From Candidatus Cloacimonadota bacterium (GTDB taxonomy: Bacteria; Cloacimonadota; Cloacimonadia; Cloacimonadales; Cloacimonadaceae): a stretch of 32,656 nucleotides of DNA. Below, piece after piece: positions 1 to 32,656 of the stretch (within the stretch, counting starts at the first letter, position 1; each line of letters begins with the position of its first letter). The translations under genes and the position numbers were made by a program. The stretch is from contig JAZHDE010000036.1 of assembly GCA_036584515.1 (NCBI GenBank), positions 1-32,656 of the forward strand, given 5' to 3'. The notes beneath the pieces were generated by a model that was given only the letters and a program-made list of their open reading frames with translations, was not told the DNA's origin and did no database searches.

Positions 1-872
1 TTAAGTGCGTCTATGAAGTCCCCCTGGTATACAAAAAAGCCGGGTTACCCAGTATTATCTGCAAGCACTTCGGTCTGGAATGTAAAGATAATGACATGGC
101 TGAGTGGCAACGTTATCTGCAGAATAGCACCCAAGCCCAAGATCCTGTAACCATAGCAGTCTGTGGCAAATATGTGAAACATCAGGATGCCTACAAAAGC
201 GTTGAGGAAGCTCTTCAACACGCCGCTGCCTGGCACAAGCGTAAGCTTGTTATGAAATGGGTAGATTCAGAGAGAGTCTTCAAACCAGCAGATCTGGATA
301 AAGAGCTGGCTAATGTTGATGGCATACTGATACCTGGAGGTTTTGGGGTTAGAGGTATAGAAGGCAAGATAGCCATAGCTCAGTATGCCAGAACTCATGA
401 TATTCCTTTCTTTGGGATATGCTTGGGCATGCATGTGGCAGTAATCGAATTTGCCCGCAATGTCTGCGGTCTGAAAGATGCTCATAGCACAGAGTTTGAC
501 GAAGTATCCCCTCATCCCGTGATCCACCTGATGGAAGACCAGCAATACATAGATATGGTTGGCGGCACCATGAGGCTTGGAGCCTACGACTGTTTGCTAA
601 AAGAGGGAAGCCTGGTAAGAAAAGCTTATCAATCTGAAAAGATTAGTGAACGCCATCGCCACCGCTATGAATACAACAACGCATATCGGGATAGCCTGCA
701 GGCCAACGGCCTGATCATCTCCGGAACCTCTCCGGATGGTTTACTGGTTGAGATCGTTGAGATTCCGGCATTGAAGTTCTTCACCGCAGTGCAATTCCAT
801 CCAGAATTCAAGAGCCGCCCCAATCGTCCCCATCCCATCTTCAGAGATTTTGTTGCTGCTGCCATGAAATGA
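1..872 (+). CDS. pyrG: CTP synthase, C-terminal glutamine amidotransferase part (5' end lies outside the window)
   Basis: The frame is open from the window edge; KCVYEVPLVYKKAGL... precedes the tracked Met at 96. Class-I GATase motifs are present: GICLGMH (nucleophile Cys), HRHRYE, QFHPEF. Confidence 0.9.
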   Translation, partial: KCVYEVPLVYKKAGLPSIICKHFGLECKDNDMAEWQRYLQNSTQAQDPVTIAVCGKYVKHQDAYKSVEEALQHAAAWHKRKLVMKWVDSERVFKPADLDKELANVDGILIPGGFGVRGIEGKIAIAQYARTHDIPFFGICLGMHVAVIEFARNVCGLKDAHSTEFDEVSPHPVIHLMEDQQYIDMVGGTMRLGAYDCLLKEGSLVRKAYQSEKISERHRHRYEYNNAYRDSLQANGLIISGTSPDGLLVEIVEIPALKFFTAVQFHPEFKSRPNRPHPIFRDFVAAAMK

Positions 873-977
873 TCCTTCAGCTAAGTGGTCTATGACAATG
901 CACTAGAACCTATTAGGTAATTGATTGCTGGCTTGTTGTGGAATCAGTTCCACAGTTATACTGCAATGTTGATGAAT

Positions 978-1022
978 CAGCCTGAGATAAAGCTTGCACA
1001 AAGCTCTCAGGCTGGTTTGTGT
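978..1022 (+). terminator. Possible intrinsic terminator after pyrG
   Basis: Perfect 10-bp stem CAGCCTGAGA/TCTCAGGCTG (978-987 / 1005-1014) with an inner GCTT/AAGC helix, followed by GTTTGTGTT. The U-tract is imperfect. A second 7-bp hairpin TGTGGAA-tcag-TTCCACA lies at 937-954. Confidence 0.4.
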
Positions 1023-1072
1023 TACACGAGTTTGTAAGTTCCATATTAAAAAAGGATTAATGACCTGCCAGC

Positions 1073-2128
1073 ATGAATAAGAGCAATGCATACAGAACCT
1101 TGATACGTACGGGAAGCATCTCACTTGTAGTGGGCTCTGTTTTGCTATGTCTGCTAATTCTTATTCTATTCGGTTGCAGTTCTGAAGATAAGGCCGAAAA
1201 CAATGATGATCTGCCAGCCAGGCTGGATTCTAATTCACTTACTGAAATCCGGATTGTGCCAAAATGGGAGGATCAAGCTCAGTTTGCAGGGCTTTATGTT
1301 GCCAAAGAGAAGGGATTCTTTGCTCGTCGTGGTATTGATGCCAAGATACTTGCCGGTGGACCTGAAAGGTTGGCGTTGCCCTCATTGACAAATGGCGAAG
1401 TGGAGTTTGCCATTCTGCATCTAGTAGCTGCTATGCTCAATCCTCCGACAGCAGCTCAGCTGGTTAATCTTGCTCAGGTTTCACAGAAATCCTCTTTGAT
1501 TATTGCTGCCAGGAAAGACTTGGGGATAAACAAGCTCACGGATCTGAAGTTCAAGAAAATTGGACTTTGGAAGGGAGACTACCAGGAGCCCTCAATCATC
1601 TTCAACCGTAAATACAACCTGGAAATGGATATTATTAATATTGATTCCAGCGTTAATCTCTTCATAACTGGATTGGTAGAAGCTATGAATGTGATGCGAT
1701 ACAATGAATTGCACCAGCTCTACCAGGCCGGCATGGATGAGGAGGATTTACTTCTTTTCCCCTTCAGTGACTTAGGCCTGAACATCCCAGAAGACGGACT
1801 CTATACCCGGGAGCAGTACTATCTCACCAATCCCGATTTGTGCCGGGATGTAGCAGATGCCTTGATGGAAGGATGGCTTTATGCAATCAATAACGAAGAA
1901 GAAGCCTTGGATATTGTCCTTGAGGTGATGAGGAAGAACAACCTGTCGGCTAACCGACCTCATCAACGGTGGATGTTAAAGGAGATGAAAGAACTGATCC
2001 TGGCACGTCCCGGTGTCTTCGGCAGCTTGGAACAAGAGAGTTTCGAAGATACCCGGACCATTCTTGCAGAAGGTGGTTACCGCCCCACATTGATCAATTA
2101 CAACAGGTTCAACCCCAATGCCAAATAG
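1073..2128 (+). CDS. NMT1/THI5-like (ABC-type nitrate/sulfonate/bicarbonate family) substrate-binding lipoprotein
   Basis: 351-aa ORF. Signal peptide with lipobox (LILILFGC-SS). IRIVPKWEDQAQFAGLYVAKEKGFF is typical of the NMT1-like SBP fold. Its 3' end overlaps the next gene by 11 nt. Confidence 0.7.
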   Translation: MNKSNAYRTLIRTGSISLVVGSVLLCLLILILFGCSSEDKAENNDDLPARLDSNSLTEIRIVPKWEDQAQFAGLYVAKEKGFFARRGIDAKILAGGPERLALPSLTNGEVEFAILHLVAAMLNPPTAAQLVNLAQVSQKSSLIIAARKDLGINKLTDLKFKKIGLWKGDYQEPSIIFNRKYNLEMDIINIDSSVNLFITGLVEAMNVMRYNELHQLYQAGMDEEDLLLFPFSDLGLNIPEDGLYTREQYYLTNPDLCRDVADALMEGWLYAINNEEEALDIVLEVMRKNNLSANRPHQRWMLKEMKELILARPGVFGSLEQESFEDTRTILAEGGYRPTLINYNRFNPNAK

Positions 2129-4037
2129 TAACCAACCCTCCAGCCTTTCCAGTCAGATTGCTATCTACGTAAACGTATTTATTCTCCTCACCAGCGTTAC
2201 ACTGATTATTGCTACACGCTTGCTTATGACAGGAGTAATGGAAGAAAACGCCAGTATCTTGGTAGATTCCATTACCAACGAAAACATCACACGCACCGAA
2301 GCCAAGCTTTCAAAAGTGGAAAGCATCGGCAGGAATGTACGTTTTCTCTTTCAGAATTCAGTGGGCACCGATGCTCAGAGAATCGATATCATTACCACCC
2401 TGCTCAAAACCGGTTCTGAGATCAGTTCCATCGCTTTGGCTTATGACCCTGCGCTTAAGAAATATCCAGATGCTACGATTTACTACTTGGAGAATGGTAC
2501 TGTTAAAACCACCAAATTGAACCCGGAAGTATATCCATATACAGATTGGTACAATCTTGCCACTAGAACGGGAACCCCGATCTGGACGGAACCATGGTTT
2601 CAGCGAGACGGACTAAGGCAGATTGTGACCTCACACACCATTTCATTGCAAGAAAATGGCAAGACCGTGGGAGTGTTGCGCTTTGATCTCACCATCAACC
2701 GCTTACGGGAAATGATCAAGGTGGATAATCTCAAGAATAATGCCCGACTCTTCATGATCTCCAAAGCAGGCTCGTTTGTAGTTCATACAGACGATTCCCT
2801 ATCTATGAACTACAGCATCTTTGCTTTGGCAGAGGAGTACAACGATCCCATCCTGAGGGAGACCGGACAGCGCATGCTGAGGGGAGAGCGGGGATTCATC
2901 AAGTTAGAAGAGAATAGCCCCCTCCAAAACTACTGGCTGGCTTATGCTCCTTTGCGTTCCAATGATTGGGCTATTGGTGTGTTGCTTCCGGAGAAAGAGA
3001 TATTCAAAACTCTTAACAGCATAACTCTGATTCAGGCTCTGACTTCAATCTTTGCTTTTGTCTGCTTGGCACTGATCGTTTACTTCAAGATCAGGAGAAT
3101 AAACAAACCTTTGAAAGAATTGGTTCAAGCTGCAGAAGAACTGGGTGCTGGGAATTTTGACGTTCAAGCTCCGGAGGCCCACGACTATGCTGAGATCTTG
3201 CAGCTCTCGCATTCTTTTAACTCCATGAAGGAATCCCTGCGGGATTACATCCGCAATCTCTCTGTGACCACAGCAGAGAAAAATAAGATCCAGACAGAAG
3301 TGGGTTTCGCTTCCACAATCCAGAAAAACCTGATCCCACCCAATCGCGATCATGGTCTTTTCCATAATTCCATCAAAGCCTACGGCGTTCTCAACCCTGC
3401 CGGGGATATTGGTGGAGACCTTTATGACTATTTCCTCATTGATGATAGTACATTCTGCTTTGCCATTGCCGATGTAACTGGGAAGGGTATTGTAGCCTCC
3501 ATGACAATGACCATGGTGAGTACTTTTATAAGGGCCAAAGCTTCATATCACAAAGGACCTGGCAGCTTGATGAAGGATATGAACGAATATCTTTGTGCAA
3601 ACAATATTGCCGAGAACTTTGTGACCATTATTGTTGGTTATCTGGATCTTCACTCAGGTAAGCTTCTCTATGCCAATGCAGGTCATGTTCCTTGGTTTAT
3701 CAGGAAAAAGGACTGCAGCTACCTCAAGCAGGGTGATACGCAATCCACAGCCCTGGGCTTCATGCCAAACCTCAAGATTACTGATGCCGAGTTGAGCCTG
3801 GATTTGGGGGACGAGATAATCCTCTTCACAGATGGCATCACTGAAGCCATGAGTACAAATGAGAACTTCTTTGGGATAGAAAGGCTGGAAGAGATCGTGA
3901 AGGACCTGCAGAACCCCAATCCGGAAACTACTGCCAAAGCCATCCTGACTGCTACCCAGAAATTTTCAAACCCAGATCAGCAGTACGACGATATCACCCT
4001 GCTGGTGATCGAGTTTGTGCATCCTATCCTAGTCTGA
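2118..4037 (+). CDS. Membrane sensor serine phosphatase: TM - Cache-like periplasmic domain - TM - HAMP - PP2C/SpoIIE domain
   Basis: 639-aa ORF with two hydrophobic segments flanking a ~270-aa extracytoplasmic region. HAMP-like RRINKPLKELVQAAEELGAGNF. SpoIIE/PP2C motifs GGDLYDY, DVTGKG, TDGITEA. Confidence 0.85.
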   Translation: MPNSNQPSSLSSQIAIYVNVFILLTSVTLIIATRLLMTGVMEENASILVDSITNENITRTEAKLSKVESIGRNVRFLFQNSVGTDAQRIDIITTLLKTGSEISSIALAYDPALKKYPDATIYYLENGTVKTTKLNPEVYPYTDWYNLATRTGTPIWTEPWFQRDGLRQIVTSHTISLQENGKTVGVLRFDLTINRLREMIKVDNLKNNARLFMISKAGSFVVHTDDSLSMNYSIFALAEEYNDPILRETGQRMLRGERGFIKLEENSPLQNYWLAYAPLRSNDWAIGVLLPEKEIFKTLNSITLIQALTSIFAFVCLALIVYFKIRRINKPLKELVQAAEELGAGNFDVQAPEAHDYAEILQLSHSFNSMKESLRDYIRNLSVTTAEKNKIQTEVGFASTIQKNLIPPNRDHGLFHNSIKAYGVLNPAGDIGGDLYDYFLIDDSTFCFAIADVTGKGIVASMTMTMVSTFIRAKASYHKGPGSLMKDMNEYLCANNIAENFVTIIVGYLDLHSGKLLYANAGHVPWFIRKKDCSYLKQGDTQSTALGFMPNLKITDAELSLDLGDEIILFTDGITEAMSTNENFFGIERLEEIVKDLQNPNPETTAKAILTATQKFSNPDQQYDDITLLVIEFVHPILV

Positions 4038-4173
4038 AGCCTAGTCACTACGACAGCATACCTACTCTGGCCATATGCTGGGTAGAGCTCTCCAAATCCG
4101 CTGAGCTAAACAAGTACTGAGGCAAGCACTAACCCAATAAGTTTTCCAGAATAACGGCACTATCTTGTCAATT

Positions 4174-4290
4174 CCTCCCTGCTTCACTTCTTTAGCGATG
4201 CATTAGTGAATCATTAGCGATCCTTTAGCAAAAGCCAAGGAAACGTATATTCTGCAGTAACTTAGGGTATTATTGTTTAATAAGGGAGCA
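4174..4290 (+). repeat. Dispersed intergenic element, copy A (11-nt phased TTAGCGA array plus hairpin)
   Basis: CCTCCC at 4174-4179. Repeat cores at 4192, 4203, 4214 and 4225 (TTAGCGA, TTAGTGA, TTAGCGA, TTAGCAA). Hairpin 4225-4238, AAGGAAAC 4237-4244, AGGGAG 4283-4288. Colinear with copies B, C and D. Confidence 0.85.
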
Positions 4291-4454
4291 GAAAGAGCAG
4301 TCGGACAGTGGCTTAGAGGATCACTCGAAAAATAAGTTCGGGCAAATTGAAAAAATATCCCAAAAGCGTCCCAATTTTCCCCAAACTGTCCCTCTATATA
4401 TGGTAGAGGGTCTTTCATTTGTGAGACCCGGAAAAAAACTAACAGGAGAGAGAA

Positions 4455-4901
4455 ATGAAAGTACGATTTCAATATGGGATGCCTGCACTGTCAGGCAAAG
4501 CTGGAGATCTAACCTTCTGTCTGCATAAGAGCAGCGGAAGAGTCTTTGCCCGGAGAAACAGATATCCTCACATGAGTGACAACCATCACAAAATCGGCAG
4601 CACAACCGCCAATCTGCATCGATTGAAGCCAAGCGTGGCATACAAGAATGATCTGCGTAGATATCTCATGGAATACCAGAGATCACGCTTTGTAAAACGC
4701 CGGCCGGCAGCAAATTGGGTGAATCTCTTTCTAAGCTTGATGTATGAGATGGCGCAGAAGATACCTGGGCTGGATCTCAGAACAATAAGCAGGACGGAAA
4801 TATACGAGCAGAATCTACCATGTATATCTGTGATGAGAGCTGTGGAAGCAGGATTGCTTCCACCATTGGGAGATTGGGAGAGTCTGATATCTGAGCTCTG
4901 A
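4455..4901 (+). CDS. Hypothetical basic protein (148 aa), no family recognised
   Basis: ATG ORF preceded by the purine-rich SD-like AACAGGAGAGAGAA. No motif I can assign. Confidence 0.55.
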   Translation: MKVRFQYGMPALSGKAGDLTFCLHKSSGRVFARRNRYPHMSDNHHKIGSTTANLHRLKPSVAYKNDLRRYLMEYQRSRFVKRRPAANWVNLFLSLMYEMAQKIPGLDLRTISRTEIYEQNLPCISVMRAVEAGLLPPLGDWESLISEL

Positions 4902-4906
4902 AGGCT

Positions 4907-5446
4907 CTATCTTTTGCTGATTGCTCCGGTGGGACAACCCTGGAAATCCTCTCCGTTTCCATTCTCACAGATACCACAGGAGATGCATTTATCCTTGTCG
5001 ATTACTGCCTTGCCATCTTGCATGGTGATGGCACCCACCGGGCAATTGGGAACGCAAAGCTGGCAACCGATACACTTTTCCGGATCAACCCGGTAGGCTT
5101 GAGAGGATTCTTCAGCCTGGCTTTGGCGGGTTGGAGCAGTCTCGGTTTTCACTGTAGTGGGTGCTGGGTCTGATGGAGTAGGCACCGGAACCCTGATGCT
5201 GTCGGAGAGGGGAACCACTACTTTGGCTTCAGGGGCTTTGGGGATTAGGACACCGTCCACACAACGTCGGCAGCCGATGCACTTGGTGGAATCTACTACT
5301 GCTTTGCCATTTACCATCTTAATAGCGTTGACCGGGCAAACTGGTTCATGCTCTTTGGGAAGTAGAATCCCGGTGTGAATCAATATCTGCACGGCAGCCA
5401 GACCGAGCAGCGCCAGGATCAGAAGGATCTGGAGAAAGTATTTCAT
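4907..5446 (-). CDS. Membrane-anchored multi-cluster 4Fe-4S ferredoxin
   Basis: Start chosen at the internal Met ([19 protein letters not shown]...), giving an ATGA overlap with the upstream gene's stop. CxxCxxC and CxxCxxCxxxCP motifs lie on both sides of a Pro/Thr/Ala-rich linker. Confidence 0.8.
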
Positions 5447-6234
5447 TGTTCTTCCTTGCAATTGTTTTCCAAAGCTCTTCTGGGGCACTTTTGAGAGCAG
5501 ATGCCGCAGTGGATGCAATTGGGATCTTCCACCAGGCCAGTATCCAGAAGGTTGATATTCATGGGGCAGTAGAGACTGCAGAGACCGCAGTCGTTGCAGC
5601 GTTCCAAATTGCGCCGTATCTTGAGTCGTTTAATACCAAAGAGCTGTCCAATCTGCATGAAAAGGTTCATAAAGGCTGCATATGGGCAGAGGAACCTGCA
5701 CCACAGTCGATCTATAAAGAATGCTGCTACAAGGATTAGCACTGTGAGGATAAGTCCGGGAAGAGCCAGGCGTGGAAGCTGCGAAAGGGCATAGAAAGGA
5801 CAGATGCGGATGTAAACATAGGCCATCCCGGTAAAGGCTAGCAGTGTGGTGATTCCAAGAACGAAATACTTTGCTTTGCCCAGTTTCCTTTCCAAGTAAT
5901 ATGCTACTCGCTGTTTCATTCTATAGTTCCGGGAGCGAAGTGAGAAAATCAATTCCTGAATTGTGCCCAAAGGACAGATCCAGCCACAGAACTTACGTCC
6001 GATAACGATGGTCGAAACAGCGATCAGGAAGCCCAAGAGTACTGCAACCAAAAAGAGTTGTCCGGAGATTCCCATCAGTTGTTTCATGTTCATCCCAAAG
6101 CAAATCACGGCATAGGGGCAAGCGTTATGGATGGCCTTAGCACCTTTGGAGATTACAAAGAAGAGTATTCCCAAGGATATAAGCAGGAAGACTATCTGTA
6201 CGATGTTGCGAAAGTTTAGCTTCACTCTTTTCAT
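5443..6234 (-). CDS. Polytopic membrane polyferredoxin (NapH/MauN-like, COG0348-type)
   Basis: Several hydrophobic helices. [12 protein letters not shown] and [10 protein letters not shown] motifs. C-terminal [12 protein letters not shown] and [12 protein letters not shown] (2x 4Fe-4S). ATGA overlaps at both ends. Confidence 0.8.
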
Positions 6235-7070
6235 ATCAAATCAAGGCTCTTCAAAAGCTTTAGCCGGGAGTCTTGATCCAATCTATCTTTGGCAGGATTG
6301 GCAAGGCCGGCGGTTGCTTCGTGGAAGCTGGGTTTATCCACCTGATGATAGATTCCAGTCCAGATCGTATCGGTATCTGATGCCAGTCCGATAGCTTCCA
6401 TCATATTGGCAGGTTGGTTTTGCAATTCTTTGATACGTTGGTTATAATAGCTGTATGTGTTGTTGTAACTTACGCAGGGTTGCAAGACTTCGATGAAGGA
6501 GAAGCCTTTGTGCTGCACAGCTTGATTGATGATGGCGGCCAGTTGTTTGGGATTGGCAGAATAGGCTCTGGCCACAAAGCTGGCACCCGAGATCAAGAGC
6601 AGTGGAATGGCTTGGAAGGGTTCTTCCACGCTACCCTGAGGACTGGAGAGACCTCTGAAACCTAAAGGTGATAAGGGAGAGAACTGACCGGTGGTGAGGC
6701 CATAATTTCCGTTGTTATGTAGAATCAGGGTCATATCCAGGTTACGCTTGGCAGCAAAAAGAGTGTGTTCCAAGCCTTCTCCCAAGCTATCGCCATCTCC
6801 TCCAAAACTCACGACTGTAAGTTCGGGGTTGGCGAGCTTTATGCCTGTGGCGGTGGCTACTGCTCTGCCATGGAGGCCGTATATTCCTGAGATGTTTAGA
6901 TAGTCAAAGATCTTTCCATGGCAGCCAATACCGCAGGTGATGGCGAGCTTTGCAGGACTAAGACCTGATTCAAAGAGCTGATTGAAGGCTAGCTTCACTG
7001 CATTCAGGATGCCAAAGTTTCCGCAGGCGGGGCACCAGGTGTTGGCTTTGCCGGTATCAAGATTACGCAT
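6231..7070 (-). CDS. 2-oxoacid:ferredoxin oxidoreductase, beta (TPP-binding) subunit
   Basis: Start taken at the internal Met (MRNLDTGKANTWCPACGNFG), which overlaps the alpha stop by 8 nt (ATGCGTAA). WCPACG Cys motif and the GGDGDSLGEG TPP/Mg motif are present. Confidence 0.9.
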   Translation of the reverse strand: MRNLDTGKANTWCPACGNFGILNAVKLAFNQLFESGLSPAKLAITCGIGCHGKIFDYLNISGIYGLHGRAVATATGIKLANPELTVVSFGGDGDSLGEGLEHTLFAAKRNLDMTLILHNNGNYGLTTGQFSPLSPLGFRGLSSPQGSVEEPFQAIPLLLISGASFVARAYSANPKQLAAIINQAVQHKGFSFIEVLQPCVSYNNTYSYYNQRIKELQNQPANMMEAIGLASDTDTIWTGIYHQVDKPSFHEATAGLANPAKDRLDQDSRLKLLKSLDLI

Positions 7071-8715
7071 TGTCCACCTCCTTGATTCTATCTGCCAGTT
7101 CAATAGGATCCCAAGCTCTGCCGTCGTAGCGCAGGATGTCGGCTCTGCTGGTGAGTCCCAGCTTTTCTTTGAGGAACTGGGCAAAACGGGGCTTGGAATT
7201 GTGTTCGATTACTATTGCCGGCTCAGTGCAATAGGGGAGAAGCTGCTCTATGGGCAAGGGTTCCAGATAGATGGGCACCACAAGTTGATAATCGCCATCC
7301 AGATACTTCAGTGCTTCACGCACTTCAAGGGCTGTGGAGCCATAGGCAAAGATACGTTTGTTCCCTTCTCCATAAATGGCATAAGCTTGGTACTTACTGC
7401 AGGCTGCAGTAACGGGCTTTCTTTGCCGCTTATCCTTCATAGCGACTATGGCTTCAGCTTGATCAGTGCGCAAACCGCTTTCCAAATGCTCATGCGAGTT
7501 CCACTTAATCACTTCTTCTGAAGGGGGGAAGAGCATGGGAGAGATGCCATCTTCTGTGAATTGGTATCTCTTGTAACCTTCTGTTACTTGCGGAGAAAGG
7601 GGATTTGCTTGAGGTATCTGGTTTGTGGGCAGAGTAATATCCTGCATGGATTCGGAAAGATGCTTCTCAGTGAGCAGGATGGTGGGGATCTGAAGCTCCC
7701 AGGCCAGAGCCAGCAGCTCTCCAGCCAGGCTGAAAGCACGCTCAATACAGTCTGGACTGGCAACTATCCGGTCAAACTCGCCATGTCCCTGATGCAGGGC
7801 AAAATAGAGGTCTTCCTGAGCAGTGTAGGTGGAGACACCTGTGGCAGGACCTGGACGGGAAGAGAGAATACAGAGTAAAGGTGCTTCGGTAATCCCTGCC
7901 ATAGAAAAGGCTTCTTGCATCAGAGCGAATCCACCGCCACTGCTGCCGATGGCAGCTCTGGCTCCGCCCACTACTGCACCAACAGCCATATTGGCTGCAG
8001 CCAGCTCGCTTTCGGCGTGGATAGCCTTAACGCCCAGCTTGGCAGACATGGAAGCAAGGTAGTGCAAAATTGATGAAGCAGGGGTCATGGGATAGGCAAA
8101 ATACATATCCAGGCCTGTCAGCCAGGCTCCCAGAGATATTGCTTGGTTTCCTGTGAAAAGCTTGCTTGGTTCTCTGCTTACAAGCGAGGCCGGAAGTGAT
8201 GTCTGTGGCTGAACCAAAGGGAAGCATTTATCCGCAAAGATGAGGTTCTCTTCAATCTGTTTTTTGTAGCTCCTTTTGATCAGAGAGTGCATCTCTTCCT
8301 GATTCAATCCCAGATGAGCAAAAAAGATGGCAAGTCCGGCAAGACTGAGGTTTGCTGGATTCTGATAGGATTCCTTCATCAGGGAAGTGAGTGGAAGTCC
8401 TATACCTATATCATTAACAGCCTCATCTCTGTTGTAATAGATATTGCCTCCGACTTTCAGTTCGGGGAGATGCTTTGTATAGCTCAGTTGATCCAGACAG
8501 ATGATTAGGTCTGCATATTTGTATGCATTATGGATGGGATCTTCTGAAATGGATACTGTGCTGAAGTTGTGTCCGCCCTTGATCAGGCTCTGATAGTCGT
8601 CACTCTGAAAACAGTGTAAGCCGTGTTCCAGAGCTGTCTTGGCGATGAGCTGGGCAAGCTTTTTAACGCCTTCACCAGCCTTTCCGCCCACTATTACTGT
8701 AAATATGTTTTTCAA
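7063..8715 (-). CDS. 2-oxoacid:ferredoxin oxidoreductase, fused gamma-alpha subunit
   Basis: 550 aa with a TTG start preceded by GGAG. The N-terminal gamma-like VIVGGKAGEGV is followed by an alpha domain with FAYPMTPASS. Substrate is not assignable from sequence. Confidence 0.9.
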   Translation of the reverse strand: MKNIFTVIVGGKAGEGVKKLAQLIAKTALEHGLHCFQSDDYQSLIKGGHNFSTVSISEDPIHNAYKYADLIICLDQLSYTKHLPELKVGGNIYYNRDEAVNDIGIGLPLTSLMKESYQNPANLSLAGLAIFFAHLGLNQEEMHSLIKRSYKKQIEENLIFADKCFPLVQPQTSLPASLVSREPSKLFTGNQAISLGAWLTGLDMYFAYPMTPASSILHYLASMSAKLGVKAIHAESELAAANMAVGAVVGGARAAIGSSGGGFALMQEAFSMAGITEAPLLCILSSRPGPATGVSTYTAQEDLYFALHQGHGEFDRIVASPDCIERAFSLAGELLALAWELQIPTILLTEKHLSESMQDITLPTNQIPQANPLSPQVTEGYKRYQFTEDGISPMLFPPSEEVIKWNSHEHLESGLRTDQAEAIVAMKDKRQRKPVTAACSKYQAYAIYGEGNKRIFAYGSTALEVREALKYLDGDYQLVVPIYLEPLPIEQLLPYCTEPAIVIEHNSKPRFAQFLKEKLGLTSRADILRYDGRAWDPIELADRIKEVDNA

Positions 8716-8723
8716 TCTATTAC

Positions 8724-8779
8724 TCCAAAAATATGCTGGGGTTCAGTCTGAGCAAGGTTGCCTCAGGTGTCAACCCCGG
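8724..8779 (-). terminator. Possible intrinsic terminator after the 600-aa envelope protein gene
   Basis: Nested hairpin: GGGGTT/AACCCC outer stem, CTGAG/CTCAG inner stem, at 8736-8779. On the minus strand it is followed by CATATTTTTGG. Confidence 0.4.
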
Positions 8780-8782
8780 AGT

Positions 8783-10585
8783 TTAGTATCTGAGGTTAAC
8801 GTTTAGATTCAAGCGCCAATCTAGCTCATCCAAGAGCTCTCCGATGGGGTTCAAGGAAAGTTCCAGACTGGAGTCATCATCAAAGCTGAAAGCTGCCAGA
8901 AACACTGCGCTGTATTCCTTCCAGGTTCCCCAACTGATGCGGGGCTGAATCAGGTAGTAAAAGGAGCCGATGTCCTGCCTCAGGCTAAGGCCGGCAGTGA
9001 ATCTTTCAGTGAGAGAATTTATGATGTATTGAGTCTCTTCCTGGTATCCATACTCGCTTCTTTCATAGAGCAGCAATCCATCCAGCAGGAAGGCGTTGTC
9101 GTCTCCTGAGCGGTATGGAAGCTCCAACCAACGGTTGTCACCGGAGCGGGCAATGAAGGGGAAACTGTCAAAGATCAGGTTGTAACGTGCTGTGAACTGA
9201 CGGTAGAGCTCATTGTTCTGATCCTCAATCTGGTACATGTAATCGGTGTAATCTACTCTGATCTGGTAGTTCTGTTTGAGAATGATGCTGTCACCAATCA
9301 ACAGGCTGATCTCGGGCAAGAAACTGAGGCTCTGTACTTTAGTATTGTTACCTGAAAGCAGACTGTCGATATAGACATCGTCTCTCAGACTCCACAATAA
9401 ACGATTGGATAAGCGTAATCTACTCTTGTAGTAGTGCTTCGAGCCCAACCTAAGACTGATGTTCCGCAGGTCGTTATCCAAGCGGTGATCGTCTTTGGGA
9501 TAGCTGGTTCTTTGCAGGTCGATGCTGCTACCAAAGCTGAGAGTATCCCCCGGAGAGTATTCCCAAAGCAGGTTTGATCCCAGATTACGTAGCTCGGTAT
9601 GGCGGTTGGAGTTTGAAAAGGAGAAGTCCTTGATGGCAAAATTGTGCCCCAGAATAGTTTGCCAGGATAGCTGAGGCAGGGGGCTGTAGTTTACTGCAAC
9701 AGAGGCTTGATTGATGAAGTCTGCGTTGTTCCTGCTTAGATTTTGTTCCAGCCTGGTTTTACGCTGACTGAAGTTGTTTCCGATGTTTAGCTCAACATCC
9801 TGGGTTGGGTAGATGTTTAGCCTGGTATCTGAGATTAGAGACCATCTTTTCTGCTTGTCGGTTTCTACGTAGCTGCTAGGTAATCCCGGGTCGTCGTTTT
9901 GCTCCAAGTTGTAGAGGATATCTCTTCGGCTATCAAGGCTGAACGAAGCAGCCAGCTCAGTTCCCCAGAGATCTTGATTTGCATAGGCATTCAAACCGTA
10001 GCTTTCATAGTGTTCCCAATCCAGATTGAGATAGTCCCCTCTTCCGCTCAGGCCGTAGAATCCTGTAGTGGAGTAATAGGAGAACGAGCTTTGTCCGGTT
10101 ATCTGCTGGCCTTCACCCTTCAGGTTGGTCTCGGGCAGGAATCTGTCTTGTTCGGTCTTGAGGAATGTCTTTGCATTGATACTGAGGAAAAGACTATCCA
10201 GGGGATTGAGTTGTAGCCCATAGCCCAAAAAGCCCATTCTGCTCTGATAAGCAGATAGAGCTGTTTCCAGATCGTTTTTATCATAGTGATAGTTGAAACC
10301 GCTTAGTAAGGAGTGCGTGAGGATTCCACGTTCATAACCTAAATCAAACTCCATATCTGCTAGACGGGTATTTTGATTAAAGTTCAGGCGGGTTTCATTC
10401 TGGGTGCTGCCTTCCAGCTTGATAGTAGTGTATTTTAGGGGACTGAGATTGTAACTAAGCCGATTCTCTATTATGCGGATGCTGCTGTTATTATAAAGAT
10501 ACAGGTCCAGAGCGCTGTTCTGAGCGCTAAGGCCTGTACATAATAGCAGAAAGAAGCTCGCAAAGATCGATAAATTCAGCTTCAC
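8783..10585 (-). CDS. Secreted, predicted outer-membrane beta-barrel-like protein, unknown family
   Basis: The long ORF is tracked to 10633 (TTG). A GTG at 10585 gives a canonical signal peptide, MKLNLSIFASFFLLLCTGLSAQ. Asn/Ser/Tyr/Leu-rich alternating pattern with a C-terminal ...NVNLRY. Either start overlaps the rsmA 3' end. Confidence 0.6.
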   Translation of the reverse strand: MKLNLSIFASFFLLLCTGLSAQNSALDLYLYNNSSIRIIENRLSYNLSPLKYTTIKLEGSTQNETRLNFNQNTRLADMEFDLGYERGILTHSLLSGFNYHYDKNDLETALSAYQSRMGFLGYGLQLNPLDSLFLSINAKTFLKTEQDRFLPETNLKGEGQQITGQSSFSYYSTTGFYGLSGRGDYLNLDWEHYESYGLNAYANQDLWGTELAASFSLDSRRDILYNLEQNDDPGLPSSYVETDKQKRWSLISDTRLNIYPTQDVELNIGNNFSQRKTRLEQNLSRNNADFINQASVAVNYSPLPQLSWQTILGHNFAIKDFSFSNSNRHTELRNLGSNLLWEYSPGDTLSFGSSIDLQRTSYPKDDHRLDNDLRNISLRLGSKHYYKSRLRLSNRLLWSLRDDVYIDSLLSGNNTKVQSLSFLPEISLLIGDSIILKQNYQIRVDYTDYMYQIEDQNNELYRQFTARYNLIFDSFPFIARSGDNRWLELPYRSGDDNAFLLDGLLLYERSEYGYQEETQYIINSLTERFTAGLSLRQDIGSFYYLIQPRISWGTWKEYSAVFLAAFSFDDDSSLELSLNPIGELLDELDWRLNLNVNLRY

Positions 10586-11321
10586 TAAAGCTTTCTCCCC
10601 GGCGGGAAAGATCGTACTTGCTGTGCTTATCAAGTGCTGCCAAGTCCTGTTTGCTCAGCATTCGAATCAGATTGTTCCTCAGTGTCTTACGTCTGTGCAT
10701 GAAAGCATGATGGATCAATTGGTAAAAGAGCTCAGGATGGGATAGATGCGGTCGATTCTGCCTGGGCTTGAGCACAATTACTGCAGAATCCACATTGGGA
10801 GAGGGTTCAAAGTACTCTCTTCCCACCATCAGACCAATACTGATATCAAAGACAATCCCGAGTCTGATAGTCATGAGACCGTATTCTTTGGTGCCTGCCT
10901 TAGCAGTTAACCTTTCTGCCACTTCCTTCTGCACCATCAGAGCAATAAGCTCAAATCTGCCAGCATGTTCTTCCAATCTTGAAAGCAGGGGAGAGGTGAT
11001 CTGATAGGGGATATTTGAGATCAGTTTGATTGTCTCGGGACAGTTCACTAGCTGTTCATTCCAGTTCAAACGCAGAATGTCTGCCCTAATCAGCTCCAAG
11101 CTGTCTCCAAATCTCTTTCTCAGTGGCTCTTCCAAACGGCGATCCAGTTCATAGGCAGTAAGCTTGACTCCATAATCCAGAAGAGCTTGAGTGAGGATTC
11201 CCTTTCCCGGCCCAATCTCCCAGACTGTCTCACCGGGGCAGAGTTCCCCCAGAGCGGCTATCTGAGATGCTATTGTAGTATCAGTCAGAAAGTTCTGACC
11301 CAGTTCTTTAAGTGCTTTCAT
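10527..11321 (-). CDS. rsmA: 16S rRNA (adenine1518/1519-N6)-dimethyltransferase
   Basis: SAM-binding VWEIGPGKGILT, NIPYQITSPL motif, 264 aa. Confidence 0.92.
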   Translation of the reverse strand: MKALKELGQNFLTDTTIASQIAALGELCPGETVWEIGPGKGILTQALLDYGVKLTAYELDRRLEEPLRKRFGDSLELIRADILRLNWNEQLVNCPETIKLISNIPYQITSPLLSRLEEHAGRFELIALMVQKEVAERLTAKAGTKEYGLMTIRLGIVFDISIGLMVGREYFEPSPNVDSAVIVLKPRQNRPHLSHPELFYQLIHHAFMHRRKTLRNNLIRMLSKQDLAALDKHSKYDLSRRGESFSEAEFIDLCELLSAIMYRP

Positions 11322-11330
11322 TTAGTTAGA

Positions 11331-11385
11331 ATAAAAAAAGATCCGGGATTATCTTGGCTATACAAAGCGTTACTGATCCCAGATC
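11331..11385 (-). terminator. Intrinsic terminator downstream of the 58-aa ORF
   Basis: Minus-strand GATCTGGGAT ... ATCCCGGATC (10 bp, one G-U that pairs only on the minus strand), followed by TTTTTTTAT. The loop is long (26 nt). Confidence 0.5.
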
Positions 11386-11395
11386 TAGTATATTG

Positions 11396-11572
11396 TTAGG
11401 CGCTTAATCTACTGGCTGCAGTTTTCTTGCAGACTTTGCAGACCTTAACGGTCTTATCGGCCACTTTGACTTCGTGCAACAGCTTAACGCCGGTACGTTT
11501 GCAAACGGGGCACTCGCCTCTACCATGGTTTGGCAAGGTGTTCAAGCCTTTTCCGCGATGGTTCTTTGCCAT
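11396..11572 (-). CDS. Small basic CxxC...CxxC zinc-ribbon protein (58 aa), absent from the ORF track
   Basis: ATG preceded by AAGGAG at a 6-nt spacing. Translation: MAKNHRGKGLNTLPNHGRGECPVCKRTGVKLLHEVKVADKTVKVCKVCKKTAASRLSA. A terminator follows. Confidence 0.6.
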   Translation of the reverse strand: MAKNHRGKGLNTLPNHGRGECPVCKRTGVKLLHEVKVADKTVKVCKVCKKTAASRLSA

Positions 11573-11712
11573 TTCTATCTCCTTAGAATATAATCTTCTT
11601 GCTAATTGAACCAGATTTTGAGCTATAGTGATTCAGTCAATACATATTTTCTCGGGAGACTTCGCAAAGCTACCAGGGATTGATCTCTCAAGCTTCCACA
11701 ATCCGAAAAGGC

Positions 11713-11741
11713 TTGACGAAAAAGAGCCTCCATTTTTCATG
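11713..11741 (+). promoter_or_regulatory. Promoter-like TTGACG-N7-GCCTCC-ATTTTT upstream of the tRNA-Pro/tRNA-Val pair
   Basis: TTGACG 11713-11718 and GCCTCC 11726-11731, followed by an A/T-rich tract, about 10 nt before the tRNA 5' end. The -10 assignment is ambiguous. Confidence 0.35.
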
Positions 11742-11750
11742 GCGAAACTG

Positions 11751-11828
<78 letters not shown>

Positions 11829-11844
11829 GTAAATAAAAGACAGT

Positions 11845-11920
11845 GGGTGATTAGCTCAGCTGGAAGAGCTCTTGCTTTACACGCAAGAGGTCGGGGGTTC
11901 AAGTCCCTCATCACCCACCA
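11845..11920 (+). tRNA. tRNA-Val (anticodon UAC), CCA encoded
   Basis: Acceptor GGGTGAT/ATCACCC, anticodon stem CTTGC/GCAAG with loop TTTACAC, T arm GGGGG-TTCAAGT-CCCTC. Confidence 0.95.
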
Positions 11921-11949
11921 TCCCCTTAAATAGATCGAGGCGGTGGTCA

Positions 11950-12918
11950 ATGAAGATAGCAATCACCGGAGCTAACGGCTTTGTGGGTTCCGGCCTCATA
12001 AGACAGTTCCAATCCTCAGGTCATCAAGTGACCGCGGTTATTCGTAAAAATTCGGATACTTCAATAATCCCTGATTGCAAGATGATCAGGCTGGATTACA
12101 ATAATAGTAAAGAACTCCTTGAAGCTTTGGCGGATGTTGATGTGTTGATCCACAATGCCGGCATGACCAAAGCCTTGAACTATGCTCAGATCTACAGGGC
12201 AAACGTTCAACTCACCCGAGATATCCTCGGTGCCAGCCAATCAGCTCCAAGCCTCAAGCAATTTATCTTCATCTCATCTCAAGCAGCTTCACGTCCTTCC
12301 CATGGTAAAGAAACCATCAGTGAAGAAGACCCTTCAGCTCCAGTCACTTGGTATGGAAAAAGCAAGCTGAGAGCCGAGCGCGTAGTGAAGGAAACCAGTC
12401 CCGTTCCCTTCACGATCATTCGCCCCTGCTCAATCTACGGCCCCGGAGACAAGGATTTCCTGCAGCTTGCCAAACTCGCAGCCAAAGGACTCAACCTGAA
12501 ACTAGGCACCAGAACCCGTTATCTTAACATGATCCACGTAAATGAACTCGCCAACCTGCTGGAACTATGCTTGCTGAACGACAAAGCTTTCAATCAAACC
12601 TTCTTTGCCTCAGACGGCGAAGTTTACACGCAAGACACCATACCCTCTCTCATGGCAAAAGCATTGAAAGTTAAGAAGCTTGATCTGGTTGTTCCAGAAA
12701 GTTTGGCCGGGTTAGCTGCCTGGGGAGGAGAGCTTTGGGGGCAGATGAGTAGACGCCCGGTGGTTCTCAATCGCGAGAAGATCAAAGAATTCATGGCCGA
12801 AAGCTGGCTCTGCAGCATAGATAAAGCCCGCAATCTTCTGGGCTATAACCCCCAGCCAAACTTAGAAAAGTGCATCAAGGAGACCATTCAATGGTACAAA
12901 GAAGCATCCTGGCTCTAA
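11950..12918 (+). CDS. NAD-dependent epimerase/dehydratase family (SDR) protein
   Basis: Start moved to MKIAITGANGFVGSGL (Rossmann GxxGxxG), because the tracked TTG start lies inside tRNA-Val. Catalytic YGKSK motif present. Confidence 0.85.
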   Translation: MKIAITGANGFVGSGLIRQFQSSGHQVTAVIRKNSDTSIIPDCKMIRLDYNNSKELLEALADVDVLIHNAGMTKALNYAQIYRANVQLTRDILGASQSAPSLKQFIFISSQAASRPSHGKETISEEDPSAPVTWYGKSKLRAERVVKETSPVPFTIIRPCSIYGPGDKDFLQLAKLAAKGLNLKLGTRTRYLNMIHVNELANLLELCLLNDKAFNQTFFASDGEVYTQDTIPSLMAKALKVKKLDLVVPESLAGLAAWGGELWGQMSRRPVVLNREKIKEFMAESWLCSIDKARNLLGYNPQPNLEKCIKETIQWYKEASWL

Positions 12919-14648
12919 TCCTGATACTTCTATCATTCAGCTTATACGCTCAGACAGTTGAATCAGATAATGACAGCTTGTTCATCCCTGAAGACAGCGC
13001 AGAGCTCTCAAGCAACACACAAGATGCTGATAGCCTCAGTTATCTGGAGACTCTCGTTTCCCGATCCGAAGTAGAAGCTTGGGTGGAGCGCGACCGGGAT
13101 CTGCGGAGCTTGAATTCTCTTTTACTAAGTGCAGAGAATCCAGCTCTGACTTCTGTAGATATCTACCGCGCTGCTTATCACGCAGTTGGACTCAATAACC
13201 ATCAATTGGAGCTGAGCAGACACGGCTTTGCTCAGATGCCCTCCTTATGGTCCGATGCACTTCTGATCCAATACTACAACACCTTCTATGCTCAATCCAG
13301 CCGGGGCAGAACTCTGGAGTTTTCCGAGAACAGATATCCTTACAAGGTGATGGTATCGGATATCCAGGCAGGTTTGGGCGACTATGAATACAACTTTGCC
13401 AGAGCCGGATTCAAGAAAGATGAACTCCTGGGTTTCCCGGGCTTGTACTACAGTCTGGATCTTCTGGTACAGACCGGCGTGTGGACAGGTCTTGATCACG
13501 ACCAAAGTTCTCTACGGAACTACCTAAGCTGGGATTATAAGAAGCTGAAACTGGAGCTGGAATTGGCAGATTGGGCTCAGGACAACAGCTCTCAGGATCT
13601 GCTCCCAGCCTACTGGCAAGCCAATAATGTATCAATAGATCACCGTCTAAGGCAATTCTATGCTGCGATTCATAGCCCAATACTGGAATTCAGCATCATA
13701 AAGGTTTCAGAAAAAGCAAAAGCCGGAAGCTTGGATCAAAGCAATGATATCCTGCAGTGGAGATTGTTCAAAGATCACCACAATGGCCCTCATACGATCA
13801 GTCTTTACCACGAGCGCTATGATATGGATTTGGATTTCACTCCTCAGGCCAACACAGGTGAAGTAGATTACGAGTACAAGACGGGTATCAATTACTCCTA
13901 TGAAGGCAGACGCTTCGAAGGGTATGGACGATTTGATACATTTTTCAGTGGCAATCCGCTATTGGAAGGAAGGCTGGCTTGGAAGTCTAACTGGCTGAAA
14001 CTGGGTGCTTACGGTTTTATGTGTACTCAAAACACCCCTCAGACCATGCTCAAAGACATCTTCAATCCCGGTCTATGGCTGGATTCAGGACATCAGGTAA
14101 TCAAGACAAACTATGCGGCAAACTTGACACTTGAGCCCTCAACTAATCTTAAGCTACTAGTTCTGAGCGGAATGAAGAGCATTCAAAAGGGTGGTAGCTA
14201 CAATGGTGGAGTCTATCGTAAAACTCAAAGCTTTCCCTATGTGGATACGTCTTTGGATTGGACTCATGATCTGGGATTCGCAAATCTGACCCTGAGGCAG
14301 AATCTAAGCTGGCAAAACTGCCCGGAAGCCACACTAGCTTATCAGCAGATCACAGAAGTCCCGGATCTCAGATATCAGACACATCTTGAACTAAAGAGAG
14401 AGCTCTCAAAGAATAACGCCATTTTGGGCGGACTGGCGGTCTATGGTCATAGCGATTACTATCTTTCCATAATGCCTCCGGTCAAGATCGGTGCTTCAGC
14501 AATTCTGGATCTCTGGGCGGGAGTTCAGATCAGCAAGCTCTTTGACTTCACCGTTAGTTTTAAAAATGCTCTGGATACAGATATCTACGGCGCTTATCCC
14601 ATTCCCCAATCCATTCACGCCAATCTGCATTGGTATTACCTGAACTAA
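12891..14648 (+). CDS. Secreted, predicted outer-membrane beta-barrel-like protein, unknown family
   Basis: ATG at 12891 preceded by AAGGAG. Signal peptide MVQRSILALILILLSFSLYAQ. Tyr/Asn/Leu/Ser-rich. Overlaps the epimerase stop by 28 nt. Confidence 0.6.
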   Translation: MVQRSILALILILLSFSLYAQTVESDNDSLFIPEDSAELSSNTQDADSLSYLETLVSRSEVEAWVERDRDLRSLNSLLLSAENPALTSVDIYRAAYHAVGLNNHQLELSRHGFAQMPSLWSDALLIQYYNTFYAQSSRGRTLEFSENRYPYKVMVSDIQAGLGDYEYNFARAGFKKDELLGFPGLYYSLDLLVQTGVWTGLDHDQSSLRNYLSWDYKKLKLELELADWAQDNSSQDLLPAYWQANNVSIDHRLRQFYAAIHSPILEFSIIKVSEKAKAGSLDQSNDILQWRLFKDHHNGPHTISLYHERYDMDLDFTPQANTGEVDYEYKTGINYSYEGRRFEGYGRFDTFFSGNPLLEGRLAWKSNWLKLGAYGFMCTQNTPQTMLKDIFNPGLWLDSGHQVIKTNYAANLTLEPSTNLKLLVLSGMKSIQKGGSYNGGVYRKTQSFPYVDTSLDWTHDLGFANLTLRQNLSWQNCPEATLAYQQITEVPDLRYQTHLELKRELSKNNAILGGLAVYGHSDYYLSIMPPVKIGASAILDLWAGVQISKLFDFTVSFKNALDTDIYGAYPIPQSIHANLHWYYLN

Positions 14649-14654
14649 TAAAGT

Positions 14655-15086
14655 ATGATGGAAGAAGAAAGAACGGAAGTCTCTACCGGAAAGCGCTATA
14701 AGCCAGTCTTTATTGCTCTGGGACTATTGATCCTGCTTATCCTGATCGTACCCAATATAAAAAAGCAAGTTGATTTGGAACAAGTGGTTAAAGAGCGCTA
14801 TGGGGTTACTTTGAGTAGCCCGGAGTGGCATGGATTGGACTATGTGATCGAATTGATTCAGATAGTAGAAGTCCGGGAGGGAAGTTGTGCCGAGCGGATG
14901 GGTTTCATGCAGGGAGACCTTATCTTTGCGCCATATGCCAATGATTTGCCAGCCTTTCTGGCTTACCTGAATCAGGAAGAAGGTACAGCACTGAGAGTCA
15001 GCATCGTTCGGGAAGCAGACTTCATGCCCGGAAAAGACTTCAGAGATACCAACCAAGCTTTACCGCTAGTCTTCAGTGCTCCCTGA
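14655..15086 (+). CDS. Small membrane-anchored protein with a possible PDZ-like fold
   Basis: 143 aa. N-terminal TM segment (PVFIALGLLILLILIV). EGSCAERMGFMQGDLI resembles a PDZ carboxylate-binding region, but this is weak. Confidence 0.5.
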   Translation: MMEEERTEVSTGKRYKPVFIALGLLILLILIVPNIKKQVDLEQVVKERYGVTLSSPEWHGLDYVIELIQIVEVREGSCAERMGFMQGDLIFAPYANDLPAFLAYLNQEEGTALRVSIVREADFMPGKDFRDTNQALPLVFSAP

Positions 15087-15142
15087 TCCACGTCGCTTCT
15101 TTCGGCAAACAATCCCCTCTTCAAACATGGTCCTTCCCAATC

Positions 15143-15259
15143 CCTCACCAAGAGGATTCTTTAGCTATTCATTAACGATTCTTTAGCGATTCATTAGCGA
15201 AAGCTAAGGAAACGATAATCCTGCAATTAGTTAGAGCAATGCCATCATATCTGGGAGAA
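15143..15259 (+). repeat. Dispersed intergenic element, copy B (closest to consensus)
   Basis: Cores at 15161, 15172, 15183 and 15194 (TTAGCTA, TTAACGA, TTAGCGA, TTAGCGA). Hairpin TTAGC-GAAA-GCTAA 15194-15207, AAGGAAAC 15206-15213, TGGGAG 15252-15257. Confidence 0.9.
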
Positions 15260-15350
15260 ACAAGTAACCCCTCGAACTCACACTAGCTCAATCTGGATCA
15301 ACAATTCTAAGCAAGTAGTCAAGATAACATTGAAATAATTAAGATAGAGC

Positions 15351-15378
15351 TTGACATAATTAAGGTGCCTCCTATTTT
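15351..15378 (+). promoter_or_regulatory. Sigma70-like promoter of the DUF2089/DUF4097 operon
   Basis: TTGACA (15351-15356), 16-nt spacer ending in GCCTCC, then TATTTT (15373-15378). Confidence 0.5.
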
Positions 15379-15390
15379 GTCTTCAGATTA

Positions 15391-15402
15391 TCCGATATCG
15401 GA
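15391..15402. promoter_or_regulatory. Perfect 12-bp palindrome TCCGATATCGGA, candidate operator
   Basis: Self-complementary 12-mer, 13 nt downstream of the putative -10 and upstream of the DUF2089 start codon. Confidence 0.4.
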
Positions 15403-15427
15403 ATCAATATAAATGAGGATATGGCTT

Positions 15428-15787
15428 ATGAAACTGAATAGCTGTCCTATCTGCCACGGTCAATTGACTATCAGGCAGTATCACTGTGAGAACTGCGATC
15501 TATCGCTAGAGGGTCAATTCGAAAGCTCCTGGCTGGAAGCTTTGGATAGTGAGCAGCTCGAATTCGTTCGTCTATTTACTATGGTTCAGGGCAACATCAA
15601 GGAGATGGAAAAGCGCCTGAGCATCTCGTATCCAACTGTTAAGAACCGACTGGCAGATATAATCAATAAGATTAAAGGTTCAGAGCCTGTCGTAACCGAC
15701 TTCAATGATATCATGAATGACCTCGAGGAGGGGTTCATCTCGGTCGATGAAGCCATTAATATGATTGAAAAAAGGAGAACAAAATGA
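15428..15787 (+). CDS. DUF2089-type zinc-ribbon plus HTH protein
   Basis: CPICHGQL...CENC zinc ribbon. HTH-like SISYPTVKNRLADIINKI. The ATG at 15428 has GAGGA 8 nt upstream. The tracked ATG at 15413 has no SD but remains possible. Confidence 0.7.
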   Translation: MKLNSCPICHGQLTIRQYHCENCDLSLEGQFESSWLEALDSEQLEFVRLFTMVQGNIKEMEKRLSISYPTVKNRLADIINKIKGSEPVVTDFNDIMNDLEEGFISVDEAINMIEKRRTK

Positions 15788-17211
15788 AGACAGCATACTA
15801 CGAAAAGTCCCAAAGCTTTGAAGGTGCGGTCAGTTTGACCGTGGTGAACAACATGGCTCCGGTGCATCTTTCACCCTCGCAGACCGGGGAATTGGTACTT
15901 GTGGCAAACTACGGTCTGGCATCTAATGATGAAGAGCCGGATTTTACAGATTTCTACACTCTGAAGTATGAGAATGGAAAGATTATACTTGAACTGGAGG
16001 AATTGGACTACTCTTTGTTTGCCAATCGCAACACTCAGATCAAGCTCGAGATTTTGATCCCCCAAGTGGAGAATCTCTACCTCGAGGGTGAGAATCACCC
16101 ATATTCCATTTCTGGGATTGATGCGGATATTGATCTGAAAATGGAGAACGGTCCCAGTATCTTCTCAAACTGCACTGGAAACATGGTGCTGGAGAGTGAA
16201 AATGGTCCGATCAAGATTCACAACCACAAGGGAAACGTGAATGTGAGCATGGAGAATGGTCCCCTCTCTACAGACGGTCTGAGCGGGGATAGCTTGAAGG
16301 TAACCAGCGAGAATGGTGCTATCAAGATGCGTTCCTGCTCCTATCCCAACGTGAGGATCGATAACGAGAATGGCGTTATCTTCTATGAGACTCTACCTGT
16401 GGAAAATGGGGATTTGTCTTTCCAATCCGAGAACGGTGTGATCAGCTTGGTGCTGCCCAATCTATGGGGCTTTGAGCTTAGGGCAGAGACTGAGATGGGT
16501 ATCATCAAGAACAAACTGGGCCTTGCGCCGGAAAGAGACGAAGAGGTAACCATCTTCAGAAGTGGAGAAATGGATTCAAAAATTAGTGTAAAGACTGAAA
16601 ACGGGATGATCAAGCTCTCCTATGACGAGCACCTAAATCTGGATTTCCTGAGAGGAAAGCTGGATCAGCTCAGGGAAGCTGTGAAGAATCTGGGAAGTCC
16701 TGAAGATAAAGAGAAAGTGAAAAAACTGGTGGAAAACCTCAGTGCTTATCTGAATAAAGGGATCGGAGCGATTCAGGAAGATAAGATCAGGGAAGCCATC
16801 CGGGAAGCGCTTACCAAACTGAAGGAAATCAGTGATAACTTCGATATGGATGAGACCCGGGATAAGGTCTCCGCTACGGTTGAAAAGCTGGCAACAGAAC
16901 TCCAGGATACTTTCAAGGAATTCGTGCACAAGTTCAAATCTGAAGACTATGTGAAGCAATTCAAAGAAGGGTTCAAAGATCCTGGGAAGCATCACTTTGC
17001 CTTCCATTTCGACAGCGACATGGGCGATAAGATCTCGGAAAAGGTGCTTAAGACTATCAAGAAAGTAGCCCCGGGTGTCTTTGAGATGAAAACAGCCGAA
17101 AAGGAACAGGTTGCCGAACAAAGTCGTCTTAAGATTCTGCAAATGCTGGAAAGCGGGAAGATTACTGCTGAGGATGCCGAGCGTCTTCTGAAGGCCATTT
17201 CCAAAGAATAG
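15784..17211 (+). CDS. DUF4097-like (repeated ENGxI beta-solenoid) protein with a coiled-coil region and a SHOCT-like C-terminal tail
   Basis: ATGA overlap with the upstream gene. At least nine ENG(P/A/V/M)I-type repeats. Charged helical region. C-terminal KILQMLESGKITAEDAERLLKAI. Confidence 0.7.
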   Translation: MKTAYYEKSQSFEGAVSLTVVNNMAPVHLSPSQTGELVLVANYGLASNDEEPDFTDFYTLKYENGKIILELEELDYSLFANRNTQIKLEILIPQVENLYLEGENHPYSISGIDADIDLKMENGPSIFSNCTGNMVLESENGPIKIHNHKGNVNVSMENGPLSTDGLSGDSLKVTSENGAIKMRSCSYPNVRIDNENGVIFYETLPVENGDLSFQSENGVISLVLPNLWGFELRAETEMGIIKNKLGLAPERDEEVTIFRSGEMDSKISVKTENGMIKLSYDEHLNLDFLRGKLDQLREAVKNLGSPEDKEKVKKLVENLSAYLNKGIGAIQEDKIREAIREALTKLKEISDNFDMDETRDKVSATVEKLATELQDTFKEFVHKFKSEDYVKQFKEGFKDPGKHHFAFHFDSDMGDKISEKVLKTIKKVAPGVFEMKTAEKEQVAEQSRLKILQMLESGKITAEDAERLLKAISKE

Positions 17212-17213
17212 TC

Positions 17214-17242
17214 TTGACAGAACTTGCCTCCTGAAAATCCAT
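17214..17242 (+). promoter_or_regulatory. Promoter-like TTGACA-N6-GCCTCC-TGAAAAT upstream of tRNA-Pro(CGG)
   Basis: TTGACA 17214-17219 and GCCTCC 17226-17231. The tRNA starts at 17256. The -10 is ambiguous. Confidence 0.35.
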
Positions 17243-17255
17243 ACCCAAAGCCGGT

Positions 17256-17333
17256 CGGGATGTAGCGCAGTCCGGTTAGCGCGCTCGGTTCGGGACCGAG
17301 AAGTCGCTGGTTCGAATCCAGTCATCCCGACCA
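17256..17333 (+). tRNA. tRNA-Pro (anticodon CGG), CCA encoded
   Basis: Acceptor CGGGATG/CATCCCG, anticodon stem CTCGG/CCGAG with loop TTCGGGA, T arm GCTGG-TTCGAAT-CCAGT. Confidence 0.95.
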
Positions 17334-17402
17334 TTGGTCTTTTCCACCCCGGAAACCGCTCCGGAACGTAGTACAACTTATTAAAACTGGAACCATTTAA
17401 AG

Positions 17403-19175
17403 ATGAAGAACAGGGAATCAGGCAAAGCCAATCACAGCAGTAATTTCAAGCTCCTCTTGCCATATCTGCGGAAGGACATAGGACTGCTTTTGTTTGGACT
17501 TTTTGCCATGTTGGTGACCTCCGGTTTACGACTGATTGATCCTCTGATCTTGGCGCATATAATCGATAAGAGCATTCCCAATAATGATCTTACGGAGATG
17601 TATCGCTATGGCTTCTTCTTTGTGTTGGTGGTTATTTTCTCCGGACTTCTGTCTTACCTGCAGATTGTGCTGCTTTCGCGGCTGGGGATCAAGATTATTA
17701 CTCAGTTCAAGTCCACAGTTTTCAGGCATCTTCTCAAGCTTCCGGTGCCCTGGTTCAATCAACAGCCTGTGGGTGAACTGATAGCCAGAGTTGAGAGTGA
17801 CAGCGAGAGAGTGAAAGTCCTCTTCTCTGAACTATCCATTATGATTATCGGCAATCTGCTCTTTTTTGTGGGTGTCTTTGTAGTGCTTTTTATCCGGGAA
17901 CCCAATATAACTATTCTGATTGTTCCACCTGTGATCGTGGTGATAGTGGCCTATTGGTTCCTTATCCGTTATCTCTCAAAGTTCTACAAGAGAATACGTG
18001 AGCGTTATGCCGATGTTACTGCCAAGATTACTGACTACGTCCAGGGTATGCAGATCATTCAGGTGCTGAGTCAGGAGAAACGAATTCATAAAGAATTGGA
18101 GCAGGCTTCACGGGAGAAGAAGAATCTTGAGACGCGTACTTCCTTCCTGGAATATGGTTCTCAGGGTGTCTTCATGTTTATCTTCAATGTTCTTTTGATT
18201 GTTGGTATCATATGGATCTCTGCCCCCAAGATACTGATGGGTTTGGTGAGCCTTGGAACCCTGATCGTCTTTATTCAATACATGTACAGGATGATCTGGC
18301 CTCTTATGCACATATCAGAGAATGTAATGCAGATACAGAGGAGCTTCGTATCCCTGCGCAGGATTCTGGAGATGACTGAGCTGGAGACTGAAGACGAGCT
18401 CTTTACTGGAACTGCTGCTGTAAGCTTTGAACATGAGATAGAGTTTAAGGACGTCTGGTTTGCCTATCAGAACGAGGATTGGGTGCTGCGGGGTGTAAGC
18501 TTTAAGATTCCCAAAGGCAGTCAAATAGCATTAGTCGGCGCTTCAGGCAGTGGTAAAACCACATCCATAAGCTTGCTCTGCGGGTTCTATCGGATCCAGA
18601 AGGGATCTATCCTGATCGATGGAAGAGATATCAGTGAGCTGGACTTCCGTGCTTGGCGGGCAAAGATCGGTCTGATCCTGCAGGACATATTCCTCTTTCC
18701 TGGATCCATCCTGGAGAACGTCCGCGTCTATAACGATGAAGTAAGCTCCGCCGACGTGGAAAAAGCCATCAGTATAGTGCAGATGGATGAGTTTATCTCT
18801 GATCAGGATTTAGGCGTCAATGCAGAACTGGCGGAACGTGGACAGAACATCTCACAAGGAGAGAAGCAGCTTATCTCCTTTGCCCGAGCCTTGGCTTTTA
18901 AGCCTGAGATAATCGTCATGGACGAAGCCACTGCTTCCATAGACCCGCAGACAGAAGCCCGGATTCAACGCAGCATGAAGAAAGTGCTGAGTGGCAAGAC
19001 AGCTGTTATTGTGGCTCATAGGCTTACTTCCATTCTTGATGCAGACGAGATTCTCTTCTTCAAGGATGGAGAGATTATCGATAGAGGTAGACATCAGGAA
19101 CTGATGCAAAGCTCCAAGGAATACCATAAGCTGGTGGAACTCCAGATCCTGGCCGGAGAAGAAGAAAGTGAATAA
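17403..19175 (+). CDS. ABC exporter half-transporter (TMD-NBD), consensus-site subunit
   Basis: Six-helix TMD. Walker A GASGSGKTT, Walker B IIVMDEATA (catalytic Glu present), atypical signature ISQGEKQ. Confidence 0.9.
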   Translation: MKNRESGKANHSSNFKLLLPYLRKDIGLLLFGLFAMLVTSGLRLIDPLILAHIIDKSIPNNDLTEMYRYGFFFVLVVIFSGLLSYLQIVLLSRLGIKIITQFKSTVFRHLLKLPVPWFNQQPVGELIARVESDSERVKVLFSELSIMIIGNLLFFVGVFVVLFIREPNITILIVPPVIVVIVAYWFLIRYLSKFYKRIRERYADVTAKITDYVQGMQIIQVLSQEKRIHKELEQASREKKNLETRTSFLEYGSQGVFMFIFNVLLIVGIIWISAPKILMGLVSLGTLIVFIQYMYRMIWPLMHISENVMQIQRSFVSLRRILEMTELETEDELFTGTAAVSFEHEIEFKDVWFAYQNEDWVLRGVSFKIPKGSQIALVGASGSGKTTSISLLCGFYRIQKGSILIDGRDISELDFRAWRAKIGLILQDIFLFPGSILENVRVYNDEVSSADVEKAISIVQMDEFISDQDLGVNAELAERGQNISQGEKQLISFARALAFKPEIIVMDEATASIDPQTEARIQRSMKKVLSGKTAVIVAHRLTSILDADEILFFKDGEIIDRGRHQELMQSSKEYHKLVELQILAGEEESE

Positions 19176-20940
19176 GAACATCAAATGGATCTACAAGCAA
19201 TGGGTGGTGCAGAAATGGTTCGTGCTCATTATGATAGTATTCACTCTAGTTTCTTCAGGCATCTCGATAGCTTTCCCCATGGTCTTCAAACGCTTGATAG
19301 ACATGCTAAGAGCCCTTCCTGCTCCGGAGATATTGAAGCTTGATCCAAGCCAGTACAACGACGCCATGCGACAGATAAAGGACGTGCTTTGGATCTTCAT
19401 TGCAGTAGGATCAGCTCAGCTTATCACTGGCTTCTATCCTTCATTTAGGGCACTTGTAAACCTAAGATTCGAGCACAGCCTGCGCCTTTTTTACTTCAAG
19501 TACATCTGCAAGAAGGACTACCGCTTCTTTCAGAAGTACCGCACAGGTGACATTGTGACCAGGCTTACGGACGACCTCTCTGAGTTCCCGAAGATAAGTT
19601 GGTTCCTCTGTTCCGGTATCTTCAGGGCATTCAATTCCTTCAGCCTTATCCTGTTCAGCATGGCTGTAATGTTCAGCCTCAACTGGAAACTTACGCTCTT
19701 TTCCATTGCTCCGCTGCCTCTGATGATGATAGTCTTCTATGTCACTTCGGATAAGCTCTACAAGAACTTCGAGCGTAACCAGCAAGCCATCAGCAATATC
19801 AATTCCCAATTGGAGATGAGCTTCTCAGGGATCAGAATAGTTAAAGCCTTTGTTTCAGAAGAGAAGTATAACAGATTCTTCGATATAGCGTTGGCAAAAC
19901 GCTTCAAGACAGAGATGAGCGTCGTGAAGCTCAATGCTATCCTGCACCTTATCTACGAATATATTGACTACTTTGCTCAGATTGCAGTGATTCTCTTTGG
20001 TGGCTACATGGCTGTGAAAGGAGAGATCACTGTTGGTACGTTCTTCTTGTTTTACACTTACCTGAGCATGATGATCTATCCGCTCCTGGACCTGCCCCAG
20101 CTCTTTGTTTCAGGGAAGCAAGCCTTCGTGAATATCGATCGTCTGGAAGAAATGAAAGACTTTCCCACCTACAATCATGACAGCTCAGAAGGGCATGAGA
20201 TTAAGAGCTTTGAAAGCCTTAGTTTTGAAGAGGTTAGCTGTCGTTACTCCGAAAAGACAGAAGCTGTAATAAAAGAGTGCAGTTTTACCTTGAAGAGAGG
20301 GGAGAAGCTTCTGATTTTGGGAGCCACAGGAGCAGGAAAATCCACTCTTGCCCACATGATTGCCGGGCTTGTTCCACCCACCCAGGGAAGCATACTGGTG
20401 AACGGCAACAAAATTGAAAGTCTGAACATGGCAAGTTTCAGAGATTTACTGGGCTTTGTGCCTCAGGAACCAGTGCTGTTTGGCGGAACGATCAAGCATA
20501 ACATCCGTTTTGTGACCAAAGAGACTACGGAGGAAGACTATCAGAAAGCCGTTGGCACAGCCCAGCTTGCTTCAGAGATTAGGGATTTTCCGGATCAGGA
20601 TAACACCGTGGTAGGCTCCAGGGGACTGGGTGTTTCCGGTGGTCAGAAGCAGAGAATAACGGTTGCCAGAGCGCTAATCAAACAACCCGAGCTACTAATT
20701 CTGGATGATATCACTGCCTCTCTCGATGCAGAGAATGAAGAGAAACTATGGCAGGATATCAACAAGTTTTATCCCGGCATCTCTGCCATAGTTATCTCTC
20801 ACAGGCTATCCACTTTGCGTTATGTGGACAGCGTTTTATACATAGATTCAGAGGGTAAATGCCACAAGGGCAGTCATGAGGAACTGGTCTTCCAAAATCA
20901 GGATTACCACGACTTCCTGCATGAACATCTCAAGAAGTAA
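19168..20940 (+). CDS. ABC exporter half-transporter (TMD-NBD), degenerate-site subunit
   Basis: GTG start overlapping the upstream stop by 8 nt. Walker A GATGAGKST, signature VSGGQKQR, Walker B LLILDDITA (Asp replaces the catalytic Glu). Confidence 0.88.
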   Translation: MNKNIKWIYKQWVVQKWFVLIMIVFTLVSSGISIAFPMVFKRLIDMLRALPAPEILKLDPSQYNDAMRQIKDVLWIFIAVGSAQLITGFYPSFRALVNLRFEHSLRLFYFKYICKKDYRFFQKYRTGDIVTRLTDDLSEFPKISWFLCSGIFRAFNSFSLILFSMAVMFSLNWKLTLFSIAPLPLMMIVFYVTSDKLYKNFERNQQAISNINSQLEMSFSGIRIVKAFVSEEKYNRFFDIALAKRFKTEMSVVKLNAILHLIYEYIDYFAQIAVILFGGYMAVKGEITVGTFFLFYTYLSMMIYPLLDLPQLFVSGKQAFVNIDRLEEMKDFPTYNHDSSEGHEIKSFESLSFEEVSCRYSEKTEAVIKECSFTLKRGEKLLILGATGAGKSTLAHMIAGLVPPTQGSILVNGNKIESLNMASFRDLLGFVPQEPVLFGGTIKHNIRFVTKETTEEDYQKAVGTAQLASEIRDFPDQDNTVVGSRGLGVSGGQKQRITVARALIKQPELLILDDITASLDAENEEKLWQDINKFYPGISAIVISHRLSTLRYVDSVLYIDSEGKCHKGSHEELVFQNQDYHDFLHEHLKK

Positions 20941-22002
20941 TCAGCGACTGAGATCGACTTTATCATCCAAGCTTTGAACGAAAGCCGTCACCAAGTTCAC
21001 TGCATTATCCAGATCACTTAGTGAGATCAACTCATTAGGAGAGTGCATATAGCGATTTGGTATGGAAAGCACCATGGTTGCCACACCTTTCCGATTTGCA
21101 TGGATTGCATCGGCATCCGTTCCTGTTCTGCCACCGGCAATCTCGATCTGAAGCGGTATCTTATGTTTGGCTGCCAAATCTATCAAGAGCTGATTCAACT
21201 TCGGATGCACCATCGCTCCCAGGGTCAGAACTGGTCCTTTCCCCAAAGCCACATCTCCATAAACTCTCTTATCTGCACCAGGGATATCTGATGTGAAGGT
21301 AACGTCCACGGCAATGGCAATATCTGGTTCGACCTGATAAGCACTTGTCGAAGCACCTTTCATCGTGGTCTCTTCCCCAACTGAGGAAACAGCATAGTAG
21401 TTTGCCTTGTGTTTCTTCTTGGAGAGAGCTTCCATCACTGCAGCAGCGACATAGACACCGGCCTTGTTGTCTGTGGCTTTGGTCATGATTCTATCTTCAG
21501 AAAGCATCACAATTTCGTTGCTGAAGGTAATGATATCACCAATAGAGACCTTACTGAGCGCTTCTTCTTTATTGGCTGCACCAATGTCGATCCAGAGGTC
21601 TTCCAGCTTTAGCTTTGGACTATCGTCTCCTCCCCGGAGCATGTGCACAGGTTTCTTGCCGATCACACTCTTTATGATTCTACCATTATGATGGATATCG
21701 AGCCTGAGCCCGGGAAGCAGATTCACATCAAATCCACCCAGAGTCTTGACGTAAACATAACCGCTTTCATCGATGTAGTTCACAATCATCCCGATCTCAT
21801 CAGCATGACCCACTACCATCACTTTCAGCTTCCCGCTGCCTTTCTTGTGGGCAATGAGGTTGCCATTAGGATCCTGGATAATACTATCCGCATAGGGTGT
21901 TAGATAATTTTTAACAAGTTCCTGAGCCGGGCTTTCAAAGCCGGAAGGACTGGGAGTGGAAACAAGATCACGGAAGAAACTGAGATTCTTTTCTGTAATC
22001 AT
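20941..22002 (-). CDS. M42 family metallo-aminopeptidase (FrvX/glutamyl aminopeptidase-like)
   Basis: 353 aa. VVGHADEIGMIV, a typical M42 metal-ligand region, and GGRTGTDA. Confidence 0.85.
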   Translation of the reverse strand: MITEKNLSFFRDLVSTPSPSGFESPAQELVKNYLTPYADSIIQDPNGNLIAHKKGSGKLKVMVVGHADEIGMIVNYIDESGYVYVKTLGGFDVNLLPGLRLDIHHNGRIIKSVIGKKPVHMLRGGDDSPKLKLEDLWIDIGAANKEEALSKVSIGDIITFSNEIVMLSEDRIMTKATDNKAGVYVAAAVMEALSKKKHKANYYAVSSVGEETTMKGASTSAYQVEPDIAIAVDVTFTSDIPGADKRVYGDVALGKGPVLTLGAMVHPKLNQLLIDLAAKHKIPLQIEIAGGRTGTDADAIHANRKGVATMVLSIPNRYMHSPNELISLSDLDNAVNLVTAFVQSLDDKVDLSR

Positions 22003-22010
22003 GATGATTC

Positions 22011-22406
22011 CTAGCAGTTGTTGGCAGTTTCAGCAGCAAAGGGATTGATCTTCTTCTTTGGTACTGGCTGTTCATGAGGGATGATACAGAGGAATTTTAG
22101 AGTATCTTCACCAACGTTCTTAAAAGCGTGTTTCATGCCAGGATCCACATATATTATATCGTCCGTGCCAAAGGGCAGATCGCCTCTTTCGGTGAGCAGC
22201 ATTCCGGAGCCAGACAGGCAAAATATCTCATGCTCCCAGGGGTGTTCATGATAGGGTGTCTGGCCTTGGGGATCCACTTCAAAGAGTCTGAGAGCAAAAT
22301 TTGGAGCTCCGTCTTTCTGAGCAATGAGCCAGCGGATTTTTGCCCCCACCGCACCTTCGGCCTGAACGGGTTCAAGCTCGACGTCGTAGGCATTCATTAA
22401 TTTCAT
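22011..22406 (-). CDS. Cupin domain protein
   Basis: 131 aa. Cupin motif TPYHEHPWEHEIFCLSG...DPGMKHAF. Strong SD (AGGAGG) before the ATG. Confidence 0.8.
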   Translation of the reverse strand: MKLMNAYDVELEPVQAEGAVGAKIRWLIAQKDGAPNFALRLFEVDPQGQTPYHEHPWEHEIFCLSGSGMLLTERGDLPFGTDDIIYVDPGMKHAFKNVGEDTLKFLCIIPHEQPVPKKKINPFAAETANNC

Positions 22407-22441
22407 TAGAACCTCCTAATAAGGATTTGGATTTTACAGAT

Positions 22442-22469
22442 AATATAGGTGTCACGGCTGCTTTTGCAA
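22442..22469 (-). promoter_or_regulatory. Sigma70-like promoter of the cupin/M42 operon
   Basis: Minus strand: TTGCAA (22469-22464), 16-nt spacer, TATATT (22447-22442), about 41 nt before the ATG. Confidence 0.45.
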
Positions 22470-22575
22470 GGTTCGAGTCACGATGTTCACAGGTTGGACC
22501 TCGACTCCAGCCAGGTTGTCCCAATCACCGTTGAGACTGCATTAAAAACCGTAAGTGTCTAGGTATCATTCGAAT

Positions 22576-22692
22576 TGCTCCCCTATTTAGTGGATTATCT
22601 ATAACTTGCTATAGGATAAGAGTTTCCTTAGCTTTCACTAAAGAATCGCTAAGGGATCGCTAAGGAATTGCTAAAGGATTGAATTAGGGACA
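22576..22692 (-). repeat. Dispersed intergenic element, copy C
   Basis: On the plus strand, TCACTAA, TCGCTAA, TCGCTAA and TTGCTAA start at 22635, 22646, 22657 and 22668. Hairpin 22628-22641, GTTTCCTT 22622-22629, CTCCCC 22578-22583. Confidence 0.9.
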
Positions 22693-22766
22693 AACAGGCT
22701 CGAGATGTGGTGGAAGGGTGGGGAGCTGGAGTATGGGCTGTCCAATCTCTACCCAGAACCCAGTGA

Positions 22767-25640
22767 TCAGGAACCTGTTTTTTCTTCAGTCTTGTTGAGC
22801 AGTTCGGTCAAGCTTTGCAGCTCTTCCCGGACCAGCTTTTGGCCTTTCTCGTCGCCCAGATAGATCCGGAGTTCCAGAATCCTTTGGAAGCAGGTAATGG
22901 CCTCTGGGTAAACTTCTTTGTGCTTGGCGATATTACCCAGATTACCCAAAGCTTTGATCAGCTCCAGTTTATCGTTCATGGCCTCAGCCAGCTCAAGTTT
23001 CTTTTTGAGATAGGGTATGGCTTCTTCGTTTCTGGATTGTTTGATAAAAATGTAGCCCAGATTGCCCAAGGCGATGGATTCTTCCTTCATGAGGCGATTG
23101 GTCTGAGCGATGTTCAGGCTCTCAATCATGGCTTGTTCGGCTGCAGCATAATCACCTTCTTCCAGATTGATCAATCCCAAGTTGGAGAGTGCCTTGGCTT
23201 GTCTCTGAGCATCTGAGAGCTCTGCTGCCAGTTCCAGTCCGGTTCTTTGCAGCTCTTTGGCTTTGGCATTATCTTTGGTTTGGAAGTACCAATTTCCCAA
23301 GTTGCCGCTGGCAATGCAGAGTAAACGTTTATCGTTGAGCTCCACGGCTATTTCGTGTGAACTACTGAGTTCTTTGAAGGCAGCATCGATATCACCCTTG
23401 TAGAAGGCTGCAATCCCCAGAAAGCGATGTGCTTCAAAGGCAAGCTCGCGACAGTATGAAGAGACGCAAGTCTGAAGGATGGCTTCCACTTCGGGTATGG
23501 AATCCTTCCAGTTACCTGTCATCCACTGAATCTCAGCAATGCGGAATCTGGTTTCCAGCCGTCTTTGCATCTCGTTCGTTGGAAGGATTGCCAGTATCTG
23601 CCCATAGAGTTGCAGGGCTTGTTTATTGTTGTATATCTTACTGGCGTAATCTGCGGCTTTCTGCAGGTAGAAGAGGGCTTTATCACGCACATCTGCCTTG
23701 GAATAATGCTCTGCCAGAGTGAAGATAAACTCATCGATCCGATCAGCAAAGATTTCTTCGATGGCTTCACCGGTGAGCTGATGGAGCATCTTACGGTTTT
23801 CTACCAAGAGAGTTTGATATGCCACTTCGCGAGTAGTGATATGCTTGAAATAATAGCTTTGGAACTCGAAATCCAGCATTCTTAGAATGATGGCCTGATC
23901 CTCCAGTTCGGAGAGAGTGGCATCAATATCCAGTGGGTCACGTAGACGATTTTCTACTCGGCGGAGGATCTCCACAAAGAACTCGTTGCCTATCACCGCA
24001 GCCTTATAGAGTAGCATACGAAGCGGAACGGAAAGCTTATCCAATCTTGTAAGGATCAAGGTGTGGAGGTTGACCGGAACGGGGAAATCCTTGAGCTGGT
24101 CTTTGGGAAGTTCGTCGATGTAGTTACACCATTCCTCCAGGAAGAAGGGATTACCTTCGGAGAGACGGATCACAGTCTCAAGGTTCTCTGGGCTGAGGTT
24201 AAGTTCTCCGGTGAACTCTCTGATCAGGTCTTCAATGTGTTGACGTGATAGTGGCAAGAGACTGATTTCGTGGTGATCCACCAGCAGGCTGATGAAGGCA
24301 GGAACGGTGTAATCCGGCCTATGCATCAGAATGAGCAAGAGCTTGTTGAGGCGGGCATCACGAGAGATGGTGTTTAGCAAGTTTTCCAGCACCTTGGAGG
24401 ATGCTTCATCTATCCAGTGCAGATCATCCAAGATCAGAACCATAGTGTGATCGGGAGTGGACTTGAGCTTGATATATTCCACCATAAAGCTTTCTATGGA
24501 GCGGGACAGATGGCTCAGGAGGTCTGGCCCGGTCTGCTTCAGACGGTCGTCCTGATAGCGTATATCCAGAAGGTAGCCAACGAGGGGTCTAACGTCATCG
24601 AGAGCGTCTTTGTCCTTGTTTGGCGAGGAATCCAGGAGCTTGGCGTAGGCTTCTTCAAACTTCTTCAGCTTGGTCTGGTTAGGCTCATTTATACTTATTC
24701 TAAAGAGGTTTTCAAACATGCTGCTGAAGAGATTGAGGGGAGAGGGGATAACCGCGCTGCAAGCGCCGTGAAGCACGTTGATATCATCTGCGTGAGCGGA
24801 TTCAAATTCATAGATCAGCCTGGTCTTGCCTAAGCCAGCTTCGCCTTTGACGGAAACGCAGATGGCTCTCTCGCTATGCTCGGTTTGAGCTTTCTTTAGG
24901 AGGGATTCCAGCTTGGCTTGTTCCTCTTCTCTGCCTACATAACGGATCTTCTGGTTTCTTCTGTGCAGGGAAGCGTCCAGCTTGGGACCTTTTACGACCC
25001 AGGACTCTATGGGTTCGGAGAAGCCTTTGACCGTGACAGGACCCACATAGTCAAACTCGAAGATTCTCTCCACAAGCTTTTTGGTGGATTGTGGCATCAT
25101 GATCTCATTGACGGGGGCATTGGATTCCATGCGGGAGGCAAGATTGACTTCCGGGCCATAGACTGTAAATTCATCTCCTCTGTCCTGACCGATCTTGCCA
25201 ACGCTCACCAAACCGCTGTTGATACCTATCCGGAGCCCCAGGCTCAGGTTTTCAAAGCCAGGTTGGCGGGACAGCAGAGTGTTATAGAGCTGCAATTGCT
25301 GTTGCATCTTGATAGCAGCGTGGATGGAGCGTTCAGTATCCTGCTCGCTGGCTTTCTTGGCTCCAAAGAGAGCCATGATGCCATCACCCATATACTTATC
25401 CACCACACCGCCGTAGAAGACGATGCAGCGGGTAAAAATCTTCATGATTTCGTCCATCTTCTTGTGGATGGTTTCGGCATCAAAAAGGTTGGAGATGCTG
25501 CTGAAGCCCTTTATATCTGCAAACAAAACTGCGACTTCGCGAAGCTCTCCTTCGCGGAGCTCAAGTTTTTGAGCGCTCTGTTCTTCCTCCACATCCAGAG
25601 AAAAGAAATCTGCACCAAAGACAAAGTCATTATCAATCAT
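22767..25640 (-). CDS. Class III adenylate/guanylate cyclase - P-loop NTPase (STAND-like) - TPR multidomain protein
   Basis: 957 aa. Cyclase motifs FADIKGFS, KYMGDGIMALFG, YGPEVNLASRME. Walker A GEAGLGKT, Walker B LILDDLHWID. C-terminal TPR-like repeats. Confidence 0.88.
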   Translation of the reverse strand: MIDNDFVFGADFFSLDVEEEQSAQKLELREGELREVAVLFADIKGFSSISNLFDAETIHKKMDEIMKIFTRCIVFYGGVVDKYMGDGIMALFGAKKASEQDTERSIHAAIKMQQQLQLYNTLLSRQPGFENLSLGLRIGINSGLVSVGKIGQDRGDEFTVYGPEVNLASRMESNAPVNEIMMPQSTKKLVERIFEFDYVGPVTVKGFSEPIESWVVKGPKLDASLHRRNQKIRYVGREEEQAKLESLLKKAQTEHSERAICVSVKGEAGLGKTRLIYEFESAHADDINVLHGACSAVIPSPLNLFSSMFENLFRISINEPNQTKLKKFEEAYAKLLDSSPNKDKDALDDVRPLVGYLLDIRYQDDRLKQTGPDLLSHLSRSIESFMVEYIKLKSTPDHTMVLILDDLHWIDEASSKVLENLLNTISRDARLNKLLLILMHRPDYTVPAFISLLVDHHEISLLPLSRQHIEDLIREFTGELNLSPENLETVIRLSEGNPFFLEEWCNYIDELPKDQLKDFPVPVNLHTLILTRLDKLSVPLRMLLYKAAVIGNEFFVEILRRVENRLRDPLDIDATLSELEDQAIILRMLDFEFQSYYFKHITTREVAYQTLLVENRKMLHQLTGEAIEEIFADRIDEFIFTLAEHYSKADVRDKALFYLQKAADYASKIYNNKQALQLYGQILAILPTNEMQRRLETRFRIAEIQWMTGNWKDSIPEVEAILQTCVSSYCRELAFEAHRFLGIAAFYKGDIDAAFKELSSSHEIAVELNDKRLLCIASGNLGNWYFQTKDNAKAKELQRTGLELAAELSDAQRQAKALSNLGLINLEEGDYAAAEQAMIESLNIAQTNRLMKEESIALGNLGYIFIKQSRNEEAIPYLKKKLELAEAMNDKLELIKALGNLGNIAKHKEVYPEAITCFQRILELRIYLGDEKGQKLVREELQSLTELLNKTEEKTGS

Positions 25641-25691
25641 ACAGTACCAAGCAATCTTTACTTAGGGCTTGTGTCAAGCCTGAATTATGCT

Positions 25692-26477
25692 TCAGTTCCA
25701 AAAGAGGTTGTATACAACTCTTCCAAAGAGGAGTATCAAGGCCAGAACAAATATCTCCTTGATGATCTTGTTGCCTTTTAGCACCACCAGTCTTGAACCC
25801 AGCAAGTTGCCAGCTATGCCGCAGGCGGCACCGGGAATGGCAAGCGGCATGTAAACCTGTCCTGCTACCCAGAATGTGGCTAAGGCAGCGATGTTTGAAG
25901 CCAGATTGACCAGCTTGGTGTTGCCATTAGCCTTCATAAAGTCGTAATGAAGAAGTACAGAATAGAGGATGATCAAAAAGGTTCCGGTTCCTGGACCAAA
26001 AAAGCCGTCATAGAAGCCAATCAGCAAGCCAATCACTGCTCCCACGGACATGCGAAAGCCCAGCTTGATGCTGAGGCTGTTATCTACCAATCCCAGGCGT
26101 TTGTTGATGAGTGTGAGAACTGCTAGGGCCGGCACAAGAAACAGTAGCAGATAGTTCAGGAATGCTGCAGATACTCTCAGGGCAATGCTGGCACCCAGCC
26201 AGGAACCCAAGAGAGCAAAGCCGGCACTGATTGCAGCGACTGGGAGGTCGATAATTTTGGCTCTGAGATAGGTGAGCGTGGAGAAGATGGTGCCAAAACA
26301 AGATGAGAACTTGTTTGTGGCAAGAGCTGTGTGAGGAGGTATTCCCACCGACCAGTATGCCGGCAGCGAGATCAATCCACCGCCTCCGGCGATTGAATCT
26401 ATCAAGCCAGCTAGAAAAACAAAGAAAAGGACTAAGATATAGTCCAAGCTACTCAGGTTCAGGATGATGTCACTCAT
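25692..26477 (-). CDS. TauE/SafE (DUF81) family anion exporter
   Basis: 261 aa, polytopic and Gly-rich (GGGGLISLP, FFGPGTGTF). ATGA overlap with the upstream gene. Confidence 0.8.
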   Translation of the reverse strand: MSDIILNLSSLDYILVLFFVFLAGLIDSIAGGGGLISLPAYWSVGIPPHTALATNKFSSCFGTIFSTLTYLRAKIIDLPVAAISAGFALLGSWLGASIALRVSAAFLNYLLLFLVPALAVLTLINKRLGLVDNSLSIKLGFRMSVGAVIGLLIGFYDGFFGPGTGTFLIILYSVLLHYDFMKANGNTKLVNLASNIAALATFWVAGQVYMPLAIPGAACGIAGNLLGSRLVVLKGNKIIKEIFVLALILLFGRVVYNLFWN

Positions 26478-29400
26478 AATTCTGCTTTAAATTCCAATTT
26501 CATTGTGTGTCTTGCGTTTTGTTCGGGGTAGAGATTGCCAGTATAATCCAAGCTCACCGAGCTGAAGCTGTTAACTCTGTATATTGCCTTCAGGTTCCAG
26601 GTGCTGCTGAAGCCATCTCGCTTTTCGGGTAGGAAGTTCAGATAGTCAGAACCGCTTCTATCGTTGTAACGGAAGCCCAATCTGCTACTGAAGCGGTACT
26701 TTTGCTGATATACGGTGCGGAGATTTCCTGTGAGGGAGAGGCTGTTCATTTCATAGTTGCTATCACCAGTTTCGTTCTTTCCAAGTTCCAGACTATAATC
26801 CAGATTGAGATCCAGAGCTGTCTGGGGGTTGTAATTCTTTTGCCATATGAGGCTGAAGCTGTCTCTTTGGATACTGGATTGATAACGGCTGTCTTCCTCA
26901 GAGTTATTGATGTACTTAAGATTGATGTTACTGGCAAAGAAGGACTTGAATTCCAGTGCCAGGCTTTGGTTTTGCATGAAAGACCTGTACATGTCCTGAT
27001 ACCTTCTGTCCAGACTCCTGTCTATATCCCAAGCCAGGTTCAGGTTAATTCGGCTGCTCCACAAGTCCACCCATAGATTCTGAATGAAGCTCTGTCTTCC
27101 GTAGATAGTCTGTTCGGGGTCAAAAACGTGTCCAGGCATGAAGAGATAGGTCTTCAGATTGTTTCGTCTCTCGGTTATCTCAAGAGCATTCAAGCTGATA
27201 TCCGAGCTGAAACGACGAAAGATATCGTCTTGGAAGATCAGTCCGGGTCTGAGGAAGGCAGAGGCGGAAGCAGTGATCTCAGAGCTGGTTATTCCTTGGT
27301 CACTGGTGATGTAAGTGTAGTCATAGTCTCCGTTCGAGACCACTACACCCGTGCTGTCATATAGCCCCAAGCCTACTCCCACATACTCCAGTTCCCTGAT
27401 CCTGGGAAAGAACTCTGTTTGGTTCAACTGATATTGAGCAGTGAGATTAAGAGCGTTCTTCCACCAGCTGTGTGTGGATCTGAAACGTGCTAGATCGTAG
27501 TAGGAGCGGGGGGATTCAGTATCTGTTTTCCTGATCTCTCTATGAGTGTAATCTATATCCAAGTTGTTGTTTGTGCTGTTGAAGACTTGTTTGAGAGTAA
27601 GAGTGGAACTGCTGTTGAGCTTATCCCAGTTCTCGCTTTTGAGCAATGCTTGATCAGCAGTATAAGAGGCACTGCTTCTCAGACCTTTTTCACTTGAATA
27701 AGCAAGCACGGGGTTTAGCTTCCAGTAGGCTGTTCCCGGTAGGTTGAGGTTTGTTTCACCTTCATGAAGTAAAGCATTGAGTAAGGCTTCCATTCTCAGG
27801 TTAAAGCTTCCTACGTTCCATTGGCTATTCAGAGTGGAGTAATACAAATTGCTATCCGGTGTGAGAGGGTCATTGTCTTCATGACTGGCGAAAGTAGCAT
27901 TGAGACTGGTCTGAGGCACAATCCCCCAAGCACTGTTTGTTCCGCTGTATCTTATGCTCCGAGTGCTTTGTGCAGGATATGATCTGGTCTGGAAGCTTAA
28001 GCTTTGTCTCCAGCCTGCCCCAATCTGGATTCCAAGCCTGGCAGTGATTTGTTCACGTGAGAGTGAATCAGGCAGCGCAACCTGACTCAGATCTTGTTGC
28101 TGTCCAGGATCTTCAACCTGAGCGAACAAATAGCTGTTCTCCAGCCTGTTTTCGTATTCCAACTGTAGTTCGGGACGTATGGACCCGGTATCGGGTCTCC
28201 AGGTTCCACTTATATTGTAGATAAGGCTTCTGTTATCGTTATCCTGATCCTCCGAGAGAGTGTTCTCGTCATTGGAAGTATATATGGCTTCAGCACCCAA
28301 GGATACGGAATTGCCTTCATAATGAATTCCTGTGTTTAGATTGGTGCGACGTACCGGAGCTATCAAACGTTTCTGAGGCATCCACGACCCCATACCCTGT
28401 CCACGATAAACATACTTTCCACTGGAGAACTGCTCATAATCTCCCAATCCATAGCCCACATAGCTAAAGATCAGGTTATAGGTTGCCAAGCTGTCTCCGG
28501 CTGCATATACATAGTACAGAATTCCATCACCTGTTACTGCCAGCCTGTAGAGCCCTGCTCCTGCCTCTACTTCGTAGATGCCATTGCCCCAAACGGTGTT
28601 ATCTCCAGCCTCAGCAAGTGCATCCAGATCAGAGGGAGTGAAATCCCCACCCAAAGGAACGGCAGAATCATCTGCCTGATGGATAAGATTCTGGTTCACA
28701 TAGAGTTTGGGACTAAAGTCGTACCTGAAAGAATTATAGAACATGTTCTGCTTATAGTTTTCATCCGAATACTGGTAGTAGGCTAAGACGTTATTCGATG
28801 AACTCACCATAGACAAGAACATCACGGTACCTTCGTTGTAGTCTATTGTGTAATCGTTTCCGCGCTCCAGTAGTCTCCCATCCAGATAGATTCTTTCACT
28901 TCCTGCCACGACTTTGTAACTGCTCTGGTAACCATCGGCATTCAGGTAATATGGCCCCAGCTTACCTTCAATAATATCAAGAACCAAGGATACATTCTTA
29001 CCCGTAGCAGCAGAATAACCGGCCTCCAGCTTGAAGCTTCCACTGTAGGCAGCTTTCAAACCTTCAAAACTGGTTGTATAGGTCAGATACTTGCTGGTTT
29101 GGCTCTGCCAGGAGAGATCGCCCATGGAGATTTCATACTTGGGACCAAAGACTTTGATGAAAACCTTATCCAGACTACTCAATTCTCTGGAATCTCCTTC
29201 CGGACTCAGTTTCGATTGGCTGTCAGAGAGCTGTGCCAGGATCTGAACGTTTTGTGCCAAGCTGCCGCTAAGGTTTACAAAAAGTGATTGTTTCAGATCA
29301 AAAGCCGCGTCATCAGAAAAGCTAAGAGCAAATATCTTTGAACCTCTCAGCTCGAGGTTGTTATCAGGATTGAGTAATGGACGGCGGGCGTTGATCTCCG

Positions 29401-29743
29401 GAAGACTATCGTTGCCAATATAAGCTTCATAAAAGCTGATTCGTTGCTTAAATCGAGATGGCAAACTGAGGTATCTTATCCGGATATAACGGCCATCCAG
29501 AGGTCTAAGCAAAGTGAGTCTTCCGGTCGTATAATCCAGCATGTAGTCTATATCCCGCTGCAAAGTTCCCTGCTCGCTCTCGATTGTTTCAGAATTTATA
29601 ATGAGCCTGTCATCGGCAAGGGTATAACCAAGAATGCCGGGAGCCAGCTCAATTTCCTCTGTGTGGATGTATTCCAGAGCAAGAACGCCAGAAACCAAGC
29701 TCTGGAGTATAACACTTATCAGAAGAATCTTACTGAGCTTCAA
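26474..29743 (-). CDS. Very large secreted protein (1089 aa), predicted outer-membrane/beta-rich, unknown family
   Basis: TTG start one nt after the umuD-like stop. Signal peptide MKLSKILLISVILQSLVSGVLA. Ser/Asn/Tyr/Leu-rich alternating pattern throughout. Confidence 0.6.
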   Translation of the reverse strand: MKLSKILLISVILQSLVSGVLALEYIHTEEIELAPGILGYTLADDRLIINSETIESEQGTLQRDIDYMLDYTTGRLTLLRPLDGRYIRIRYLSLPSRFKQRISFYEAYIGNDSLPEINARRPLLNPDNNLELRGSKIFALSFSDDAAFDLKQSLFVNLSGSLAQNVQILAQLSDSQSKLSPEGDSRELSSLDKVFIKVFGPKYEISMGDLSWQSQTSKYLTYTTSFEGLKAAYSGSFKLEAGYSAATGKNVSLVLDIIEGKLGPYYLNADGYQSSYKVVAGSERIYLDGRLLERGNDYTIDYNEGTVMFLSMVSSSNNVLAYYQYSDENYKQNMFYNSFRYDFSPKLYVNQNLIHQADDSAVPLGGDFTPSDLDALAEAGDNTVWGNGIYEVEAGAGLYRLAVTGDGILYYVYAAGDSLATYNLIFSYVGYGLGDYEQFSSGKYVYRGQGMGSWMPQKRLIAPVRRTNLNTGIHYEGNSVSLGAEAIYTSNDENTLSEDQDNDNRSLIYNISGTWRPDTGSIRPELQLEYENRLENSYLFAQVEDPGQQQDLSQVALPDSLSREQITARLGIQIGAGWRQSLSFQTRSYPAQSTRSIRYSGTNSAWGIVPQTSLNATFASHEDNDPLTPDSNLYYSTLNSQWNVGSFNLRMEALLNALLHEGETNLNLPGTAYWKLNPVLAYSSEKGLRSSASYTADQALLKSENWDKLNSSSTLTLKQVFNSTNNNLDIDYTHREIRKTDTESPRSYYDLARFRSTHSWWKNALNLTAQYQLNQTEFFPRIRELEYVGVGLGLYDSTGVVVSNGDYDYTYITSDQGITSSEITASASAFLRPGLIFQDDIFRRFSSDISLNALEITERRNNLKTYLFMPGHVFDPEQTIYGRQSFIQNLWVDLWSSRINLNLAWDIDRSLDRRYQDMYRSFMQNQSLALEFKSFFASNINLKYINNSEEDSRYQSSIQRDSFSLIWQKNYNPQTALDLNLDYSLELGKNETGDSNYEMNSLSLTGNLRTVYQQKYRFSSRLGFRYNDRSGSDYLNFLPEKRDGFSSTWNLKAIYRVNSFSSVSLDYTGNLYPEQNARHTMKLEFKAEL

Positions 29744-29744
29744 A

Positions 29745-30191
29745 CTACAACTTGTGGATTACGTAGGTTACTACTCCCCAAATCTGGAAATCATCGGAGC
29801 TTTGGATACCGACCGGTTCAAACTCATCATTCTCCGGCACTAGCCAATAGCCATCATCCGTGATATGCAGCCTCTTCACCGTAAACTCGCCATTCAATAT
29901 TGCAATAACTACTTTCTTATGAGTAGCCTCCAAGGCTTTATCAACGACCAGCAGATCATCCGGGAATATCCCCGCATTGATCATGGAAAAGCCAGCAGCC
30001 TTCACAAAATAGGTGGAAGGCTTATGCTGGATCAAATAGACATTCAGATCAAGAACTCCCTCAATATAATCTGTGGCAGGAGAGGGAAATCCGGCAGGAA
30101 TAGAGGTGCCAATCAGAGGTCTGAGCACCTTGGTCTCTGGATTAAAGCCATAGATGCCTTGGATGGAGCCATCGGTCTTGATCTTTTTCAT
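29745..30191 (-). CDS. umuD: UmuD-like S24 self-cleaving peptidase (no HTH domain)
   Basis: 148 aa, alignable by eye to E. coli UmuD. Ala-Gly cleavage site in PAGFPSPATDY, Ser nucleophile in AAGFSM, Lys in EFTVKRL. Confidence 0.8.
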   Translation of the reverse strand: MKKIKTDGSIQGIYGFNPETKVLRPLIGTSIPAGFPSPATDYIEGVLDLNVYLIQHKPSTYFVKAAGFSMINAGIFPDDLLVVDKALEATHKKVVIAILNGEFTVKRLHITDDGYWLVPENDEFEPVGIQSSDDFQIWGVVTYVIHKL

Positions 30192-30206
30192 ACGCCTCTT
30201 ATGAAC

Positions 30207-30236
30207 AAGCCAGTCCCGCCTCGGCAGGACTGGCTT
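30207..30236 (-). other. Intercistronic 10-bp hairpin between the TPR gene and umuD-like gene
   Basis: AAGCCAGTCC / GGACTGGCTT perfect stem with a 10-nt loop. No U-tract on either strand. Confidence 0.4.
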
Positions 30237-30253
30237 TGCTTAACTATAAAGAT

Positions 30254-31450
30254 TTAGCCTCTTCTTCTGGCAATAGCGTTAAGAAGGTTTGTGGCGTTTG
30301 TGCCATGACGGGCATCGTTGCGAATGAGTTCCAGATCAGCTCTGGCTTCATTGAAACGATTGCTTCTATAATAGGCATTGCCGCGCAGCAGCAGAGCGTC
30401 TGCATTACGGGCATTTCCACGCAGAGCCATGGTGGCAAAGCTGATGACTTTGGCCCAATTTGAGCGTCCATTATAATAGCTGGCAACAGCCAGAGCTATC
30501 TGAGGATCTTCTTCGATCAAGAGAGCTTTCTCAAAGTATTCAATCATCTTGGCATTGTTGTTCAGATTGCGGTAGTTATCTCCCATCAGCCTGTAACAAA
30601 TCAGCAGTTCTTCCTGAGAAGGATTGGTTTCGATGTAGCGGGCAAGGATATCGTTTGAATTTGCCCACTGTGAAGTGCTGCGGTAAAAATTGGCCAAGGA
30701 TCTGTAAGTGTTTCCATCAGCACGGATTTCAAGAGCTCTTTGATAATAGTTCTGAGCCTCAGTGTTGTTTCCGGATTCAGCATACTTTCCTGCCAGCATG
30801 AGGTAGGCATTGGCGTCGTTTGAAGCTTCTGCATAATCACGAAGAACTCTGAAGGCGCGTTCTGTATCTCTGATATCGTTATTAAGAACCATAAACTTAG
30901 AGTTCAGGACATCGGCGTTATTGGGATCTCCAGCCAAAATGCGATCATAATAGGTAACGGCAGCCTCATAGTTTCCGGCAGTTCTGTTTACCAAGGCAAG
31001 GTTGCCATAGAGCTGAACCTTATTCTGCTGCAGAGTTTCGGCTTCGATTGTGATGGGATTGGTAATGCCATCATAAACTCCCAGTGCAGCTTCATAATGT
31101 TCAATAGCTTCTGGGAAGATCTGTGCTTCATAGCTCTCATTGGCCATCCGAATCTGAGTTGTAGCGATGTTGAGCTGCATCTTCTCAATCTTGTGGTTAA
31201 CGGAGTCAATCTCAGTGGCAACGGCAGAGGCCTCTGTAAAAGTGGCCAGAGCGGAGTTGAATTGATTTAAGGCGTTTTGATAATCTTCAGCATCAAAGGC
31301 ATCCAAGGCACTATCAGCATAGGCTTGGGCAATAATCATCGGGCTCACAGGAGCCTCAACCACGACGGGAGTTTGGGATGCGTTGCTGCAGGCACTGATC
31401 AAGCTTAAAAAAACCAGGGTCGCAAGCAGCAGGTAACTATGTTTAATCAT
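30254..31450 (-). CDS. TPR-repeat lipoprotein
   Basis: ATG at 31450 preceded by GGAGGA; the tracked GTG at 31462 is less likely. Lipobox LSLISAC. Repeated A/Y/N-rich TPR-like helices. Confidence 0.75.
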   Translation of the reverse strand: MIKHSYLLLATLVFLSLISACSNASQTPVVVEAPVSPMIIAQAYADSALDAFDAEDYQNALNQFNSALATFTEASAVATEIDSVNHKIEKMQLNIATTQIRMANESYEAQIFPEAIEHYEAALGVYDGITNPITIEAETLQQNKVQLYGNLALVNRTAGNYEAAVTYYDRILAGDPNNADVLNSKFMVLNNDIRDTERAFRVLRDYAEASNDANAYLMLAGKYAESGNNTEAQNYYQRALEIRADGNTYRSLANFYRSTSQWANSNDILARYIETNPSQEELLICYRLMGDNYRNLNNNAKMIEYFEKALLIEEDPQIALAVASYYNGRSNWAKVISFATMALRGNARNADALLLRGNAYYRSNRFNEARADLELIRNDARHGTNATNLLNAIARRRG

Positions 31451-31670
31451 TATATCCTCCACATATTCTTATGCTAAAGACTAAAGGCTCAAGGGCTGGA
31501 TTTTGTCAATTGAAAAGAGTTTTTTAGTTTTTTTTCAAGTGCTTGTAGAACTTTTAATATACGACAGAAATGCGCTATAAAATGTATTCAGGCATAATGA
31601 TACACGGTTATAGTATTGCAAGTCTGTCCTGAGATGCCTTTAATAATCGCAAAGAAGCTGTTTTTTTTTG

Positions 31671-31699
31671 TTGACAGGATGTACAGCTCCGATTTTACT
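31671..31699 (+). promoter_or_regulatory. Sigma70-like promoter of the HU gene
   Basis: A T9 tract, then TTGACA (31671-31676), 17-nt spacer containing GCTCC, then TTTACT (31694-31699). Confidence 0.5.
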
Positions 31700-31748
31700 T
31701 CAAAACAAATATCTCGAACTCTTTTGAGTACTTAGTAAAGGAGGTAAA

Positions 31749-32024
31749 ATGAGCAGAGATGAATTGATTAAGAAAATCGCTGGAGATGCCGGGATTTCAC
31801 AGAAATTAGCCGGTGCCGCACTCGCAGCCGTCCTTGAGGGCATTACAGAGGCTCTCAAAAAGGGCGAGAAAGTTACTTTGGTTGGTTTTGGTTCTTTTAG
31901 CGTTGCCAAACGCAAAGCCCGTAAGGGTATCAACCCCAAAACCAAAGCAGCTTTGAAGATTCCAGCCCGCAAAGTTCCCGTATTTAAAGCTGGCAAGAGA
32001 CTCAAAGAAGCTGTCAAGAAATAA
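31749..32024 (+). CDS. hup: HU family DNA-binding protein
   Basis: 91 aa. GFGSFSVAKRKARKGINPKTKAALKIPARKVPVFKAGKRLK matches the HU/IHF arm signature. Strong SD AAAGGAGG. Confidence 0.92.
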   Translation: MSRDELIKKIAGDAGISQKLAGAALAAVLEGITEALKKGEKVTLVGFGSFSVAKRKARKGINPKTKAALKIPARKVPVFKAGKRLKEAVKK

Positions 32025-32040
32025 CCCATTTATTAAGCTA

Positions 32041-32077
32041 AGAGCAGGTGACCGCAAGGAGCCTGCTCTTTCTTTTT
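32041..32077 (+). terminator. Intrinsic terminator of the HU gene
   Basis: AGAGCAGG / CCTGCTCT 8-bp stem (32041-32048 / 32062-32069), followed by TTCTTTTTG. Confidence 0.8.
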
Positions 32078-32114
32078 GCTTATGATATTATCCCACAATT
32101 GCTTACTATCCAAT

Positions 32115-32231
32115 CTCTTCCTTATTCGGTTTTATTGATGTAAATTACAATAGGATAAGCGATTCATTAGCTTTCGCTAAAGGATCGTTAAAGCATCGCT
32201 AAGGAATAACTAATGAATCCTCTGGGGGAGG
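32115..32231 (-). repeat. Dispersed intergenic element, copy D (inverted relative to flanking genes, next to dnaN)
   Basis: On the plus strand, TCGCTAA, TCGTTAA, TCGCTAA and TAACTAA start at 32174, 32185, 32196 and 32207. Hairpin 32167-32180. AATGAATC replaces AAGGAAAC, and GGAAG replaces GGGAG. Confidence 0.85.
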
Positions 32232-32313
32232 AGAAGGAGGAAAGTTGTTGACTAAAAATCGTCGTTTCGATTTGCTGATTCTAAAGAAAAAATACGTTTC
32301 AATGGGGTGAAAG

Positions 32314-32656
32314 ATGAGATTATCAATAGATAAGAAGGATTTGAACCAACATATCCAACACTTGGCTTCAATCGTGCCCAGCAAAGCCACCAATCCAATT
32401 CTCACTAATTATCATATAGTTGCCAGCACAGAGACGAACAACATTCAAATCACGGCTACAGACCTGAACATCACCGTGATTGTGAGTTTCCCTGCTTCGA
32501 TCAGTGAGGGTGGAACAATTGCAGTTTCGGCAAGGCACTTCAATGAAATTATTGCAAGCATGCCGGACGATGTATTGCAACTTTGGACCAATGAAGACTT
32601 GCTTCTGATTCAATGTGGGAAGATCGATTTCAAGCTATTGTGTGCAGATCATTCTC
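32314..32656 (+). CDS. dnaN: DNA polymerase III beta sliding clamp, N-terminal part (3' end outside the window; not in the ORF track because there is no stop)
   Basis: Translation MRLSIDKKDLNQHIQHLASIVPSKATNPILTNYHIVASTETNNIQITATDLNITV...ARHFNEIIASMPDD matches the conserved DnaN N-terminal domain pattern. The frame is open to the window end. Confidence 0.9.
   Translation, partial: MRLSIDKKDLNQHIQHLASIVPSKATNPILTNYHIVASTETNNIQITATDLNITVIVSFPASISEGGTIAVSARHFNEIIASMPDDVLQLWTNEDLLLIQCGKIDFKLLCADHS

Follow-up and report, generated by a model that had tools for sequence, protein, structure and literature searches.

The 32,656 nt of DNA from a Candidatus Cloacimonadota bacterium that were analyzed here (the window, in what follows) carry four copies of a dispersed, palindromic intergenic repeat, and the family to which they belong has been inherited vertically, and kept, at the orthologous sites of three species: that of the window (W), a sister species represented by the Cloacimonadota MAG JAEZUG01 (J), and a third species represented by GCA_029567705.1 (K). 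The element is best read as neither a promoter operator nor a structured RNA gene. Our preferred explanation, held with a confidence that falls somewhat short of even, is that it forms a lineage-specific family of dispersed repeats of the ERIC/BOX/REP/BIME/Correia kind whose members would also be recognized, as double-stranded DNA, by a trans-acting protein. Membership of the class (ERIC/BOX/REP-like), taken by itself, is rated higher than this joint reading, and the binding mechanism lower.

A sequence-only reading of the window had pointed to four stretches that could be aligned without an indel. Once oriented alike, the four do align ungapped across the whole element, and a profile built from them recovered each copy with an nhmmer E value of 1e-37 to 2e-39, on both of which grounds they are real copies. 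Copy A (4163 to 4299, forward strand; E 9e-37, ungapped alignment) lies between a gene for a SpoIIE/HAMP phosphatase and a 148-aa ORF; copy B, the reference copy (15132 to 15268, forward strand; E 2e-39), between a 143-aa ORF and a DUF2089 gene; copy C (22567 to 22703, reverse strand; E 3e-39) between an adenylate-cyclase/AAA/TPR gene and a cupin gene; and copy D (32106 to 32242, reverse strand; E 3e-37) is flanked by the terminator of HU and the promoter of dnaN and runs antisense to these two genes. Three phased TTAGCGA units, with no more than three mismatches, were matched nine times in the window (0.00 matches expected, 100 shuffles) and all nine matches fall within the four copies. The window contains no other substantial repeat, apart from two tRNA-Pro paralogues.

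The counts that had accompanied the first description were reproduced, i.e., copies B and C differ at 13 of 66 positions, TTAR is kept in 16 of 16 units, and the arrays place stop codons in all six frames of every copy. The proposal that each of the four longest intergenic gaps holds one copy is correct only if a 58-aa TP_0214-like ORF at 11396 to 11572 is a gene; if it is not, the gap from 11322 to 11750 becomes the longest, and it has no copy. A TP_0214-family gene is annotated in relatives at the place syntenic to this ORF, for which there was no Pfam match.

Among 25 copies, pairwise identity exceeds background between about -50 and +86, counted from where unit 3 starts. The conserved block thus measures about 135 nt, and the element is somewhat wider than the approximately 117 nt first assigned to it, a length over which the ungapped alignment nevertheless holds. 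Its parts are arranged in the order C/T-rich box, three to four tandem 11-bp units, inverted heptads CCTTAGC-N4-GCTAAGG, a right arm that is a degenerate mirror, and G/A-rich box, and together they make up a single long, imperfect dyad of about 116 nt. In register (column i of alignment A2 with column 157-i, continuing to the loop), 58% of the cells of this dyad are paired, versus 30-43% with the partner offset by one to three columns. A small ORF 3' of the GGGAG box was considered and rejected, as it has no conserved start or frame and identity is at background beyond +86.

In copy B, on the forward strand throughout, the outer 5' C/T-rich box lies at 15143 to 15154 (family consensus GCTCYCTCATTC) and the left arm at 15161 to 15200, the latter consisting of four 11-nt units (TTAGCTA, TTAACGA, TTAGCGA and TTAGCGA, each with a 4-nt spacer); the equivalent arrays are at 4192-4231 in copy A (forward strand), 22635-22674 in copy C and 32174-32213 in copy D (both reverse strand). 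The dyad centre, at 15192 to 15209, has the inverted heptads CATTAGC-GAAA-GCTAAGG, for which the family consensus is CCTTAGC-GAAA-GCTAAGG, and across 26 copies 97% of the cells of this central heptad pair are paired and four of its seven pairs are invariant. The right arm (15210 to 15246) mirrors the left-arm units in degenerate form and in the 11-nt register, and it has conserved words of its own, CTTATCCT and TAAGTTA, within a block that is common to W, J and K (AAGGAAA-nn-CTTATCCT-nnnn-TAAGTTA, starting at 15206 in copy B). The outer 3' G/A-rich box, at 15247 to 15258, has the family consensus GAATGAGGGAGC. Complementarity between the consensus sequences of the two outer boxes extends over 12 nt, with 65% of their cells paired, as in shuffles. 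The complementarity of CCTCCC and GGGAG that had been noticed at the outset is simply the outer end of the whole-element dyad, and the long-range RNA stem that it had suggested is not supported, as it pairs no better than shuffles.

Identity reached its peak, 0.90-0.94 among the 25 copies, over units 3-4, the inverted pair and AAGGAA, a peak that is partly one of ascertainment, the J copies having been fetched by a pattern that covers those columns. The unspecified spacer columns and the neighboring columns are likewise conserved, beyond the positions that the fetch pattern specified, and the C orthologue and the K copies, which were found by synteny, are free of the bias. Four units per copy, as originally described, is right for the window copies and does not extend to the family: the L095 copy and the copies of species K have three, and orthologous copies differ by 11-nt indels.

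The distribution of the family was established with a degenerate core pattern, scanned against a collection with one genome per prokaryotic species in which the window's own genome is absent. It yielded 23 real copies, all of them from the single MAG JAEZUG01, a number that is a lower bound because several copies are at contig ends; the J copies are those that matched the scan pattern, with one fetched per 8-kb block. The other approximately 80 loci of the scan were chance matches, none of which (a second Cloacimonadales genome, L071, included) scored with the profile beyond the pattern itself. Further TTAGCGA-N4 arrays thus proved to exist outside the window as a dispersed family, with at least 23 more copies in J. 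Over syntenic stretches W and J are 82-86% identical in DNA, which makes J a sister species of W. A metagenome scan added just two contigs, both of the J species, and there was no match in viral contigs, plasmids (72,556) or phages; a phage or plasmid origin was rejected based on the absence of matches in those collections. In the searched collections the family is confined to a few related Cloacimonadota species, and nothing relevant on the repeat was found in the literature.

Loci B, C and D are each occupied at the orthologous sites in J and K. The orthologues of copy B are L060 in J and L119 in K, those of copy C are L108, L110 and L112 in J and again L119 in K, and those of copy D are L082 in J and L124 on a K-like contig; the J orthologues of copy C were reached via the cupin gene, and hence are free of pattern bias. 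K is 77-81% identical to W, with synteny kept and copies at B, C and D. In distant relatives the element is absent at these genes, but synteny is absent there too.

The comparison of W with J at these sites provided the evidence for constraint. At locus B the element is 83% identical (86% over columns 15-142, copy B against L060) versus 63-71% for the adjacent non-promoter intergenic DNA, and at locus C the corresponding values are 74% versus 32-40%; at locus D the centre was kept and the outer boxes have drifted. The constraint is on sequence and not on base pairing, and divergence in the intergenic DNA around the copies has reached saturation. Paralogues have a mean identity of 0.70, close to the value for the C and D orthologues, and only copy B clusters clearly with its orthologue (0.86). 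Such a likeness of paralogues and orthologues is what saturated variable positions, with the remainder held, would produce, and it is not the pattern of a recent burst.

The units themselves come in dialects. At loci B, C and D they are TTAGCGA in W and J versus TTAACCY in K, where the left arm has three units with the core CCTTAACC(C/T), the loop is CTCA, and the right-arm block AGGAAA..CTTAT.CT....TAAGTTA is retained. At locus C one strain of J (L126, 98% identical to J) differs from other J contigs in its left flank and in its units, which are TTAACCT in L126 and TTAGCGA in the others, even though the adjacent gene is 97-99% identical. All the dialects have the core CCTTARC in common, to which the 3' arm GYTAAGG is complementary, and the four spacer or loop bases change jointly within an array; the comparison shows that the internal 11-nt units turn over in concert. 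The dialect switch in a single J strain is evidence for exchange between copies, and such exchange could maintain their likeness with less selection than is proposed here. At the B locus of a more distant relative there is an array of five CCCGGG-N5 units.

These dialects have consequences for the loop. The GAAA of the central hairpin had been described as a loop of the GNRA type. It is not a deep feature, its position being occupied by CTCA or CTTG in relatives; one J contig has GGAA, which is still GNRA. As the spacer and loop bases change together within an array, GAAA is better understood as the fourth spacer of the W/J dialect than as a conserved GNRA tetraloop. In two of the three K copies the 3' arm is GTTTAGG, by which, compared with W/J, one pair is restored (A-T for G-C) and another broken, a change that speaks neither for nor against pairing.

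The rewriting of units has also been considered as the primary phenomenon, i.e., the element as the genome-wide recognition site of a clade-specific trans-acting factor, with its 11-nt units rewritten in concert across loci. This explanation draws on the contrast of TTAGCGA with TTAACCY at B, C and D, the switch at C in the J strain, and the different array of the distant relative, and we regard it as quite unlikely. If true, it would mean either a protein and its sites co-evolving across dozens of chromosomal positions or a templated or conversion mechanism that homogenizes dispersed short arrays.

That the repeat might instead act as RNA was a natural suggestion, whether as a multi-copy small RNA or as a hairpin in mRNA untranslated regions (a 3'-end stabilizer, an RNase target, or a protein sponge by way of its 11-nt UUAGCGA repeats). 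In its favor, W and J show almost no variation in the central 7-bp hairpin and its GAAA loop, the GGAA of one J contig keeps a GNRA loop, a palindrome can be folded either way, so that mixed orientation is compatible with a role in mRNA, and some copies fold better than shuffles (z down to -3.0). The searches and comparisons, on the other hand, were negative. Rfam 15, at E<=1 with the window and five copy loci, produced only tRNAs and one sub-threshold chance match over a tRNA, so the statement that this is not a described RNA stands as far as Rfam 15 reaches. RNAalifold returned only the central 7-bp hairpin, with no compensatory change, and neither paired-cell fractions nor covariation scores were above those of shuffles for the full dyad, the outer stem or a second, local hairpin. 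In an all-against-all G-test with APC the best pair scored 16.6, within the null maxima of 13-26. The covariation check that had been proposed for the element therefore found no supported pairs by RNAalifold, pair counts or G-test, with a power limited by 26 similar sequences and by a central hairpin so nearly invariant that covariation is not measurable in it.

The energetics and the surroundings of the copies were of the same character. The duplex of the 5' and 3' boxes has an energy of -15.7 kcal/mol when both are from the same copy versus -15.1 when one is from another copy, and G.T mismatches (130) are as frequent as A.C mismatches (126), an equality by which the RNA of neither strand is favored. 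Minimum-energy folds differ among copies (z -0.2 to -3.0), and the loop is CTCA or CTTG in relatives. There is no conserved promoter, the sequence upstream of about -50 not being conserved; a terminator-like site is present 3' of 4 of the 27 copies, at variable distance, and 6 of the 27 are located behind the terminator of the upstream gene. A terminator reading was also discarded, since no T-run accompanies the central hairpin and terminators follow few of the copies. With no Rfam match, covariation, G.U excess, conserved promoter or terminator, or conserved loop, and with weak fold z-scores, the structured RNA proposed in the sequence-only reading is not supported, and a role of this kind appears very unlikely.

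The gene context of the copies bears on regulation. Genes at the J loci were identified with a codon-usage caller trained on the long ORFs of the loci, part of its calls being checked against Pfam. Seven copies are in sense between tandem genes, six are antisense between tandem genes, six lie between convergent genes (e.g., the L087 copy, between SecDF and APH) and two between divergent genes. No theme unites the neighbors. Among them are SecDF and TilS, a phosphotransferase and an amylase, a class I W/Y-type tRNA synthetase and a Mur ligase, a sigma factor, HU and dnaN. No transposase was present among the approximately 35 flanking genes checked, nor did a candidate factor adjoin any copy in about 250 kb. 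The genes downstream of copies B and C have sigma-70-type promoters of their own, 60-100 nt beyond the element, that are conserved in W, J and K. The copies are strictly intergenic and indifferent to orientation and gene context.

It was on this context that one regulatory proposal faltered, namely that the array is an operator of an OmpR/PhoB-type response regulator, with Pho-box-like 7+4 repeats and the adjacent genes as its regulon. Its 7-nt cores with 4-nt spacers, 11-bp phasing and three to four copies resemble Pho boxes and ArcA sites in geometry, and phased, constrained heptads do fit a protein-binding array, so the original suggestion of a phased operator or iteron array survives in weakened form. 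An operator array at promoters does not, given the copies between convergent genes, the occurrence of both orientations (antisense as often as sense in tandem pairs), neighbors that share no function, and the separate, conserved promoters of the genes downstream of B and C; in addition, about 90 nt outside the array are also conserved. The response-regulator operator is largely refuted by context, and we consider it most improbable.

Several other readings were tried and dropped. The sole sigma-70-like site near copy B is the downstream gene's own promoter, and the best promoter candidates inside the element match the -35 hexamer at three of six positions (by eye). Motifs resembling sigma-54 and Bacteroidota-type promoters, also seen by eye, are in columns that are not conserved. 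A link with replication direction was rejected because GC skew has one sign across the window while the orientation of the copies switches (+ + - -).

The suggestion of a REP/MITE-like repeat was upheld as to class, the family being dispersed, intergenic, palindromic and multi-copy, but the MITE hallmarks (a target-site duplication, an empty site, a parent IS) were not found at the loci analyzed. MITE-type terminal inverted repeats are present, in the form of the complementary outer boxes, yet the ends are not the best-conserved part of the element. A selfish, non-autonomous element (MITE/REPIN-like) that spread before W, J and K diverged and serves no function in the host, its copies being kept alike by ectopic gene conversion and occasional replacement and not by selection, would account for the terminal boxes, the whole-element dyad and the star-like similarity of the copies, as well as for their strictly intergenic placement, with two divergent versus six convergent sites. 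It would also suit the replacement of the left half of copy C in one J strain, between flanking genes that are 97-99% identical, and the tendency of short-read contigs of J strains and of MAG contigs to start or stop inside the element. Against it, target-site duplications are not detectable (the longest word common to two flanks has a mean length of 4.73 nt for flanks of one copy versus 4.65 for flanks of different copies), B, C and D are never empty in W, J or K, no transposase adjoins any copy, conservation is graded with a central and not a terminal peak, and the orthologues of B and of C have private variants in common and have diverged far less than the DNA that flanks them. From old insertions, however, target-site duplications could have disappeared. 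On balance, we think a purely selfish element unlikely.

Known families of small repeats offer the closest comparisons for the reading that we prefer, a dispersed palindromic family recognized by a protein. ERIC sequences are imperfect palindromes of about 120-130 nt, intergenic, present in tens of copies per genome in either orientation, and well conserved, with a function that is unsettled. The family described here is likened to ERIC (the IRU of Enterobacteriaceae) by description and not by sequence, i.e., in the size of its palindrome, its intergenic location, copy number, presence in both orientations and conservation; it differs in that its left arm is built of tandem 11-nt units and in being restricted to a few Cloacimonadota species. 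With the BOX elements of Streptococcus pneumoniae (boxA-boxB(n)-boxC) it shares partly complementary end modules, a variable number of tandem internal units and dispersal between genes, although its internal unit is 11 nt versus 45 nt in BOX, its innermost unit forms an inverted pair, and it has no sign of recent mobility. A 100-150 nt imperfect palindrome that is intergenic, present in tens of copies and in both orientations, and has variable units is what was found here, as in repeats of the ERIC/BOX type. In this phylum, homology to the ERIC or BOX consensus would not be expected.

The REP/BIME and REPIN-RAYT systems are likewise palindromic intergenic repeats, of lineage-specific sequence types, that are able to persist at orthologous sites. 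REP and BIME sequences are recognized as DNA by IHF, gyrase or the RAYT transposase. REPs, however, are 20-40 nt long with a conserved GTAG head and hundreds of copies, whereas the dyad here is 116 nt, has no GTAG, pairs at just 58% and is present in at least 23 copies in J, with no RAYT/Y1 transposase seen near the copies. Pho boxes, ArcA sites and the 11-bp iterons of ParR-parC also consist of direct repeats at 11 bp, an arrangement that suits head-to-tail protomers, but such arrays are located at promoters or partition genes and not inside a 135-nt repeat, and the copies described here occupy chromosomal intergenic DNA of any kind outside promoters. Plasmid iterons and ParR-parC sites occur as one or two arrays per replicon beside rep or par genes, in contrast to the dozens of chromosomal copies beside housekeeping genes seen here. 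The phased 11-nt array and its dialects are thus unusual traits within a known kind of small dispersed palindromic repeat.

How such an element might work can be outlined from its sequence. Heptads that recur at every helical turn up to a final inverted pair, the equal treatment of the two strands, and a core that is kept through the dialects together point to the element being recognized, probably, as DNA by a trans-acting protein, with the constraint presumably acting on the double strand. The phased heptads and their inverted pair would provide a platform for several DNA-binding protomers. Candidates for the binder would be architectural or nucleoid proteins and domesticated transposases, by analogy with IHF and gyrase on BIMEs and RAYT on REPs. 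The dialects could have arisen through turnover of the array by 11-nt slippage, combined with exchange between copies, within the limits that the binding factor would tolerate.

Well-studied bacteria commonly carry small repeats dispersed between their genes, but in uncultured phyla such as Cloacimonadota these have barely been described. On the present evidence, the family does not constitute a new class of RNA or of regulation, but constraint at the level of sequence at orthologous sites indicates that it is more than junk. There is also a practical point for those who assemble the genomes of these organisms, as the element breaks both short-read assemblies and MAG contigs. For the biology of the group, the family is a tractable bait for a clade-specific DNA-binding factor, and its dialects, at fixed loci, are a natural experiment on the concerted evolution of dispersed short tandem arrays.

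The window carries 4 copies of the repeat, a dispersed palindromic intergenic element of ~135 nt with 11-nt-phased TTAGCGA units, in 32.6 kb, spaced at 4.2, 15.2, 22.6 and 32.2 kb, and in the sister species represented by the MAG JAEZUG01 there is a fifth copy (L063) 8.5 kb past the last of these, copy D. A rough count on the long contigs of the sister MAG gave ~1 pattern-matching copy per 50-100 kb, a lower bound, and the density in the window is ~6-fold or more that of these contigs. This difference suggests that the repeat is clustered locally near dnaN-recF, an enrichment that is uncertain because the sister-species counts are lower bounds.

Copy D lies close to the N-terminus of dnaN (DNA polymerase III beta; 32314-32655, + strand), which forms the right end of the window and in the sister species (L082, 4165-6427) is followed by recF. 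Since dnaN occupies this end, a mechanically listed ORF at 32368-32613 (- strand) was rejected as antisense to it and spurious. The block next to copy D that is 87% conserved corresponds to the promoter and leader of dnaN together with its first codons, and the repeat abuts a candidate dnaN -35 hexamer, TTGACT, identified by eye. The stretch that separates the HU stop codon from copy D holds a hairpin, AAGAGCAGG...CCTGCTCTT (32040-32070), kept in contigs of the sister species and in those resembling the third species (GCA_029567705.1); with its T-run on the + strand, it reads as a putative terminator for HU that faces copy D. DnaA-box-like 9-mers (TTATCCACA, <=1 mismatch) numbered 17 in the window versus 7.15 +/- 2.5 in shuffles, a count reached in 0/100 of them. 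All 17 are dispersed within genes (e.g., 2720-2728, 6334-6342 and 25396-25404), each has a mismatch so that none is a perfect box, and the window scan showed no cluster upstream of dnaN.

Sigma-70-type promoters were recognized from sequence before the DUF2089 gene (TTGACA-16-TATTTT, 15351-15378, + strand) and the cupin gene (TTGCAA-17-TATATT, ~22425-22460, - strand), and the conservation of both in three species argues that classical -35/-10 promoters are used in this lineage. Genes for tRNA-Pro(TGG), tRNA-Val(TAC) and a second tRNA-Pro(CGG), the last 82% identical to tRNA-Pro(TGG), are at 11751-11920 and 17256-17333. A mechanical ORF at 11872-12918 begins inside tRNA-Val; its start was therefore rejected as that of the epimerase gene, which must start further downstream. 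Small ORFs of 148 aa (4455-4901, + strand) and 143 aa (14655-15086, + strand) lie beside copies A and B, respectively, and neither had a Pfam match. The 143-aa ORF has 87% identity in the sister species, is also present in the third species and is absent from the syntenic place in a more distant relative (GCA_964433815.1). No member of the repeat family was found in that relative's gap orthologous to copy B, which holds an array of five CCCGGG-N5 units followed by a GGGGAG box (L143, 9740-9830). The array has 11-nt phasing and units unlike those of the family, and this single instance may represent a third lineage-specific "dialect" of such an element or be coincidental.

Contigs terminate within the element in short-read and MAG assemblies alike (L109, 1-60; L111, 1-60; L126, both ends; L130, 1-67; L124, 1-79; and L035, L093 and L063 of the sister MAG), and in L107 the left flank of one locus is joined to the right flank of another type. 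The repeat is a source of breaks or wrong joins in assemblies from these organisms.

A second small repeat in the sister species, the hairpin CTGCCAAA-CTCCG-ATTTGGCAG, adjoins two different copies of the family (L020, ~4255-4285; L028, ~2860-2880 and ~3085-3110). Many sister-species copies have further short repeats in tandem next to them: (TAGGGAY)n 3' of the element and, 5' of it, (CCACCACG)5, (CCACGTCA)n or runs resembling CACTTCAC (L099 ~1600-1640, L065 ~7340-7400, L067 ~1060-1100, L107 ~985-1030; L065 ~7510-7560; L035 ~4925-4964; L046 ~925-985; L126 ~9420-9470). With such neighbors, the family looks mosaic in build, a likeness to BIMEs.
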